From the NCBI GenBank assembly GCA_937906475.1, contig CALCZA010000113.1:12980-76979 (forward strand): DNA of 64,000 nucleotides, read 5' to 3'. Below the pieces are notes generated by a model, which was not told where the DNA came from, searched no databases, and saw only the letters and a program-made list of their open reading frames with translations. Shown here piece after piece: positions 1 to 64,000 of the stretch. Position numbers and translations under genes: made by a program. How positions within the stretch are numbered: position 1 is the first letter of the stretch; each line of letters opens with the position of its first letter. This stretch comes from an uncultured bacterium. GTDB lineage: Bacteria > Planctomycetota > UBA1135 > UBA2386.

Positions 1-2989
1 GCAGGTAGGTCAGCGCGGCGAGGTTCGGGTCGGCGTTGCGCAGTTCGCCATCGTGGATGCGGGCCTTTAAAGTACTAAGGGTCAGGCGTTCGGCGTCGGC
101 TGTGAACGCTGTTTCGAAGGCTTCGAACGAGTGCCCAAACAGCGAGAACGAACCGCGGCCCAGCGTTCCGATTAGTTGGCCTCCGTAGTCGGTTACCGAG
201 CTTTCACTCAGCGTGACCAGGCCGTGTAGGTTGACCACCTTGATGCCATCGCCGCCGGTGCCGAACAGCATGTCGACCCCGTCGAGGCCGATACTGCCAT
301 TGAGGGTCGTCTCAAATGGGCTTTTGCTGTCGCCGGTTGGGATCGCGAATCGCAAGCGCAGGCCATCGACGTCTGCTTGGCCGCGCAGTTGCCGTTCGCG
401 CACGGCCTGCCGCAGCGGTCCGGAGAAAAGGTTGGCGAGGCCGTTGTCGACGGGGAAATCCTTGGCGTGCACTTCGAACGAGATCTCGGTGCGACCATCT
501 TCCTTTGGCAGTTGCCGCACGCGGCCATTGGCACAGTGCACGGTCGCCTTGCCGATTTCGCCGCGCAAATCACGGAACGTCAGTTCGCCGTTCTCGATGT
601 GCAGTTCACCGGTCATGTGCTCAGCCGGCTTAGGCAACATCGGTGCTTCTGAACGCACATCGACAAGCTGTACCACGACGGCGAGGTTGTCGTCCTTGGA
701 GATGCCGCTGCGCTCGCGCACCACCAGGTCAATGCGACCCGATGGCTTCAGCGACGACCACGTGGCGAAGTCGAGTGCGCCTAACTCGCCAAGGCTCTTG
801 CCCAATTGTTCGCACAGTTCCAGGTCGCGCACGACGAACGCGAGGTCGCGCACGACGTTCTCTCCGGACTCAATGTGGCCAAGCAGTGCGAGCTGTGCCG
901 GCTCGGCATTTGGGATTTCCAAGAGACCGCGCAGGGCATCAAAGTTGATGCGTGCCTGCGGCCCAGATCCCTGTACGAGAACTTGGCCATTCAGGCCGGT
1001 GGCGCGCCACGGCGCGACTGGCAGCAACAGGTCCACATCGTGCAGCGACAAGCGCACATCGTGGAATAGCGGGTTCTGCGACTGCGGTCGCCAGACCTTG
1101 ATCTCGCCTGATAGGCGCCCGGTGGGGGCGGTCTTACGCCACTGATCTTCGAGTTCGGGCACGACCATCGCGACGCCCTTGAGCAGGTCCTCATCGAGAA
1201 CCAATTGCTCGGCGGTGATCACCGCTTCGAAGCACTCGTTGACGGTGTGGTCTTGGCGCAGCGGAATGCGACCGCGCATCGTCAAACCGCCATCGCCGTG
1301 GCGACCGGTCAGGTCAAAGCGGGCATCGTTCTGGCGAACACGAATGCTGCCGCGCAGGCTGTCGAGGCTGTAGGGGAAGCCTTCCCAGCGCATCGCCGCA
1401 TCGCGCGGCTTGATCTCGACGAAGAACCCGCCAGGTAGTTCGCTCTTTGGTCGCACCAGGACGTCCACTTCGGCGCGGCCACTTGGCGCGAGCTTCTTGT
1501 AGAGCTCACCGTCGTCTTGCAGCAGGGTCGCGAGAGCCTCCGCCAAGTCATCCGTGAACTTGATGCTGTCGCCGTGGATGTCGAGGCTGGTGTTTTCGCC
1601 GGACGGTCGGCGCAAATCGATGCGACCCTCGAGCTTCACTTTGCCGCCGCCTGCGACCGCCGGAATCGAGGCCTTAACATCCTCGAACAGCAGCCACTTG
1701 TCGCGCAACCGGACGCGGCCACTCGCTTGTTCCATTGCCATCGGGAACCCGATGCGATCCGCTTTGTCACCGAAGCCGCGGAACGTCATCTTGACGCCGC
1801 GCATGGTGAGATCCATCTCGGCAATGCCGTTTGGGCTGGTCGGGTTCTTCAGGTAGAGGGCGATGTCGCCGCGGCCCGCCGTAGGGCGTAGCGCTTTGAC
1901 GAGTTCCTTGCCGATCGGGAACGCGCGCAGGGCGGCCAGTGAGTCGGCGTCGACGACGATGTTGCGCCCATCTGCTCGAAGGTCAAACGACAAGCCGCTG
2001 CCGCCATCGTCCTTGGTTGGGTTGTTGAAGCCGTTGAGGTTGGTGGTGATCGATAGCTGACCGGTGTCGTTGTTCTGTGCGATCGTGGCCCGCATGGAGC
2101 CTTCACCGCGGGTGTCGGCGAACAGCGTCAGGTTCGCGTGGCGCACGATTGCCGGCAGGTTCTCCTGATTGACATGTACGTCGGTGCATGTTGCCAGCAG
2201 TTGCAGCGATGGCTTTTGGTTGCTGGCCGACTTCGGTGGTATGGAGAACGTCAGGCTCAACGATTCGATTTCGCCACCGAGTTCGACTTCTTGGTTCTCG
2301 ACGTGGGCGAGCCTTGCCAAGTAGGCGACGACTTGCTGGCTGCACTGCACGCCCGTGGTCGTGACCGTCAGCTGGGCGGCCCCGGTTTCGATGTCAACTT
2401 CGCCGTTCACGGTCAGGCGCGCGGCCGGTTCGGTCAGGCTCAGTTCGCCGCGGACCTGCAGTTTGTTAGGGTCGCTTGCGAGTGGTTCCACGATTACGTT
2501 GATTTGGTCGCAGGTCAGCGGCCGTTCGTTTTCGCAAAGATGCACGAGGGCCTTCCCGGAGCGGATTTCAACCACCGGGACATCCTGATGCTGGCTTTTG
2601 GGCGTCGTCGCGTCCTCTGGAGCAAACAGGTCGCTGAGCGTCGGCCATACCGGTCCGCACTCGAGGTTGAGGCCTTCGATGATGACGTGTCGTAATTGCA
2701 CGCCGCTGCCGAATAAGTCGGGTTGCACATCGATATTTGCCGTCTCGATGTGCGCAAGTCTGCGGTCGGGGTAGGTCGGATCGACCACCTGGAAGTCGCG
2801 AATCTGCAAGCGACCGGCTTCGAGATTGATGCTCGTAGCGCCGATCTCGGTCGGCGCAGTGAATGCTCGTTTCAGCTGTCGGCGCACGAATTCGGTCGCT
2901 ACATCCGAGTTTTGTAGCAAAGCCCAAGTTGTGATTCCGAGAACGGAAACGAGAGCTATCGACAGCATCAGGATGCGGCGCCAGTTCAT
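1..2989 (-). CDS. AsmA/TamB-like large envelope protein with N-terminal membrane anchor; partial, C-terminus lies left of the window
   Basis: Absent from the ORF track because it runs off the left edge. An ATG (cat at 2987-2989) opens the one minus frame with no listed sub-ORFs across 1-2989; listed minus ORFs there are all in the other two frames. My own translation begins MNWRRILMLSIALVSVLGITTWALL (TM anchor), followed by a long beta-rich soluble region. The family call is by resemblance only. Confidence 0.5.
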   Translation of the reverse strand, partial: MNWRRILMLSIALVSVLGITTWALLQNSDVATEFVRRQLKRAFTAPTEIGATSINLEAGRLQIRDFQVVDPTYPDRRLAHIETANIDVQPDLFGSGVQLRHVIIEGLNLECGPVWPTLSDLFAPEDATTPKSQHQDVPVVEIRSGKALVHLCENERPLTCDQINVIVEPLASDPNKLQVRGELSLTEPAARLTVNGEVDIETGAAQLTVTTTGVQCSQQVVAYLARLAHVENQEVELGGEIESLSLTFSIPPKSASNQKPSLQLLATCTDVHVNQENLPAIVRHANLTLFADTRGEGSMRATIAQNNDTGQLSITTNLNGFNNPTKDDGGSGLSFDLRADGRNIVVDADSLAALRAFPIGKELVKALRPTAGRGDIALYLKNPTSPNGIAEMDLTMRGVKMTFRGFGDKADRIGFPMAMEQASGRVRLRDKWLLFEDVKASIPAVAGGGKVKLEGRIDLRRPSGENTSLDIHGDSIKFTDDLAEALATLLQDDGELYKKLAPSGRAEVDVLVRPKSELPGGFFVEIKPRDAAMRWEGFPYSLDSLRGSIRVRQNDARFDLTGRHGDGGLTMRGRIPLRQDHTVNECFEAVITAEQLVLDEDLLKGVAMVVPELEDQWRKTAPTGRLSGEIKVWRPQSQNPLFHDVRLSLHDVDLLLPVAPWRATGLNGQVLVQGSGPQARINFDALRGLLEIPNAEPAQLALLGHIESGENVVRDLAFVVRDLELCEQLGKSLGELGALDFATWSSLKPSGRIDLVVRERSGISKDDNLAVVVQLVDVRSEAPMLPKPAEHMTGELHIENGELTFRDLRGEIGKATVHCANGRVRQLPKEDGRTEISFEVHAKDFPVDNGLANLFSGPLRQAVRERQLRGQADVDGLRLRFAIPTGDSKSPFETTLNGSIGLDGVDMLFGTGGDGIKVVNLHGLVTLSESSVTDYGGQLIGTLGRGSFSLFGHSFEAFETAFTADAERLTLSTLKARIHDGELRNADPNLAALTYL

Positions 2990-3242
2990 GCGGCGTTCAG
3001 TCTAGCCGATGTTGGTAGTTGCTTGATACGTTGATGACGACGTTCCCGAACTCGTTGTTTCGGCCCGTTCTACGCCGTTTGCGGCAGATCCCGAGGATTG
3101 GGTCGAAACGGCCGAAAGGAAGCTGAATTCGAAGGTTCCACGCAAGCGTGCCTACCAAGCGAATGTTGTGCCACTGCCGATTGTCGAGTTCGCAAACGTC
3201 CAGAACGGGCTTCAAAACGCAGTTTCCCTATCGTTTTTGTTG

Positions 3243-3271
3243 TTGACAGTCGCGCGAATGCCGTCAAACTT
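3243..3271 (+). promoter_or_regulatory. Possible sigma70-type promoter for the histone-fold gene
   Basis: Perfect -35 hexamer TTGACA at 3243-3248. Only a weak -10 candidate (cAAAcT / AAACTT) lies 16-17 nt downstream, about 75 nt upstream of the ATG at 3345. Confidence 0.2.
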
Positions 3272-3344
3272 CCGCCTGCTCGCTGGGGGGCACGGCACTT
3301 CGTCGTGACCGGGCGAGCAAGATCCTTAGAAAGCAGAGATTCAA

Positions 3345-3563
3345 ATGGCTGCCAAGAAGAAGACAAAGAAGAAGGCCGCGAAGGCGAAGGGCCCGGTTGA
3401 GTTGATCATTTCGAAGTCGCGCACCAAGGGCGCGGTTAAGAAGTCGAACGTCTCCTCCGAGTTCTACGGCGCTCTCGACCAAGCTGTTCGCGGGATGATC
3501 GCGGGCGCAGAAGGCCGCGCTTCGGCCAACGGCCGCAAGACGCTCCGTCCGCAAGACCTGTAA
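3345..3563 (+). CDS. Small bacterial histone-fold (DUF1931 / Bdellovibrio-type histone-like) protein with a Lys/Ala-rich N-terminal tail
   Basis: A 72-aa ORF with high GC3. The tail is MAAKKKTKKKAAKAKGP. The C-terminal half, NVSSEFYGALDQAVRGMIAGAEGRASANGRKTLRPQDL, fits histone-fold alpha2-L2-start of alpha3. It carries the RKT(V/I/L)xxxD(I/L) signature. A strong terminator follows. Confidence 0.7.
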   Translation: MAAKKKTKKKAAKAKGPVELIISKSRTKGAVKKSNVSSEFYGALDQAVRGMIAGAEGRASANGRKTLRPQDL

Positions 3564-3653
3564 GCTTCGGCTTACGAGTTGGATCAACTGGCCTAGCCAG
3601 GTGATCTGACAAGGCTGAAGGGAGTTCGCTCCCTGGTCAATCAGCTCGCAACG

Positions 3654-3697
3654 CGACCCGAACATCTCACTGAGGTGTTCGGGTCGTGTTCGTTTGT
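3654..3697 (+). terminator. Rho-independent terminator after the histone-fold gene
   Basis: Perfect 11-bp stem CGACCCGAACA / TGTTCGGGTCG (3654-3664 / 3676-3686), followed by the T-rich tract TGTTCGTTTGT. Confidence 0.7.
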
Positions 3698-3752
3698 AGC
3701 TGAGCCTTGAGGATGCGCGCGCGCTACGCCTCGTCGCCTACGTGCTCGTCGC

Positions 3753-4538
3753 CTAGGTCTGGTCGCCGAGGTCGCTTTCGACCTTCAGCCGGGCAAACGC
3801 CGCTCGCTCTGCTTCGATCAGCTTGGTCCGGAGCTCTTCCGAAACCGCTTCCATCGTCGCGTCATCAGTGTCCTTGTCGATCGTCATTGGGTCGCCGTAG
3901 TGCACGATCACTCGCGCGAACAGCTTGGGGATGCACATGCGATCCCAGCTCTTGAAGCGCCACGCTCGGCTCATCGCAGTCGATACTGGGATGATCGGTA
4001 CGCCCGTCGCGCGCGCTAGCCACGCTGCACCGGTATTGATGCTGTGCCGTGGCCCTCGCGGCCCATCGGGGGTGATCACCAGTTGGCCGTCCGCCGTCAG
4101 CAATTCGTGCATTTCCCGCATCGCCGTCGCGCCACGCTTGCTCATCGAGCCACGCACGACCCGGTAGCCGAACTTGTTGAGCGCGCGCTTCGCAAGCCCG
4201 CCGTCATCGCTGGGCGACACCAGCACCCCGATGTTGCGGCGGCAGTGGAGCTTGATCGGCATCAGCGCGAGCATGCGGCCGTGCCACATCGTGCAAACCC
4301 ACGGCCGCTCGCTAGCCAGTAGCTCAAGGCCTGCGTCACCGGTGCGTTTGATGCGCCAAGTTCGTGCGATCAGCCACAAAATTAACGGGGCCAGGGACTC
4401 GACCAGTACGGTTCCGAGCCGTCGCCGAAAGCGCCGAAATCGGCTGCGACCGGCCTTATTCCTACCTTGGGCCTCGCGTTCGGCGGTCCATTTCGCGACC
4501 ACTTCACGTCGAGCCTGCCTTTGCTCGCGTGCATCCAC
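3753..4538 (-). CDS. DUF374-family (lysophospholipid acyltransferase-like) protein
   Basis: 261 aa. Core segments GVLVSPSDDGGLAKRALNKFGYRVVRGS and LVITPDGPRGPR, plus one N-terminal TM, resemble DUF374 proteins commonly linked to Kdo/LPS genes. Confidence 0.7.
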   Translation of the reverse strand: MDAREQRQARREVVAKWTAEREAQGRNKAGRSRFRRFRRRLGTVLVESLAPLILWLIARTWRIKRTGDAGLELLASERPWVCTMWHGRMLALMPIKLHCRRNIGVLVSPSDDGGLAKRALNKFGYRVVRGSMSKRGATAMREMHELLTADGQLVITPDGPRGPRHSINTGAAWLARATGVPIIPVSTAMSRAWRFKSWDRMCIPKLFARVIVHYGDPMTIDKDTDDATMEAVSEELRTKLIEAERAAFARLKVESDLGDQT

Positions 4539-4556
4539 AGATAGCCAGCATGAAGG

Positions 4557-5144
4557 ATGGCCGGTGTCGGCGTAGTAAGGAATGGCAGGTTTCTGCTACA
4601 AACTCGGCCACGTTTCCCGACCCAATCGCGCATGCAATCCCGTTCCTCGTCGGCAGTCGCCGCTACGCCCGATCAGTTGGCCGCAGTTGATGCGGCGATC
4701 TCCCGACTCGCCACCATGCGTGGCGCGTGCTTGCCAATGATGCACGCGATCCAAGCAGAACTTGGGTTCGTGCCTCATGAAGCAGTCCAACGCATCGCCG
4801 ACTCGCTCAATCTGTCGCGCGCCGATGTGCATGGCGTGCTGACTTACTACCACGACTTCCGCTCGGAGGCTCCGGGTTGCCACGTGCTCAAGGTTTGCCG
4901 CGCCGAGTCGTGTCAGGCGATGGGTAGCGAGAAACTTGAGGACCACCTGTGTGAGAAGCACGGAGTCGCGATGGGGGAGACCTGCGCCGACGGCGAAGTG
5001 ACGGTCGAGCCGGTCTATTGCCTCGGCAACTGCGCGCTATCACCAGCGGTGATGCTAGACGGCAAGGTCTACGGCCGGGTTAGTGCGGAGCGCTTGGATG
5101 CCCTGTTGCAGCGAGCCAAGAAGAGCACCGGAGGCCAGTCGTGA
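4557..5144 (+). CDS. fdsG: NAD-dependent formate dehydrogenase gamma subunit (NuoE-like [2Fe-2S] protein)
   Basis: Thioredoxin-like 2Fe-2S Cys pattern VCRAESCQAMG ... YCLGNCALSP. A 4-nt overlap links it to the downstream NuoF-like gene. The true start may be the ATG at 4632 (MQSRSS...). Confidence 0.8.
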   Translation: MAGVGVVRNGRFLLQTRPRFPTQSRMQSRSSSAVAATPDQLAAVDAAISRLATMRGACLPMMHAIQAELGFVPHEAVQRIADSLNLSRADVHGVLTYYHDFRSEAPGCHVLKVCRAESCQAMGSEKLEDHLCEKHGVAMGETCADGEVTVEPVYCLGNCALSPAVMLDGKVYGRVSAERLDALLQRAKKSTGGQS

Positions 5145-6679
5145 GCGTCACCATCTACGTGCCGTGCGACAGTGCAGCGTTGTCCCTCGGCGCCAATGAA
5201 GTCGCCGACGCTGTTGTTCGCGAAGCCGGTTCCCGCAACCTCGAAGTGCAATTGGTGCGCAATGGCTCGCGCGGCATGTTGTGGCTCGAGACGATGCTCG
5301 AAGTTGCGACCGATGCCGGCCGCATTGCTTATGGGCCGGTCACCGAAGGCGACGTCGCCAGTCTGTTCGACGCCGATGTGATGGCCGGCGGCGAGCACGC
5401 GCTGCGTCTCGGCAAGACCGACGACCTGCCGTGGATGCAAAAGCAGACGCGGTTGACGTTCGCGCGCGTTGGCGTGACGGATCCGGTCAGCCTCGACGAC
5501 TACAGCGAACACGGTGGTCTGGTTGGCCTGAAGAAGGCGCTGACCATGGAACCTTCGGCCATCGTCGAAGCAGTGGTTGCGTCCGGTTTGCGCGGTCGCG
5601 GCGGTGCTGGCTTCCCAGCTGGCATTAAGTGGCGCACGGTGCTCGGTGCTGCAGCGGACCAGAAATACATTGCGTGCAACGCCGACGAAGGCGATTCGGG
5701 CACGTTCTCCGATCGCATGATCATGGAGGGCGATCCCTACGTGCTGCTCGAAGGCATGGTGATCGCCGGCCTCGCCGTTGACGCGACCGAGGGCTACATC
5801 TACCTGCGCTCTGAGTATCCCGATGCGTACGTCGTGCTGACGTCCGCGATTGAGCGGGCGCGCGCCGCTGGCTGGCTCGGCAGTGACGTGCTCGGTTCTG
5901 GCAAGGCGTTCGACGTGCATGTTCGTCTCGGTGCTGGCAGCTACGTCTGCGGCGAAGAGACGGCAATGCTCGAAAGCCTCGAAGGCAAGCGCGGCATCGT
6001 GCGCGCCAAGCCGCCGTTGCCGGCGTTGGAAGGTCTGTGGGGTAAACCGACCGTCGTCAATAACGTCATGACGCTGGCCGCCATACCGTACATTCTCGAT
6101 CAAGGTGGCGAAGCCTACGCGGCCTACGGCACTGGCCGCAGTCTTGGCACGCTGCCCTACCAACTGGCTGGCAACATCAAGCAAGGCGGTTTGGTCGAGG
6201 TGCCACTCGGCGTCACTATTCGCGAACTGCTCTACGACTTCGGTGGTGGTTCGGCGACCGGTCGCCCGATTCGTGCGATCCAGGTTGGTGGCCCGTTGGG
6301 TGCCTATCTGCCTGAATCGAAGTTCGACACGCCGGCGGACTATGAATCCCTGTCAGCGGCCGGCGGGCTGTTGGGCCACGGCGGCATCGTTGCGTTCGAC
6401 GACACCGTCGACATGTCGAAGATGGCGCGCTACGCGATGGAGTTCTGTGCGATCGAATCGTGCGGCAAGTGCACGCCGTGCCGGATCGGCAGCACCCGCG
6501 GCGTCGAAGTCGTCGACCGTTTGGTCGAAGGCAAGAACCGCAAGAAGGACGAGGCGCTGCTGCGCGACCTGTGTGACACGCTGACCAGTGCGTCGTTGTG
6601 TGCCATGGGCGGCTTGACCCCGCTGCCGGTTCTGAGCGCGCTCGACCACTTCCCGGAAGACTTCGCTAAGTCCGAGTAG
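5141..6679 (+). CDS. fdsB: NAD-dependent formate dehydrogenase beta subunit (NuoF-like, FMN/NAD-binding, 4Fe-4S)
   Basis: 512 aa. Motifs: GLRGRGGAGFPAGIKW (FMN/NADH site), CNADEGDSGTF and ESCGKCTPCRIG (4Fe-4S). It has the N-terminal thioredoxin-like extension typical of FdsB. Confidence 0.85.
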   Translation: MSVTIYVPCDSAALSLGANEVADAVVREAGSRNLEVQLVRNGSRGMLWLETMLEVATDAGRIAYGPVTEGDVASLFDADVMAGGEHALRLGKTDDLPWMQKQTRLTFARVGVTDPVSLDDYSEHGGLVGLKKALTMEPSAIVEAVVASGLRGRGGAGFPAGIKWRTVLGAAADQKYIACNADEGDSGTFSDRMIMEGDPYVLLEGMVIAGLAVDATEGYIYLRSEYPDAYVVLTSAIERARAAGWLGSDVLGSGKAFDVHVRLGAGSYVCGEETAMLESLEGKRGIVRAKPPLPALEGLWGKPTVVNNVMTLAAIPYILDQGGEAYAAYGTGRSLGTLPYQLAGNIKQGGLVEVPLGVTIRELLYDFGGGSATGRPIRAIQVGGPLGAYLPESKFDTPADYESLSAAGGLLGHGGIVAFDDTVDMSKMARYAMEFCAIESCGKCTPCRIGSTRGVEVVDRLVEGKNRKKDEALLRDLCDTLTSASLCAMGGLTPLPVLSALDHFPEDFAKSE

Positions 6680-6869
6680 CGGACCTTGTGGGGAGAGGGG
6701 CGGGCCCCACGGCAATGGTAGTGTCGGAGATCATCCTGCAACCCGCGCGCGGCATCCGGGGGTTCGGCCAGAAGCGCATCCGATAACCCGTCAAGGCATT
6801 GCCTGAGTGGGCGGTTGACGAATTGGGAGATCTTGTTGCCAGGCCACAGCAAGTGGTCGGGCAGCTTCG

Positions 6870-8753
6870 CTACTTGCCGGCAGCGTTCTTGAGTCGTTCG
6901 CGCCACTCCGTCTCTATCGTGCGCACTCGTTCGTGTGTTAACGGGGTTGCCCGCTGGCGCACTGTGCTCTTGCCATTCTTGACGGTTACATTCGGATCGA
7001 AGGCATTGATGTAGTCCGCTGGGGCACGACGGTCGTGGGCCATGAACCTCATCGTTGCAAACGTCGGCGCGATCTTCTCGACCTCGTGCTTTGACAGCGC
7101 GTCGTCGTCTTCCAGCGCGAACAGTAGGAGAAGAAACTCGGCGACATCGATGGTGTCCTTTTCGGCAGTGTTCGGCAGTGTTCCGAACGCCACGCGCAAC
7201 TCTTCGCGAGTTGTGCGCGTGTCGCCGTTCGCATCGGCACGGGCCAGCAAGGTCACTAGGATTTCTTCGGGGATGACCCATGACCCGCGTTCGATCGGTG
7301 TGCGGGCCGCGACATAGTCGTTGAGTCCGAGGCGGTCGATGATGGCGTAGTCAGGCAGTGCCCAGCCTGCGTATCCGACTCCCGTGAAGACCGCGACGGG
7401 CCGATCGTTGGGGTCTACCTCGGTGCGTTGACGCGCCGGGAGTTGCCTTTTTTCGCCTTCGAGGAACATCGCGTGCAAGTGACGCCTGCCGCACAGCACC
7501 TGGATTTGCAGCCACGCCATTGTGCGGTCGTGCCAACGCCATGCCGGCTGTAGCCAACTCGGCATCTTGGGATGCAATGGTTGGTAGAAGACCGTGAATT
7601 TGGGCTCGGTTAAAGCAAGGTGAACCCAGCCAACAGTGCTCGCAAGCCCGAGGGACAGTGTGCAGACGATGGGCAGTAGTGAGCCGCTGCGGATACGCGT
7701 GGCCATGGCCGCAGCCGACAGTGCGCCCAGCGGGATCAACTGACTGAGCACGCGGAACCCAAAGGGATCGCCGCCGACGCGCAATGTGTAGTAGGCAGTG
7801 TGACCGAGCGTCGCCGTGACCGCGGCGACCGCGGGGATGTGACCCAGTAGCGGACGAATGCAAGCCAGGCGCTGCCGCATGATTTCGACCACGACCCATA
7901 CCGCCGCGAGTGGCGCCCACAGCCAGCCAGCGTTCTCGAAGCAGAAGCAGGCGAGGTAGCGCACGCCCGCTTCTGGCCAGGGAGTAGAGACCTTTGCGTA
8001 GTAGGTGTTGGGCAGGAACTCGCCGTAGAACCAGCGGTGCCACAGCAGGTGTGTAGCGACGGCCAGTAGTGGCGTGAGTGCCAGCAATGCTGTTCGGAGT
8101 TTCAGATTACGTGCAACGACCGCCCATCCGGTCGCGCCGATGGTCGCTGCTACAAGGAGTAGGCCATCGGGCCTCGCCAGGGCTGCGAACGCGGCTGCCG
8201 TGGCCCATGCCACAAGCCATCGCGTTGTGCGTCGTTCTTGCCCGCGGAAGGCCATGACAACCCAAGTCACAAAGCAGAGGCCGAATAGCGAGGTGCCAAG
8301 GCCGCCGGTTGTCCACTGCAAGAACGTTCGATTGCTGACTACCGCGGCCAGTGTGCAAAGCACGGCCAGATGCGAAAGGCGTTTGCCGTGCCGGCCTTCG
8401 ATGCGAAAGGCGGTGAACGCAACCACCGCAAACAATGCCAGTCCGTAGAGGATGGAGATCGCGTTCGCGGACTGCGGCGGTTCGACGCCGAACCAACTCA
8501 GGGCTGCCCAAAGTGATGCTGCCCACAAGAAGCTTGAGTAGCCTTCGACTGGTTTAAAAGGCGGTTGGTTCCAGACGAGGCCGAGCCCGTCGTGGGCGTT
8601 GGAGACATACCGAAAGGTGATGTACGCATCGTCAGTAATTAGCGCGAGTTGCAGCGCACCGATTACGAAGATCGCACCAAGCCCGACCAGCATGGCGGCG
8701 CGGATCATCCTGTCCTTTGACGAAGGCCGCAGCGCAGTGGTGCCTTTTTTCAT
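6870..8753 (-). CDS. Polytopic GT-C-like (ArnT/PMT-like) membrane protein with a C-terminal soluble domain carrying an EF-hand pair
   Basis: 627 aa with about 11 or more hydrophobic helices. Acidic first-loop motif LITDDAYITFRYV. In the C-terminal domain, DANGDTRTTREE matches the 12-residue EF-hand loop (D1, N3, D5, E12). A degenerate second loop, EDDDALSKHEVE, lies 30 aa later. Confidence 0.55.
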   Translation of the reverse strand: MKKGTTALRPSSKDRMIRAAMLVGLGAIFVIGALQLALITDDAYITFRYVSNAHDGLGLVWNQPPFKPVEGYSSFLWAASLWAALSWFGVEPPQSANAISILYGLALFAVVAFTAFRIEGRHGKRLSHLAVLCTLAAVVSNRTFLQWTTGGLGTSLFGLCFVTWVVMAFRGQERRTTRWLVAWATAAAFAALARPDGLLLVAATIGATGWAVVARNLKLRTALLALTPLLAVATHLLWHRWFYGEFLPNTYYAKVSTPWPEAGVRYLACFCFENAGWLWAPLAAVWVVVEIMRQRLACIRPLLGHIPAVAAVTATLGHTAYYTLRVGGDPFGFRVLSQLIPLGALSAAAMATRIRSGSLLPIVCTLSLGLASTVGWVHLALTEPKFTVFYQPLHPKMPSWLQPAWRWHDRTMAWLQIQVLCGRRHLHAMFLEGEKRQLPARQRTEVDPNDRPVAVFTGVGYAGWALPDYAIIDRLGLNDYVAARTPIERGSWVIPEEILVTLLARADANGDTRTTREELRVAFGTLPNTAEKDTIDVAEFLLLLFALEDDDALSKHEVEKIAPTFATMRFMAHDRRAPADYINAFDPNVTVKNGKSTVRQRATPLTHERVRTIETEWRERLKNAAGK

Positions 8754-8919
8754 ATGCTTCGTGACACACTCAGTGCGTGAATACTAATCGCTGACGAGGC
8801 TGGCGACGTCCCAAGATGTGGTCAATGCGAGCAAATGAAGCGTTGGCCTGTGGCCGATAGCATGGGTGGTTCGCGACGTGTTTGTAGGTTAGGGCTGTCG
8901 TGAGTTCGATCGTGCCTTT

Positions 8920-8946
8920 CGTGGGCACTCGATTGGCGTGCCCACG
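8920..8946. repeat. Perfect 9-bp inverted repeat CGTGGGCAC-N9-GTGCCCACG in the divergent region upstream of fdsA
   Basis: Read directly: cgtgggcac (8920-8928), tcgattggc, gtgcccacg (8938-8946). A partial third copy (gtgcc) sits at 8912-8916. It could be an operator or an RNA hairpin. Confidence 0.6.
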
Positions 8947-9094
8947 AATTGCTGATCCTGGGGCGCGAATCCCGAACTTGCTCCGGCAGCCCACACGGCC
9001 GTCGATGGCTGCCAAATGGCCATTTACCGGCCGGTTTGGTTCGGTCAGGTGCCACGGCATCGCCTTCCCGACTTGACGCGATGGCCCGGACAAA

Positions 9095-11995
9095 GTGCAC
9101 TGTATGACCCTCCAAGAGGGCCACCCCGCAATGTACTCCAACAAGGTCGTCGACTTCGGCACGCCAGTAAAGCGTTCCGATAACACCGTCACCGTTCACA
9201 TCGACGGCAAGCCCGTCTGTGTGCCGGAAGGCACTTCCGTGATGCGCGCCGCCGTCGAGGCTGGCGTGCAGGTCCCCAAGCTGTGCGCGACCGATTCGCT
9301 CGAGTCGTTTGGTAGCTGCCGGCTGTGTCTGGTCGAGATCGACGGCCGCCGCGGTACGCCCGCTTCGTGCACGACGCCGTGCGACGATGGCATGCAGGTG
9401 ACGACGCAGTCGAAGAAGCTCGCCAAGCTGCGACGCGGCGTGATGGAACTCTACATCTCCGACCACCCGCTCGATTGTCTGACTTGCCCCGCCAACGGTA
9501 ACTGCGAACTGCAGGACATGGCCGGTGCGGTTGGCCTGCGCGATGTGCGCTACGGCTACGAAGGTGAGAACCACCTCGTGCAGGAGAAGGACGAGTCGAA
9601 CCCGTATTTCACCTTCGACCCGACCAAGTGCATCGTCTGTTCACGGTGCGTGCGCGCTTGCGAAGAAACGCAGGGCACGTTCGCACTGACCGTCGAAGGT
9701 CGCGGCTTTGATTCGAAGATCGCTGCCGGCCCGACCAACTTCTTTGATTCCGAATGCGTGTCGTGCGGTGCCTGCGTGCAAGCGTGCCCGACATCGACGC
9801 TGATGGAGAAGTCGATCGTCGATGAAGGCCAACCCGACCACGCGGTCACGACCACCTGCGCCTACTGCGGTGTCGGTTGCTCGTTCCGCGCCGAGATGCA
9901 AGGCAGCGAAGTCGTTCGCATGGTGCCGCACAAGGACGGTAAGGCGAACCACGGTCACAGTTGCGTCAAGGGTCGCTTCGCGTGGGGGTATGCAACGCAC
10001 CCCGATCGCGTCAAGCAGCCGATGATCCGCAAGAAGATCACCGACCCTTGGCGCGAAGTGTCGTGGGAAGAAGCCTTCGAATACGCGGCGTCCGAGATCA
10101 AGCGCATCCAAGCCAAGTATGGTCAGGCGTCGACCGGTGGCATCACCAGTTCGCGCTGCACCAACGAAGAGACGTTCCTGCTGCAGAAACTGGTTCGCGC
10201 CGGCTTCGGCAACAACAATGTCGATACCTGCGCGCGCGTCTGCCACTCGCCAACCGGCTACGGCCTCAAGACAACGCTCGGCGAATCGGCCGGCACGCAA
10301 GACTTTGACAGTGTCGACTTCACTGATTGCGTGATCGTGCTCGGTGCCAACCCGACCGATGGCCACCCGGTGTTCGCCTCGCGCTTGAAGAAGCGTCTGC
10401 GCGAAGGCGCGACGCTGATCGTCATCGACCCGCGCCAGATCGACCTAGTGCGCACGCCGCACGTCGAAGCCAGCTTCCACTTGCAGTTGCGTCCGGGCTC
10501 CAACGTCGCCGTGATGAACGCGCTTGCGCACGTTGTCGTGACCGAAGGCTTGGAGTCTAAGGGCTACATCGCCGAACGCTGCGACATGGAGGACTACGGC
10601 AAGTGGAAGGCGTTCATCAGTGAAGAACGCAATTCGCCGGAAGCGCTCGAAGAGCACACCGGTGTGCCCGCAGATCAGATCCGTGGTGCCGCGCGCTTGT
10701 TCGCCAAGGCGCCTAACGGCGCGCTCTACTACGGCCTCGGCGTCACTGAGCACAGTCAAGGTTCGACTGGCGTCATGACGATCGCAAACCTCGCGATGCT
10801 GACCGGCAACATCGGTCGCCCCGGCGTCGGCGTGAACCCGCTGCGCGGTCAAAACAACGTGCAAGGCGCGTGTGACATGGGGTCGTTCCCGCACGAACTA
10901 CCTGGTTACCGCCACGTCTCCGATCCCGCCGTGCGCGAACTGTTCGGCAAGGAGTGGGGCGTCGATATCCAGCCCGAGCCGGGCCTGCGTATCCCGAACA
11001 TGTTCGACGCCGCCGTCGACGGGTCGTTCAAGGCGCTCTACGTGCAAGGCGAAGACATCGCGCAGTCCGACCCCGACACGCAGCACGTGCAGAAGGCGCT
11101 CGAATCGCTCGAGTGTCTGATCGTTCAAGACATCTTCATGAACGAGACGGCGAAGTACGCCCACGTGATCTTCCCTGGCAGTTCGTTCCTCGAGAAGGAC
11201 GGCACGTTTACCAACGCCGAGCGTCGCATTAGCAGAGTTCGCAAGGTCATGCCGCCGCTACCTGGTCTCGCCGACTGGGAAGTCACCGTTCGCTTCGCGG
11301 AAGCGCTCGGCTACCGCATGAACTACTCGCACCCGAGCGAGATCATGGATGAGATCGCGCGCCTGACGCCGACCTTCACCGGGGTCAGCTACACCAAGCT
11401 CGACAAACTCGGCAGCATCCAGTGGCCGTGCAACGAAGCCGCGCCGGAAGGCACGCCCTACATGCACGAGAACGAGTTCGTGCGCGGCAAGGGCAAGTTC
11501 GTGCTGACCGAGTTCCAAGCAACGCCCGAACGCACGACGCGCAAGTTCCCGCTGATCCTGACAACCGGCCGCATCCTTAGCCAATACAACGTCGGCGCGC
11601 AGACGCGCCGCACGCAAAACCAAGTCTGGCACGATGAGGACATCATCGAACTGCACCCGCACGACGCCGAGAACCGCGGCATCGAGCACGGCGACATGGT
11701 CTCGATGCAAAGCCGCAAGGGCGATACCACGATGCGCTGCATAGTCACCGATCGAATGCAGCCGGGCGTCGTCTTCACTACCTTCCACCACCCGGAGTCA
11801 GGCGCCAACGTTGTCACCACCGACAACTCCGACTGGGCGACCAACTGCCCCGAATACAAGGTCACGGCTGTCCAGATACGCAAGGTCGCGTCGGACAAGG
11901 GCGAGTGGCAGCAGCGCTTCGATGCATTCGCCCAGCAACAAGACCTATTAGCCCGCCAAGGCTTCGCCGAAGACTCCGAGCAAGGCAGCAAGTAA
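9095..11995 (+). CDS. fdsA: NAD-dependent formate dehydrogenase alpha (catalytic molybdopterin) subunit
   Basis: N-terminal 2Fe-2S (CATDSLESFGSCRLC). Ferredoxin-type clusters CIVCSRCVRACEE and CVSCGACVQACP. MopB cluster CAYCGVGC. The Mo-ligand region TCARVCHSPTGY has Cys, not Sec. The likely real start is the ATG at 9131 (MYSNKVVDFG...). Confidence 0.9.
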   Translation: MHCMTLQEGHPAMYSNKVVDFGTPVKRSDNTVTVHIDGKPVCVPEGTSVMRAAVEAGVQVPKLCATDSLESFGSCRLCLVEIDGRRGTPASCTTPCDDGMQVTTQSKKLAKLRRGVMELYISDHPLDCLTCPANGNCELQDMAGAVGLRDVRYGYEGENHLVQEKDESNPYFTFDPTKCIVCSRCVRACEETQGTFALTVEGRGFDSKIAAGPTNFFDSECVSCGACVQACPTSTLMEKSIVDEGQPDHAVTTTCAYCGVGCSFRAEMQGSEVVRMVPHKDGKANHGHSCVKGRFAWGYATHPDRVKQPMIRKKITDPWREVSWEEAFEYAASEIKRIQAKYGQASTGGITSSRCTNEETFLLQKLVRAGFGNNNVDTCARVCHSPTGYGLKTTLGESAGTQDFDSVDFTDCVIVLGANPTDGHPVFASRLKKRLREGATLIVIDPRQIDLVRTPHVEASFHLQLRPGSNVAVMNALAHVVVTEGLESKGYIAERCDMEDYGKWKAFISEERNSPEALEEHTGVPADQIRGAARLFAKAPNGALYYGLGVTEHSQGSTGVMTIANLAMLTGNIGRPGVGVNPLRGQNNVQGACDMGSFPHELPGYRHVSDPAVRELFGKEWGVDIQPEPGLRIPNMFDAAVDGSFKALYVQGEDIAQSDPDTQHVQKALESLECLIVQDIFMNETAKYAHVIFPGSSFLEKDGTFTNAERRISRVRKVMPPLPGLADWEVTVRFAEALGYRMNYSHPSEIMDEIARLTPTFTGVSYTKLDKLGSIQWPCNEAAPEGTPYMHENEFVRGKGKFVLTEFQATPERTTRKFPLILTTGRILSQYNVGAQTRRTQNQVWHDEDIIELHPHDAENRGIEHGDMVSMQSRKGDTTMRCIVTDRMQPGVVFTTFHHPESGANVVTTDNSDWATNCPEYKVTAVQIRKVASDKGEWQQRFDAFAQQQDLLARQGFAEDSEQGSK

Positions 11996-11997
11996 CC

Positions 11998-12234
11998 ATG
12001 GAAGCCGCAAAGCTCGTCGGCATGGCGAACCAGATCGCCTCGTTCTTCGCCACCGAACCCGATCGCCCAATCGCCGTCGCCGGCACCGCCAATCACATCC
12101 AGAAGTTCTGGGAACCGCGCATGCGCAAGGCGCTGCTCCAGGCGTTTGATGCGGGCGGTGACCACGGCCTGCATGAGTTGGTCGTCGCTGCGATCACTGA
12201 GCATCGCGCCGGTCTCGAACCGATCACTGCATGA
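11998..12234 (+). CDS. fdsD: Formate dehydrogenase delta subunit
   Basis: ATG at 11998, 2 nt after the fdsA stop. The 78-aa product MEAAKLVGMANQIASFFATEP...IQKFWEPRMRK resembles FdsD. The listed ORF start at 11905 overlaps fdsA and is unlikely. Confidence 0.7.
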   Translation: MEAAKLVGMANQIASFFATEPDRPIAVAGTANHIQKFWEPRMRKALLQAFDAGGDHGLHELVVAAITEHRAGLEPITA

Positions 12235-12309
12235 GTGACGAGTTGCGTCGCGTCGGCCGATAGGTGGCCGGAGTCGCGCCGAGTCTGCTGGTTTCCGCGT
12301 CGCTGCCGT

Positions 12310-12993
12310 CTAGTTCGCAGCGATTGCGTCGAGTGTCTTCTGCCAGTCCGACAGGGCGCTCTGACCGTTCGGAGACAACTCGTAGTGACCTTGGCTGACG
12401 CGGTCGAACCAACCGTAGTGGTTGTCTTGCAGGATGCCTGCGGCGCGTTCTACCGCAGTTCTCGCGCGTAGGTCGCTCAACTTGAGCACGCCGGCGCTAG
12501 CCAGTTCTCGCGCGCATCGAAGTGCATCTTGGCGATAGGCCGTGACACGCTGCTTGGTGGCGGAGCCGCCCTGCTCGGGATCGCCGATACGTTCGCCAAA
12601 CTCTTTGAGCAGGCGAGCGCGGCGGGTCGCGTTGGACCTCGGTCGATACGGAGCCGGGTCGAGCACAGCCGTAACCTTGTTGCGGGCCGAAACGGTCAGC
12701 AGGCCAAGGCCGAGTCTTCGCAGCAGGCTGGTAACCTGCTTGCTGCGCGAACGGAACGACGCGCTTTGGCCCTTGCCGACTCGAAAGGCGATGTAGACCG
12801 TGCTCGATGCGGATAGGCGATCGACTGCCTGCAAGATGAGCGCCAGGTTGAGCTGCGACTTCAGTTCTACGATCACTGGGCCCTCGTCATTGCGAACCGC
12901 GACGATGTCGCACTCGCCAATCTCTCCCTTGACGGCGTAACCCTGCTTCTCGAGGAACCGTTTGATGGGGGCGTAGAGGTCGACTTCAGCCAT
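12310..12993 (-). CDS. DUF2161-like protein: N-terminal PD-(D/E)xK nuclease-like fold plus C-terminal winged-helix-like region
   Basis: The internal Met at 12993 gives MAEVDLYAPIKRFLEKQGYAVKGEIGECDIVAVRNDEGPVIVELKSQLN. This contains a D...ExK restriction-endonuclease-like motif. The upstream 126 aa of the listed ORF are Arg/Ser-rich junk. Confidence 0.55.
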   Translation of the reverse strand: MAEVDLYAPIKRFLEKQGYAVKGEIGECDIVAVRNDEGPVIVELKSQLNLALILQAVDRLSASSTVYIAFRVGKGQSASFRSRSKQVTSLLRRLGLGLLTVSARNKVTAVLDPAPYRPRSNATRRARLLKEFGERIGDPEQGGSATKQRVTAYRQDALRCARELASAGVLKLSDLRARTAVERAAGILQDNHYGWFDRVSQGHYELSPNGQSALSDWQKTLDAIAAN

Positions 12994-13172
12994 GGCGTGG
13001 CGGTGCATTCTAGCAGTGGGGCAGCCTCGATTCTTGTTAGCGGTTATCTGATCGTGGCCGGCCGAGTGGCATTGCCGCTCGGCTGGATGCGCGGCCAGTT
13101 GTCCCACCTCGACTTCGCCGGTGAAGTGCGATTGATACGGTTTCGGCGATAGCTGCACGGCCGGGCGAGTGC

Positions 13173-13661
13173 TTGAATAGCGGCGAGATGACCGACACGA
13201 CTGAATTGGATTATGACGACGACGCGACCTTCGACGCTTGGTGCTCGGAACTGCGCACCGAGATCGAGGTTTACCTGAGTAGCGAAGGCTACGAGCACGG
13301 CCAGATCTTCGATTGGCCGGCCTGGAATGTCGCGCCGCACGTTGCGATGTGGGCCATCGAGAGTGCGACACAGCCCGGCTATGTGGGCGCGTGGGTGCTG
13401 TGCGGCAACTTGCCGATGGACTACATCGAGGGCGACAGCCTCGGGACCCCGCGCCAAGCGATGGCTGCCATCGCCGCTCGCTGGCAGGAACTCATCGACA
13501 ACATGAAGTTGGGCAAGCCGACCGAAGGCGTGGTGATCGAGACGGGCACAGAGCCTGAGCAGATGATTGCGATGATGGAGAGCCGCGTCGGCGTGTTGCG
13601 TCAGTTGGTCGAAGACGCGGATGCCTGGATTGCAGACCCAGCCGGCGACGAGAACGAGTGA
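13173..13661 (+). CDS. Acidic cytoplasmic protein, DUF4826-like
   Basis: 162 aa. The segment VAMWAIESATQPGYVGAWVLCGNLPMDYI recalls the DUF4826 core. An alternative start is at 13188. The family call is from memory only. Confidence 0.5.
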   Translation: MNSGEMTDTTELDYDDDATFDAWCSELRTEIEVYLSSEGYEHGQIFDWPAWNVAPHVAMWAIESATQPGYVGAWVLCGNLPMDYIEGDSLGTPRQAMAAIAARWQELIDNMKLGKPTEGVVIETGTEPEQMIAMMESRVGVLRQLVEDADAWIADPAGDENE

Positions 13662-13683
13662 CCGCCGAGCGGTCGCGCGTTCT

Positions 13684-14454
13684 CTAGAGGCGCCACGGCG
13701 ACTGGTCGTTCGCGCGTTCCGCCTGTTGGCCACTTTTTAGCCGCGTGCCGAGTTCGCGCAGCGAGGCGTCGCGTTCGATCAACTCGCTGACCGCAAGCAC
13801 GCTCGGTTGATCGGTGGCGCCGCCGTGTTCGCCGCCACACAAGAACTGCCAGTCGCCGTCGGCGTCGCGTACGGCGTAGAGCACGGTCTCGCCTTGTGCT
13901 ACATGCCCGCAAACGAACGCCCGCAGGTTGGGTGTGTCGAGCGTGTTGTCACTTTGGTGCCCGGCCATACTGTGGTTCCACAGGTGCACCTGGTGCTGGT
14001 CGACGCCGGCGAGGCACTGTCTGGTGAATGCGTTATCCGCGATTGCGGCGATTGCGATGTTCGGCCGCGTAGTCGGGTTGGTTAGCTGGATGTGTGCTTC
14101 AAGGCCGAGCGTTTCGTAGCCGGGAATCGAGTTGGCGATGGTTGCGGCAAGCGGCGCTTCGTTCGTTTGCTCGTCGTCGTTCCACAGTTCTAGGATGCGT
14201 GCGAACGCCGCTTCCTCGACTTCGCCCCAGAGCCCCCAACTGATGCCGTTCGCCATACCCTGGACCTGGACCGGTAGCACGCAGCGCACGAACATGCGAG
14301 CCGGTTCGGTCGGTAGGTCGATGCGGCACAGGTCGTCGTCGGCGCGCGCATGTGCTTCGCGCTGATCCTCTGCGAGCGCCACGAAGGCATCGGGGCGGCG
14401 GAACATCGGGTCCAGCATTTCATGTTCGTCACCACACTGCTCACAAGTCGGCAT
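13684..14454 (-). CDS. Fusion of a DUF2199-like N-terminal domain and a DUF2185 (Imm33-like) C-terminal domain
   Basis: A start at 14454 gives MPTCEQCGDEHEMLDPMFRRPDAF (DUF2199-like opening). The C-terminus DADGDWQFLCGGEHGG...VLAVSELIERDASLREL resembles DUF2185. Confidence 0.55.
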   Translation of the reverse strand: MPTCEQCGDEHEMLDPMFRRPDAFVALAEDQREAHARADDDLCRIDLPTEPARMFVRCVLPVQVQGMANGISWGLWGEVEEAAFARILELWNDDEQTNEAPLAATIANSIPGYETLGLEAHIQLTNPTTRPNIAIAAIADNAFTRQCLAGVDQHQVHLWNHSMAGHQSDNTLDTPNLRAFVCGHVAQGETVLYAVRDADGDWQFLCGGEHGGATDQPSVLAVSELIERDASLRELGTRLKSGQQAERANDQSPWRL

Positions 14455-14553
14455 GGCGGCATGGTAGCTCGGTGATCGGGCGCGTTCGAACAGCGATTCG
14501 AGCCCCTGCATTGCGTAAGTTGAATGCGTCCATGGTGAGCGCATGTGGCGAGT

Positions 14554-14859
14554 TCATGGGGTCAAGGCGGCGACGGTGTCATCGCGGCCAGCGAAGCACG
14601 TCAGGATCAGTGGCGTTTGGTCGCCGGGCTTGTTCGGCAGCACCAACAGTTCGCCGCTGGGCAGGAAGTAGGGCGATCCCATCAACTTCTCCGCCGATGT
14701 GACCATGATGATTTTACCGGTCTGCTGATCAGAGTCGTGCTGAGCCAGGGCCAGTTTTCCGTCGATCCAGTTTGGCAAGACGGCCTCTTTGTTGCCTGGG
14801 TTTCCGGCCGGTCGGTAGGCGCCGGCCGCCATCAATGATGGCGGCCTTGGCGAGGGCAA
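14554..14859 (-). CDS. Hypothetical small protein
   Basis: A 101-aa ORF with high GC3 in the translated frame (for example CTG ACG TGC TTC GCT GGC CGC). I recognise no family and the start is uncertain. Confidence 0.35.
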   Translation of the reverse strand: MPSPRPPSLMAAGAYRPAGNPGNKEAVLPNWIDGKLALAQHDSDQQTGKIIMVTSAEKLMGSPYFLPSGELLVLPNKPGDQTPLILTCFAGRDDTVAALTP

Positions 14860-15521
14860 TGAGGCAGCGGTGGGCCGTTGCGGGTATGGCGATTTCCGGC
14901 GTCATGTGGTTGAGGCGCGGTGCTTTGGGGCGGTCAAGCGGTCGTTGGACTCACGTTTTTCGGTATCGACGATGTGTCGTAGGTGCATTTATTGTAATGG
15001 TTAATGGCGTAATTCGAACGCGTTTCCACGCGCCATGCAGCAGCGCTCCGGGGCTCGCTTGGCCCCCGAACGACCCGGTTCCGCGGGCTCGGCGCAGAGC
15101 GATCGAGATCGATTGCTGGAAAGTGTGGCCGGGCGAACTCTTCCCCTCTGGATCCGCTGCCAGGTCGTGCCACGTGGAGGATGGCAGTCCGGCCTTTTCG
15201 CCGTGGTTGCGCCACGCCCCGTGACCGCAGATGGTTGGCGCACCCAAAGCGGCTTCACGGCTTAGCCTTGTGGGCGCTGGCTTCCACGCGTCCGGGGAGT
15301 TCGCCCGCTGGCATCCGGCCCCTTTGTGACCTATCCTACTTAGCCAAGCGCTTATCCGTCCACCGGGGGCGGAAGTCGCGATGGCAACCGGGCCACGGAC
15401 TACGGCCAACGGCCGTGCTCCGCCGATGTAAATAGGGCTCCTCCGATCTCCTCGGAGGCGTGATCTCCTAGGAGGCCGACTACCCCGGTCCGATGGGTTT
15501 GGTTGGCGGCAAGAGAAGCAG

Positions 15522-17867
15522 ATGACAGATAAAGAACCGAAGGAACCTCAAGAGGGCGAAGGCCCCCCGAAGAAGCCACGCGGCATGGGTGGGGTCATCC
15601 TCATCCTCGCCCTCTTGATGGCGCTATTCGTGGTCGTGTCGAGTTCGGGCCGCGATGGCCAGAACTCGGTGCACGCGTTCTATAGCCACTTGCTCAACAG
15701 TCGGTTGTCTGGCGTCACGATGTCTGGCGGTTCGGTCAGTGGCCACGTCAAGGAACAGGGCGATCGGCAGATCGAAGTCGTGCTGCGAGACTTTCTCGAG
15801 TTTGGCGGCATCGACTACGACCTATTGAGCACGTTGTCGGTTACCAGTCTCGACAAGGCGCTGTATCCCGATTCGTCTGTCGCGACGGGTCGATTCCTCG
15901 ACGACGTTCGCGAGAACCGCGTGCGTGTTTGGCAGGCGTTCTTCGTCAACGAAGTCCCTTCCAAGGTGGCCGCCGCGACGCCGGAAGATGACGGAGTTCG
16001 CAAGCCTGGCGCCTACATGACGGCGTTGTTGCAGCGTGGTTCGTCACAGCACTACGTGCGTATCGATAGCCCGACGAGCGCTGGTTCGCCGACGTTGCAA
16101 GACGTTTGCGCTGAGTTGGATCTACTCGGTGTGCCGTTGCAATCGCGCACGCTGTCGCTCGGCGACTCGGACTTCCGGGTCAGCGAGCCGAACACCGCGC
16201 TGATCTACGTTCTCGGCACGATTGGCCCGTGGTTGCTAGTGCTGGCGATCGTTTGGTTCTTCATTATTCGTCAAATGCGCGCGCCTGGTGGGCCCGGTGG
16301 CGTGTTGAACTTTGGCCGTAGCCGCGCGTCGCTCTACACCAAGGAAAGCCGCACCAACGTGACGTTTGATGACGTTGCGGGCATGGAAGAGGCCAAGGCC
16401 GAAGTCCGCGAGATCATCGAGTTCCTCAAGAACCCGGGTAAGTTCGCGCGTCTCGGTGGCTCGATCCCACGCGGTGTGTTGCTGGTTGGTTCGCCGGGCA
16501 CGGGCAAGACCTTGCTCGCGAAGGCCATTGCCGGTGAAGCCGAGGTGCCGTTCTTCTCGATTAGCGGCAGTGACTTTGTTGAGATGTTCGTTGGCGTTGG
16601 CGCGAGCCGCGTGCGCGACTTGTTCAAGCAAGCCCGCGAAGCGAGCCCCTGCATCGTGTTCCTCGATGAGATTGACGCTGTCGGTCGCAAACGCGGCACT
16701 GGTATGGGCGGCGGTCACGATGAGCGCGAGCAAACGCTCAACGCGATCCTCGTCGAGATGGATGGTTTCGATTCCGACAAGGGCGTCATTCTCGTCGGTG
16801 CGACCAATCGTCCCGACGTGCTCGACCCGGCGCTGTTGCGTCCCGGTCGCTTTGACCGTCAGGTCGTCATCGATCGTCCGGACGTCAAGGGCCGCGAAGC
16901 GATCCTGACCGTGCACGCACGCAAGGTGAAGCTCGCTGGCTACGTTGACATGAAGCGCATCGCCAAGGCGACGGCTGGGTTCTCTGGTGCCGAACTGGCT
17001 GCGGTGGTCAACGAAGCCGCGATCCTCGCGGCGATGAAGGACAAGGACTCGGTCGAGATGTCCGATCTCGAAGAGGCGCGCGATCGCGTGCGCTGGGGCC
17101 GCGAGAAGAGAAGTCGCGCCATCGAGGAAGAGGACAAGAAGGTCACGGCGTACCACGAAGCTGGCCACACGATTGTTTCGATGATGACCCCGGATCAGGA
17201 TCCGGTGCACAAGGTCACTATCGTTAGTCGTGGTCGAGCCCTCGGCGCGACGATGTCGTTGCCTGAGAAGGACGACTACAACCATTGGCACAAGAAACTG
17301 CTTGGCCGCATTGCCGTTTGTTACGGCGGTCGCGTTGCTGAGCAGTTGGTCTTCGGAGACGTTTCCGCCGGCGCCCAGAACGACATCGAACAAGCGACCA
17401 ACCTGGCGCGCGTGATGGTGTGCGAGTTGGGTATGAGCGAGAAGGTTGGCCCGATCAAATACACGGCGGACGATGAGAATCCGTTCCTTGGCAAGGAGTT
17501 TCGGCTGTCGGGTGGTGTCTCGGAGCGCACGCTACAAGCGATCGATGACGAAGTGCGACGCATCGTTGACGAGCAATACGAAGCGGCGACTAAGTTGCTC
17601 ACGGAGAAGCGCGATACGCTCGACAAGTTGGCCGCTGCGCTGCTGAAATATGAGACGCTTAGCGGCGATGAGGCCGGCGCGATCTTGCGTGGCGATAACC
17701 TTGAGGAGTTCAAGGCGGCGCAAGAGCGTCACCGCGAATCGGTCGAGCGCGAAGTCGCGCGCAAAGTCGCCAAGTCGGCACCGAAGCCTGAGACTGATGC
17801 AGATGCTTCTGCCAGTAACGAATCCTCTTCCGACGAGAGCCCCGACGTGGGCTTGTCGGGAGCCTGA
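15522..17867 (+). CDS. ftsH: ATP-dependent zinc metalloprotease FtsH, with an enlarged periplasmic loop
   Basis: Walker [18 protein letters not shown], Walker [32 protein letters not shown] and zinc site HEAGHTIV. Two TMs flank a roughly 185-aa loop. Confidence 0.95.
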
Positions 17868-17889
17868 TCGAGAGGCCCGCTTTTAACCC

Positions 17890-18705
17890 ATGATTCCATC
17901 CTTGTTCGCGCAACAGAACCCAGCTGAGGGCAACTTCAGCGGACTGTTTGAAGCGGGCAAGATGATCATCGAAGTCGGGATCTTCGCGGTCTTCATCTAC
18001 GTCGTGCTGCGCTTCCTGCGCGCGACGCGCGGTTCGGGAGTCATTCGCGGACTGGCACTGGTGGTGACTACGTTTGTAGTCGCGTTCTTCATCCTGGCTG
18101 GGCCACTGCAATTGGACCGCTTGGAATGGTTGGTCGAACAGTTGGCGCCGTCCGTTGTGCTTGGCTTGGTGGTGGTGTTTCACCCCGAGATTCGACGCGC
18201 GATCGTGCACCTCGGTGATGCGCCGATCTTTGGTCGTTTCTTCCGACGTGATGCCAAGATCGTGCCGCGCCTGTTACGTGCAGTCGCGCGACTGAGCAAG
18301 GAGCGCATCGGTGCGTTGATCGCGATTGAACGTGAGGCATCGTTGTCCGAGTTGTCGGAGAACGGCATCACGATCGATGCCGAACTCAACTCGTACCTGA
18401 TCGAATCGATCTTCTTCCCCAAGAGCGCACTGCATGATGGCGGTGTGGTCGTGCAGGGTGACCGCATCGTCGCGGCGTCTTGCCTGTTCCCGCTCAGCCA
18501 GAATCCAGACATCGACAAGCGACTCGGCACGCGTCACCGCGCGGCGCTCGGATTGTCCGAGGAGACCGATGCGCTGATCATTGTTGTCAGCGAAGAGACT
18601 GGCAACATCTCGACGGCGAGCACCGGCAAGTTGAACCACGGTTTGTCCCTCGAGAAGCTCGAGGGCGAACTAGACGCAGTCTTTGGTCGGAGTAGCTCCT
18701 CATGA
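17890..18705 (+). CDS. cdaA: Membrane diadenylate cyclase (c-di-AMP synthase)
   Basis: Three N-terminal TMs plus a DAC domain: GALIAIERE, DGGVVVQGDRIVAASC and GTRHRAALGLSEETDALIIVVSEETGNIS. Confidence 0.9.
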   Translation: MIPSLFAQQNPAEGNFSGLFEAGKMIIEVGIFAVFIYVVLRFLRATRGSGVIRGLALVVTTFVVAFFILAGPLQLDRLEWLVEQLAPSVVLGLVVVFHPEIRRAIVHLGDAPIFGRFFRRDAKIVPRLLRAVARLSKERIGALIAIEREASLSELSENGITIDAELNSYLIESIFFPKSALHDGGVVVQGDRIVAASCLFPLSQNPDIDKRLGTRHRAALGLSEETDALIIVVSEETGNISTASTGKLNHGLSLEKLEGELDAVFGRSSSS

Positions 18706-19868
18706 GTGCTGATCGTCGCAAGCGCGGAGTGTGGGCGATTATCGTCGACGACCTGTTTCGAAAGATGGTCGCGATCGGCCTCGCGGTCTTGCTGTGGTTC
18801 TTTATCGAAAGCCGCATCATGGATTCGGAGACCTTCACGCTGCCATTGACGTGGGACAACCAGATGAAGGTGCAGGGCACCACGGGAGACCGCAGCGAGT
18901 TTGTCGTGTTCTTGCCGAGCGGTATCGCGAAGAGGCGTTTCCTCGATGGCGATACTGCTGTGACGACGATCGACGTCAAGATGTCGGGGCCGCGCTACAA
19001 GATCGAAGATCTGAAGAACAACCCGCTGCGACTCAAGGTGATGACCCTGCTGGGTCTTCAGTGGAATCGGAATCGCGAGATCAATGGCGATGGCGAAGTC
19101 GTCGACGGCAGTGGCTCGGACATCGAGGTTGTCGATATTTCCGCGGCCGATATCGAGCGCGATATCCGCTACGACAACATCACGATCGAGTTGATCCCGT
19201 CGCGGATTCGCGCCGAAGTAGAGATTCGCGACACGATCACATTCGAACTCACACCGTCGAGGGTCAAGTTTGAAACGAAGGGTGACCATCGCCGGATGCG
19301 CGAGGACAGCGCAACGTTCACCCCCAGCCAAATGACGCTCGTCGGGCCGGCGAAGGTTCTCCGCAGTTTGGAGAAGCGCAAGCAGGTGTTCCGCGCCGAA
19401 CTGAGCTTTGGGTCGCTAGACAACAGTGCCACAAGTTCGCTGACCGTGATCGATGGGGTGAACCTCAAGGTCTTCCCCGAAGATGGCGCCGTGTCGCAGG
19501 TCACGGTCCCGTTGAAGCTCGAACGAAAAACCTACACGCTCAAATTGCCGCTTGTGGTGCGCGATAAACGGCTCGATCAAGTCACGAAATACGAGTCAGA
19601 CGAGAAGATCGTGCCGGTAGGCGTCAGCTTCTCTGGCCGTCTCGGCTTGGTGATGGGAGGCAAAGATACGGATGCCAGGCAGCAGTGGGCGACGCAGAAC
19701 CTTCGGCTTGAGGTTTACCTGAACGAACTCGCGACTGGGGCACCGCTTGGTCCGGAGTTGCAGTTGTCACCGTGGATCCTGCTCGACGGCCCCTTGTTGC
19801 ATCGCTATCCGAACACCGAATACTTGCTCGAAGAGTCATTGACCGTCACTGTGCGAGCCAAGAAATGA
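18702..19868 (+). CDS. cdaR: CdaA regulator (YbbR-like domain protein)
   Basis: 388 aa with an N-terminal TM followed by repeated beta-rich modules. ATGA overlaps link it to both cdaA (18702-18705) and glmM (19865-19868). Its position matches the conserved cdaA-cdaR-glmM arrangement. Confidence 0.65.
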   Translation: MSADRRKRGVWAIIVDDLFRKMVAIGLAVLLWFFIESRIMDSETFTLPLTWDNQMKVQGTTGDRSEFVVFLPSGIAKRRFLDGDTAVTTIDVKMSGPRYKIEDLKNNPLRLKVMTLLGLQWNRNREINGDGEVVDGSGSDIEVVDISAADIERDIRYDNITIELIPSRIRAEVEIRDTITFELTPSRVKFETKGDHRRMREDSATFTPSQMTLVGPAKVLRSLEKRKQVFRAELSFGSLDNSATSSLTVIDGVNLKVFPEDGAVSQVTVPLKLERKTYTLKLPLVVRDKRLDQVTKYESDEKIVPVGVSFSGRLGLVMGGKDTDARQQWATQNLRLEVYLNELATGAPLGPELQLSPWILLDGPLLHRYPNTEYLLEESLTVTVRAKK

Positions 19869-21211
19869 GCAGCTTTGAACCAGTCATGTTTGGCACTGAC
19901 GGCCTCCGCGGTCACGCCGGAGAAGCGCCGATAGAGCCGGAGACGCTGCGTCGCATCGGCTCGGCCCTAGGGGTCTTGTTGATGCGCGAAGGTGATGGTT
20001 CTCAGCGCCGCGTCCTGATCGGTAACGACGGTCGCGAATCGTCGTCGTGGATCCTCGATTGCCTAGTGCAAGGCTTGGTGGCTGCGGATGTCAGTGTCGC
20101 CGACATCGGTTTGGTGATGACCCCAGCACTGGCATTGTTGGTCAGACACGAGCCGTATTCCGCAGGCATCATGATCAGTGCGTCGCATAATCCAGCGCAC
20201 GACAACGGCATCAAGATCTTTGCCGGGGATGGCGCCAAGTTGAGTGCTGAAGTGGAAGCAGAGATCGCGACGCTAGCCAACGAACTGCGACCGGACTCGC
20301 CGAAGGAACCGCGCATCAAGTCAGTATCGAAGTTGACGCTGCGCTACGAAGAGTTGCTCGGCGATCGCTTCCCGGACCTCGATCTGACGGGTCGCAAGGT
20401 CTGTATTGACGCGGCCAACGGTGGCGGCGCAATTATCGGCCCGCGCATGTTGCGCACCTTTGGCGCCGAGGTGATCGAGGTTGGCTGCGAGTCGGATGGC
20501 TTTAACATCAATGAAGGTGTTGGTGCGTTGCACCCCGAATATCTCGCGGAAATCGTCAAACAGAACGGCGCGTGCTTTGGCATCTGCCTCGATGGCGATG
20601 GCGACCGCGGCATCTTCGTCGACGAGAAGGGGCAGATTCACGACGGCGATGCCGTGTTGACGTTCTTTGGTTCTCGCATGCTGGCTGCGGGCACGTTGCC
20701 CGGCAACATTGTCGCGGCAACCGTGATGAGCAACCTCGGCATGCACCACGCTCTGAAGGATGCCGGTATTGAAGTTCATGTGACGCCAGTCGGCGACCGC
20801 CATGTGGTCGCCGCGATGCGCGAACACGGGTTCGCGCTCGGCGGTGAGCAATCCGGACACACGCTGTTTGCCGATCACGAATTGGTCGGTGATGGCCTCT
20901 ACACCGGCCTGCGCTTGCTTGCCGACGTTGGCGATACTCCAATGTCGGAGGCGATGGCCGCCTTCGAGAGCTTCCCGCAGAAGCTGATCAACGTGGCCGT
21001 TCGTGACAAACCAGACCTCTCTACGATCCCGGTGATCGCTGCGAAGCAGAAGGAAGTAGAAGAACTGCTCGGCGATACAGGTCGCTTGTTGCTCCGCTAC
21101 TCAGGTACCGAGCAGAAGTGTCGCGTGATGATCGAGGCGCAGGATCGCGAGTTGTGTGAGCGCCTGACCGATGAGTTCGCCGCACTGATTCAGGCGGAGC
21201 TTGGTGCGTGA
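19865..21211 (+). CDS. glmM: Phosphoglucosamine mutase
   Basis: The start at 19865 gives MSSFEPVMFGTDGLRG. The active-site loop is SASHNPAHDNGIK and the metal loop is DGDGDR. The listed start at 19772 overlaps cdaR. Confidence 0.9.
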   Translation: MSSFEPVMFGTDGLRGHAGEAPIEPETLRRIGSALGVLLMREGDGSQRRVLIGNDGRESSSWILDCLVQGLVAADVSVADIGLVMTPALALLVRHEPYSAGIMISASHNPAHDNGIKIFAGDGAKLSAEVEAEIATLANELRPDSPKEPRIKSVSKLTLRYEELLGDRFPDLDLTGRKVCIDAANGGGAIIGPRMLRTFGAEVIEVGCESDGFNINEGVGALHPEYLAEIVKQNGACFGICLDGDGDRGIFVDEKGQIHDGDAVLTFFGSRMLAAGTLPGNIVAATVMSNLGMHHALKDAGIEVHVTPVGDRHVVAAMREHGFALGGEQSGHTLFADHELVGDGLYTGLRLLADVGDTPMSEAMAAFESFPQKLINVAVRDKPDLSTIPVIAAKQKEVEELLGDTGRLLLRYSGTEQKCRVMIEAQDRELCERLTDEFAALIQAELGA

Positions 21212-21873
21212 GCACGCGGCTTGCGGTTAGCGGCAGCAACCTGACCGGAGACGTGCCGTTCTCGGCCGCTCTGTCGACGGCTGCTGGAACGTTCGTGGTG
21301 CGCTCGCCTGCCGGTGAGCGAGGCGACTTGACGCGCCTGTGCCAGATGCTGTGTGAGCAGCAAGGTCTGGCGCCGGAGCAGATCGAGGAAGTGATCGTCG
21401 ATGTCGGTCCAGGTTCCTACACCGGTTTGCGGGTCGCCGTGACGTTCGTGCGCTTCCTGCAGTCGTTCGGCTCGATCCCAGTGCGAGCAGTGGACAGCCT
21501 GGCATTGCTGGCGCATCACGCGTGTGGCAACGCGGCGGATGGCACGCGCGTGCGGCCGTTGCTTGACGCACGTCGCGGCCGTTACCACACGGCTCGTTTC
21601 GAATATCGTGGCGGTGAACTTGTCGAAGTCGAGGCTGCCAACGCGACCAACACCGACCAGGTTCTCGCAAGCTTGGAGCCAGGTGAGCGCGTAGTCATGC
21701 CTGCTGCGTTTGCCGAGCAACTCGGCGAGCAACTGCGTGAACGCAACGTGGAGGTGATCGTCGCACGTGACCTCGGTGCCGATGCACTGTTCGCGCCGGG
21801 CCTGCCGCTGTTCTCTGCCAAGGCCGAAGATCTCGAACCCCGCTACTTGATGGCGACCTACGCCGAGGACTAG
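21208..21873 (+). CDS. tsaB: tRNA t6A37 biosynthesis protein TsaB (YeaZ)
   Basis: 221 aa with VGPGSYTGLRVAVTF (the GPGSFTGLR motif). The GTG start overlaps the glmM stop. Confidence 0.8.
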   Translation: MSTRLAVSGSNLTGDVPFSAALSTAAGTFVVRSPAGERGDLTRLCQMLCEQQGLAPEQIEEVIVDVGPGSYTGLRVAVTFVRFLQSFGSIPVRAVDSLALLAHHACGNAADGTRVRPLLDARRGRYHTARFEYRGGELVEVEAANATNTDQVLASLEPGERVVMPAAFAEQLGEQLRERNVEVIVARDLGADALFAPGLPLFSAKAEDLEPRYLMATYAED

Positions 21874-21875
21874 CG

Positions 21876-22403
21876 ATGCGTGTGTTCCGTTCGATCTGGT
21901 TACTTCATCGTTGGCTAGGCATCACCGCAGGCCTGGTGCTGCTGATGACGGCAACGACCGGATTCCTGCTGCTGGTCAAGAAGGACTACGCGTGGATCCA
22001 GCCGGAGACCATGAAGTGTGCCGACGGCACGCTCGCAGACTTGCAGCCAATGCAGAAGGTCTATGAGGCGGTGTTGGCCCTCGACCTGCCGCAGTTCCAA
22101 GCCGAGGAAGACATTGCCCGCATCGACTTCCGGCCGGGCAAGCGGTTGCACAAGGTGATCAGTCGTCACGATGACTGCGAAGTTCAGGTCTGCGCGATCA
22201 CGCTGCGAACTTCCGGTCCCAACGTGCGGCGCAGTGATTGGTTGGAGCGGTTGCACGACGGTTCGTGGTTTGGCGAATTTGCCCATGACCGCGTCATGCC
22301 TTTCGTGGCGATGATCCTGCTGTTCCTGGCGGCGAGCGGTTACGTGATGTGGTTCTATCCAAAGTGGAAGAAGATGCGTAAAGCGTCGTCCACTAAGGCA
22401 TGA
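21876..22403 (+). CDS. PepSY-associated TM helix family membrane protein
   Basis: The N-terminus is MRVFRSIWLLHRWLGITAGLVLLMTATTGFLL and there is a C-terminal TM. This is typical PepSY_TM architecture. Confidence 0.6.
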   Translation: MRVFRSIWLLHRWLGITAGLVLLMTATTGFLLLVKKDYAWIQPETMKCADGTLADLQPMQKVYEAVLALDLPQFQAEEDIARIDFRPGKRLHKVISRHDDCEVQVCAITLRTSGPNVRRSDWLERLHDGSWFGEFAHDRVMPFVAMILLFLAASGYVMWFYPKWKKMRKASSTKA

Positions 22404-23695
22404 ACGACGAAGCTTCGGCGGGTGACTCACCCCCGGGCAGAACTGCGGTTGTGATTGCTTGCTTGCCAACGGTGTTGGCAGCGGTGTTCCTGTTCTTGGC
22501 GGAATCAGCCGTCGACGTTGTCTTGTGCCTGGTGCTGTTGCTGCACGGACCGCTGACGTTGCGCTTGTCGGCGATTCGTCGTCGGCGCCAGTTGTTCGTC
22601 GAGATGCCGGCCATCCTGATTGGCACCCTTGGGATCGCGGCGTTGCTGGTCGTCAGCATGGCTTCGCTACTCGAAGCCGCGGTTCCGTGGGGCCAAGCAA
22701 TCGGGTTCGGGCTCTACATGGGCATCTGGGTGCTGTCGCTTCGCATCATCTACCACGGCCTGCAGTGGGGGCTCGAGCGTACCTGCAAGAAGCCACTGCT
22801 GACGCGTGTCGTGGCCGCAGTGGTGATGATTGGCGTTGGCATGCCGCAGTTGTTCGTCGCGTTGCAGACGCGTCGCGTGGCGATCGGCAAGCAACCGAAC
22901 GTCTACTTCGCCGAAGGTGCCCATCGGGAAGTGGAGTTTGAGAACGCCGACGGCTTGCTGCTGCGCGGCACGCTGTTGACGCAACCCGAGAACGAGTCGG
23001 CACAGCCGGCCGTTGAGCCGCCGTTGCCTAGACCGATCGTGATCGTCTGCCATGGCCTCGGTGCGAACCGGGCCAACTTTTTCGCCTACGCCCAGATGGC
23101 ATGGATGCAGCAATGCCACGTGCTCGCCTTCGACTTTCGCGGTCATGGCCAGAGCGAAGGCGCGATCACCACACTTGGGGGACGGGAAGCGGGTGATGTC
23201 GTTGCGGCAAGTCAATGGATTCGCGCGCAACCGCAGTTCGCGAACAGCCCACTGGTGTTGATCGGTATCTCGATGGGCGGCGCGAGTGCCTTGCGTGCGG
23301 CCGCCGCGGCGCGCGCGGATGGTGTGTTTACCGAGAGTGCGTTCGCTGACTTGTCGATCATGCTGGAGGAACGCATGGCCGGGCTGGGACCGTTGCGTCA
23401 CCTTGCTGCTGCCTCGGTTCGGTTCGCTGCTTGGCTGCAACTTGGTGTCGATCTCGAGGATGTTTCACCGCGCGACAGCCTCGCTGCGTTGCCTCTCAGC
23501 ACGAAGGTCGTGTTGGTGCATGCGGGCGACGATGCGCTGATCCCGATCGCGCATGGCGAACGTCTGGCGGCGGCGAGAGTCGGCCAGAAGTTGCACGTCG
23601 TCGAAGGGGCAGGCCACGGTGGTTGCCTGCACGTTGGTTGGTCGCAGTTGGAGACGCTATTGAAGGGACTGCTTGAGTCCGTTCGCGCGCGCTAG
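22400..23695 (+). CDS. Membrane-anchored alpha/beta hydrolase
   Basis: About 5 N-terminal TMs followed by a hydrolase domain. Nucleophile elbow GISMGG, oxyanion HGLGAN, acid GDDALIP and His GAGHGG. Confidence 0.75.
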   Translation: MNDEASAGDSPPGRTAVVIACLPTVLAAVFLFLAESAVDVVLCLVLLLHGPLTLRLSAIRRRRQLFVEMPAILIGTLGIAALLVVSMASLLEAAVPWGQAIGFGLYMGIWVLSLRIIYHGLQWGLERTCKKPLLTRVVAAVVMIGVGMPQLFVALQTRRVAIGKQPNVYFAEGAHREVEFENADGLLLRGTLLTQPENESAQPAVEPPLPRPIVIVCHGLGANRANFFAYAQMAWMQQCHVLAFDFRGHGQSEGAITTLGGREAGDVVAASQWIRAQPQFANSPLVLIGISMGGASALRAAAAARADGVFTESAFADLSIMLEERMAGLGPLRHLAAASVRFAAWLQLGVDLEDVSPRDSLAALPLSTKVVLVHAGDDALIPIAHGERLAAARVGQKLHVVEGAGHGGCLHVGWSQLETLLKGLLESVRAR

Positions 23696-23723
23696 CCAGG
23701 CGATCGCGCTGTCGCGATCTGCA

Positions 23724-24743
23724 CTACTCTGCGAACACGAATGGCATCGACACCAAGGTGCCATTGTAGAGGAAGTGAATCAGCATTCCTGGTAGCAGGC
23801 TGTTGGCGCGTTCGCGCAGGTAACCGAGGTAGATGCCAATCCCGAGATGAATCGGTAGCACGGCCGGTTGCCCGTGCACCAAGGCGAACGCGACGGCGGT
23901 CACGAAGATGCCGAGGTGACGGCCCATCAGCGCCAGCAGTCGTCCCTGCAGCATGCCGCGGAAGATGACTTCTTCGAGCAGCGCCGGGGAGACGGCGATG
24001 ACCAACAGGCTCGCGAATAGGCCGAGACGTTTGATGGTGTCGTCGGATCCGTCTTCCGTGCCGGATACCAGAGAGTCCAGGATCTCGGAGTATCCCATCG
24101 CAATCAATACCGACAACGCCGTGACCGGAATCACTTCTAACCAGTATCGGGGCGCTGCACCACGAATGCCAAGGCGGCCGAAGGGGCCGGCCCAGGCGAG
24201 AATGCCTGCGACACAGACACCGGATACTAAACTTGCGAACGGCAGCAGTAGTTCGAAGTCGTTGCCCGCTGCCAGCAGCCATGCGCCGAATTGCGGACCG
24301 AGCAAGGCCAGCATCAACAACGTGAACTCAATTAGAGTGCGGTTGGTCCAGCGCGTTTGGTTGCTGTGACTCGCGCGCTTCATCGCGCCGGGCGCCAGCG
24401 GTGCGTTGATGGGAATTTTCGCGTAGATGATGTCGCCGTCATCGCCTGGCAATTCCATCAGGCCGCGCTCGTTGTGGCGGGCATGTTTCGCTGAAAATGA
24501 AATGGGCAGATCAGATGGATCCAACGCAGTGATGGCGGCGTTTGCCTCGGCTTCGGCTAGTGCGTTGCCGGGGATCTGCAGCCATTGATTGCACGAACAA
24601 CGCAGCTTGAAGCCACGCAGTCGGTCGTGGATGCGCCAGTGGGTGCGGCAGGCGACGCACGAAAGCTCAATGCATTCGTCCTCGGCGAGTTCACGACCAT
24701 GTGGCCATGTGCGCACTGCTGGTTGCTCAAACGGATCGTTCAC
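23724..24743 (-). CDS. CPBP-family intramembrane glutamic endopeptidase (CAAX protease/Abi) with an N-terminal Cys-rich zinc-ribbon-like segment
   Basis: Motifs EEVIFRGMLQ, FALVHG and HFLYN. The N-terminus has CVACRTHW...CSCNQW. Confidence 0.8.
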   Translation of the reverse strand: MNDPFEQPAVRTWPHGRELAEDECIELSCVACRTHWRIHDRLRGFKLRCSCNQWLQIPGNALAEAEANAAITALDPSDLPISFSAKHARHNERGLMELPGDDGDIIYAKIPINAPLAPGAMKRASHSNQTRWTNRTLIEFTLLMLALLGPQFGAWLLAAGNDFELLLPFASLVSGVCVAGILAWAGPFGRLGIRGAAPRYWLEVIPVTALSVLIAMGYSEILDSLVSGTEDGSDDTIKRLGLFASLLVIAVSPALLEEVIFRGMLQGRLLALMGRHLGIFVTAVAFALVHGQPAVLPIHLGIGIYLGYLRERANSLLPGMLIHFLYNGTLVSMPFVFAE

Positions 24744-25681
24744 TTGCTCTTCTTGCCAGTGCTCAGCGATAGCGAGACGTGGTGCGCCGAACTGCTGCCC
24801 GTCAGCTTGACTTGGACCTTGCCATCTTCCTCGGTAAGCAAGAGGCGTAATTCGGTGCGGGCTTCGGCCAATACCTTGCCGTCTTCATTGGCGATCTGCA
24901 CAAACAGTTCGCCGCCGTTGCCGATCAGTTCGCAGGCGGCGCCTTCCGTCAACGTCACGCTGTCTTCGCGCAGCGTCGCGAGTGCTTCCGGAGTTGCCGG
25001 GTAGGTCGACCCGCGCGTCAGGGTGACGTAGTAGTTGCCCCACGATCGTTCGAGTTTGACGTCGATCATCTGGCCAAACGGGCCGGTCTCGGTCAGTACT
25101 TGTTCCGCGCGCGCCGCCATCACGCGGTCGATCCAGCCCGATTGCCACGCGATCAGTAGGCCGACAATCAACAGCGCTGGCGCGAGCCAGATCAGTTCGC
25201 GGCGGCGCATGCCCAGCATGGCTTCGCCTTCGGCCGCCGGCATCGGGATCTCGTCTTGCGCGGTGCGCGGTCGGCGCCGGGTGACGGGTTCGATCTGATG
25301 ACCGTTGACGATGAACAGCGTTTCGGCGACTTCGTGTTCGAAGACCAACTTGCAGCGCAGCGTGGTTTCGACACTGCCCTGCTGGGCGGCATCGACCACT
25401 GCTTGCAGGCGATCGAGGAAGTTGGATTGCGCGGCCGTATCGAATCGATCCGCCGGCACATGCGTTTCCGTCGGCAGGATGTTGAAGCGACCGCCGGTCA
25501 CGTCGAGCCGGAACTCTCCGGCGCCGCACTTGCTCAGTTCTGCGACGGCGGTTTGCAGCGTGTTCTCATTGAGCACGCGACCATCGAGAATGCCTTCCAC
25601 GAGCAAGGCGGTTGGCGTGTCGCTGCTCGGCACTGCGCCGCTCGGTGTTCCGCCTCTGGCTGGTAGTTCGGGTGGGCTCAC
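24740..25681 (-). CDS. Hypothetical bitopic membrane protein
   Basis: 313 aa with a single central TM (LIWLAPALLIVGLLIAW). It has 4-nt overlaps with both neighbours. I recognise no family. Confidence 0.5.
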   Translation of the reverse strand: MSPPELPARGGTPSGAVPSSDTPTALLVEGILDGRVLNENTLQTAVAELSKCGAGEFRLDVTGGRFNILPTETHVPADRFDTAAQSNFLDRLQAVVDAAQQGSVETTLRCKLVFEHEVAETLFIVNGHQIEPVTRRRPRTAQDEIPMPAAEGEAMLGMRRRELIWLAPALLIVGLLIAWQSGWIDRVMAARAEQVLTETGPFGQMIDVKLERSWGNYYVTLTRGSTYPATPEALATLREDSVTLTEGAACELIGNGGELFVQIANEDGKVLAEARTELRLLLTEEDGKVQVKLTGSSSAHHVSLSLSTGKKSK

Positions 25682-26232
25682 GAGACGTCCCCGCGGAACT
25701 GCTCAAGGTCACCGGCGGGCATCCAATCGGCCATGCCATCGCGCCAGACCAGCGAGTCACCGTCGATCGCTTGTGCCGCGAGCAGGTGGCGAATCGTCTC
25801 TTCGGACACTGGTCCTTGGCGCTCGTTGTCGCGGGCGTAGAACCACTGGTCGGCATTGCTCAGTTGCGCCGCTGCCTCGGAGTTGGGCAACCCGGGTGGG
25901 GTGGACGTGTCGAGGCCGAGGGATTCATCGTGGGCACCGAGACGGCGTTCGACGTGGTTGTGTCGCTGATCGGACACTTGCCGCTCTTTTTGCAACTGCT
26001 CGCGCAGCTTGCGGGTCTCCATGCGTTGGCGTTTCTCGCGGTCTTCTTGCACCTTCATGTCGGGAAGCACGAGCACGATGATGAGGCCGATACAGTTCGT
26101 GAACACGCCGACGAAGAACCACCCGACAGCACTGCGGCCGCGACCTGCTGCAATGGCAGCACAGATGCCGCCAAACACAAGTGGGACCAATAATTGGATG
26201 AAAATGAATCCGTTGTCAGCAGCCGAAAGCAT
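25678..26232 (-). CDS. Two-TM membrane protein with a charged coiled segment and a C-terminal GYF_2 (DUF4339) domain
   Basis: The C-terminus QWFYARDNERQGPVSEETIRHLLAAQAIDGDSLVWRDGMADWMPAGDL matches the GYF_2 pattern (W-Y ... G-P ... W ... W). Confidence 0.65.
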   Translation of the reverse strand: MLSAADNGFIFIQLLVPLVFGGICAAIAAGRGRSAVGWFFVGVFTNCIGLIIVLVLPDMKVQEDREKRQRMETRKLREQLQKERQVSDQRHNHVERRLGAHDESLGLDTSTPPGLPNSEAAAQLSNADQWFYARDNERQGPVSEETIRHLLAAQAIDGDSLVWRDGMADWMPAGDLEQFRGDVS

Positions 26233-26241
26233 GGGGAGACC

Positions 26242-26823
26242 CTAAAATGAAAACCGGATGAGCCAGCCAAGCACGATGCATGCGCTGGTGAGGGCATAGC
26301 CGATGCGGCGGAGTCGGCGATGACCCGGGTATTCGCGCCCGTGGCGAAGTATGTCAAAATGAACGGCAAACGTTGCCGGTAATAAAATGGCGATGCCAAT
26401 GCCGCCTGGATGCATCGTAAACGATTCGGAGAAGTTCCCTTGCAGGGCGCTGGATGTGCTACGCACGAGCCCGCAGCCGGGGCACGCGATCGGGCCCAGG
26501 CATTGAGCGAGTGGGCATTCTGGGCCGCGCATGCCGAACCACGTCGCGGCTTCAGGGCGGACCGTCGCCGTCCAGCCGACCGCCATGGCCGCAGCTGAGC
26601 CAGTCAGCCACAACCACGACCAACGCAGGCTGCGTGGTTTGGCTAGCTGTTCCTGATGATTCCCAGGCGCGTTCACTAGGGCATCACATGAGATCTTGGG
26701 GCTGGGTGCAAGTACAGGCCTCATGTGACCACCGAGCCAACAACTCGTGGCCGCGGCATTGGATGCGATCGCTTCGGGGGAATTGGCGGCGGGGGACCAA
26801 TTGCCGTTGGTGCGGCAGTGCAA
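26242..26823 (-). CDS. DUF2752-family membrane protein (start uncertain)
   Basis: ECPLAQCLGPIACPGCGLVRS, followed by TM helices, matches the DUF2752 CxxxxC...CPGCG core. The real start may be internal, for example the Met at 26724. Confidence 0.55.
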   Translation of the reverse strand: MHCRTNGNWSPAANSPEAIASNAAATSCWLGGHMRPVLAPSPKISCDALVNAPGNHQEQLAKPRSLRWSWLWLTGSAAAMAVGWTATVRPEAATWFGMRGPECPLAQCLGPIACPGCGLVRSTSSALQGNFSESFTMHPGGIGIAILLPATFAVHFDILRHGREYPGHRRLRRIGYALTSACIVLGWLIRFSF

Positions 26824-26839
26824 CTCAGCTCAGTGCAGC

Positions 26840-28489
26840 TCAGCTCTTCTGGTTTTTGATCGCCGCGTGCACGAAGTCGCGGAACAGCGGGTGCGCCGTC
26901 AGCGGTTGCGTCTTGTACTCGGGGTGGTACTGCACACCGACGAACCACGGGTGGTTCGGATCCTCGACGATCTCGACAAGGTCCAGCTTCGGGTTGGTGC
27001 CGGCCATGACCAGGCCCTTCTCACGCAGCCGGTCGCGATACTCGTTGTTGAGTTCGAAGCGGTGGCGGTGACGCTCGCTGATCGTTTTCGAGCCGTAGGC
27101 GCGGTGGCTGTTGGTGCCTTCTTGCAGCGTGCAATCGAACGCACCCAGGCGCATCGTGCCGCCCTTGTCGTGGGTTGCCTTCTGCTCTTCCATCAACGAG
27201 ATTACCGGGTTCTTGGCATCGGCGTCGTATTCGGTCGTCGTTGCGTCTGTCAGGCCCAATTCGCTGCGTGCGTATTGCACCACTGCGGCCTGCATGCCGT
27301 AGCAGATACCGAAGAACGGAATCTTGTGCTTCCGCGCGTACGCGATGCTGGCGATCTTGCCTTCAAAGCCGCGCTCACCGAACCCGCCTGGCACCAGGAT
27401 GCCGTCGACGTCCTTGAGCAACTCATCGGCGCCTTCGTCGGCAAGTTGCTCGGCCGAGACCTTGTGCAGGTTGACCTTGCAGCGGTTGGCGATGCCGGCG
27501 TGGCTCAGCGATTCGTAGATCGACTTGTAGGCATCGTGTAGCGCGATGTATTTGCCGCAGACGGCAATCGTCACTTCGTGCTCGGGAGCCTTGACGACTT
27601 CGAGCAACTGCTCCCAGTCGGCGACTACGAGTTTCTTGGTCGGCTTCAGCTCGAGGTGCTTGAGGATGCGTTGGTCGAGACCGGAGTCGATCAGCATCAG
27701 CGGCACTTCGTAGATCGAGAAGTCGACGTCCTTCTCTTCGATGACCGCTTCGGGACGCACGTTGCAGAACAGCGAGATCTTGTTCGCCATCTCTTTGTCC
27801 ATCGCCACCTCGGTGCGGCAGACGAGCACGTGCGGCTGGATGCCGATCTCACGCAGTTTGCCGACCGACTGCTGCGTCGGCTTGCTCTTGAGTTCGCCCG
27901 AAGCACGCAGATACGGCAGCAGCGTCAGGTGGATGAACATGCAGTCGTGCTCACCAACCTCGAGGCTGAACTGACGAATCGCTTCGAGGAACGGCAAGCT
28001 CTCGATGTCACCAACGGTACCGCCAATCTCGGTGATCGCGATGTCCGGGGCCGGTTCGCCCTCACACGGTGCTGCACCGGCGCGGATCGCCATCTTGATC
28101 TCGTCGGTGATGTGCGGGACGACCTGCACCGTCTTGCCGAGGTAGTCGCCGCGCCGCTCCTTCTGGATCACCGACTTGTAGATCTTGCCGGTCGTGAAGT
28201 TGGAGTCCTTATTGATGCGTGCGCTCGTGAACCGCTCGTAGTGGCCGAGGTCGAGGTCCGCTTCGGTGCCGTCATCGGTGACGTAGACCTCACCGTGTTG
28301 GAACGGCGACATCGTGCCGGGGTCGACGTTGATATACGGGTCGAGCTTCTGCATCGACACTTTCAGTCCGTGGCGCTCCAGGATCCAGCCGATCGCTGCT
28401 GAGGTCAGACCTTTGCCGAGCGAGGAAACAACGCCGCCGGTAACGAACAGGAACTTGGTCATAGGGTGCAGTACATTTGCTCGAGCCAA
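26840..28489 (-). CDS. pyrG: CTP synthase
   Basis: 549 aa. N-terminal [16 protein letters not shown], glutaminase nucleophile GICYGMQ, HRHRFE and the C-terminal HPEY region. Confidence 0.95.
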
Positions 28490-29275
28490 TCAGGCGGTAG
28501 CGGTCAGGCGTTGCAGGTAGGAGTCGTAGTCTTCGCGCGTCTCGATACCCCAAGGGTTACCTTGGGCATCAAGCACGTGCATTTGGATGTCGTTTTCGAG
28601 GAAGCGCAGTTGCTCGAGACTTTCGGTTTCGGCGAGTCCGCTACTCGGCAGGCCGGGAATGCGCAGCAGGGTGTCGCGCGCGAATCCGTAAACGCCGATG
28701 TGACGAAGGATCGGGAAGGCCTGACCTCTCATCGATGATCCAGCCGGCATCGAAGACCGATCTGTGGCCAGGGCTCCGTGCGGAATTGCTTGGCGGCTAA
28801 AATACAGCGCCTTGCCATTACCGCCGCGCACGACCTTGACGACGTTCGGGTTGCGAACCGTCGTCTGGTCGGTCAGTTCGGCGCACAGTGTGTTGCACTG
28901 CGATTCGCCGTCGAGCAGTTGCGCGACCAGCGACTCCAGGTCGGATGGCGCAACTTCGGGCCAGTCGCCTTGGATGTCGAGGACGGCGCCGCAATCGATC
29001 TGCTGCGCGGCTTCGGCGCAGCGCTCGCTACCGGTGCGGCAGGCCTTGCTGGTGCGAACGACTTCATAGCCGCTTCGCTTGGCCGCCGCTTCGACGTCGT
29101 CATCGTCGGTCGCGACGCAAACGAGGTCGATGTTCTGCGCCTTCTTCGCTTGGTCGCACGTGTGCAGGAACAGCTCTTGACCGCTTTCCTTCAGCAAGGC
29201 TTTGCCAGGTAGGCGTTGGCTGCCGACGCGCACGGGAATGATGGCCAGTGCCTGGATGTTGGCGGGCCGGCTCAC
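28490..29275 (-). CDS. kdsB: 3-deoxy-manno-octulosonate cytidylyltransferase (CMP-Kdo synthetase)
   Basis: AIIPVRVGSQRLPGKAL at the N-terminus with a CMP-Kdo synthetase-like layout. It abuts the pyrG start with no gap. Confidence 0.8.
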   Translation of the reverse strand: MSRPANIQALAIIPVRVGSQRLPGKALLKESGQELFLHTCDQAKKAQNIDLVCVATDDDDVEAAAKRSGYEVVRTSKACRTGSERCAEAAQQIDCGAVLDIQGDWPEVAPSDLESLVAQLLDGESQCNTLCAELTDQTTVRNPNVVKVVRGGNGKALYFSRQAIPHGALATDRSSMPAGSSMRGQAFPILRHIGVYGFARDTLLRIPGLPSSGLAETESLEQLRFLENDIQMHVLDAQGNPWGIETREDYDSYLQRLTATA

Positions 29276-29895
29276 CTCTGTCTCTCCTGACGACCGCCGC
29301 TGGCTTCGCCTTCCTTGAGCTTCTGCAGCTCTTTTTGGCGGCGTAGCAGTTCCTTCTCTGTCAAGAACGTTGGATACCTGCCGTCGGCGCTGCTCGGGCC
29401 CGTGTGGTAGGCCGTGCTGCCGTTATAGAGCGACAGGAAGTAGGTGCGTGCCTTGTTGAACGCTTGTTCGCGCGGATCGACAAAGCTGCCGCGGCGAACC
29501 CAGTACCAAGTCTTGCCGTTTTGCTCGAGCCGCAACACGTCGCGCGCGTTGCCGGGCACGCTCGGGATGCTCAATTCGAACAGCTTGTCGGCCGTGAAGA
29601 CGTCGAGCAGCGCCTGCAGTTGGGCGTCGGGAACGACCTTGCTGAGCTGGTCCGCCGCGCCGCTGTAGATCTCGTTCGGATTACCGCTGCTGTCGTTGCG
29701 CAGCGTGAGCTTGGGGCCCTTTCGCGAGATCAGCGCAAACACCGAGGTTTCCCCGGGTTCAACGACCAGGCTTCGGGGGAGCGCGCTGCATCCTGCGAGC
29801 ACTGTGGCGAGCACTGTGGCGCAGATTAGCAGCGAAATCCGGACCGAGAGAGGGGCAACCATTCCGGACCCCGAGCTTATCGAGGCGCGTGACAA
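29272..29895 (-). CDS. Hypothetical lipoprotein
   Basis: Signal peptide with the lipobox LAGC (ICATVLATVLAGCSAL). It overlaps the kdsB start by 4 nt. Confidence 0.55.
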   Translation of the reverse strand: MSRASISSGSGMVAPLSVRISLLICATVLATVLAGCSALPRSLVVEPGETSVFALISRKGPKLTLRNDSSGNPNEIYSGAADQLSKVVPDAQLQALLDVFTADKLFELSIPSVPGNARDVLRLEQNGKTWYWVRRGSFVDPREQAFNKARTYFLSLYNGSTAYHTGPSSADGRYPTFLTEKELLRRQKELQKLKEGEASGGRQERQR

Positions 29896-30057
29896 AGACC
29901 ACTTCGCCTTTCAAAGGATCCGGTCAAAGGCGTCGACGTTTGTGTCTCGCGGCGGTTTCGGAAGGCGCTTCGCGCGAGCCGTCCGCTGTTGATAATCACA
30001 TCGAACTTTCCACAACACCTTGCTTCGGTAGTCACCGCCAATCCATGCCGCCCATGC

Positions 30058-30324
30058 TCAATAACGCAAGTGGTGGTTTCCCAGGCGGTAGAGCTTGGCG
30101 ACGACCTGCACCTGGTGCTTCTTGCCCTTCAGGTCGACTTGCCAGTTCGCGACATACAGATTGATGCGGCGGGACTTGTCGTTGGTCACCATCGAGAAGC
30201 AGACCAGTGGTCCCGCGTCGCGCGTGATTTCGATCTGTTTTTCAGCCTGCACGGCGCTGTCGAGGTTCGTCAGCAGCACGGGGATAGTCGGATTCGGCCC
30301 GTTGGCAGGGGACGTCGAAGCCAT
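30058..30324 (-). CDS. Hypothetical small beta-rich protein (88 aa)
   Basis: An internal Met (30324) of the listed 180-aa ORF gives MASTSPANGPNPTIPVLLTNLDSAVQAEKQIEITRDAGPLVCFSMVTNDKSRRINLYVANWQVDLKGKKHQVQVVAKLYRLGNHHLRY. GC3 is high and the composition is protein-like. The upstream part of the listed ORF is Arg-rich junk. Confidence 0.4.
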   Translation of the reverse strand: MASTSPANGPNPTIPVLLTNLDSAVQAEKQIEITRDAGPLVCFSMVTNDKSRRINLYVANWQVDLKGKKHQVQVVAKLYRLGNHHLRY

Positions 30325-30472
30325 TGGAGCACGGCGTGATACGTGCCGTCGCAGTCGGCTCCGGTGGTGCCGTAACCTCGTTGTTAATAGCCATTCAGCT
30401 AGCATCGCTATTGGGTCGAATGTTGTTCTGGGCGGATTCTCGCCTGTCGCTCGCCTTAGCCTTATCGCAGTC

Positions 30473-33400
30473 ATGCCACCCCGCCCCTTCCGCAAAGTTC
30501 TCTGTGCTAACCGCGGTGAAATTGCGATCCGGGTGTTCCGCGCTTGTGCCGAACTCGGCATTCGCACGGTGGCCGTGTTTAGCGAGGAAGACCAGACCAA
30601 TCAGCATCGCTATAAGGCGGACGAGAGTTATCTGGTCGGGAAGGGCAAGGGCGCGGTCGCTGCATACCTCAGCGGCGATGAGATCATCGAGATCGCGAAG
30701 AAAGCCGATGTCGATGCGATTCACCCCGGCTATGGGTTCTTGTCGGAGAACGACGAGTTCGCCGCCGCGGTTCGGGCCGCAGGTATTGCGTTTATCGGTC
30801 CGAATGCAGACGTCATCAAGGGACTCGGGGACAAGGTCGAGGCTCGCAAGATGGCCGAGCAGTTGTCGGTGCCGTGTGTGCCTGGCATGGAGTTGCCGGT
30901 TGATGAGCAGCAGGCGTTCGTGGCTGCCGAGAAGTTCTTCGAAGAGCACGGCACGACGATCTTTAAGGCGGCGCACGGTGGTGGTGGGCGTGGCATGCGT
31001 GTCGTCAAACACAAAAAAGACGTTGCGACTCTGCTGCAACAGGCGCGAAGTGAGTCGCAGGCGGCGTTCGGCAGTCCGGTAGTTTTCGTCGAGAAGTTCC
31101 TGCTCAAGGTGCGCCACATCGAAGTGCAGGTGATCGGTGACCTCTACGGCAACGTCGTGCACTTGTGCGAGCGCGATTGCTCAGTGCAACGTCGCCACCA
31201 GAAGGTCGTCGAGATTGCGCCGGCGCCGAACTTGTTGCAAAAAACGCGCGACGCTCTGTATGCGGATTCGTTGCGCCTTGCCAAGCATGCCGGCTACCAC
31301 AATGCGGGCACGTTCGAGTTCTTAGTCGCCGACGAACAGCACTACTTCATCGAAGTGAACCCGCGCTTGCAGGTTGAGCACACGGTGACCGAGCAGATCA
31401 CCGGCATCGACTTGGTGCAGGCGCAACTGCGCGTCGAACAAGGTTATGCCCTCGATAGCGACATCGTTGGTCTTGGCGATCAGGACGCGATCAAGCCACT
31501 CGGCTACGCGATCCAGTGCCGGATCACGACCGAGGATCCGCAAAACGACTTTCTGCCGGATACTGGCACGATCATGGCCTACCGCTCACCGGGCGGCTTT
31601 GGTTTGCGCCTCGATGGTGGCGACAGCATGGCTGGCATGACTGTCGGCGGGCACTACGACTCATTGCTGGTGAAGTGCATCACGTTCGCCAAGACGCTGG
31701 AGAAGGCGGCGCAAAAGGGTGTGCGGGCACTACGCGAATTTCGAATCCGCGGTGTGAAGACCAACCTCGCGTTCTTGAGCAACGTGCTAAGCCACGAGAG
31801 TTTCCTGAAGGGGGTGACTTGGACCCGCTTCCTTGATGAGACCCCGGAACTGTTCGAGATTAAGCCAGGTCGTGACCGAGCTAGCAAGCTGCTGAATTAC
31901 CTGGCTGACGTGATCATTAACGGCCACCCGACCGTGCCCGCACAGTTGCGGTTGTCGTCGGCGAAGATGATTACACCGACGCTGCCGGTCGTTCCCAGTG
32001 GTAAGCCGCCATCGGGCACTGCGCAAATACTTGATGAAGGTGGGCCGGCTGCAGTGGTCGAGTGGATCAAACGACAGAGCAAGCCGTTGTTGACCGATAC
32101 GACGATGCGTGATGCGCACCAGTCGTTGTTGGCAACGCGCATGCGCACCAAGGACATGGTGGCGGTCGCACCAGCGATGGCGCATGTCGCACACGAACTG
32201 TTCTCGTTCGAGACGTGGGGTGGCGCGACCTTCGATGTCGCGTATAGGTTCCTCAACGAGGATCCATGGGAGCGTTTGATCAAGCTCAAGAGCGCGATCC
32301 CGAACGTGCTGCACCAGATGCTGCTGCGTGGCGCCAACGCAGTTGGCTACACCAGCTATCCGCAGAACGTTGTCGAAGGGTTCATCGATCAGGCCGCCGA
32401 GTGTGGCGTCGATGTGTTCCGAATCTTCGACAGCCTCAACGATCTCGACTCGATGCAGGTGTCGGTGCAGCGCGTTATCAAGACGGGCAAGATCGCCGAA
32501 GTGGCGGTCTGCTACACCGGCGATGTCGATAACCCGGCGCGGACGAAATACTCGCTCGATTACTACATCGAACTGGCCAAGCGCATTGAAGACCTTGGCG
32601 CGCACATTCTGTGCGTTAAGGATATGGCTGGCTTGTTGCGCCCGCAGGCCGCACGCACGTTGATCTCCAAGCTGCGCGAAGTGACTGATCTGCCGATCCA
32701 CTTGCACATGCACGATACGTCAGGCAATGGCGTCGCTACCTATATGGCGGCGATCGAGTGCGGCGTGCACATCGTCGACACGGCGTTGTCATCGATGGCT
32801 GGCTTGACGTCGCAACCGAGCATGAACGCGTTGATCGCCGCGCTGCGCGGCCACGAACGCGAGACCAAGCTGACCAACCGTGACATGCAACCGCTGGCCG
32901 ATTACTGGGAAGGCGTGCGCGAGTTCTATGAGCCGTTCGAGTGCGGTCTCAGGAGCAGCACCAGTGAGGTCTACTACCACGAGATCCCTGGCGGCCAATA
33001 CTCCAACCTGCGACCGCAGGTGGCATCGCTCGGCCTGATTGATCGTTGGTCGGACGTCCGCCATGCATTCGCCGTCGTCAACCAACTCGTCGGCGACATC
33101 CCGAAGGTCACGCCGTCGTCAAAGATGGTCGGCGACTTCGCGATCTTCCTGGTGCAGAACGACTTGCTTGAGATGCGCGGCAACCTGGCAACCTCGGTCG
33201 AAGCGACCAAGCAGAAGGTGTTGATGGAGTCTAAGCACGTCGACTTCCCGCAGAGCGTCGTGACGTACTTTCAGGGCTACCTCGGCCAGCCGCCGGGCGG
33301 CTTCCCCGCGGACCTTCGCGCGGCGGTGCTCAAGGGTGAACCGGTGCTGTCGGGTCGGCCGAGTGACGGCATGGAGCCATTCGACTTTGAGGCCGCCAAG

Positions 33401-33970
33401 GAACACTGCGCAGCTCGCATGAATCGAGCGCCGCAGAATCGCGACATCGTCAGCTACGCGCTCTATCCGCGGGTGCTCGATGACTACTTCGCGTTCCGCA
33501 ATCGCTGCAGCGATGTGTCGCTGTTGCCCACGCCGGTCTACTTCTACGGCCTCGATATAGGCCAGGAAGTCTGGGTCGAACTCGAACGCGGCAAGGCGCT
33601 GTTGGTTTCGTTGGACGCGCGCAGTGAACCGGATGACGAAGGCATGGTGACGGTCTACTTCAAGCTCAACGGCCAGAACCGTCAGGTTGTCGTGCTAGAC
33701 CGTTCGCTCGAGGGCGAAGTGGTGACGCGCCGCCGTGCCGATGCGAATAAGCCAAGCGATGTTGGATCGCCGATGCCCGGCAGCGTGATTGCGCTGCACG
33801 TTGCCGAAGGTGCTGAGGTCGCAGAGGGTGATCCGGTCTTGACGCTCGAGGCGATGAAGATGGAGACCATCGTGCGGGCCACTTGCAGCGGCACCATTCG
33901 AGAACTGTGCACCGATGTTGGTGCTGCCGTGCAGGCAGATGACCTACTGGTCGTCATCGAAGCCCAATAG
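30473..33970 (+). CDS. pyc: Pyruvate carboxylase (single-chain)
   Basis: The start at 30473 gives MPPRPFRKVLCANRGEIAIRVFRA. Biotin carboxylase motif GGGGRGMRVV, carboxyltransferase motif DTTMRDAHQS and biotinylation motif EAMKME. The listed 126-aa N-terminal extension is not protein-like. Confidence 0.95.
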   Translation: MPPRPFRKVLCANRGEIAIRVFRACAELGIRTVAVFSEEDQTNQHRYKADESYLVGKGKGAVAAYLSGDEIIEIAKKADVDAIHPGYGFLSENDEFAAAVRAAGIAFIGPNADVIKGLGDKVEARKMAEQLSVPCVPGMELPVDEQQAFVAAEKFFEEHGTTIFKAAHGGGGRGMRVVKHKKDVATLLQQARSESQAAFGSPVVFVEKFLLKVRHIEVQVIGDLYGNVVHLCERDCSVQRRHQKVVEIAPAPNLLQKTRDALYADSLRLAKHAGYHNAGTFEFLVADEQHYFIEVNPRLQVEHTVTEQITGIDLVQAQLRVEQGYALDSDIVGLGDQDAIKPLGYAIQCRITTEDPQNDFLPDTGTIMAYRSPGGFGLRLDGGDSMAGMTVGGHYDSLLVKCITFAKTLEKAAQKGVRALREFRIRGVKTNLAFLSNVLSHESFLKGVTWTRFLDETPELFEIKPGRDRASKLLNYLADVIINGHPTVPAQLRLSSAKMITPTLPVVPSGKPPSGTAQILDEGGPAAVVEWIKRQSKPLLTDTTMRDAHQSLLATRMRTKDMVAVAPAMAHVAHELFSFETWGGATFDVAYRFLNEDPWERLIKLKSAIPNVLHQMLLRGANAVGYTSYPQNVVEGFIDQAAECGVDVFRIFDSLNDLDSMQVSVQRVIKTGKIAEVAVCYTGDVDNPARTKYSLDYYIELAKRIEDLGAHILCVKDMAGLLRPQAARTLISKLREVTDLPIHLHMHDTSGNGVATYMAAIECGVHIVDTALSSMAGLTSQPSMNALIAALRGHERETKLTNRDMQPLADYWEGVREFYEPFECGLRSSTSEVYYHEIPGGQYSNLRPQVASLGLIDRWSDVRHAFAVVNQLVGDIPKVTPSSKMVGDFAIFLVQNDLLEMRGNLATSVEATKQKVLMESKHVDFPQSVVTYFQGYLGQPPGGFPADLRAAVLKGEPVLSGRPSDGMEPFDFEAAKEHCAARMNRAPQNRDIVSYALYPRVLDDYFAFRNRCSDVSLLPTPVYFYGLDIGQEVWVELERGKALLVSLDARSEPDDEGMVTVYFKLNGQNRQVVVLDRSLEGEVVTRRRADANKPSDVGSPMPGSVIALHVAEGAEVAEGDPVLTLEAMKMETIVRATCSGTIRELCTDVGAAVQADDLLVVIEAQ

Positions 33971-34080
33971 AAAGAGGCCCGCAGGTCGAATTGTCGCGGC
34001 AGGCCCTTCGTGAGTGGGTGATTCGTCCGGCGAGAATCGTGCGGCCGAGCAAGTCGCGTTGCAGGCCTTCAGGAGTCGGC

Positions 34081-35406
34081 CTATTCCGGTTGGTCCGGCG
34101 CGTTTGGCGGTCGTTGCACCGCTCGCGCACCACCTGCCATCAGGCGGCCAAGGATTGCTGGCGAAGCCTGGATCTCCATCAGGCAGCCGTCCTCGGTATA
34201 GAACTCCGACAGCACAGTTGCTCGTGTACGGATCTCTGCGTGCAGCGCGCCAGCAGTGTGTGGCAGTAGTAACTCGACGCGGTTCTCCACGGCGGCGAGG
34301 TGGTTCTGGATCGAAGTCATCACTACGGGCAGGCCTTCACCATCCTGAACCGAAACGGCGATTGCGTGCGGGTCGATGCGCCACAGAGGCGCAAGGGTCG
34401 CGCGGTCTTCGACGAGGTCGAGTTTGTTCAGCACCGTGAGGCGCGGCAGATTGTCGGCCTTGAGCGTGCTGAGTACCTCGTCGACCGCGGTTAGTTGCTC
34501 GGCGGCTTCACTGGAACTACCGTCGACGAGCACTAGCAGAAGGTCCGCGTGCAGCGCTTCTTCGAGGGTGGCGTGGAAGCTGGCAACCAGTTGGTGCGGT
34601 AGTTTGCGTAGGAACCCGACGGTGTCAGTCAGCAGAACGGTCCGTCCACCTGGCAGGCGCCACGGCCTGGTACGGGTGTCGAGCGTCGAGAATAGCTTGT
34701 TCTCTGCGAGCACCCCGGCGTCGGTTAGGCGGTTCATCAACGATGACTTGCCGGCGTTGGTGTAGCCAACCAGTGCCACCGTGAACAAGTCGGGGCGAGC
34801 CTGCACGGCGCGCACCTTGTGTTGTTCGATACGTTTTAGGCCGCGGTTGACCGAGGCAATGCGCGTGCGCAGCAAGTTGCGGTCGACGTCGATCTGCTTC
34901 TCACCAGCACCACCGCGGATGCCAATACCGCCGCGTTGCCGTTCGAGGTGGGTCCAACGTCGTCGCAGTCGCGGCATTTCGTATTGCAGCGACGCGAGTT
35001 CGACTTGCATGCGAGCCTGCGGCGTGCGCGCGTGTGTGCCGAAAATCTGCAGGATCAACTCGCTGCGGTCCATGACGGGAACACCGACGGTGTTCTCGAT
35101 GTTGCGCATCTGGTTGGGGGTCAGCGAGTCATCGCAGATCACGCAACCGCTGTGCGCCAGTTTGACGACTTCGGCTAGTTCGGCGAGCTTGCCGGCACCG
35201 AGGTAGCCGTGCGCGTCGGGGATGCGGCGGTGCTGCACCATGCAGCCTGCGGGCACGAAGTCAGCTGTCTCCGCAAGTTGCTGCAGTTCGGACAGTGCTT
35301 CGGCCGCCGTGCGCGGATCGCCCGTCGGCATGATGCCGAACAGGATTGCTTCGGTGGCGTGGCCCTGGCGAGTGTCCAGGGTGCGGTCGTGAGGTTGTTC
35401 GCCCAA
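34081..35406 (-). CDS. hflX: GTPase HflX
   Basis: G1 GYTNAGKSSL, G3 DTVGF and G4 NKLD, with an HflX-type N-terminal domain. Confidence 0.9.
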   Translation of the reverse strand: MGEQPHDRTLDTRQGHATEAILFGIMPTGDPRTAAEALSELQQLAETADFVPAGCMVQHRRIPDAHGYLGAGKLAELAEVVKLAHSGCVICDDSLTPNQMRNIENTVGVPVMDRSELILQIFGTHARTPQARMQVELASLQYEMPRLRRRWTHLERQRGGIGIRGGAGEKQIDVDRNLLRTRIASVNRGLKRIEQHKVRAVQARPDLFTVALVGYTNAGKSSLMNRLTDAGVLAENKLFSTLDTRTRPWRLPGGRTVLLTDTVGFLRKLPHQLVASFHATLEEALHADLLLVLVDGSSSEAAEQLTAVDEVLSTLKADNLPRLTVLNKLDLVEDRATLAPLWRIDPHAIAVSVQDGEGLPVVMTSIQNHLAAVENRVELLLPHTAGALHAEIRTRATVLSEFYTEDGCLMEIQASPAILGRLMAGGARAVQRPPNAPDQPE

Positions 35407-35445
35407 GAATTGGTTGCGCGCCCAGATTTGCCCGGCGCAGTTTGG

Positions 35446-37170
35446 CTAAGCGTGGGTGCGGTCGGTCGGTTGTGACAGCGGTCCGTGGTTACTGCTTATT
35501 GCACCATCATCGGCGCGTTCTAGGAAGATGCGACGGCAGAAACGTTCGTCGTCACGCTGGTTGGCGTCGGTTCGGAAGTGCGTGCCGCGCGACTCCTCGC
35601 GCTGCAGGCCAGCCTCGGTGACGAGTGCGGCGACGGTCAGCATGTTGGCCAATTCGCAGGCGGCGCGGTTGGCTAGTTGGCCGCGAGTTAGATATTGGTG
35701 CCAGAATGCAATGCGGGCGCGTGCGTCGGCCATGCCTTCGGCTTCGCGACGCAGGCCAACCTGACGCCACATCAGTGACTTTAGGGCGTAAAGCAGGTCG
35801 TCGTGTAGCAGGCGTGGTGGGTCGGCGGCGAGTATCGGACCCGCGAGTTGACGCGGCAATCCGATTCGTGAGCGGGTGCGTTCTGCTTCCTGGGCTTCGC
35901 GGGCAGCGGCGCGACCACACTCACGGCCGATGACCGAGCCTTCGAGTAGCGAGTTGGACGCGAGTCGGTTCGCACCGTGAAGCCCCGAAGCCGCTGCTTC
36001 ACCGACCGCAAACAAGCCTGGCACGTTGGTGAGGCCCTCGGCGTTGGTGGCGGCGCCGCCGAGGAAGTAGTGGGCACCGGGACGCACCGGGATGGCATCC
36101 TTGGCTAGGTCCAGGTCGAACGTTGAGCAGATGCGCGCGATCGAGGGGAATAGTTCGTGCGGGTTGCCACGCACGCTACTCATGTCGAGGTAGACGTGCG
36201 TGTCGTTGGTGGCGACCATGCGTTCGAGGATCGCCCGGCTGACCACATCGCGCGGCGCGAGGTCGGCCATCGGGTGCATGCCCTCCATGACGCGGTCGCC
36301 GTTGCGGTCACGCAACACAGCGCCTGCACCGCGCACGACTTCGCTGATCAAAAAGCGCGAAGCACCGGCAATGTAGAGCGTGGTTGGGTGGAACTGCATG
36401 AACTCGCAGTCGGCGAGGCGCGCACCGGCGCGGAAGCACAACGCCTGACCGTCGCCGCTGGCGCCGGTCGGGTTGGTGGTCTCGCGATAGATCTGGCCGG
36501 TGCCGCCGGTCGCGACGACGATCGATGATGCTTCGATGGCGACTTCCATCGCTTCGTTGCGGCCGTTCTGCAGGCCCGCGGCGCCGACGCAGCGGCCGTC
36601 GCGCAGGATCAGGTCACGCACGAACACATGCGGGCGGATCGTGATGCGTGGGTGGGCCCGCAGCGCGTTGATCAAGGCACGCTGGATCTCGCGGCCAGTG
36701 GCGGCACCGTTTGAGTGCGCGACACGTGGGTGGGTGTGGCCGCCTTCGCGCGAAAGCTGCAGGGTGCCGTGCGCGTCACCGCTGTCGAGGTCGTGGCGGT
36801 CGAAGGCTGTGCCGAGTCCTTCGAGCCACGAGATTGCATCGGCGCCCCGTTCGACGACCGAGCGAACGATGTCTTCTTCGGCGATGCCGGCACCGACCCG
36901 CAGCGTGTCTTCGACGTGCTGCTCGATGCTGTCTTCTGGCAGTTGCACGACGGCGATGCCGCCTTGCGCCCAGGCGGTGTTGGTCTCGTCGAGTTCGTCC
37001 TTGGTGACGAGCAGCACCTCGGCGCCTTCATCAGCAGCAGCGAGGGCGGTCGCGGCGCCGGCGATGCCGGAGCCGATTACCAGCACGTCAGTTCGTAGGA
37101 GCGCGGTTGTGCGCAGGTCGAACGGGGCTAGTAGTCCCGTGAATCGTGGCGTTGCGAGTTGGGGGTTCAT
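35446..37170 (-). CDS. nadB: L-aspartate oxidase
   Basis: FAD motif VLVIGSGIAGAA. Succinate dehydrogenase/fumarate reductase flavoprotein-like core (HPTTLY, RFLISE, GANRLASNSLLE). Confidence 0.9.
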   Translation of the reverse strand: MNPQLATPRFTGLLAPFDLRTTALLRTDVLVIGSGIAGAATALAAADEGAEVLLVTKDELDETNTAWAQGGIAVVQLPEDSIEQHVEDTLRVGAGIAEEDIVRSVVERGADAISWLEGLGTAFDRHDLDSGDAHGTLQLSREGGHTHPRVAHSNGAATGREIQRALINALRAHPRITIRPHVFVRDLILRDGRCVGAAGLQNGRNEAMEVAIEASSIVVATGGTGQIYRETTNPTGASGDGQALCFRAGARLADCEFMQFHPTTLYIAGASRFLISEVVRGAGAVLRDRNGDRVMEGMHPMADLAPRDVVSRAILERMVATNDTHVYLDMSSVRGNPHELFPSIARICSTFDLDLAKDAIPVRPGAHYFLGGAATNAEGLTNVPGLFAVGEAAASGLHGANRLASNSLLEGSVIGRECGRAAAREAQEAERTRSRIGLPRQLAGPILAADPPRLLHDDLLYALKSLMWRQVGLRREAEGMADARARIAFWHQYLTRGQLANRAACELANMLTVAALVTEAGLQREESRGTHFRTDANQRDDERFCRRIFLERADDGAISSNHGPLSQPTDRTHA

Positions 37171-37274
37171 AACGCGATGCCACCGAAGTGGCGTCTGGAG
37201 GCGGTGGGGGCCTGGGAGGCCCGGCTCACCTTATCGTAGCTTAGCCCTGCCAGAGCGCAGCCCCGAAAGTCGGG

Positions 37275-37316
37275 GCCAGAGCCAGAGTCAGAGCCAGAAC
37301 CAGAGTCAGAGCCAGA
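37275..37316. repeat. Imperfect hexanucleotide tandem repeat (GCCAGA/GTCAGA/ACCAGA), 7 units
   Basis: Read directly: gccaga gccaga gtcaga gccaga accaga gtcaga gccaga. It sits between the secDF stop (37320) and the nadB start (37170). A GCCCCGA-AAG-TCGGGGC hairpin at 37260-37276 abuts it. Confidence 0.9.
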
Positions 37317-37319
37317 ACG

Positions 37320-40300
37320 TCAGCTCTTTTCGGCCGCGGCCGCAGCCGCGGCCGCTTCTTCCTTGGCGCGGATGTCGGCTTCGTTGTCGAAGTTGCCTTC
37401 GACGCTCGCATCGCGCGGGCCTTCCGGCACTTCGACTGCTTCGCCCTTGTCCATCCAGATCAGGATTGGCGCGGCGATGTACATCGTCGAGTAGACACCC
37501 GAGAGCATGCCGACCGTCATGGCGAAGGCGAACGCTTCGAGGTCCGAGCCACTGTCGTAGTTCACAATCAGCTGCGCGATGACCACGAACAACGTCAGCA
37601 CCGTCGTCAAGACTGTGCGGGACAGCGTCTGGTTAAGCGAACGGTTGATCAGCGAGCGGAACGACTCGTTGACGTTGTTGCGCGCATTCTCGATCCGGTT
37701 CTCGCGGATCCGGTCGAACACGACAATCGTATCGTTCACCGAATACCCGATAATCGTTAGGAAGCACGCGATCATCGCTAGCCCGATTTCAGCACTGACC
37801 AGCCCCATGTTGTTGAACATGACCACGATCACGAGCGTGACTAGCACGTCGTGGATCAGCGCGACAACGGCCGCGAGACCATACTTGTATTCGTGGAAGC
37901 GAACGCGCAGGTAGAACACGATCAGCGCCCAAGCGAGGATCAGTGCGCCGATCGCGGCATTGCGCAGGTCGTTGACCAAGCGGCCTTGGATTTCCTGGGC
38001 TTCCGGGAAGGGGTCGGACAACACGATGGGGTTCTTGTCGTCGTCTTCCAGGTCAGCGATCTGCTCGCTGACGATCTCGGCAAGCTGCCACTGCTTGGTC
38101 GTCGCCTGGGTGGTCCATTCGACGCGGAAGTTCTGGGCGCTCGTTGTCTCCTGGTCGGCCACCGCTTCTTCGGACATTGGTTTGTCGAGCAACGGCACGA
38201 TCAAGCTATCGCTGAGGCCGCTACCCAGCAGGTTTTGCAGGCGCTTGAGGTCGATCTTGTCCGCGAAGTGCACGATGAGTTGCGCGTATTGCAAGCTCTC
38301 CGGGTTGGTGTCGTGCTCGGTCAGCTTGCCGCCGCTGAACGCTCGCTCGACGAGTTTGCCGGCGAAGATACGGCGCAGTTGGCCGAGGTAGGGCGGTTCG
38401 TAAATGGCGGGCGACGCGCCTTCCGCTCCTTGCTTGCGCAGTTCACGCCAGGCCTTGCGGCCCTTGTCGATTTCTTCGCGCTGCTTGGCGTTCAGTTTGA
38501 GGCGAACGTTGAACTCGTTGCCAGCGTCGCCGTAGGTGTTGACGCCCGTCGTCGGGTAGTCGGCATTGAACGCTTGGTCGTCATTGAGCAACTTGCGAAC
38601 TGCTTCGTCCGTCAGCTTCTCGTTGCAGACCATGCGCAGGTTGGCGCCACCGGTGAAGTCGATGCTGAGCACCTTCTCCGACGGCACCGTCGTCGCGTAG
38701 GCAATGCCGGCGATGATGACGATGGCGCTGAATGCGACGCACAACTTGATCTTGCCGACGAAGTCGACGTTGCGGTTCTCGAACAGCGTGTTGGGCTTCC
38801 AACCTTCGAGCTTCTTGTTCGTCAGCGCCCAGTGGAAGAGCAAGCGCGAGACGAAGAACTGCGTGAAGACCGTCGTGACGATACCGACCATCAGCGTCAC
38901 GGCGAAGCCGCGCACCGGACCGACACCGACGTTGAACAACACCAGGCCGACCAGGAAGGTCGTGATGTTGGAGTCGAGAATGGCCGACATCGCGCGTTCA
39001 AAGCCAGCGCGCACTGCCTGCAGCAGTTCCTTGCCCTTGTTGAGCTCTTCGCGAATGCGCTCGTAGATGAGCACGTTGGCGTCGACGGCCATACCGAGGG
39101 TCAGCACGATGCCGCCCAGACCCGGCAGGGTGATGGTCGCCTGCATGAACAGCATGCCCGCGTAGAGCAGGAACACGTTCAGTAACAAGGATACGCAGGC
39201 GATCATGCCGGCGAGCTTGTAGAAGGCGAGCATGAACAGGAAGACCAGGACGCCACCGCCGACGATCGACCACAGGCCACGCATGATGGCTTGGTCGCCC
39301 AGTTGGGCGCCGATCGTGACTTGGCTCAGCAGTTCCGGCTCGATGCGAAGCGAACCGGTGCGAAGCACCTTGACGAGCTCTTCGACCTCTGAGAGGGTGA
39401 AGTCGCCAGTGATGATGCCGTTGCGATTGATCTTGCTCTGGAAGGTCGGAGCCGACTTGACGTAGCCGTTGAGGATGATCGCGCTTGACTTGCCCTTGTG
39501 CTCCGACGACCAGTCGGCGTATTCGGCGGTCAGCGAGCCGATCATGCGGTAGCTGACGCCGGGGCCGCCGTTATCGCCGACGCCAACACCAACACCACTC
39601 GGGTCGAGATCTTCACCGCTGAAGGATCGCTCCTTCCTGTTGATCGCGATGAACTCGATCAGGCGCTGCTCCTTGATCGCAAGCTTCTGAACCTCTTCCG
39701 GAATCAGACCACCATTGTATTGCAGCGGGTCATACGCAGCGACGGCTTGGCTCGAGAGTCCCGACTGCGGGAGCGAGTCGGGCCTGTCCCAAAGGGTGCG
39801 GTCCTTCGGATTCGAGCGAATCTCGCGCGGGTACCAGTGCAGCTTGCCATGGGCAATCGGGCCGTTAGTGGTGCTCTCGTTGTATCGACGGATGTTCTTC
39901 GGATCCTTGTCGATCAGTTCCTTGTTTGCCGGGACCTTGAGCCACGTCTCGAGACGGGTGCGCTCAGCCGGCAGCTGGAACGTGGTGTTGTCCTTGGTGT
40001 AGTCGTCATAGGCCACCATGCGCATCTCGAGTCGGCCTAGGTTGCCGATTCGTTCGAGCACGCGCTTGAGCTCGTTGGGGTTCTTGAACTCTCCCAACTC
40101 GATCAGGATGCCGGTATCGCCGCTCTGCGTGATCAGCGGATCGAGGGTCCCGTTCGGGTCGATCCGTTCGCGCATGACGGTGACCGTCTGCGCCATGATC
40201 TCGGTGGCGGAGGCTGCTTCCTTTTGGATGAGCCCATCGAGAGTGTCCTTCGGGACGTTGTAGAGCAGCTGGGTGCCGCCCTTCAGGTCTGGACCGAGGG

Positions 40301-40472
40301 TGGGGTCCAGCGACACCCAGCAGGTGGCGCCCGCGATGATCGCGACCAGGACAAGGAGGAACTGACGGTTGGCGTTCTCGAGCATGACGGGCGAGGCCGC
40401 GAAAGGACTGTCGGGGGTGTAGTAGGTGCCTGTGGGTGACGGCCCGCTTGGGGTGTCACGTTTGGGCGGCAA
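37320..40472 (-). CDS. secDF: Fused protein-export membrane protein SecD-SecF
   Basis: 1050 aa. It has two 6-TM RND-like modules separated by and preceded by large periplasmic domains. SecD-like and SecF-like halves are recognisable (GLGGIVLTLGMAVDANVLIYERIREE and IGYSVNDTIVVFDRIREN). Confidence 0.9.
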   Translation of the reverse strand: MPPKRDTPSGPSPTGTYYTPDSPFAASPVMLENANRQFLLVLVAIIAGATCWVSLDPTLGPDLKGGTQLLYNVPKDTLDGLIQKEAASATEIMAQTVTVMRERIDPNGTLDPLITQSGDTGILIELGEFKNPNELKRVLERIGNLGRLEMRMVAYDDYTKDNTTFQLPAERTRLETWLKVPANKELIDKDPKNIRRYNESTTNGPIAHGKLHWYPREIRSNPKDRTLWDRPDSLPQSGLSSQAVAAYDPLQYNGGLIPEEVQKLAIKEQRLIEFIAINRKERSFSGEDLDPSGVGVGVGDNGGPGVSYRMIGSLTAEYADWSSEHKGKSSAIILNGYVKSAPTFQSKINRNGIITGDFTLSEVEELVKVLRTGSLRIEPELLSQVTIGAQLGDQAIMRGLWSIVGGGVLVFLFMLAFYKLAGMIACVSLLLNVFLLYAGMLFMQATITLPGLGGIVLTLGMAVDANVLIYERIREELNKGKELLQAVRAGFERAMSAILDSNITTFLVGLVLFNVGVGPVRGFAVTLMVGIVTTVFTQFFVSRLLFHWALTNKKLEGWKPNTLFENRNVDFVGKIKLCVAFSAIVIIAGIAYATTVPSEKVLSIDFTGGANLRMVCNEKLTDEAVRKLLNDDQAFNADYPTTGVNTYGDAGNEFNVRLKLNAKQREEIDKGRKAWRELRKQGAEGASPAIYEPPYLGQLRRIFAGKLVERAFSGGKLTEHDTNPESLQYAQLIVHFADKIDLKRLQNLLGSGLSDSLIVPLLDKPMSEEAVADQETTSAQNFRVEWTTQATTKQWQLAEIVSEQIADLEDDDKNPIVLSDPFPEAQEIQGRLVNDLRNAAIGALILAWALIVFYLRVRFHEYKYGLAAVVALIHDVLVTLVIVVMFNNMGLVSAEIGLAMIACFLTIIGYSVNDTIVVFDRIRENRIENARNNVNESFRSLINRSLNQTLSRTVLTTVLTLFVVIAQLIVNYDSGSDLEAFAFAMTVGMLSGVYSTMYIAAPILIWMDKGEAVEVPEGPRDASVEGNFDNEADIRAKEEAAAAAAAAEKS

Positions 40473-40527
40473 GCAAGTCTTCTCACGGAGACTTGCTCAC
40501 CATGAGATAGTGGCTGGCATCAGTTGT

Positions 40528-40546
40528 CTGCTGCCGGCGGCAGCAG
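40528..40546 (-). terminator. Candidate hairpin terminator downstream of rplS
   Basis: CTGCTGCC-GGC-GGCAGCAG, an 8-bp GC-rich stem. There is no clear U-tract. Confidence 0.25.
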
Positions 40547-40582
40547 GCTGACTGGCAGCCTTTTGGTTACAGCTGCAGGTTC

Positions 40583-41005
40583 TTATTCGACCGAGGCGGC
40601 ATCGGTGCTCGCCTTGGTGTCCGAAAGGCCGCTGCCAGCACCGCTACGCGGCCACTTCTTCGGACCTAGGTTGCGGGTCAAACGTGTCTTTTTGCCTTCG
40701 CGCTCACGCAGGTAGTAGAGCTTGGCGCGGCGGATGATGCCTCGGCCCTTGACCGTGACGTCGGCGACGCGCGAGCTGTGCAGGGCGAACGTGCGCTCGA
40801 CACCTTCGCCAGCGACGATGCGGCGAACCTTGAACGTCTTGCTGATGCCGTGGCCGTGGAATGCGATGACCGTGCCGGAGAACAACTGCACGCGCTCCTT
40901 CTCACCTTCCTTAATTAGGTAGTGCACGTCGACGGTATCGCCGGCACCGAAGTCGGGGAGCGAGGATTTCATGTGCTCGAGTTCGAGCTGACGCATGATG
41001 TTCAT
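40583..41005 (-). CDS. rplS: 50S ribosomal protein L19
   Basis: DFGAGDTVDVHYLIKEGEKERVQLFSGTVIA...FKVRRI...GVERTF. There is a C-terminal low-complexity extension. Confidence 0.95.
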   Translation of the reverse strand: MNIMRQLELEHMKSSLPDFGAGDTVDVHYLIKEGEKERVQLFSGTVIAFHGHGISKTFKVRRIVAGEGVERTFALHSSRVADVTVKGRGIIRRAKLYYLREREGKKTRLTRNLGPKKWPRSGAGSGLSDTKASTDAASVE

Positions 41006-41090
41006 TATTCTGTCTCTTAGTAGTTTGACGGCGTGCTTTGCGGCTCGGTCGTCGGGCTTTGGGTAGCCGGGCTTCGGATAGTTGTATGAG

Positions 41091-41801
41091 CTAGGTGTTG
41101 TCTGAGTTGGCTGGACGTTGCTCCGCAGAACGTTTCTGCGCGGTCAACAATTCAGCCTGCTCCTGACGCCAGCGTGCGACTTTGGCGTGGTCGCCCGACA
41201 ACAATACGTCGGGAACGGCCATGCCGCGAAACTCACGCGGACGAGTGTACTGCGGGTAATCGAGCCATTCGGTTTCGAACGACTCGAGTTGGGCGGACTC
41301 GGCACAGCCAAGCACCCCAGGGATCAGCCTTACCGCGGCTTCGAGAACGGCCATGGCTGGGAGTTCACCGCCGGCCAACACAAAGTTGCCTAGCGATATT
41401 TCCTCGTAGCCACCAGCAGAGCTGGTTAGACCGTCCCGGATGCGTTCGTCATAACCTTCGTAGCGACCGCACAAGAACATCACCCGCTCCATGCGGCTGA
41501 GTTCCCGCGCGCGCGCCTGGTCGAAGGTTCGACCGCGGGGGCAGAGCAGGATCTTGTGGAACGGGCCGTGAGCCTGTTCCACGTCATCTATAGTTGCAAA
41601 GATCGGTTCCGGTTTGAGCACCATGCCAGGTCCACCACCAAACGGTCGATCGTCGACCGTTCGATGAGGGTCCAGAGCGTTGTTTCGGAAGTCGACTAAG
41701 TCGAGCCGAAGCTTGCCCTGGGCCTGAGCTATCCCGAGGATGCTCTCGTCCAAGTAAGGCCGGATGGCCTCCGGAAAGAGTGTCAGAATGGCGCAGTGCA
41801 A
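41091..41801 (-). CDS. trmD: tRNA (guanine37-N1)-methyltransferase
   Basis: MHCAILTLFPE..., RTVDDRPFGGGPGMV, LCGRYEGYDERI and SLGNFVLAGGELPA. Confidence 0.9.
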   Translation of the reverse strand: MHCAILTLFPEAIRPYLDESILGIAQAQGKLRLDLVDFRNNALDPHRTVDDRPFGGGPGMVLKPEPIFATIDDVEQAHGPFHKILLCPRGRTFDQARARELSRMERVMFLCGRYEGYDERIRDGLTSSAGGYEEISLGNFVLAGGELPAMAVLEAAVRLIPGVLGCAESAQLESFETEWLDYPQYTRPREFRGMAVPDVLLSGDHAKVARWRQEQAELLTAQKRSAEQRPANSDNT

Positions 41802-42002
41802 GGTGCCCCTACCGTAAAGAAGGGGTAAGGACGATACGGTTGGGTCTAGGGGCGGTCAAGGCCGGCGAGCGCCGGGCGACAACCGCTTTTTCATGGGCGG
41901 CCTGTAACTGGCACCGTTGAGACCGGATAGTGGCTGCCCGAAGCTGCGGTAGCGGTGGCTCGATTGCGACCCGCACACCAATAGACCACCCCTCCAATTC
42001 CA

Positions 42003-42602
42003 ATGTTCACCGGCCTCGTCCAAGCCCTGGGATCTGTCACTGCCCGCACTGAGGTGCCTGGCGGTCTTCGTCTGCTGGTCGATATTTCCGGCCTCCCGGG
42101 CACGTTTCGCATTGGTGACTCGATTGCCCTGTCCGGGGCATGCTGCACCATTGTGACCCAGGAATCCGGTGTCGCCGAATTCTTCCTCACTCAGGAAACA
42201 CTCGATTGCACGTGGTTGGGCCGGGCAGAGATCGGCCAGGTGCTTAATTTGGAAGGGGCGCTACGGGCGGGCGAACCGCTCGGTGGACATATTGTCCAGG
42301 GCCACGTTGACGGGGTTGGCGAGGTCACCGGGGCCATCGACCCGCAAGGCGGGGGCGAACTGTGGGCGCGCATCCCTGATTCCCTGCAGAAATACTGCGT
42401 AGAAAAAGGCTCGGTGACCCTCGATGGGGTGTCGTTGACGATTGCCGGCCAGAAGGCAGGTGCGGTTCGCATCGCGATCATCCCACATACGGCGCAGCAG
42501 ACTTCGCTTGGCGGCCGGGCGGTTGGCGAACCAGTTCACGTCGAGGTCGATGTGCTGGCCAAGTATGTCGAGAGCATGCTGTCGCAGCGCGGCCTGACAT
42601 AG
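42003..42602 (+). CDS. ribE: Riboflavin synthase
   Basis: MFTGLVQALG start. Two lumazine-binding repeats (GDSIALSGACCT / GSVTLDGVSLT). Confidence 0.9.
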   Translation: MFTGLVQALGSVTARTEVPGGLRLLVDISGLPGTFRIGDSIALSGACCTIVTQESGVAEFFLTQETLDCTWLGRAEIGQVLNLEGALRAGEPLGGHIVQGHVDGVGEVTGAIDPQGGGELWARIPDSLQKYCVEKGSVTLDGVSLTIAGQKAGAVRIAIIPHTAQQTSLGGRAVGEPVHVEVDVLAKYVESMLSQRGLT

Positions 42603-42631
42603 GGGCGGGGCTTGGCGACGAGGATCGCTGC

Positions 42632-43114
42632 ATGCCCGAGAGCATCGCTTCGGTTGCCGACAGGAAGGCGGCGCACGGCTACGATGTCGGGCACGTGCCC
42701 GATTCGAGCGAACATCCACTGGTGCTGTTTGATGGTGATTGCAACCTGTGTCACAGGTCGGTGCAGTTCCTCTTGCAGCGGGATCGCGTCGGGCGCTTTC
42801 GGTTTGCGTCGCTGCAGTCGCAGGCAGGGCGTGATGCGATCGCCGCGGTGGCGCATGGTGATCTGCCGGACAGCATCATGCTGATTCGCGGCGGCAAGCT
42901 GAAAGTGAAGTCGACGGCTGCGCTGGCGATCGCACGCGGGTTGCGGTTTCCGTGGCCGCTGGTCTCGGTGTTCTGGCTCGTGCCCTATCCGCTGCGAAAC
43001 CTTGTCTACGACTGGGTCGCGCGCAACCGCATTCGTTGGTTTGGCAAGCGCGAAGAGTGTTGGGTGCCGACGCCAGAGTTGCGGGCCCGCTTCCTCGACG
43101 CTGACGAACGGTAG
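42632..43114 (+). CDS. Thiol-disulfide oxidoreductase, DCC family (DUF393)
   Basis: VLFDGDCNLCHRSVQFLLQRD...FRFASLQS is the DCC-family signature. Confidence 0.75.
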   Translation: MPESIASVADRKAAHGYDVGHVPDSSEHPLVLFDGDCNLCHRSVQFLLQRDRVGRFRFASLQSQAGRDAIAAVAHGDLPDSIMLIRGGKLKVKSTAALAIARGLRFPWPLVSVFWLVPYPLRNLVYDWVARNRIRWFGKREECWVPTPELRARFLDADER

Positions 43115-43155
43115 GCTGGCAACGTGCTGAGTTGGCGCGCAGCCTGCGGCACGTC

Positions 43156-44316
43156 CTAGAACGCGCCGAATAAGACCTGCACGAAATTGCTGATCGGTGC
43201 CGCTTCGCGAGCATCTTCGATCGCGCGGGAAACCTGCGTCAGGATGCGACGGAAGCGAACCGCCAGGTCTTCTTCGTTGATCAGTGCCCCGAGCAGACCC
43301 TTACGCTGAGTGAGTTGCGCGCTGACTATGTTGAGGTTGGCGATCGTCTCCTTCAAGTGCTTGGCCATCTCCGGATCGCTAGAGATTGCGCCGAGTGCGC
43401 CAGCGTTGGGGTCGTTGGCCTTCTTCAGCACCGTGTTCAGGTTCTCGACGATCGATGCGAACTCGCCAGCAAGTTTGTCGTCGGTCAGGATGCGGCCGAG
43501 CATGCCTTTGCCATCGCGCGAGTCGGCAATCAACCGGTCGACGTTGTCGAGGATGCCCTGCAGGTTACGCGCCGCATCCTTGTCGTTGAGCAAAACGCCG
43601 AGTGGCCCATCGGTTCGTAGCAGGTTGTCGCTGACCATGCGCACATTGGCGAGCAGCGCCATCGTGTCTTCGGCCGTCTGCTTGTTCATGATCAAGGTGC
43701 CGAGCGCGCCTTCGGCGTTGGTAACCGCTTCGAAGATGCGGTTGGCGTTGTTGAACGTGCTGAGCAAGCTGTCGTAGAGTTCGCGGCTGGTCGCAATGCG
43801 ACCGATCGACGTCTCCGGATCGTTCATGTTGCGGAAGAAGTCGCCGATCTCATTGAGCGAGGAGTTTAGCGATTCGCCAACCGCGCCTTTGCCATCGGCG
43901 ATGTTGCCGAGCTTGTCGAACGCACTGCCCGCGACCTTGCCCAGTAGATCTTCGCCGGCGGCGAGCGCTTTGCCCTTGCCCGGGTCGATGTAGATCTGTT
44001 TGCCGCCGAGCACGCCGTCGTCGCGCACTTCGATCAGGTGGCCGTCTTTGAGCGGGATCTTCTCGCGCAGCAACAACTGCATCCTCACTGGCGTGTCGAC
44101 GCGGTCGTATTGGATGTCGATGGCGCCGACTTTGCCGATCTTCTTGCCGAGCACCATTACGTTGGTGCCAACGTCACAGCTGCCCGCTTGCGGGAAGTAG
44201 ACGTCGATCTTCTCACTCAGTGACAAGTCGGTCAGGTTGACGGTTGCCCAGAGCAGAAAGCCCAGCGTGCCGAAGAAGACGAAGCCGAGCAGGGTGTCGC
44301 GTTTGATGCGGTCCAT
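43156..44316 (-). CDS. MlaD/Mce-family substrate-binding protein with a long repetitive C-terminal helical extension
   Basis: The start at 44316 gives MDRIKRDTLLGFVFFGTLGFLLW (TM anchor), followed by an MCE domain (VMVLGKKIGKVGAIDI). Six repeats of about 35 aa of the xGxLGxLxxD type follow. The listed start at 44469 overlaps mlaF and is Arg-rich. Confidence 0.8.
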   Translation of the reverse strand: MDRIKRDTLLGFVFFGTLGFLLWATVNLTDLSLSEKIDVYFPQAGSCDVGTNVMVLGKKIGKVGAIDIQYDRVDTPVRMQLLLREKIPLKDGHLIEVRDDGVLGGKQIYIDPGKGKALAAGEDLLGKVAGSAFDKLGNIADGKGAVGESLNSSLNEIGDFFRNMNDPETSIGRIATSRELYDSLLSTFNNANRIFEAVTNAEGALGTLIMNKQTAEDTMALLANVRMVSDNLLRTDGPLGVLLNDKDAARNLQGILDNVDRLIADSRDGKGMLGRILTDDKLAGEFASIVENLNTVLKKANDPNAGALGAISSDPEMAKHLKETIANLNIVSAQLTQRKGLLGALINEEDLAVRFRRILTQVSRAIEDAREAAPISNFVQVLFGAF

Positions 44317-44348
44317 GTGGATGTGTTGATCGGGAGTGCGGGTTGCTG

Positions 44349-45077
44349 TTAGTCGGAGCCCATGCCCATGAAGGCGCGGGCTAGTGGGTGGTCGCTGTTG
44401 GTTATCTCGTCGACGCTGCCTTCGATGCCAATGCCGCCACCTTCGAGGATGCCGATGCGATCGCCACACTGCGTCGCACAGGCGCGCGAATGCGTGACGA
44501 TCAATCCGGTCACCGATAGGGTGTCGCGGACTTCGGCGATCAGTTCGTGGATCTGATGGCTGATGATTGGATCGAGGCCGGCGTTTGGTTCGTCGTAGAG
44601 CACGTACTCGGGGTTGGTCACCAGCGCGCGCGCCAAGCCAGCACGCAGCTTCATGCCGCCGGAGATGTCCGGTGGACCCTGCTTCGCGGCGTGGTCCATG
44701 CCGACCAGTTTGAGCACTTCGTGCACGCGGTCATCGACTTCGGACTTTGAGATGCGACTGTGTTCTCTGAGCGGCAGGGCCACGTTGTCACCGACCGACA
44801 GCCAGTTGATCAGGGCACCGTTTTGGAACAGGTAGCCCATGCGTTTACGCAACGCCATCAGTTGCTTCTGATCCATCGCCGGCACGTCTTGGCCGTCGAC
44901 ATAGACGTTGCCCTGGTCTGGCTTGAAGATGCCGATGACGTGCTTGAGGGTGACGCTCTTGCCAGTGCCGGATGGACCCATCAGCACGTAGTTCACGCCC
45001 TTCGGAATCTTGACGCTCAGGCCCTTCAAGATGTCTCGGTCGCCCAGCCGCTTATGCACGTTTTGCAGTTCGATCAT
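44349..45077 (-). CDS. mlaF: ABC transporter ATP-binding protein, MlaF-type
   Basis: Walker A GPSGTGKS, signature ISGGMKLRAGLARAL and Walker B VLYDEPNAGLDP. Confidence 0.85.
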   Translation of the reverse strand: MIELQNVHKRLGDRDILKGLSVKIPKGVNYVLMGPSGTGKSVTLKHVIGIFKPDQGNVYVDGQDVPAMDQKQLMALRKRMGYLFQNGALINWLSVGDNVALPLREHSRISKSEVDDRVHEVLKLVGMDHAAKQGPPDISGGMKLRAGLARALVTNPEYVLYDEPNAGLDPIISHQIHELIAEVRDTLSVTGLIVTHSRACATQCGDRIGILEGGGIGIEGSVDEITNSDHPLARAFMGMGSD

Positions 45078-45080
45078 CGC

Positions 45081-45875
45081 TTAGGCCAGGAAGTAGAAGA
45101 ACCACGTGATCACGAAGCCGAGCACGATGATCAGCAACACCGAGTTGCGCACCGCGGTCTGCACCGCGAGTCCAACACCGAGTGCGCCGCCGCGAGCCTT
45201 CAAGCCCGCCGCGCAGCTGACGCTTGCGATGGCGATGCCGAAGATGAACGACTTGAGCAGGCCGACGTAGACTTCCTTCGGCAGTAGCATGCCGGACGAA
45301 GTCAGCGATTCGATTGCGCCGACCCAATAGAGGTCGGGGCTGACGCCGAGATTCTGTTCGGCGATGACGCTGCCGCCGTAGATGCCGATCAGGTTGGATA
45401 GCACGGTCAGGATCGGGCACATCAATGCGAGGGCGACGACGCGAGGTAGTACCAAGTAGTCGATGGGATCGATCGACATGACTTCGAGTGCATCGATTTC
45501 ATCCGACACCTTCATGGTGCCTAGTTCAGCCGCAATCGCGGAGCCGACCGTTGCCGCCAGGATGACACCGGTGATGAACGGGCCCATCTCACGGCACATC
45601 GACAGTGCCGTGATGGTGCCGAGCACGCTGGTGTTACCGAACTTGCGCAGTTCGATGCCGGTCTGCATCGCGAGGATGGCTCCGGCGAACGCGGCAACCA
45701 CGAGCGTCACTGGCAGTGCCCGCACGCCAGCATTGAATCCGTTGTCGAGCAGGAAGCGCAGTCGCCGCGGTAACCGGGGCAAGCAGAGCAACGTGCGCAG
45801 CATCAAGTTGACGACGTAGCCCGCACCTTGCGATCGTTCGGCGAAGAAGCGGGTTGTGCTTGCTAGCGGATTCAT
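45081..45875 (-). CDS. mlaE: ABC transporter permease, MlaE-type
   Basis: 264 aa with a polytopic MlaE/YrbE-like layout. It lies 3 nt upstream of mlaF. Confidence 0.85.
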   Translation of the reverse strand: MNPLASTTRFFAERSQGAGYVVNLMLRTLLCLPRLPRRLRFLLDNGFNAGVRALPVTLVVAAFAGAILAMQTGIELRKFGNTSVLGTITALSMCREMGPFITGVILAATVGSAIAAELGTMKVSDEIDALEVMSIDPIDYLVLPRVVALALMCPILTVLSNLIGIYGGSVIAEQNLGVSPDLYWVGAIESLTSSGMLLPKEVYVGLLKSFIFGIAIASVSCAAGLKARGGALGVGLAVQTAVRNSVLLIIVLGFVITWFFYFLA

Positions 45876-47311
45876 TACTTGCCACCCCCCAAGGGGATTG
45901 GCAAGAACTGGAACAGGCGCAGCGTGCGTTCGCCACCCTCGTCTTGTTCGTAGTTGAACAGGAACGGCATGCTCGCCGTGGTGCCGTCCTGGCGCGAGCG
46001 ATGCGTGTAGACGCGGCCAACGACATCGACCGCATGATCATCCTTGCTGCGCTGCACGCCACGTGCGAGTTCCCAAAGGAAGCCGTAGGCCTCGTGCAGG
46101 CCGTAGGTCAGACCCTTGTGGCCGAACAACGGCGACAACAGGCTCCAGTCGGCCGTCACGGTCTCACCGTTCTTGTCCGTTAGTTCGTCCTGATGATAGA
46201 GCGGCCACAGCGACAGGTAGCGTTCCTTCGAGCCGTCCTCGTTGTCCTTGGCGATGCGCGAAAAGAACGGCACGATAGTTTGTTGTTCGTGCGTGCCTTC
46301 CGGATCGCTGTAGTGACGCCACCAGATGAATGGCCACAGTGCGGTCCACGAATCTTGGTCGTCACTAACGACGCGACTGAAGAACGGCCAGACCCACCAG
46401 GCGGTGACGTTGTCTTCGAGCGCGTTGTGGTAGTAGCGGTAGATCGGCCACAGCACGTTGAGCGCGACAAACTGATCGCGCATCGTCGTCGAACTGAAGA
46501 ACGGCCATAGCGCGGTCCAGCCGTTGACCGCCGGACCGTTGCGCCAACCGAAGAACGGCCACATGAAGAACGAACTCACCGGTCCGGACTTCGCGTCGAG
46601 GTTTTCATCGCTCCACGAGAAGAATGGCCACAGGGCAAATCGTCGGTCGCTCTGGCCTTCTTCGATGTCGTGGCCGTAGAACGGCAGTACGCGAAACCAG
46701 CTGTGCGTTCCTTCGGCGCAGTCACTCCAACCGATCAGCGGCCACAGCGCGAGTTGGTGGTAGTGATCGTTCTTCTCGAGCCCAACCCACAGCGGAAACA
46801 GCACCGTGCGGAAGCGCCGGTAGCTGAGGAACTCGGGGATGTCGGCGTAGAACGGCAACACCGCGAAGTAGTTCTCGTCGTCCTCTGCGTTCGACCCGCC
46901 CCAAATGAACGGGAACAGCAGATACCAATCGTTGTCCCACTTGCCGTTTTCGTCCTCTGCCGTGCGCCAACTCCACAGCGGGAACAGGCGCGCGTGGGTC
47001 TGCTTCTCGTAGGACTGCACGCGCCCAAACGGCCACAAGAACTGATGATCGACGGACGCGTCTTCGGGCAGTTCGGGCGATGGTTGGGTGACCCGCCGGT
47101 AGAGCGGCCGGATGCGGAAGTCATCGCCGCCGTCGGCGGTCTGCTCGTAGTGCAGGATCGGCCACGCCGCGTCCCACTCCAGCATGTTGCCTTCGGCATC
47201 CATGCGGTGGAACCAGACCGGAGTCAGATTCAGCTCGCGGGGCATCAGCGAGCACGAGCTAGTCAGTATGACTAGCAGGAAGGCGACTAGGTATCGGCTC
47301 GGGCGCACCAT
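45875..47311 (-). CDS. Lipoprotein built from about 18-20 tandem ~20-aa repeats with an [LVM][WFL]P[FLI][FYIW] core; unknown family
   Basis: Signal plus lipobox-like LVILTSSC. Repeats read directly include LWPFGRV, LFPLWSW, LFPFIWG, VLPFYAD, LFPLWVG, LWPLIGW, VLPFYGH, LWPFFSW, MWPFFGW, LWPFFSS, LWPIYRY, VWPFFSR, LWPFIWW, IVPFFSR and LWPLYHQ. Its stop overlaps the mlaE start (TAATG). Confidence 0.7.
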   Translation of the reverse strand: MVRPSRYLVAFLLVILTSSCSLMPRELNLTPVWFHRMDAEGNMLEWDAAWPILHYEQTADGGDDFRIRPLYRRVTQPSPELPEDASVDHQFLWPFGRVQSYEKQTHARLFPLWSWRTAEDENGKWDNDWYLLFPFIWGGSNAEDDENYFAVLPFYADIPEFLSYRRFRTVLFPLWVGLEKNDHYHQLALWPLIGWSDCAEGTHSWFRVLPFYGHDIEEGQSDRRFALWPFFSWSDENLDAKSGPVSSFFMWPFFGWRNGPAVNGWTALWPFFSSTTMRDQFVALNVLWPIYRYYHNALEDNVTAWWVWPFFSRVVSDDQDSWTALWPFIWWRHYSDPEGTHEQQTIVPFFSRIAKDNEDGSKERYLSLWPLYHQDELTDKNGETVTADWSLLSPLFGHKGLTYGLHEAYGFLWELARGVQRSKDDHAVDVVGRVYTHRSRQDGTTASMPFLFNYEQDEGGERTLRLFQFLPIPLGGGK

Positions 47312-47668
47312 GCGGGTGTCAGGAGGATGCCAGAGATGGGAGGGGGCCGCACGTGAGAAACGGCGCGCGGCGTCGGTGATGCTGGCGATTCGGCAAACGG
47401 TGAGCGGTAGCGCAGGTCGTGTGTGGGTGTGGCGGGGGAATCTTGGTGTTGTGCCGATGCGCTTCCGGTTGTGGGCCTACGGCCTAGTGGCGTCAGTCTC
47501 TCCTGCGATGCGACCCTGACGAACATGGCCGAGGTGGCATGCCAACAGGTCTGCCAGGCCCGTGTGAGGGCAATCTGTTCGGTCGACAAGGGCCGCCGTG
47601 GCATCAGCGGGCAACGAAGCCGCACACGAACAGTTCGCACCACGCCGCTGCCACGCTACAACGTGTGC

Positions 47669-48655
47669 ATGGTTCGAACTTTGTCCGGTATCCAGCCGAC
47701 CGGCAATCTGCACATCGGCAATTACCTCGGCGCCTTGGTCAACTGGGTCAAGCTGCAGGAAGAATACGACGCATACTTCTGCGTCGTCGACATGCACGCG
47801 CTGACCCAGCGCCCCGACCCCGAGGTGCTGCGTCAGGCCGTTCGCGAACTTGCGATCGGCGTGCTGGCAAGCGGCGTCGACCCAGAGCGCGCGACGCTGT
47901 TCGTGCAGTCTCAGGTGCCGCAGCATGCCGAATTAGCGTGGGTGATGATGTGTTTGACGCCGCTCGGCGACCTGAACCGCATGACGCAGTTCAAGGACAA
48001 GAGCACCCAGCAGCCGGACAATATCAACGCGGGACTGTTTACCTATCCGGTGCTGCAGACGGCCGATATCGCGCTGTATCGCCCCGAAGCGGTGCCTGTA
48101 GGCGAGGACCAGGACCAGCACCTTGAACTCGCGCGCGAGACCATTCGTCGCTTCAACTTTACCTACGGCGGTGACGTGTTCCCTGAGCCGAAGACCGTCA
48201 AGAGCCTGGCGCCGCGCGTCATGGGGCTCGATGGTCAGAGCAAGATGTCGAAGTCGAAGAACAACGAGATTGGCTTGTTCGAGACCGAAGCCGAGACTTG
48301 GAAGAAGCTCAAAGGTGCGAAGACGGATCCGGCGCGTGAGCGCCGCAGTGATCCGGGGACGCCTGAAGTCTGCAACATCTACAGCTACCACGGCTTCTTC
48401 TCGACGGACGAGCAGCGTGCGGAATTGGCCGAAGGCTGCCGCAAGGCGACGCTTGGCTGTGTGGACTGCAAGAAGATGCTCGGCACTAATATGGAGTCCG
48501 TGAAAGGCCCGATCCGCGAACGTGCGGCAGATCTTCGCAGCAAGCCGGGCGAACTCGATCAGATTTTGGCCGCCGGAGCCGAGAAGGCGCGCCGTACTGC
48601 GGAAGAGACCATGGTCATGGTTCGGGATCGAATTGGTTTGGCAGGAGGTAAGTAA
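47669..48655 (+). CDS. trpS: Tryptophan--tRNA ligase
   Basis: The start at 47669 gives MVRTLSGIQPTGNLHIGNYLG (HIGH-type motif). KMSKS is present. The listed upstream 82 aa are not protein-like. Confidence 0.9.
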   Translation: MVRTLSGIQPTGNLHIGNYLGALVNWVKLQEEYDAYFCVVDMHALTQRPDPEVLRQAVRELAIGVLASGVDPERATLFVQSQVPQHAELAWVMMCLTPLGDLNRMTQFKDKSTQQPDNINAGLFTYPVLQTADIALYRPEAVPVGEDQDQHLELARETIRRFNFTYGGDVFPEPKTVKSLAPRVMGLDGQSKMSKSKNNEIGLFETEAETWKKLKGAKTDPARERRSDPGTPEVCNIYSYHGFFSTDEQRAELAEGCRKATLGCVDCKKMLGTNMESVKGPIRERAADLRSKPGELDQILAAGAEKARRTAEETMVMVRDRIGLAGGK

Positions 48656-49188
48656 TGATGAATGCGACGAGGCGGACCGCAGTAGTTGCGATGGTTGTGT
48701 TGGGCATGGGCTTGTCGGGATGCGGCGGTGCGCCGGCGACTTCCGAACAGCGGCGAATGGCTGAACGTCAGTTAGTGCTGCCGTTTCTGCAGAACACCGA
48801 AGTTGCGTGTGCTGAACTCGAGGTCGACATCACGCCGAACTTCCACCTGCACATTGGCGTTCCTGGCACCCACCCGCGCCTGCATCGCTTCGACAAAGAG
48901 GACAAGCAGGCGCTGGTTGAGAAAACTTGGCGCAACATCCTGGGCAGCCGGCCGGGCTGGTTCACCGTGACCATCTCCGAACCGAAGGACGAAACCGATG
49001 TGTCGGGCACGCCGACGCCGCGCACGACCTACACCGTCACGCACCAGTTCACGCTGCGTACTCACGAGCGGGCGGCAATGACGTTGTCCGCTCGCGCGAC
49101 CGGGCCGGTCGTTATTGTGCGCGAAGCTGGCGGTAAGCCTCGCGATGCTCAGGAGTTTGCGATCGTCAACGGTGTCGTGAAGAAGTGA
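48655..49188 (+). CDS. Hypothetical lipoprotein
   Basis: Lipobox GLSGC (VVLGMGLSGCGGAP). The start overlaps the trpS stop (TAATG). Confidence 0.5.
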   Translation: MMNATRRTAVVAMVVLGMGLSGCGGAPATSEQRRMAERQLVLPFLQNTEVACAELEVDITPNFHLHIGVPGTHPRLHRFDKEDKQALVEKTWRNILGSRPGWFTVTISEPKDETDVSGTPTPRTTYTVTHQFTLRTHERAAMTLSARATGPVVIVREAGGKPRDAQEFAIVNGVVKK

Positions 49189-50282
49189 TGCGCCGCCGTC
49201 TGTATTCCCTGAGCCTGTATCCGTTGGTGCTTCTGTCGGCATCGTGCGAGGCGTTGCAGGGCGGGGGTAGCGCTACCGAGACCAGCTATTCGGAGTGTGC
49301 CGACGCCGAAGCTCTGGCGGCGTGGAGTCGTGCGAAGCTGCTCGTCGGGTTGGCGCGGGATGAGGAGGCCTTGCCGCTGCTAGAACTCGTGACGAGCAAG
49401 TGCCCCGAGTTGTTGCGTGCCCACATGGCCTACCAAGACGCTGCGAAGCGCTTAGGTGGCGAGCACCATCAGGCGATGGTCGACTTTTACGTAAAGGCTC
49501 CGGAACGCGCGCCAGGCGACCGTTCGCCCGTGCCTGCCTATTTGCGCGCGCGTCTGGCTGAAACCGCGTATGCGCAATCGAATGCGCTCGATCAGATCTT
49601 GGCCAGTCACCCGACGTTTGCGTGGGGTTACTTGTCACGAGGCCGCGTCAATCGTGGCCAAGGCCGCCTTTCTGAGGCGCTGCAGAACTACGATAAGGCG
49701 ATTGCGAACGATGCTGGGTTGCTGGAGGCGCGTCTTGAGCGTGCCCAGGTGCTGACCGAACTCGGCCGCGATGAAGAGTCTGCCGTTGAGTACAAGACCT
49801 ACGTTCGTCAGACGCCGAGCGATTCGGTTGCGGTGCGCGAGTACATCACGCTGCTGCTCTATCGGTTGGGGCGAATTGATGAGGCGTTGCTGTATCTCGA
49901 CCTACTGGAACAGCGTGGGGAGAAGTCGTTGTCGCTGCGTATGGATCGAGCCGCAGCGCTATGGCGCGCCAATCAATCGCAGGCCGCTGTGGAGATCTAC
50001 CTAGAGATCCTGGCCGCTGAGCCAGCGAATGCCCGCGCCGCGCTGAACATCGGATTGCTTTACTACGAGATCGTGCCGCAGGATGAGGCAGCCAAGCTGC
50101 GGTTCTGGCCGAAGGCGCGGGCGGCGTTCGAGTTATTCCTGCAGGGTAGCGTGCCGATTGATGGGCATGAGCAGTTTGAGCGATCGTGGGCGGTGCCATA
50201 TCGCTTGCGGCGCATCGGCGAGTTGCTCGGCCCGTCGCCGGCTGGAGCCAAGCTCCAAGACTTGTCCTGGCCCGCCAACTAG
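49185..50282 (+). CDS. TPR-repeat protein, probable lipoprotein
   Basis: N-terminal LLSASC. Multiple 34-aa TPR-like units (for example GRLSEALQNYDKAIANDAGLLEARLERAQVL). It overlaps the upstream gene by 4 nt. Confidence 0.65.
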   Translation: MMRRRLYSLSLYPLVLLSASCEALQGGGSATETSYSECADAEALAAWSRAKLLVGLARDEEALPLLELVTSKCPELLRAHMAYQDAAKRLGGEHHQAMVDFYVKAPERAPGDRSPVPAYLRARLAETAYAQSNALDQILASHPTFAWGYLSRGRVNRGQGRLSEALQNYDKAIANDAGLLEARLERAQVLTELGRDEESAVEYKTYVRQTPSDSVAVREYITLLLYRLGRIDEALLYLDLLEQRGEKSLSLRMDRAAALWRANQSQAAVEIYLEILAAEPANARAALNIGLLYYEIVPQDEAAKLRFWPKARAAFELFLQGSVPIDGHEQFERSWAVPYRLRRIGELLGPSPAGAKLQDLSWPAN

Positions 50283-50319
50283 CCAACTCGTTCGGCTGCC
50301 TAGTCTTCGCCGGGCGCTA

Positions 50320-51063
50320 CTAGCTCTTTGCAGAGTTGCGGGCATCGTCCGCGACTCCGAACTGTGCGAGTTGTGGCAGCAAGCGGTTCCAGTCTGCGAT
50401 CGCCAGCGCGTCTTCGCGGCGGCCCGGTTGCACCAACCGGAAGCGCGGCGAGTCAATTTTGGCGATCGTGATCTGGCCACCGTGGTGTTGGACTAGCAGG
50501 TTGCGTAGATCGAGGTTGCGATCGCGAAATCCGCGCTCGTGAAGGGCGACCACGAAGGCTCCGATCGCTGCTGCTAGATCACGCTGCGTGCTCGCGTCGG
50601 AGGTCGGGAGAATTTGGTCCGCGGCTTCGCCATCGAATGCTGTTGTGATGAGGGTGGCCCGCCGGAGAAATCCTAGTCGTCGCGATTCGAAGCATGCGAG
50701 AGGCTCAGGAGCTGCGAAGCCGTGGGTGCGGAGCCACGTGAGCGCGGCCCACTCTCGAGCCGCCCGCGAGCGCCGCCATGGCGCCGTCCACTTGGCCCAG
50801 TTGCCGAATCTTTCGCCCCAAGATGTGTACTCATAAGTTTTTATGAACAATTCAGACGCGTTTGCGGAGACTCGCCTAACCCAGGAACTGCGGTGGTCGA
50901 CCACTATTTCGCCGGTGTCACGGTCGCTTAGGGCCACCGAGTCAGGTAACTCGGTGGCAAGGGACGCCCAATTCGCAGAAGCGAATACTAGCGTTGGAGG
51001 TTGGTGGACTCTTGCTGACACAGTGCTCGCAACAGTATATTCTAACGTGACTTGATGCATCAC
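50320..51063 (-). CDS. Lipopolysaccharide kinase (Kdo/WaaP) family protein
   Basis: 247 aa with ELFIKTYEY, REWAALTWLRTHGFAAPEP, TLITTAF and LHERGFRDRNLDLRNLLV. This is an atypical-kinase layout of the LPS-kinase family. The call is by resemblance. Confidence 0.55.
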   Translation of the reverse strand: MMHQVTLEYTVASTVSARVHQPPTLVFASANWASLATELPDSVALSDRDTGEIVVDHRSSWVRRVSANASELFIKTYEYTSWGERFGNWAKWTAPWRRSRAAREWAALTWLRTHGFAAPEPLACFESRRLGFLRRATLITTAFDGEAADQILPTSDASTQRDLAAAIGAFVVALHERGFRDRNLDLRNLLVQHHGGQITIAKIDSPRFRLVQPGRREDALAIADWNRLLPQLAQFGVADDARNSAKS

Positions 51064-51113
51064 GCGCCACCGCGGCGGTGTGCGTGCTTACTACCCCCGC
51101 CCAGGAGTCGCAG

Positions 51114-51503
51114 TTGAAAACCGTCACAAAGAAGGAGTTGGTCCATCGCATTGCGGAACAGACCGGCGTTACCAAGGTCGTGGCTAAAGACGTTATCCAA
51201 GCGTTCTTGAACTCGATCATCGAAGAACTCGCAGATGGCAATCGATTGGAGTTCCGCGAGTTCGGCGTTTTTGAGTCGCGTGAACGCGCGGCACGATTGG
51301 CGCAGAACCCACGAACCCTTGAGAAAGTCCCGGTGCCTGCAAAGCGCATCGTGAAGTTCAAGGTGGGCCGTCTGATGCGCAAGAAGGTGTCGGGAGAAGA
51401 CGTCGGCGATCTAAGTCTCGACGATGACGACTCGACGAAAAAGGCACCCGTAATTCAGCCCGTGGCAACCGGCAACGCCGGTGAAGTCACCGAGATGTCG
51501 TAA
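51114..51503 (+). CDS. HU/IHF-family DNA-binding protein with an acidic C-terminal extension
   Basis: KTVTKKELVHRIAEQTGVTKVVAKDVIQAF...GNRLEFREFGVFESRERAARLAQNPRTLEKVPVPAKRIVKFKVG. The likely start is TTG at 51114, 5 nt after AGGAG (51104-51108). The listed ATG is at 51078. Confidence 0.8.
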   Translation: MKTVTKKELVHRIAEQTGVTKVVAKDVIQAFLNSIIEELADGNRLEFREFGVFESRERAARLAQNPRTLEKVPVPAKRIVKFKVGRLMRKKVSGEDVGDLSLDDDDSTKKAPVIQPVATGNAGEVTEMS

Positions 51504-51530
51504 CACCAAAGGCAACCGATTGACTGCCTG

Positions 51531-51565
51531 CTTCGCGCAACCATCCTGGGCGGGTGTGCGCGAAG
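51531..51565. terminator. Candidate bidirectional hairpin between the convergent HU-like and PLP-enzyme genes
   Basis: 9-bp stem CTTCGCGCA / TGCGCGAAG (51531-51539 / 51557-51565) with a 17-nt loop. There is no strong U-tract. Confidence 0.3.
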
Positions 51566-51609
51566 TCGGTCTGGACAATCAGCAACGCTTGGACGTTGCT
51601 CTTTGCCTG

Positions 51610-52776
51610 CTAGGTGATTGCTCGCGCAATTGCCTGGTCGAGGTCGGCGATCAAGTCCTCGCCGTCTTCAACACCAACTGAGAGTCGGATCAAGCCGTCT
51701 TCGAGTCCAGCGGCTCGCCGCTCTTTTGCTGGGATCGTAGCATGCGTCATCGACGCGGGGTGATCGACCAGACTCTCGACGCCGCCGAGGCTTTCGGCCA
51801 GTGAGAACACTCCGAATGAGCTGCATACCTGCTTGGCTTGTTCGACGCTTGCCTTGAGTTCGACGGACACCATGCCGCCGCCCTTGCGCATCTGGCGCTT
51901 GACCAACTCGTGCTGTGGGTGGCTCTCGAGTCCGGGGTAAATGACCCGGGCGACCTTGTCGTGTGCCGACAGGTGCTCGGCGACGCGCATGGCGTTCTCG
52001 CAATGGCGGTCCATGCGCACATGTAGCGTTTTGGTGCCGCGTAGGACCAGGAATGCGTCCATTGGGCCTGGCGTGCCGCCGCAGGTGTTTTGGAAGTGCA
52101 TGAGTTTCTCATGCAGTTCCTGGTCGTTACTGAGCAGCGCGCCGCCGACAACATCACTGTGACCGCCGAGGTATTTCGTGGTTGAGTGCGCGACGATGTC
52201 ACAACCGAGCGCGAGTGGTGTTTGCAGGTATGGCGTGGCGAACGTGTTGTCCGCCATCGTCAGCACGCCCTTCTTCTTAGCGATGTCAGCAATCGCTTCG
52301 AGGTCGCAGCAACGCAGCAGTGGGTTGGTTGGCGTTTCGAGCATCACCAACTTGGTGTTTGGCTGGAATGCCGCCTCGAGTTGCTTCAGGTCCGTCATGT
52401 CGACGAACGTCGTCTTCAATCCGAACTTCGTGTAGAGCGTTTGCAGCAGTCGGTAGGTGCCACCGTAGAGGTCGTTGCCGGCGATGACGTGATCGCCAGA
52501 CTGCAGCAGGTTGAGCACGCAGTGGATGGCGGCCATGCCACTCGCGAAGCACAGGCCGTGCTTGCCGCCTTCGAGCGCGGCAAGATTGCCTTCTAGCGCC
52601 GTGCGGGTTGGGTTGTGTGACCGTGAGTAGTCGTAGCCCTGGTTGACGCCAGGGGCTTCCTGCACATACGTGCTGGTCATGTAAACAGGCGTCATGATGG
52701 CGCCAGTTGTGGGGTCGGGGGATTGGCCGGCGTGGATTGCGTTCGTGCCGAAGCCAGGGGTGCGGTCGCTGTTCAT
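51610..52776 (-). CDS. Cys/Met-metabolism PLP-dependent enzyme (cystathionine gamma-synthase/gamma-lyase/beta-lyase class)
   Basis: The start at 52776 gives MNSDRTPGFGTNAIHAGQ. The PLP-lysine region is AHSTTKYLGGHSD. YSRSHNPTR is also present. Exact specificity cannot be determined by eye. Confidence 0.85.
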   Translation of the reverse strand: MNSDRTPGFGTNAIHAGQSPDPTTGAIMTPVYMTSTYVQEAPGVNQGYDYSRSHNPTRTALEGNLAALEGGKHGLCFASGMAAIHCVLNLLQSGDHVIAGNDLYGGTYRLLQTLYTKFGLKTTFVDMTDLKQLEAAFQPNTKLVMLETPTNPLLRCCDLEAIADIAKKKGVLTMADNTFATPYLQTPLALGCDIVAHSTTKYLGGHSDVVGGALLSNDQELHEKLMHFQNTCGGTPGPMDAFLVLRGTKTLHVRMDRHCENAMRVAEHLSAHDKVARVIYPGLESHPQHELVKRQMRKGGGMVSVELKASVEQAKQVCSSFGVFSLAESLGGVESLVDHPASMTHATIPAKERRAAGLEDGLIRLSVGVEDGEDLIADLDQAIARAIT

Positions 52777-52827
52777 TCGGCGCGCGAGTTTACAAGTCAG
52801 CGCGATTCGGCAACATGGCACACATCA

Positions 52828-54894
52828 ATGTCTGAGTCTTCTTCCTCATTTGATGGCGACGCGCTCGAGTTCCAAGTCGTTCGATCGTTGCTGACCAAGC
52901 GTCTGATCACGCCGCTCGGCCGTACCGCTGTGGACGGGTTACAGGCGTGCGCAACGGCCGAAGAGGCTGTTGAGCAACTCGAAGCGACCGCCGCGATGGC
53001 GCAGCGAATCATCGACCAAAGCCTGTTGCCGTTGAGCGGGGCGGTCGAGGTGAGGTCCTGGCTCGGCCGATTTTTTGCCGGTGAGCACTCTTTTCTTGCT
53101 CGAGATGCGGCCGACCTGAAACGGGTCCTGCGCACTGCCGATCGCTGTCGGTTGTGGTGCGGGGCGGGGGAGGCAGCATTGAGCCGCGTCGCGCAGGGTG
53201 TTCCGGACCTTGCGCACTTGGTGGAGGAGCTGGAACGGGTCATCGACGACCGCGGCGAGGTGATGGACTCGGCGTCGTCGAAGCTTGCCCAGATCCGCCG
53301 TAACATCGAGCAGCACAAACGGGCCGTCGACAACGCGATGGCCGGCGTTTTGACCAATGCGGACATCCGCCGCTGCCTGCAGGCTCCGGAACCTTCGTGG
53401 CGCCACGGCCGGCCCGTGTTGCAGGTCAAGGTCGATAACCGCGGCCGGGTTCGCGGCGTGCTGCACGACCGCAGCGCCTCGGGCGCCACGCTGTTTGTCG
53501 AGCCAGACGCCGTGGTCGAGGTCGCCAATCGCCTGTCAGATGAGCAGGCGGCCGAAAGCCGAGAGATCAACGTCGTGCTCGCCGGCGCGGCGCGCGGCCT
53601 GCGGCGGTTTGCGGTCGAGATCGAGGCATGCGTCGAGTTTGTTGCGCGCGCCGATCTGCTGCAGGCGAAGGCGCGGTTGGTGACCGAGGATGGTTATGTC
53701 GTGCCGAAAGTAGCCAAGAACGGCCGAATGCGACTGCGTGGTGCGCGCCACCCGTTGCTGCTGCAGATGCATGACAAAGCGGATATCGTGCCGCTCGACA
53801 TTGCTCTCGGCGATCCGCATCACCTGGTGGTCGTGACCGGCCCGAACACCGGCGGCAAGACCGTGGTCTTGAAGACGGTAGGGTTGCTGTCGCTGATGGC
53901 GATTAGCGGCGTGCCGATCCCCGCCGATGTCGGCGCCGAGGTGCCGTTCCTCCGCTCCATCCATGCCGATATCGGCGATGAACAGGCGATTGCGCAGAAC
54001 TTATCGACGTTTAGCTCACACGTGCAGCGCATTGCTCGCTGCGTGTCAGAGGCCGCGCCCGACACGCTGGTGTTGCTTGATGAACTCGGCGCTGGCACCG
54101 ATCCCGAAGAAGGCGCTGTGCTTGGCTACGCCGTGCTTGAAGCGCTGGTCAAAGCCAACGTGTTCGCGGTCGTGACCACACACCTCGGCCGGTTGAAGGA
54201 CTTCGCCTACCAACATCAGGGTGCGGAGAATGGCTCGATGGCATTCGACGGCGAGACGCTGCGGCCGCTCTACCGGTTAGATCTCGGGATTCCTGGAAAC
54301 AGCCATGCGCTCGATATTGCGTCTCGCGTGGGCATGCCGAAGAGCATCGTCGCTCGAGCTCGGGAGTTGCTCGGCAAGCGGGACCAGACCTTGGACAATT
54401 TGATCCAACGGGTTCAGGTCGCCCGCCGCGATGCCGAGGCCGACCGCCAGGCCACCGCCGACCGTTCGCGTCAGGTCACCCAGCAGCACACGGACCTCGA
54501 AGAGCGCCTCGCCCAAGCGGTTCGAAAGGAGAACTGGCTGCAAGAAGAGGCCGACGGTGTTGTCGAGGCTGAGCTTCGAAGGGCGCATGCCTCTATGGAT
54601 AAGTCGCTAACGGCTTTGACGCAGGCTCCGGGTCAGCACGGGGAGCGCGCCCGCGAGCTAAAGAAGGTCGTTGATGGCCTATTGAAGGATGCGGCCCTGC
54701 ACCGGCGCCGTATGGCTTTCTGCCACGGTTTGAAGAAGGGCGATCAGGTATTTCTTCCGCGGTGGGGCCGCCTGTGCAAGGTCCACAAGATCGACAAGGT
54801 GCGTGAGATCGCGTTTGTCGATTACGGCAAGGTTCGCATGGAAGTGCCCTACGAGGACGTTTCTTGGCTGCAACCGCTGGATCCGACCAAGTAA
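52828..54894 (+). CDS. mutS2: MutS2-family protein lacking a C-terminal Smr domain
   Basis: The start at 52828 gives MSESSSSFDGDALEF. Walker A GPNTGGKT and DELGAGTDP are present. A long coiled region leads to a KOW-like end, GDQVFLPRWGRLCKVHKIDKVREIAFVDYGKVRMEVPYEDV, and the stop follows. Confidence 0.8.
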   Translation: MSESSSSFDGDALEFQVVRSLLTKRLITPLGRTAVDGLQACATAEEAVEQLEATAAMAQRIIDQSLLPLSGAVEVRSWLGRFFAGEHSFLARDAADLKRVLRTADRCRLWCGAGEAALSRVAQGVPDLAHLVEELERVIDDRGEVMDSASSKLAQIRRNIEQHKRAVDNAMAGVLTNADIRRCLQAPEPSWRHGRPVLQVKVDNRGRVRGVLHDRSASGATLFVEPDAVVEVANRLSDEQAAESREINVVLAGAARGLRRFAVEIEACVEFVARADLLQAKARLVTEDGYVVPKVAKNGRMRLRGARHPLLLQMHDKADIVPLDIALGDPHHLVVVTGPNTGGKTVVLKTVGLLSLMAISGVPIPADVGAEVPFLRSIHADIGDEQAIAQNLSTFSSHVQRIARCVSEAAPDTLVLLDELGAGTDPEEGAVLGYAVLEALVKANVFAVVTTHLGRLKDFAYQHQGAENGSMAFDGETLRPLYRLDLGIPGNSHALDIASRVGMPKSIVARARELLGKRDQTLDNLIQRVQVARRDAEADRQATADRSRQVTQQHTDLEERLAQAVRKENWLQEEADGVVEAELRRAHASMDKSLTALTQAPGQHGERARELKKVVDGLLKDAALHRRRMAFCHGLKKGDQVFLPRWGRLCKVHKIDKVREIAFVDYGKVRMEVPYEDVSWLQPLDPTK

Positions 54895-54924
54895 GCGTCT
54901 GTTGCCGGAGCGGGTTGGCTGCTA

Positions 54925-55338
54925 GTGTTCCGATCCATGACGGTGTTGATCGCCGATAATGACCGGGCCGTTGGCGGCTTGCTGGCTGAGGTCTTGGCCC
55001 AATCTGGCCTCACTACATGTAGCGCGTTCGACGGCCAGGAAGCCAGTCGCATGGCTCGATGTGCGGAGGTCCGGGTGTTGGTCTGCGACCTCGACATGCC
55101 TGGCATGTCCGGCTTGGAAGTGCTTGAGTCGTTACGGGATCTGCCTCATCCGCCTAAGTCCGTGGTCATCTCGGGTTACCTTGACGAGAAGATTGAGCAG
55201 TACTTGCGCGCGCTGCCATTTGTTCAAGAGGTGATGCGGAAGCCCTTTGACCTGTTGGTCTTTGCTGCAGTCGTGCGGCGGCTTGCTGATGCGGAGCCAA
55301 AGTTGAGCGGTGGCGGCCAGATCGCGGCCGAGCACTAG
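54925..55338 (+). CDS. Stand-alone response-regulator receiver domain protein
   Basis: VLIADND ... VLVCDLDMPGMSGLEVL ... VVISGY ... KPF is a CheY-like receiver pattern. An alternative ATG start is at 54937. Confidence 0.75.
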   Translation: MFRSMTVLIADNDRAVGGLLAEVLAQSGLTTCSAFDGQEASRMARCAEVRVLVCDLDMPGMSGLEVLESLRDLPHPPKSVVISGYLDEKIEQYLRALPFVQEVMRKPFDLLVFAAVVRRLADAEPKLSGGGQIAAEH

Positions 55339-55518
55339 CAAAACTGCGGACGTGGCCGTGTTAGCGGAGTTGGGATGCCGCATTCGAGGCCGTCTGTGAC
55401 CTGTGCCGAGAGCCGGGCGGGCAACTTGCTGCGATGAGCGCAAAAAATGCTCCTTGCCAAGCTTGCACAACTTATGGGCGTCGGTATCGTGCTCCGTCCT
55501 TTCCGCAGTAGCTACCCT

Positions 55519-55594
55519 GCTAGCGTGGCTCAATTGGTAGAGCACCTGATTTGTAATCTGGAGGTTATGGGTTCAAGTCCCATCGCTAGCTCCA
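55519..55594 (+). tRNA. tRNA-Thr (anticodon UGU), CCA encoded
   Basis: Hand-folded cloverleaf: acceptor GCTAGCG/CGCTAGC, D arm GCTC-AATTGGTA-GAGC, anticodon loop TTTGTAA, T arm ATGGG-TTCAAGT-CCCAT, and 3' TCCA. There is one U-U mismatch in the anticodon stem. Confidence 0.9.
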
Positions 55595-55667
55595 GCCGAT
55601 ACAGGGCCGTCGTTGAGTTTCGTGCCTAGGGCAGACCGCCGGGGGAAGGAACGTTCAGACAACGCAC

Positions 55668-55752
55668 GGGCGAATACCAAAGCGGCCAACTGGGTCAGAC
55701 TGTAAATCTGATGGCTATGCCTTCGCAGGTTCGAATCCTGCTTCGCCCACCA
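55668..55752 (+). tRNA. tRNA-Tyr (anticodon GUA), long variable arm, CCA encoded
   Basis: Acceptor GGGCGAA/TTCGCCC, anticodon arm TCAGA-CTGTAAA-TCTGA, T arm GCAGG-TTCGAAT-CCTGC, and ACCA 3' end. Confidence 0.9.
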
Positions 55753-55859
55753 AACTCTCGCTGTCCATCGGGCCAGAGAGACTGTCTGCACGACTGATAA
55801 CTAGGGATTGCTCGCTGCGATGGCCGCTCGGCCAACAATGCGTGCAGTCGCCCGTCACT

Positions 55860-55934
55860 GCGGGTGTAGCTCAATGGTAGAGCACCAGCCTTCCAAGCTG
55901 GGTGTTGTGGGTTCGAGTCCCATCACCCGCTCCA
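55860..55934 (+). tRNA. tRNA-Gly (anticodon UCC), CCA encoded
   Basis: Acceptor GCGGGTG/CACCCGC, anticodon arm CCAGC-CTTCCAA-GCTGG, and T arm GTGGG-TTCGAGT-CCCAT. Confidence 0.9.
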
Positions 55935-55990
55935 GTTTTTGCTGGTGCTTGTTGTTGATCGCAAAGCAGTGATGGGTGCCAGGCCTATCT

Positions 55991-56036
55991 ATGCCATCGC
56001 CCGTCGATGCCATTGCCCGTCATGCCATCGCCCATC
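55991..56036. repeat. Three tandem ~15-bp direct repeats in the tRNA-Gly / tRNA-Thr spacer
   Basis: Read directly: atgccatcgcccgtcg / atgccattgcccgtc / atgccatcgcccatc. Confidence 0.85.
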
Positions 56037-56116
56037 TGGGGCGGCGCCTGCAGGGCTGGACCTTGCCGGGCTTGACCCGGCACCACTGTTCTTTCCTTCA
56101 TTTTCGATTTCTGTAA

Positions 56117-56191
56117 GCTGCTATAGCTCAGTGGTAGAGCACCTCCTTGGTAAGGAGGAGGTCCTGGGTTCGAGTCCCAGTAGCAGCTCCA
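56117..56191 (+). tRNA. tRNA-Thr (anticodon GGU), CCA encoded
   Basis: Acceptor GCTGCTA/TAGCAGC, anticodon arm CCTCC-TTGGTAA-GGAGG, and T arm CTGGG-TTCGAGT-CCCAG. Confidence 0.9.
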
Positions 56192-56269
56192 TCTCCCATT
56201 CAATCTTCGGCTGTTCGTTACAGTCTCAGAGCGAATACCCACAACTGACTCTCCCCCCGACCCAGACAT

Positions 56270-57472
<1,203 letters not shown>

Positions 57473-57654
57473 CGTCAGCTACCCGAGCCGTTCGCGGGAG
57501 ATCCGTTCGCGGAAAAGCGGGGCGCTGCCTTCATCGGTGGCAACCCAAAACGGGTCAGCGAGAGCTGGGCTGGTCTTCTTGAGACCGTTGTCCTAACCTC
57601 GTCGGCCCGACAAAGCTGCGGGGTGGGCCTTGGTCCGCCTCGTTCGCTAGGCAG

Positions 57655-57730
57655 AGGGCAATAGCACAATTGGTAGTGCAGTTGATTCCAAATCAACAGG
57701 TTCTGGGTTCGAGTCCTAGTTGCCCTGCCA
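57655..57730 (+). tRNA. tRNA-Trp (anticodon CCA), CCA encoded
   Basis: Acceptor AGGGCAA/TTGCCCT, anticodon arm GTTGA-TTCCAAA-TCAAC, and T arm CTGGG-TTCGAGT-CCTAG. Confidence 0.9.
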
Positions 57731-57948
57731 CTTCGAATACGGCGGCATTAGCCAGTGCATCGGTCATTATGACCCGTTCATTGGCGCGTGACGCATCTTT
57801 GGCCGTGGCACTTTGGTGTTGCGGCCATTAGGGTTTTTCGGCTGGTCCATTTTTCGGGCCGGCCGTGAGCAATTATTGAGTTTGGCTGACTGCAGCGCGG
57901 CGAAGTCCATCCGGACGGGTCCGACCACCAGCAAGGAATGTAGACCCA

Positions 57949-58386
57949 GTGAGCTATCGCAAGAACGACGGCCGTTACGCTCGGATGTTCGCCTTTTGGG
58001 CGTTGTTCCTATTGGTTGCCTTCGGCTGCTTCCATGGTGGGGGACTCTCCGACCTGGTCGCCGCTTGGATCGGGGACTCCGACCAAACGTACGTCGATCC
58101 GTTCCCAATCCTCGGAACCCTTAAGACCTCGACCTGCATTGCGCTCGGCGCTTGGTTGGTCATCGGCTTCTGCATCTCGCGTATCCTCAACCGTAAGCGC
58201 ATCGCGAACGCTCTGATTGATACCGAAGCAGAGATGAAGAAGGTCACTTGGCCGACGTGGACGGAGACGTGGCACGGCACGATCGCGGTTGCCGCGATGG
58301 TGGTGGTGATGTTCATCTATCTGTTCGTTGTCGACCTTGGCTTGGCCAAGGCGATGATGTTGCTGTTGGGCGGAGGCCAGGCCTGA
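57949..58386 (+). CDS. secE: Preprotein translocase subunit SecE (three-TM form)
   Basis: GTG start. The conserved C-terminal part is EMKKVTWPTWTETWHGTIAVAAMVVVMFIYLFVVD. It lies immediately upstream of nusG. Confidence 0.85.
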   Translation: MSYRKNDGRYARMFAFWALFLLVAFGCFHGGGLSDLVAAWIGDSDQTYVDPFPILGTLKTSTCIALGAWLVIGFCISRILNRKRIANALIDTEAEMKKVTWPTWTETWHGTIAVAAMVVVMFIYLFVVDLGLAKAMMLLLGGGQA

Positions 58387-58919
58387 TGGGTAAGCAGGAA
58401 TGGTATTTCCTTCGTGTGCAAGTCGGGCGTGAAGACACCATCCGCCAGAGCATGATCCGCCGCCTGAAGCAGGCTGGCATCGAGGCTCTCGTCCCACAGA
58501 TCGTCGTTCCCACGGAGACCATCGCCGATCATCGCGCCGGCAAGAAGATCGTCAAGCGCAAGAAACTCTACCCCGGCTACTTGATGGTCGAGATGGAGCT
58601 GAGCGATGACGTTTGGTTCATTCTGCGTGAGACCCCAGGCTTCGGCGACTTTGTCGGCGGCCAATCTCAGCCGACTCCGGCCAATCTGGATGACGTCGAG
58701 AAGGTCCTTGCCCACATGGACTCGAGCAAGGAGCAGCCGAAGGTTGCCGTGCGGTTCCAGAAGGGCGACCGGGTCAAGATCAAGACGGGCGCCTTTGAGA
58801 ACACCGATGCGGTGGTCGAAGAGGTCCATGCTGAAAAGGGCACGCTCGACGTCTCGGTCAACTTCTTCGGCCGTCCGACGCCGATGTCGCTCGGCTACTG
58901 GGAAGTCGAGTCGATCTAG
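58386..58919 (+). CDS. nusG: Transcription termination/antitermination factor NusG
   Basis: The ATG at 58386 overlaps the secE stop (TGATG). The NGN domain begins MGKQEWYFLRVQVGRED. The KOW motif is GDRVKIKTGAFENTDAVVEEV. Confidence 0.9.
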   Translation: MGKQEWYFLRVQVGREDTIRQSMIRRLKQAGIEALVPQIVVPTETIADHRAGKKIVKRKKLYPGYLMVEMELSDDVWFILRETPGFGDFVGGQSQPTPANLDDVEKVLAHMDSSKEQPKVAVRFQKGDRVKIKTGAFENTDAVVEEVHAEKGTLDVSVNFFGRPTPMSLGYWEVESI

Positions 58920-59056
58920 CCGGCCGGCTGGCGGAGTTGCGTCGACCTAGCCGATCGGCTTGCGAAGTTGACTCGATCAAGCCTGCTGGGGCCCGTAATC
59001 GCCGATCGCAACCTCGTTCGTGTGGCTGATTTCGACCGCGATACGATTTAGCCCTT

Positions 59057-59078
59057 CCGAGAGGTTGATTCCTCTCGG
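59057..59078 (+). terminator. Hairpin downstream of nusG / within the rplK leader
   Basis: 8-bp stem CCGAGAGG-TTGATT-CCTCTCGG with a weak T-containing tail. It could be a terminator/attenuator or a leader structure. Confidence 0.3.
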
Positions 59079-59263
59079 TGAGTCTGGTTACATCGTCGCC
59101 CCCGAATTGGGCTCAACTCCCAATTCACCCTCCCGCGAATCCGGTTGCCCGGTGAGCGGAACCCGGGACTCCCACCCCGGATCGTTTCGACGATGCTTCG
59201 TGGGTTCTCTTGCACAGCGGGAGGTCGTGGTAGTCACGGCCACTGGACCGCGGAGATAGAGTT

Positions 59264-59689
59264 ATGGCCAAAGAAGTAACCGCAACCGTAAAGCTGCAAT
59301 GCCCTGCTGGCGCTGCAACGCCGGCGCCACCAGTTGGCCCGGCATTGGGTCAGCACGGCATCAACATCGGGCAGTTCGTTAAGCAGTTTAACGACGAGAC
59401 CCGTGCGCAAGCCGGCTTGATCATCCCCGTCGTCATCTCGGTCTACAAGGACCGCAGCTTCTCGCTTGAGTTCAAGTCGCCACCGGCTTCGGTCCTTCTT
59501 AAGAAGGCCGCCAAGCTGGAGTCGGCCGCGAACAACCCAGGTAGTGAAGTGGCCGGCAAGGTCACTCGCGCCCAGGTCAAAGAGATCGCGGAGATCAAGA
59601 TCAAGGACCTCAACTCGATCGACGTCGAGGGCGCTATGCGCATGGTGGAGGGCACTGCTCGTGCCTGCGGTATCGACGTTGTTGACTAG
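59264..59689 (+). CDS. rplK: 50S ribosomal protein L11
   Basis: [43 protein letters not shown] is canonical L11. Confidence 0.95.
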
Positions 59690-59791
59690 CCCAGCTAGCG
59701 ACGACCCGACTTCATAACATTCATGATGTCCTGACCGGCGGCTTCGGCCACGCGGGCACGGCATCCAGGCCAGAACAAACAGGATCAACTC

Positions 59792-60478
59792 ATGGCTCGC
59801 CATCGCAGCCGTCGCTATCAGGAAGGTGCCTCCAAGGTGGAGCGCAGCAAGCGCTACCCGGTCGAGGAGGGCATTACGCTGCTCAAGTCGATCACGGGCC
59901 CTAAGTTCGATGAATCGATCGAGTTGGTCGTGCGCATCGGCATTGACCCGAAGAAGACGGACCAATTGGTTCGCGGCTCGGTCAGCCTGCCGAACGGCAC
60001 TGGCAAGTCGATTAAGATCGCGGTCTTCGCTGACGGCGACAAGGCTCAAGAGGCTTTGGACGCTGGTGCCGACTACGTTGGTGCTGCCGACCTGGCCGAG
60101 AAGATCGAGAAGGGCTTTACCGACTTCGACATGACCATCGCGTCCCCGGACATGATGCGCTTCGTCGGCAAGCTCGGTAAGGTGCTTGGCCCGCAAGGCA
60201 AAATGCCTTCGCCGAAGGCTGGCACCGTGACGCCGAACGTCGCGCAAGCAGTCAAAGAGTTTAAGGCCGGCAAGATCGAGTTCCGGACCGATTCGGGTGC
60301 CAACGTGCACTGTGCGATCGGCAAGAAGTCGTTCGGCGCCGCCGAGCTCGCCCAGAACCTGACCGCCTTTGTTGACCACCTCCGCACCTTGCGCCCGTCG
60401 CAAGCCAAGGGTGAGTTCATCAAGAAGGTCGTTGTCTCCTCTTCCATGGGTCCGGGCCTAGCGCTCGCGGTCGAGTAA
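59792..60478 (+). CDS. rplA: 50S ribosomal protein L1
   Basis: 228 aa with [34 protein letters not shown] and [21 protein letters not shown]. Confidence 0.95.
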
Positions 60479-60489
60479 GGAGCTAACCA

Positions 60490-61011
60490 ATGCCGAACCT
60501 AGTCAATCAGATTCTCCTCAGCGAGCTGCAGTCAGACTTCCAGAACATGGGGTCCTGCGTCGTCGTGGACGTCGGCGCGGTCAATCCACAACAGGACATC
60601 GAGATCCGTGCCCAGTTGCGCGAAGTCGGTGTCCGCTACCGAGTCGTCCGTAGTCGTCTCGCCAAGAAGGCGTTCGGCGCGATCGGCCTCGATATGAGCG
60701 AGGCCCTCAAGGGCCGTTGCGGTATCGCAGTCGCTGAAGAGGAAGGTGCCATTGGCGCCGCCAAGGTCCTCCGCGACTGGATCAAGAAGAACAAGGACAG
60801 TCCGATCGCCATCAAGGGCGGCGTCATTGAAGGCATTGCCTTCGTTGGTGCAGCCGCTGCTGAGATCGCCGAACTGGCCGACCGAAACACGATCAATACC
60901 CAGATGGTTTGCGCCATCAGTGGTCCCGCTCGCGGGCTCGCGGGTGTCGTCAACGCCGTGGCAGGTGGTCTTGCCCGGTGCCTTCAAGCCAAGGTCGACA
61001 AGGGCGAATAG
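60490..61011 (+). CDS. rplJ: 50S ribosomal protein L10
   Basis: 173 aa with an L10-like layout, in the canonical position between rplA and rplL. Confidence 0.9.
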
Positions 61012-61127
61012 CTTCGCGATCGCAAGCTAAGAACCCGAGGTGAGAGTGTGCGTAGTCGCGCTTGAGCCAGTCGAACCCCATTTCTTTACCCACTCCTCCC
61101 TGCACTCTGACTTTCCAGAGGATTCCA

Positions 61128-61529
61128 ATGTCCGATACTGAAACCGTGACCCTCGAAGCTGATCTCGAGGAAATCTTCACTAAGATTGACGCGCTGAGCC
61201 TTGGCAAGGCCGCCCAACTGGTCAAGGCCATGGAAGACCGCTGGGGCGTTTCCGCCGCAGCACCGGTCGCCATGGCTGGCGGTGGTGGTGGTGGTGAAGC
61301 CGCTGCTGTTGAAGAGAAGACTGAGTTCAACGTCATTCTCAAGGAAACCGGCGCCCAAAAGATCAACGTGATCAAGGCTGTCCGCGAAATCACCGGCCTT
61401 GGCCTCAAGGAAGCCAAGGGCCTCGTCGACGAAGCTCCGAAGGCTGTCAAGGAAGGCACCACGAAGGACGACGCCGAAGAGGTCAAGAAGAAGCTCGAAG
61501 CAGCCGGCGCTACCGTCGAGCTTACTTAG
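61128..61529 (+). CDS. rplL: 50S ribosomal protein L7/L12
   Basis: The start at 61128 gives [41 protein letters not shown]. There is a Gly/Ala hinge, and the C-terminal domain is [27 protein letters not shown]. Confidence 0.95.
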
Positions 61530-62119
61530 TGCTTTTTGCGGAGTGGTCCATCGACCGTGCCTCCGACTCCCAAGTAATGGGATTCGGTCCACAGCACGGC
61601 TTGGCATGCGGTCGCCTCAGCGCCCCCAGCCCTGTTCGCACTTTTTGTTTGCGGCTGGGTGACCGGGGTGTCTACGCTTCCGTGAGCTGGATGGATCACT
61701 TTTTGCACGCGGATGCTTGTTAGTCGCTGGCCCGTTTCGCGTCTCGATCCCGCCTTCCCGTTCTGGGAAGCGTTGTCGAATCATGGTGCGCACGGTGTTG
61801 GTGATCTAATGGTTGAGAGTGCAATCGGGTTGGCCGTTTCGGTGGATGCAGATCAGGTGTTGGTTGGCTCCGTAGTGCCCGCAAACTCTCAAAGGGTTGC
61901 AGGTTCGACGAGGCGGCGAGACCTACTGGCTAGTGGCTTCGCCTCTAGCGAGTCTGGATTCAGCGATAAGGCTGCGTCTGTTGATGAGTATGTGCAGCCG
62001 GCCCCGCGAGGTTCGTCTTTGGTTGCTTCGTTCAGGTTACTTCAATCTAGTCCCAGGAATGGCTTCGCCATGACTTCGGGAGCAAAGGTCCCGTGCTTGG
62101 GGCCGTCAGGTGGAACCGC

Positions 62120-64000
62120 ATGGAGACTGTAGTCTACGGACGTTTCCGGTCTGTTGCCGAGATTCCCGACCTCGTCGAAATGCAGACGAAGTCGTACGAT
62201 CAATTCCTTCAGCCCGAGATTGCCCCAAACCAGCGCAAGACCGATGGTCTTGAGGCGTTGTTGAGTGAGGTCTTCCCGATCTACTCGTATGACAAGACGC
62301 TCTGCTTGGAGTATGTCAGCTACGAGCTCGGCCGCCCACGCTATACGGTAGAAGAATGCCGTAAGCTGCGGGTGACCTACGGCTACCCGTTCAAGATTCG
62401 GGTTCGCCTGGTCAAGCCGGAGCCGGTCGAGGAAGACATCTATCTCGGCGAGATTCCGATCATGATCGGCGGCGGCGAGTTCATCGTGAACGGCAGTGAG
62501 CGCGTCACGGTCAGCCAGCTGCACCGCTCCCCGGGCGTCGACTTCTCAGTCGAACTGCACACCGGTGAGAAGAAGCTGCACTCGTGCTGGATCATTCCAG
62601 AGCGGGGTAGCTGGATCGAGCTCAACGTCACCAAGAAGGACGCGGTCGCGATCCGCATCGACCAGTCGGGCAAGTTCTCGTGCACCACGCTATTGCGTGC
62701 GATGGACGCGAAGTACTCGGCCGATGCTGCGATCCTCCGCGAGTTCTACGAAGTGGAGAAGGTCGTTCGCAAGAAGACCGATCCCGAAGCGAAGTTCGCC
62801 AAGGCTCTGGTCGGCACCTACGCCGTCGGCGATATCGTCGATGCCGCGAGTGGCGACCCGTTCGTGCGCAGTGGTGAGGAAATCACCGAAGAAGCTGCCC
62901 GTGCGATCGCCGGTAGTGAGTTGCGTGAAATCGAGATCCTGCGCGATCCCGAGGACTTCCTGCTGCTCAACACGCTGCGCGAAGACACCACCAACAGCCA
63001 CGAAGAAGCGCTACTCAAGATCTACCAGCGCCTGCGTCCGGGTAACCCGCGGCAGCTGGAGAAGGCACGCGAGCTCTTCCACGAGAAGTTCTTCGACGAA
63101 ACCCGCTACCGCCTCGGTCGCGTTGGTCGCTTCCGTCTGAACCGTAAGTTCGACGTCGACCCGTCCAACAACCAGCAGACGCTGTCGGCAATCGACTTCG
63201 TCCGCGCGATCAAATACATCCTTGGCCTGCGCACAGGCGAAGGCGACACCGACGACATTGACCACCTCGGTAACCGCCGCGTGCGGACCATCCAAGAGCT
63301 GGCCGGTGACGAGTTCCGCAAGGGCTTCCTGAAGCTCCGCCGCACGGCGCAAGAGCGGATGAACCTCGAGAACGTCGATACGGTTACGCCGCGTAACCTG
63401 ATCAACTCGAAGACCTTCAGCTCGGCGATCGAATACTTCTTCGCTCGCGGTGAGTTGAGCCAGGTCGTTGACCAGACCAACCCGCTGTCGCAGTTGACGC
63501 ACGAACGTCGTCTGTCCGCGCTCGGCCCGGGCGGTCTTAATCGGAAGCGCGCTGGCTTCGAAGTTCGTGACGTTCACGTCTCGCACTACGGTCGCCTCTG
63601 CCCGATTGAAACGCCGGAAGGCACGAACATCGGTCTGATCTCCAGTCTCGCGATCTACTCGTCGCTCGACGATTACGGCTTCTTGACGACGCCTTATATC
63701 GTTTGCAAGAACGGCAAGGTCACCGACGAGGTTGTGCGTCTGCGCGCCGACCAGGAGAACAACTCGGTGTTGGCTCCGGCTGACACACCGACCGAGAAGA
63801 ACGGTAAGTTGATCGGTGACGATCAGGGCTACGTCATCGCCCGCGTCAAGGGCGACCCGTCGCTCGTGGCTGCCAAGAATGTCGAATACATGGATGTCTC
63901 CACCAAGCAGGTGGTTGGCGTCTCGGCCTCGCTGATTCCGTTCTTGGAGCACGACGATGCGAACCGCGCATTGATGGGCTCCAACATGCAGAGGCAGGCC
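62120..64000 (+). CDS. rpoB: DNA-directed RNA polymerase beta subunit (partial, continues right of the window)
   Basis: Absent from the ORF track because it runs off the right edge. The ATG at 62120 gives [31 protein letters not shown]...[29 protein letters not shown]. The frame stays open to 64000. Confidence 0.95.

Follow-up and report, generated by a model that had tools for sequence, protein, structure and literature searches.

A face-to-face-type histone with a basic N-terminal tail in an uncultured member of the Planctomycetota

A short gene of an uncultured planctomycetal bacterium encodes a histone which by sequence, profile and fold comparisons belongs to the face-to-face (FtF) type and which carries a lysine-rich N-terminal tail. 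The gene was found in a stretch of 64,000 nucleotides (in the following the window) with a G+C content of 61%, and its features are listed in Table 1. The protein is an uncharacterised new example of a rare, recently described and already catalogued family and not a new kind of protein. It has been published that the FtF subtype exists, that Planctomycetota have it and that tails are prevalent, and the current picture is unchanged by our results. A conserved promoter-like element, a leader RNA structure and the synteny of the locus are the modest new details. Bacterial histones have reportedly been characterised only from 2023 to 2025, and only two of them, HBb and HLp, are said to have been studied in depth.

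Table 1. Features of the histone locus and of the HU-family gene within the 64,000-nt window.
Feature	Position	Strand	Basis
FtF-type alpha3-truncated histone gene with basic N-terminal tail, 72 codons and TAA	3345..3563	+	ORF list, homologues, profile, Foldseek
Lys-rich, predicted disordered tail MAAKKKTKKKAAKAKGP, codons 1-17	3345..3395	+	pLDDT, relatives, codon 2, Shine-Dalgarno
Histone fold core L20-L72: alpha1 motif SKSRTK, alpha2 39-61, L2 motif RKT, one-turn alpha3	3402..3560	+	DSSP, hhalign
Predicted tetramer-interface residues R58, N62, R64 and RD clamp R64-D71 (codons R58-L72)	3516..3560	+	Invariant in 40 relatives
DUF748/YhdP-like membrane protein, ~1200 aa, divergent upstream, runs off the window start	2..2989	-	Frame, domain match, synteny
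DUF374/acyltransferase-like protein, convergent downstream	3753..4538	-	Pfam DUF374, E=1.7e-22
HU-family gene, same genome segment	51114..51503	+	Pfam Bac_DNA_binding, E=2.6e-27
Promoter-like element TTGACA (3243-3248), 16 nt, CAAACT (3265-3270)	3243..3270	+	Rarity, conservation
5'-leader stem-loop, outer stem GYTCGC/GCGARC around an inner hairpin	3278..3318	+	RNAalifold covariation
Three 3'-UTR hairpins (3559-3576, 3578-3610, 3619-3634)	3559..3634	+	RNA fold
Intrinsic-terminator-like hairpin (19 pairs, loop ACU) and U-rich tail	3650..3699	+	RNA fold

The open reading frame is real and encodes a histone-fold protein. Its translation is exactly that of the initial annotation, which had described 72 amino acids with a lysine-rich tail of 17 residues. 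Conservation of the frame in relatives, the lack of which was named there as a refutation, is extensive: 1245 homologous clusters at E<=1e-3, mostly from planctomycetal metagenome-assembled genomes (MAGs), were found in a large protein collection, and 458 of 185,579 species genomes encode a relative.

The AlphaFold2 model of the protein has a mean pLDDT of 72.5, and the alpha2 region is its most confident part (means of 10-residue blocks 88-92). On this model DSSP assigns one helix to residues 39-61 (alpha2, 23 residues) and one to residues 69-71 (alpha3, a single turn). Alpha1 is weakly modelled in the monomer (pLDDT 54-69), with a helix assigned to residues 24-27 only. The C-terminus reads GRKTLRPQDL and is directly followed by the stop codon, the chain ending one residue (L72) past D71, and the truncation of alpha3 that had been noted from the sequence is thus borne out. 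In a Foldseek search of the PDB the best matches of the model are all histones, led by HTkC, HLp and HBb (probability 1.00, target-normalised TM 0.67-0.74) and followed by eukaryotic histones and NF-Y. The Foldseek E-values are weak, the best being 7.7e-3, because the histone domain is tiny. In alpha3-truncated prokaryotic histones alpha2 is shortened and alpha3 comprises just 3-4 residues (Schwab et al. 2024, PMC11390915); the window protein combines the histone fold with an alpha3 of this length and the RxTxxxxD (RD clamp) motif at its C-terminus.

The curated models of Pfam and NCBIfam miss this family. Scans of the window protein with both collections gave no histone match and a single spurious sub-threshold match to Secretin_N_2. 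Among 40 relatives PF09123 (DUF1931) gave sub-threshold matches to 20, with a best E-value of 0.0059, and PF00808 matched three weakly.

The subtype was assigned from sequence, profile and fold comparisons. When the single sequence was compared with the PDB sequences by phmmer, HTkC (9f2c) was matched at E=1.3e-4 and HBb at 0.34. A family profile based on an alignment of 40 relatives (A1) gave E-values of 1.3e-9 for HTkC, 2.2e-5 for HLp (9qt0), 0.28 for HBb and 0.43 for HmvA. In this alignment the columns I21, I22, S23, K24, R26, K28, F40, Y41, R58, N62, R64, T66 and D71 are invariant, which includes R64, T66 and D71 of the RD clamp stretch R64-K-T66-L-R-P-Q-D71. An HMM search of 1.84 billion cluster representatives yielded 758 sequences at E<=1e-3. 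Among them are tail-less sequences of 55-56 aa, whose numbering reproduces K11/R41/N45/R47/T49/D54 of the Haloferax FtF histone D4GZE0. When alignment A1 was compared with the tail-less FtF set by hhalign, the two aligned without gaps and to the same end residue, with invariant columns in common (probability 99.75%, E=2.2e-27). The columns of R58, N62, R64 and D71 are also invariant in 19 tail-less FtF sequences.

These residues are of special significance in HLp from Leptospira perolatii (PDB 9QT0/9QT1/9QT2), a tetramer that wraps about 60 bp of DNA and is held together by R49, S52 and N53 in one monomer against F63, T61 and R55 in the monomer facing it (Hu et al. 2025, PMC12701072). R49, N53 and R55 are conserved in the predicted tetrameric bacterial FtF histones, an RD clamp is formed by R55 and D62, and Planctomycetota are among the lineages that bear FtF histones (PMC12701072). 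The window pattern R58-x3-N62-x-R64-x6-D71-L72(end) equals R49, N53, R55, D62 and F63(end) of HLp with an offset of 9. Both proteins consist of a single histone fold with a one-turn alpha3, share the identical Arg-x3-Asn-x-Arg spacing and the RD clamp, end one residue past the clamp Asp and have basic residues for DNA contact where alpha1 begins. On the other hand they are only about 27% identical. HLp has a short N-terminal segment, the first 6-7 residues of which are unresolved in the crystals, whereas the window histone has a tail of 17-19 residues with a charge of about +8. HU is absent from Leptospira but present in the window genome, and the gene neighbourhood is SMC/MAP in Leptospira and DUF748/DUF374 here.

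Since the interface pattern is that of HLp and is invariant across the family, the window histone is of the FtF type and neither a Bdellovibrio-type dimer histone nor a DUF1931 pseudodimer, to both of which it had been related in the initial annotation. The best match in both sequence (35% identity) and fold is the FtF histone HTkC of the archaeon Thermococcus kodakarensis (PDB 9F2C; Schwab et al. 2024, PMC11390915), with which it shares the alpha1 motif xKS[KR]xK, the GRKTL motif and the truncated alpha3. However, HTkC is archaeal and tail-less, and it has Glu, not Asn, at the position of N62, which is a counterpoint to the FtF reading.

Two further types were considered and rejected. DUF1931 proteins (PF09123; Aquifex Aq_328, Thermus; PDB 1R4V, 1WWI) lend their name to many relatives at NCBI, and half of the relatives match PF09123 below threshold. 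These proteins are doublets with two folds per chain and lack the DNA-binding residues, whereas the window histone consists of a single 55-aa fold, keeps the DNA-contact residues and has no PF09123 match at E<=10. The nucleosomal archaeal type (HMf, PF00808), with its alpha3 of about 10 residues and tetramerisation by a four-helix bundle, does not apply either, as alpha3 is truncated and the window protein has no PF00808 match. The family profile also retrieved doublets of about 115-125 aa with two FtF-like folds per chain (P0161-P0163, P0166, P0172, P0175, P0187 and others), which are distinct from the classical DUF1931 pseudodimers.

FtF histones are characterised by a torus-shaped homotetramer, predicted or observed, and by the non-specific binding and wrapping of about 50-60 bp of DNA. 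From these comparisons the following mode of action can be proposed. Two chains would form a histone-fold dimer, and two dimers would close face to face into a tetramer through a hydrogen-bond network of R58, N62, R64 and the C-terminal turn. The tetramer would hold about 60 bp of DNA by the backbone, without sequence specificity, and would bend it or wrap it around itself. Contact would be made by the start of alpha1 (K24, S25, R26, K28, K32) and by the L1/L2 loops (K65, T66); these residues align with the DNA contacts A13, S14, K15, K17, K21, T56 and T57 of HLp, and in the window histone the positions are basic or polar and conserved. Four disordered tails, each with a charge of about +8, would project from the tetramer, provide electrostatic affinity for DNA and charge neutralisation, and may bridge neighbouring DNA. 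Transcription of the gene on its own, from a conserved promoter with a near-consensus -35 box through a structured leader to a strong terminator, would be an expression layout consistent with an abundant chromatin protein that works beside HU. We infer the tetramer of the window histone from its residues and homology; tetramer formation, DNA wrapping, the role of the tail and a high abundance are what HLp and HTkC lead us to expect. Taken as a whole, the likely answer is in our opinion a torus of two dimers with non-specific DNA binding, which wraps about 60 bp in the manner of HLp, gains affinity from its tails and acts alongside HU.

It is improbable that the protein is instead a dimer-only histone, which would bend or coat DNA as dimers and form no wrapping tetramer. 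The model for such a protein is HBb (Bd0055; PDB 8CMP, 8FVX), the dimer histone of Bdellovibrio bacteriovorus; its dimers bind and bend DNA. HBb turns up in the comparisons of both fold and sequence, the two groups are part of one alpha3-truncated family, and the RKT...D motif, the alpha1 lysines, a similar size and the coexistence with HU are common to HBb and the window histone. Nevertheless, bacterial dimer histones such as HBb are defined by the absence of the FtF interface residues R48 and N52 (numbering of the FtF logo; Schwab et al., PMC11390915). HBb has Ser and Asp in place of the tetramer Arg and Asn, while the equivalents of R48 and N52 are present and invariant in the window family. 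The similarity to HBb is also marginal (E=0.28-0.34), whereas the profile matches the FtF structures. Therefore, the assignment to the HBb type was rejected and the FtF tetramer is the preferred reading.

The neighbourhood of the gene is widely conserved. The initial annotation had placed it between divergent neighbours, which is correct for the upstream DUF748 gene but not for the DUF374 gene downstream, as the latter is convergent. The upstream minus-strand frame is free of stop codons for at least 1000 codons, from about 2989 past the window start. Its divergent position is kept in 57 of 85 related loci (L001-L087), with protein identities down to 24%, and the position of the DUF374 gene in 39 of the 85. 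The order RuvX - NTP_transferase - DUF748 on the minus strand, histone on the plus strand and DUF374 on the minus strand is widely kept. Genes for NuoE-like (2Fe-2S thioredoxin-like) and NuoF-like (Complex1_51K) proteins lie just downstream (4557-6679, plus strand), and in four loci (L001-L004) a large formate-dehydrogenase/NuoG-like molybdopterin gene is located further downstream of the NuoE/NuoF-like genes.

The pairing with DUF748 could be taken to mean that the protein, while having a histone fold, mainly serves a role other than global chromatin, as a specific regulator, as an RNA- or ribosome-associated basic protein or as a partner of DUF748. A prokaryotic protein with a histone fold need not be an organiser of the genome, as has been cautioned (Schwab et al. 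2024, PMC11390915), and HU is also encoded in the window, where the HU-like gene reported earlier could be verified by its Pfam domain. Such a role is nonetheless less probable still than a dimer-only histone. The canonical DNA-contact positions are conserved and basic, and the closest characterised relatives bind DNA non-specifically. As for DUF748, the two genes are transcribed divergently and do not form an operon, and the relatives from other phyla keep the histone without a DUF748 neighbour. In the HU-family protein itself the Bac_DNA_binding domain is followed by about 35 further residues, which form an acidic C-terminal extension (GEDVGDLSLDDDDS...).

In the databases the relatives are named 'DUF1931 domain-containing protein' (many NCBI entries) or 'histone H3/H4' (JGI). 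The best 80 of the 458 genome matches are all from uncultured organisms, nearly all of them MAGs. Most of these 80 belong to the Planctomycetota and some to Eisenbacteria, Krumholzibacteriia, Latescibacterota and Methylomirabilota. The planctomycetal clade is large and extremely conserved, consists of uncultured organisms among the best 80 of the 458, and its tails are longer and more basic than any others in the group. Metagenome assemblies contain the exact window histone in 84 blocks. No second histone was revealed in the window when its six frames were all searched with the profile. On one JGI contig (P0001, 1117 nt) the protein is 100% identical over 72 residues, but the stop codon is replaced by Leu and 11 extra residues (LASAYELGQLA, compare window 3561-3599) follow; this readthrough reflects strain variation or else an error of sequencing.

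The tail MAAKKKTKKKAAKAKGP comprises eight Lys and no acidic residues among its 17 amino acids, and its pLDDT is below 50 at residues 1-3 and 6-13. All relatives examined begin with Met-Ala followed by a K/R-rich stretch, and the tail is present in each of them. The segment that precedes LIISK, compared in 70 distinct genomic sequences, measures 9-51 aa (median 15), contains 2-22 K+R (median 5) and consists of 32% Lys and 26% Ala. An open upstream frame that begins with ATG-GCN and keeps a K/R-rich composition was seen at each of about 80 loci, the tail length being read in the frame of the histone. Codon 2 specifies Ala in 69 of 69 sequences and codon 3 in 56 of 69, and at both positions all four codons (GCT, GCA, GCG, GCC) are used. 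The same ATG is preceded, at 7-9 nt, by a GGAGG-type Shine-Dalgarno sequence in the relatives that belong to Methylomirabilota, Krumholzibacteriia, Latescibacterota and Eisenbacteria. On this comparative evidence the tail is real and translated, and the 53-aa forms in the databases, which begin with M/LIISK, are therefore start-site miscalls. That the tail is untranslated and the true protein a tail-less histone of 53 aa starting at the TTG/ATG of L20, for which several such NCBI entries and the case of HLp, where the shorter form was judged authentic, might be quoted, is hardly credible in the face of the open K/R-rich frames, the synonymous Ala codons and the Shine-Dalgarno sequences just described.

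The initial annotation had regarded a basic tail as atypical for a bacterial histone. This view does not hold: bacterial FtF histones often bear positive tails (Schwab et al. 2024, PMC11390915), and the tail of the window histone is not unusual for this group and already covered by the literature. The tail had also been called eukaryote-like, which is justified for its composition but not as a statement of homology. It is a disordered basic N-terminal extension, a character of the eukaryotic type, and is kept compositionally in all relatives. The tails of eukaryotic and Asgard histones and the H1-like bacterial tails of Hc1 and Hc2 are likewise disordered, rich in Lys and Ala, variable in length and placed beside a DNA-binding fold. 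The likeness to the window tail is one of composition, without demonstrated sequence homology and without conserved modification motifs; no homology signal is possible because the sequence is of low complexity.

According to its sequence signals, the histone gene is a stand-alone transcription unit with its own promoter, leader and terminator. This agrees with the earlier description as a solitary gene, as both flanking genes are on the minus strand. The TTGACA box named there was located and is kept in relatives: of 69 distinct upstream regions, 59 have TTGAC[AT] at a distance of 81-135 nt upstream of the ATG. The composite TTGACA-N16-CAAACT occurs once in the 64-kb window, compared to 0.05 expected occurrences, and comparative footprinting identified the CAAACT box as near-invariant in the syntenic planctomycetal group. 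A generic sigma-70/terminator scanner reported neither a promoter nor a terminator in 2900-3800, being silent because the -10 box agrees with the consensus at no more than 3 of 6 positions. This silence was not accepted as proof of absence, since both elements are revealed by comparative footprinting and RNA folding.

The predicted stem-loop of the 5'-leader is supported by covariation. RNAalifold found 14 consensus pairs, six of them with compensatory changes. In the alignment 96.3% of the cells are paired, compared to 21-51% when the partners are slid, and the covariation score was reached by none of 500 shuffles. The compensatory changes include exchanges of GC and AU across 35 species, and many pairs are G-U, which are valid on the plus strand only. 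A scan of 2900-3800 against Rfam revealed no family for the leader or the 3' UTR, the sole match being a chance miRNA on the terminator. In a test for dispersed repeats the degenerate leader pattern occurred at chance level elsewhere, and it missed the GCTCGC/GCGAGC variant of the leader itself, so that this test shows just the absence of an excess of similar elements. The stem-loop might serve to stabilise the mRNA or to autoregulate the gene.

Four hairpins are predicted in the 3' UTR (RNA fold of 3555-3705: -83.1 kcal/mol, z=-7.4). The first three, two of which have UUCG tetraloops and the first of which encloses the TAA stop, are kept in the closest relatives only (L008-L010). The last one had been described as a terminator with a perfect stem of 11 bp. 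A strong hairpin is indeed predicted at 3650-3690; its perfect GC-rich core measures 10 bp (3655-3664 / 3676-3685) and extends to 19 pairs. An equivalent hairpin, GACCCGG...CCGGGTCGYGTTCGTT, is found 80-130 nt past the stop in most syntenic planctomycetal relatives. Judged from the features of promoter, leader and terminator, the gene is probably expressed independently and strongly.

The conserved promoter, leader and terminator represent a defined expression cassette, with the leader as a candidate cis-regulatory RNA, and the 72-aa protein lends itself to the question of the contribution that a basic tail makes to a minimal histone tetramer. One might go further and imagine a regulated chromatin system, in which the Lys tail, with its 9 to 51 residues and a charge of +2 to +22 depending on the species, tunes compaction or is reversibly modified as in eukaryotes, and in which the leader stem-loop sets the histone dosage by autoregulation or stabilisation. 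We regard this as a speculative and rather unlikely extension. Neither the tuning by the tail nor the control of dosage by the leader is known to have been described for bacterial histones.

Upstream of the -35 box, at about 3188-3242 of the plus strand, further conserved blocks were observed in the syntenic relatives. Their consensus, GGAAAC-GYCGAGAACGGGCTC-N(7-9)-GTTTCC and then a T-run, contains an inverted repeat of GGAAAC and GTTTCC. These blocks may be a regulator site or the promoter of the divergent DUF748 gene.

Follow-up and report, generated by a model that had tools for sequence, protein, structure and literature searches.

How lipids cross the periplasm is still an open question and the work on it has mostly been carried out in a few Proteobacteria. 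A phylum-wide survey determined that MlaEFD is ancient and widespread and that MlaA and MlaC are largely proteobacterial, and asked whether non-homologous proteins replace the 'missing' components (PMC10665443). The MlaD proteins of the PVC group have no outer-membrane beta-barrel and MlaA and MlaC hardly occur outside Proteobacteria (PMC10665443), so these lineages are left without a component on the outer-membrane side. According to a structural study from 2026, the outer-membrane partners known for MCE systems are limited to a porin-like barrel and to lipoproteins of two folds, MlaA-like and PqiC-like (PMC13631591). The outer-membrane lipoproteins of PA3211-3214 and PqiABC have a hydrophobic groove that accommodates the C-terminal peptide of the MCE protein, and binding is lost when the peptide is deleted (PMC13631591).

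The operon described here lies on the minus strand of the window, which is the whole stretch of 64,000 nucleotides that was analysed, and has the composition of an MCE-type (Mla-like) ABC transporter operon preceded by one additional gene. This first gene (45875..47311, taken from the ORF list) encodes a 478-aa beta-hairpin repeat protein that will be called REP. The stop codon of REP and the start codon of mlaE overlap in the sequence TAATG (45873..45877), which is a signature of translational coupling. The second gene (45081..45875) encodes an MlaE-family permease of 264 aa that matches PF02405 with E = 1.2e-67 and scores 220.4 bits with TIGR00056 (cut-off 212.2). It is followed after 3 nt by a gene for an MlaF-type ABC ATPase of 242 aa (44349..45077; PF00005, E = 7e-30) whose best NCBIfam match is MlaF; as its score of 178.6 bits is under the equivalog cut-off of 441, the protein is MlaF-like and not an MlaF equivalog. 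After a further 32 nt comes the gene for an MCE/MlaD protein of 386 aa (43156..44316) with a hydrophobic N-terminal segment as transmembrane anchor, an MCE domain (PF02470, E = 2.7e-12, 47 bits with the cut-off at 25) and a long, putatively helical C-terminal region. This gene starts at the ATG at 44316 and the 437-aa GTG ORF of the mechanical list is an over-extension. No gene for MlaA, MlaB or MlaC was found in the cluster, which is flanked by trpS on one side and by a DCC1-like gene and ribE on the other. A scan for promoters and terminators returned no promoters and fewer terminators than expected from shuffles. REP is made together with the transporter, from the translationally coupled first gene of the operon.

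Direct reading of the REP sequence and comparison with 46 orthologues identified a signal peptide and lipobox in residues 1-20 (47252..47311, minus strand). The N-terminus, MVRPSRYLVAFLLVILTSSC, has a hydrophobic core that is terminated by Cys20, and LTSSC20 is the lipobox arrangement of a bacterial lipoprotein. The Cys is kept in at least 90% of the 46 aligned orthologues, with L-x-[AGS]-[GAS] upstream and a near-invariant [SA][LVI][ML]PRELNL downstream. On the evidence of the sequence, REP is exported and, in the clade of the window, has a lipobox through which Cys20 would bear a lipid anchor at the N-terminus. The strict motif [LVMIFW][WFLY]P[FLIVW][FYWIL] occurs 13 times with a spacing of 18-23 aa, compared to a mean of 0.29 and a maximum of 3 in 2,000 composition-preserving shuffles, and 18-20 units are obtained once degenerate copies are counted. 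The core run comprises 17 invariant-proline [L/V]-[W/F/L]-P-[F/L/I] turns in residues 49-372 (46196..47167, minus strand) and is defined by the motif count against the shuffles and by the invariant P and W columns; all 17 motif prolines are invariant across the orthologues. Unit-to-unit profile similarity gave no higher-order period in REP (2-unit blades or 3-unit turns). REP is a protein of ~50 kDa with a net charge of -25 that ends in …FLPIPLGGGK, and its mature form contains 30 W, 35 F and 19 Y. An initial annotation made from the letters of this DNA had described the 478-aa ORF with its signal peptide and LTSSC lipobox, about 18-20 tandem units, the TAATG overlap followed by gaps of 3 and 32 nt and a cluster devoid of MlaA, MlaB and MlaC homologues, and each of these statements holds.

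The REP family consists of at least 1,375 clusters at 50% identity, and the 714 REP homologues are all annotated as 'hypothetical'. REP has no match in Pfam (E <= 1), NCBIfam or the PDB sequences, in agreement with the earlier remark that the repeat could not be placed in any family. When 95 distant relatives were scanned with Pfam and NCBIfam, only sub-threshold LA_1737_Cterm matches and single chance matches were obtained. Cultured carriers of REP include Desulfuromonas versatilis (DESUT3_20330 and neighbouring genes) and Geoalkalibacter species.

The association of REP with the MCE transporter is solid. The order REP, mlaE, mlaF, mce on one strand was found in 75/75 Planctomycetota loci with downstream DNA, across which the identity of REP ranges from 96% down to 30%. 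REP also adjoins an MCE transporter in all nine distant relatives from other clades and phyla, which are drawn from Kiritimatiellia, Trichloromonas, Desulfuromonas versatilis (a closed isolate genome), other Planctomycetota and further MAGs. The gene order is kept in eight of the nine and in the remaining locus (L088) REP lies downstream of the ABC and MCE genes. Where REP is directly upstream, the gap between REP and mlaE is -26 to +17 nt in seven loci and 165 nt in the eighth (L085). In total, REP immediately adjoins MCE transporter genes in 84/84 loci from at least three phyla, while the genes that flank the operon differ completely among lineages. The adjacency with mlaEFD, which the initial annotation had proposed to check in related genomes, is thus conserved, and its suggestion of REP as a partner dedicated to the MCE transporter has strong support over a wider range than it had envisaged. 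Because members of this family are almost always encoded beside an MCE-type lipid ABC transporter, REP probably forms part of that transporter and has so far gone unrecognised as such. The term 'lipoprotein' applies to the clade of the window and does not extend to the family: only 6/117 Desulfuromonadales members have a lipobox and the majority have ordinary signal peptides. The lipid anchor is clade-specific and, as most Desulfuromonadales members have none, lipidation is not essential to the role of the family.

Two independent AlphaFold models of the REP family were obtained from non-overlapping alignments. The first (AlphaFold2, window REP) has a pLDDT of 87.7, a pTM of 0.69 and 44 short strands, and the second has a pLDDT of 87.6, a pTM of 0.72 and 46 short strands. 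Apart from a short helix at residues ~401-413, the model of the window protein is entirely beta, with strands that average 5.9 residues and do not exceed 8. REP is predicted to be a long antiparallel meander of ~22 beta-hairpins, and in the window protein the predicted meander region covers residues ~26-474 (45890..47236, minus strand) with 44 short strands that form 22 hairpins. The initial annotation had each unit open with the motif; according to the models, W-P forms the turn of the hairpin and does not open a strand. The beta-solenoid or large barrel that it expected from AlphaFold was not established. The models are meanders of 44-46 strands that are too short for a transmembrane barrel.

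If a simple up-and-down meander is assumed, the loops alternate strictly between two edges and the W-P turns are all located on one of them, where ~20 Trp/Phe-Pro turns would form an uninterrupted row. Under this assumption the W-P edge of the modelled window REP has 31 aromatics, a net charge of +1 and a Wimley-White interfacial energy of -0.46 kcal/mol per residue, whereas the opposite edge has 2 aromatics, a net charge of -25 and a Wimley-White energy of +0.63. On the same assumption, the edges of the second model have 30 aromatics and 22 prolines versus 1 aromatic and a charge of -10. The amphipathicity of the strand faces is modest (0.67 versus 0.545 +/- 0.058 in shuffles). In the model, the lipidated Cys is positioned ~5 residues ahead of strand 1, which starts from the acidic edge, so the anchor and the aromatic edge may point in different directions.

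Foldseek searches of the PDB with both models gave E-values down to 5e-5 with query-normalised TM scores of at most 0.19. The matches were mixed and included teneurin YD shells, OspA, the CPAP G-box, tandem propellers, LptD and ApoB100; a mixture of beta-meanders at low TM suggests a generic similarity of hairpin arrays and not homology. The predicted fold thus appears to have no solved counterpart. PqiC, PA3214 and 2IQI were not among the top 50 Foldseek matches listed. A PqiC-like lipoprotein (PF03886) was rejected on the lack of a Pfam match at E <= 1 and of a PDB sequence match, and identity with MlaA (PF04333) or MlaC (PF05494) was rejected as neither Pfam nor NCBIfam gave a match and no such gene is present in the cluster. 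A BamB-like beta-propeller was rejected on the absence of a 2-unit super-period (four-strand blades of ~40 aa), propeller TM scores of 0.10-0.14 and the lack of a PQQ/WD profile match, and a YD/Rhs repeat protein on the absence of RHS/YD matches in Pfam and NCBIfam and on TM scores of at most 0.19 for the teneurin/Rhs shells.

The MCE protein of the window extends ~270 residues beyond the MCE domain. A local Pfam scan gave PF02470 as its sole match and a search of the PDB sequences gave none. Among the precomputed matches for the MCE proteins of nine related operons PF28544 (Helical_needle) is listed, weak or faint in eight of them. On the strength of these matches, the adjacent MCE protein itself would supply the needle that spans the periplasm, and the role of a LetB-like tunnel that had been suggested for REP is therefore unlikely. 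The last ~30 residues of the MCE protein (43159..43248, minus strand; …QVSRAIEDAREAAPISNFVQVLFGAF-COOH) show the highest conservation across 50 orthologues once the TM/MCE core is set aside and are a candidate docking peptide. This tail ends in the hydrophobic …NFVQVLLGAF-COOH, and its motif is kept in seven MCE proteins of other phyla in a comparison that covered REP-linked operons only.

We propose, with a probability of about 0.55, that REP, a secreted protein, belongs to a needle-type MCE lipid ABC transporter as its dedicated accessory subunit and that it probably acts at the outer-membrane end. Such a subunit would be new and not homologous to the known MCE accessory subunits; its outer-membrane location and its mechanism are what we infer. 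The transporter would consist of MlaE/MlaF in the inner membrane and of an MCE hexamer that carries a helical needle. The aromatic edge, together with the lipid anchor where one is present, would hold REP at the periplasmic face of the outer membrane, where it could serve as a landing platform for the tip of the needle and probably capture the invariant hydrophobic C-terminal tails of the MCE subunits. REP would in this way complete the inter-membrane lipid path and fill the role that PqiC-like rings, MlaA or a C-terminal beta-barrel play elsewhere. More tentatively, and with a probability somewhat below even, REP could represent a third and structurally unprecedented class of outer-membrane-side MCE partner besides the MlaA-like/PqiC-like lipoproteins and the beta-barrels. 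It would then be a single-chain or oligomeric beta-meander collar that inserts its Trp-Pro rim into the inner leaflet of the outer membrane, receives the needle and the C-terminal tails and forms a portal for lipid entry or exit.

The evidence can also be read with REP at the other membrane, as an accessory that is retained at or binds to the periplasmic side of the inner membrane, surrounds the MlaE permease or the MCE ring and could gate lipid entry or stabilise the hexamer with no action at the outer membrane. REP is the first gene and is coupled to the gene of an inner-membrane permease, the conserved folded segment follows the lipidated Cys almost directly, and an aromatic rim could bind either membrane. 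As a lipoprotein of Planctomycetota, REP may be retained in the inner membrane; the residue after the Cys is Ser/Ala and not the Asp of the E. coli retention signal, which is weak cross-phylum evidence against this. Known MCE systems do not require a periplasmic collar at the inner membrane, the conserved element of the MCE protein is its distal C-terminal tail, and it is the outer-membrane-side component that these lineages lack (PMC10665443). We consider this location unlikely. Still less probable is a soluble or peripheral lipid-binding protein, analogous to MlaC or to a substrate-binding protein, that uses its aromatics as a lipid-binding surface and passes hydrophobic cargo to or from the MCE transporter. 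Many family members have a cleavable signal peptide and no lipobox, the mature protein is very rich in aromatics and the lipid-wrapping beta-belt of ApoB100 is among the weak Foldseek matches, but its TM score of 0.16 is not meaningful. The lipobox is conserved in the Planctomycetota clade, and the size and charge of REP contrast with the roughly 20-kDa alpha/beta proteins of the MlaC type. PqiB, Mce1 and PA3213 also indicate that no shuttle is needed when the MCE protein is of the needle type (PMC13631591).

An integral outer-membrane beta-barrel was considered as well, since porin-like barrels are known as outer-membrane partners of some MCE systems (PMC13631591), the REP prediction is all-beta with 44 strands and LptD is among the weak Foldseek matches. 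The LptD match has a TM of ~0.10 and a probability of at most 0.4, and strands of no more than 8 residues cannot span a membrane when ~9 or more are needed. The C-terminus has no final aromatic residue, unlike typical barrel signals, and REP has a lipobox. A porin-like REP is thus very improbable. The same degree of improbability is assigned to the view that the adjacency is a mere conserved operon habit and that REP has a function unrelated to the transporter. Among very distant relatives there are hairpin-repeat proteins with no MCE linkage (one of 842 aa from Nitrospirae and a giant of 1,767 aa), but the linkage of REP itself is without exception in the 84 loci, frequently involves overlapping start and stop codons and persists while the neighbouring genes change completely between lineages.

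A family that is large, unnamed and strictly MCE-linked in several phyla is a concrete candidate for the non-homologous replacement that the phylum-wide survey asked about. If a third class is confirmed, REP would account for the access of 'MlaEFD-only' systems to the outer membrane in Planctomycetota, Kiritimatiellia, Desulfuromonadales and other lineages.

Several known systems resemble REP or its operon in part. The YD/Rhs shells (teneurin, Tc toxins) and the single-layer beta-sheets (OspA, CPAP G-box) are likewise built from ~20-residue hairpins in a long antiparallel meander with a conserved turn motif and are the top Foldseek matches by probability, with identities of 5-10%. REP differs from them in its shorter strands, a W-P instead of a Y-D motif, its size and its biological context. 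The Leptospira LA_1737 family (NF047486, C-terminal domain), which is likewise uncharacterised, is matched weakly by 5/95 distant REP relatives (best E = 1.7e-6), and the best match covers only part of the profile. REP was not assigned to this family, as the window protein is unmatched and the cut-off of 60 bits is above the 28.1 bits of the highest-scoring distant relative.

MlaA of the E. coli MlaFEDB/MlaC/MlaA pathway is, like REP, an exported lipoprotein that works with a transporter of the MlaE/MlaF/MlaD type. MlaA forms a helical, membrane-embedded ring. It acts via the soluble carrier MlaC and has its own gene at a separate locus (PMC10665443), whereas the REP-linked MCE protein carries a putative needle and the cluster contains no MlaC gene. 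The long MlaD of Veillonella parvula and other Terrabacteria is likewise encoded in an MlaEFD-only operon of a lineage that lacks MlaA and MlaC, and has been proposed to form a direct trans-envelope bridge through its C-terminal outer-membrane beta-barrel (PMC10665443). In place of a barrel, the MCE protein of the window has a short hydrophobic tail at its end, and it is accompanied by a separate protein, REP.

The PA3211-PA3214 operon of Pseudomonas aeruginosa, the XCC0632-type operons and Brucella Mpc also comprise four genes that encode an MlaE-type permease, an ABC ATPase, a protein with a single MCE domain and an exported lipoprotein. The MCE protein of these operons has a helical needle, which is putative in the REP-linked one. 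The PqiC-like lipoproteins form octameric rings and are unrelated to REP, which gave no match to PF03886. PqiC-like proteins are roughly 190-aa alpha/beta proteins, whereas REP has 478 aa, is predicted to consist of beta-hairpins throughout and has no Foldseek counterpart. The lipoprotein gene is the last one in PA3211-PA3214-type operons and REP is encoded first. The MCE proteins of both kinds of operon end in a conserved C-terminal peptide, which in PA3213 and PqiB docks onto the lipoprotein (PMC13631591, PMC12436622).

REP, the 478-aa β-hairpin repeat protein, is encoded by an ORF at 45875..47311 on the minus strand of the window. Its N-terminus, MVRPSRYLVAFLLVILTSSC, is a signal peptide that ends in the lipobox-like L-T-S-S-C20. 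Cys20 is conserved at 90% or more in 46 aligned orthologues (49-80% identity), with L-x-[AGS]-[GAS] before it and a near-invariant [SA][LVI][ML]PRELNL after it. The strict motif [LVMIFW][WFLY]P[FLIVW][FYWIL] occurs 13 times at a spacing of 18-23 aa, compared with a mean of 0.29 and a maximum of 3 in 2,000 shuffles, and 18-20 units are present when degenerate copies are counted. The units are little alike outside the turn, although orthologues keep every unit well conserved and share 17 motif prolines and several tryptophans without exception; a search for a higher-order repeat period was negative. The mature protein has an unusual composition (30 Trp, 35 Phe, 19 Tyr, 30 Pro; net charge -25). 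These results demonstrate that REP is a real, conserved and exported protein that carries a lipobox in this clade.

Searches of REP against Pfam, NCBIfam and PDB sequences gave no match, in agreement with the initial annotation, which could place the repeat in no known family. REP is nonetheless far from an orphan and belongs to a large family without a name. A word-indexed search returned 714 relatives, and the best 120 of these come from Planctomycetota MAGs, have no Pfam annotation and, where a name is supplied, are called 'hypothetical protein'. At E <= 1e-3, 1,375 clusters were recovered by a profile search run exhaustively on 1.84 billion cluster representatives; 978 pass E <= 1e-10, and most of the clusters are of 450-530 aa. 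Distant members (22-30% identity) occur in Kiritimatiellia, Desulfobacca, Desulfuromonadales and other Planctomycetota clades, and organisms in culture with a REP gene include Desulfuromonas versatilis, Geoalkalibacter halelectricus and G. ferrihydriticus. Among 95 distant members Pfam gave no family-wide match (one protein matched PF03640, and no second Pfam family was matched by any of them), and NCBIfam gave only sub-threshold matches, in 5 of the 95, to the uncharacterised C-terminal domain of Leptospira LA_1737 (best score 28 bits; cut-off 60). Full-text searches of an open-access corpus turned up no description of the family. Three giant relatives, P0138 (1767 aa), P0185 (1402 aa) and P0252 (1018 aa), contain 33-60 copies of the W-P hairpin motif. 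The P0138 gene is surrounded by glycoside-hydrolase genes, and that of an 842-aa Nitrospirae relative (L079 4657-7185) by redox genes. Since both lie away from MCE transporters, the hairpin repeat exists beyond the MCE-linked family of ~480 aa.

REP is the first gene of a minus-strand operon (47311 to 43156), and the initial observations on it were borne out in every particular: ORF, lipobox, motif count, gene junctions and gene identities. The REP stop overlaps the start of mlaE (TAATG), which encodes an MlaE permease that scores above the TIGR00056 cut-off and matches PF02405 (E = 1e-67). An MlaF-like ABC ATPase begins 3 nt beyond mlaE, and a 386-aa MCE/MlaD protein (43156-44316, minus strand; PF02470, E = 2.7e-12) begins 32 nt after mlaF at ATG 44316, a start favoured by the orthologue alignment and the N-terminal sequence. 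A 437-aa MCE ORF (43156-44469, GTG at 44469) was rejected as an over-extended artefact that overlaps mlaF by 121 nt. As had been noted for MlaA, MlaB and MlaC, no gene for these proteins, or for PqiC, is present in the cluster, and the window contains no second REP or MCE gene. The operon is flanked by housekeeping genes, with trpS on one side and a DCC1-like oxidoreductase, ribE, trmD, rplS and secDF on the other. Two more putative lipoproteins with overlapping stop and start codons are encoded at 48655-50282 (plus strand): a 177-aa protein with a lipobox (…GLSGC) and without a Pfam match and a 365-aa TPR protein (…LLSASC) with a sub-threshold match to the Slam TPR domain.

The adjacency to mlaEFD proved to be conserved in related genomes. 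Eighty loci came from a scan of one genome per GTDB species, and by tblastn mlaE, mlaF and mce lie directly 3' of REP on the same strand in all 75 Planctomycetota loci with downstream DNA, over REP identities of 96% to 30%; 3 further loci stop at a contig edge. Nine distant relatives were checked singly (Kiritimatiellia, Trichloromonas, the closed genome of D. versatilis, two other Planctomycetota lineages and four further MAGs or contigs), and REP adjoins MlaE/ABC/MlaD genes in 9/9. The gene order is that of the window in eight; in the ninth, L088, REP follows the MCE gene, which appears split, rather than preceding mlaE. With L088 excluded, REP and mlaE are separated by -26 to +17 nt both in the window and in 7/8 relatives. 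PF28544 'Helical_needle' is among the precomputed Pfam matches of the nine distant MCE proteins, weak or faint in eight of them. The arrangement trpS / REP-mlaE-mlaF-mce / ribE-trmD-rplS-secDF is common to the window (37320-48655) and a Planctomycetota MAG (L083 1-13449) whose REP is only ~35% identical, which suggests a core, vertically inherited locus within Planctomycetota. In two Desulfuromonadales genomes the same set of four genes (histone-deacetylase-like, 276-aa unknown, TPR protein, tiny ORF) precedes the operon, and a multihaem cytochrome gene comes after it (L082 2792-5865 and 10362-11342; L089 2812-5926 and 10330-11307), and the conserved cluster may be larger there. In the Kiritimatiellia genome (L081 9983-13419) a 108-aa unknown gene and five N_methyl (prepilin-type) genes in a row come after the operon. 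A 6.8-kb contig binned as the gammaproteobacterium Luminiphilus sp. (L006, JBERSB010000188.1) carries a Planctomycetota-type REP-mlaEFD (67% REP identity) and is probably a binning contaminant. Several other loci bear the label 'uncultured candidatus Brocadiaceae'.

Outside its TM/MCE core, the best-conserved part of the MCE protein among 50 orthologues is the last ~30 residues, with the consensus …QVSRAIEDAREAAPIxNFVQVLLGAF-COOH. Seven REP-linked MCE proteins of other phyla have a similar tail, in which an acidic/Arg part precedes a Pro and a hydrophobic stretch that closes with G-x-[F/L]. Two MCE proteins (L082, L084) have the variant …SD[ST]GP[LV]SALGVV[VL]GT[ML]F and are paired with lipobox-less REPs, and lipobox-bearing REPs accompany most of those that have the …REx-x-P-x-x-F…GAF tail (L081-L087); tail type and lipobox may co-vary in this sample of only seven. 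The helical part of the window MCE protein contains five G-x-L-G-x-[L/I]-x-x-[D/N] motifs ~37-45 aa apart, and in a fragment at L088 1822-2280 a 35-aa unit of this kind occurs three times in near-identical form.

In the AlphaFold2 model of REP, built on the orthologue alignment (pLDDT 87.7, pTM 0.69), 44 short strands form consecutive hairpins, in addition to the signal helix and a single short helix at residues ~401-413. The D. versatilis model, independent in that its alignment does not overlap that of the window REP, likewise has a helix at the equivalent position, alongside 46 strands (pLDDT 87.6, pTM 0.72). Mapped onto the models, [L/V]-[W/F/L]-P-[F/L/I] forms the tight turn of a hairpin and not a strand start, and W-P turns strictly alternate with acidic or Gly-rich turns. 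If the fold is a simple up-and-down meander, all W-P turns would lie on one sheet edge. For the window REP this edge has 31 aromatics, a net charge of +1 and a Wimley-White value of -0.46 kcal/mol per residue, and the other edge 2 aromatics, -25 and +0.63 kcal/mol per residue; in the D. versatilis model the W-P edge (22 Pro) has 30 aromatics and a charge of +2, and the other edge 1 aromatic and -10. The strands exceed chance in face amphipathicity only modestly. Foldseek against the PDB gave TM <= 0.19 for both models, so no solved fold matches globally. The matches included teneurin YD shells, the single-layer sheets of OspA and CPAP, tandem propellers, LptD and ApoB100, and homology to these was set aside as generic hairpin-array similarity. 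The predicted architecture is a strongly edge-polarised β-hairpin meander without a solved counterpart.

Very probably (about 0.9), REP works as a subunit of the MCE transporter or as its obligate partner. That REP is a neighbour of the MCE genes by coincidence is unlikely: two relatives do lack MCE linkage (the Nitrospirae protein, ~25% identical, and P0138, with 60 motif copies), but family members are encoded together with probable needle-type MCE transporters in several phyla, often with translational coupling, and the flanks are wholly different between lineages, so that the four-gene unit is the conserved part. The interpretation in the initial annotation is thus supported in part: the partnership stands, and the 'LetB-like tunnel analogue' offered with it is unlikely because the needle would be supplied by the MCE protein.

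At roughly even odds, REP would be a platform at the outer-membrane end on which the MCE needle and its C-terminal tails dock, with the Trp-Pro edge sitting in the membrane interface. The rivals are a collar near the inner membrane and a peripheral or soluble lipid-binding carrier. The lipid anchor is clade-specific: the strict lipobox pattern is present in 84/116 Planctomycetota orthologues versus 6/117 Desulfuromonadales members, and the anchor alone is thus not what localises REP family-wide. An integral β-barrel is unlikely; the strands in the window REP model average 5.9 residues (maximum 8).

Grasekamp et al. describe MlaEFD as ancestral and widespread and MlaA, MlaB and MlaC as mostly proteobacterial, and raise the question of non-homologous replacements for the missing components (PMC10665443). 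The REP family is a concrete, testable candidate for such a component, known as missing in several phyla, and is relevant to envelope biologists. According to a 2026 study of PA3211-3214 and PqiBC, MCE systems are known to pair at the outer membrane with either a porin-like barrel or lipoproteins, the latter having 'at least two distinct folds' (MlaA-like and PqiC-like; PMC13631591). In these systems an octameric PqiC-like ring is threaded by the MCE needle, and the MCE C-terminal peptide lies in a hydrophobic groove; deletion of the peptide abolished binding (PMC13631591). Brucella Mpc is another system of MlaEF, a needle MCE and a PqiC-like protein (PMC12436622). The window operon has the same four-part logic as PA3211-3214 and Mpc, but REP, its exported protein, shows no relation to PqiC or MlaA, whether in sequence, in size or in predicted fold. 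The window encodes an MCE lipid transporter whose accessory protein belongs to a novel family.
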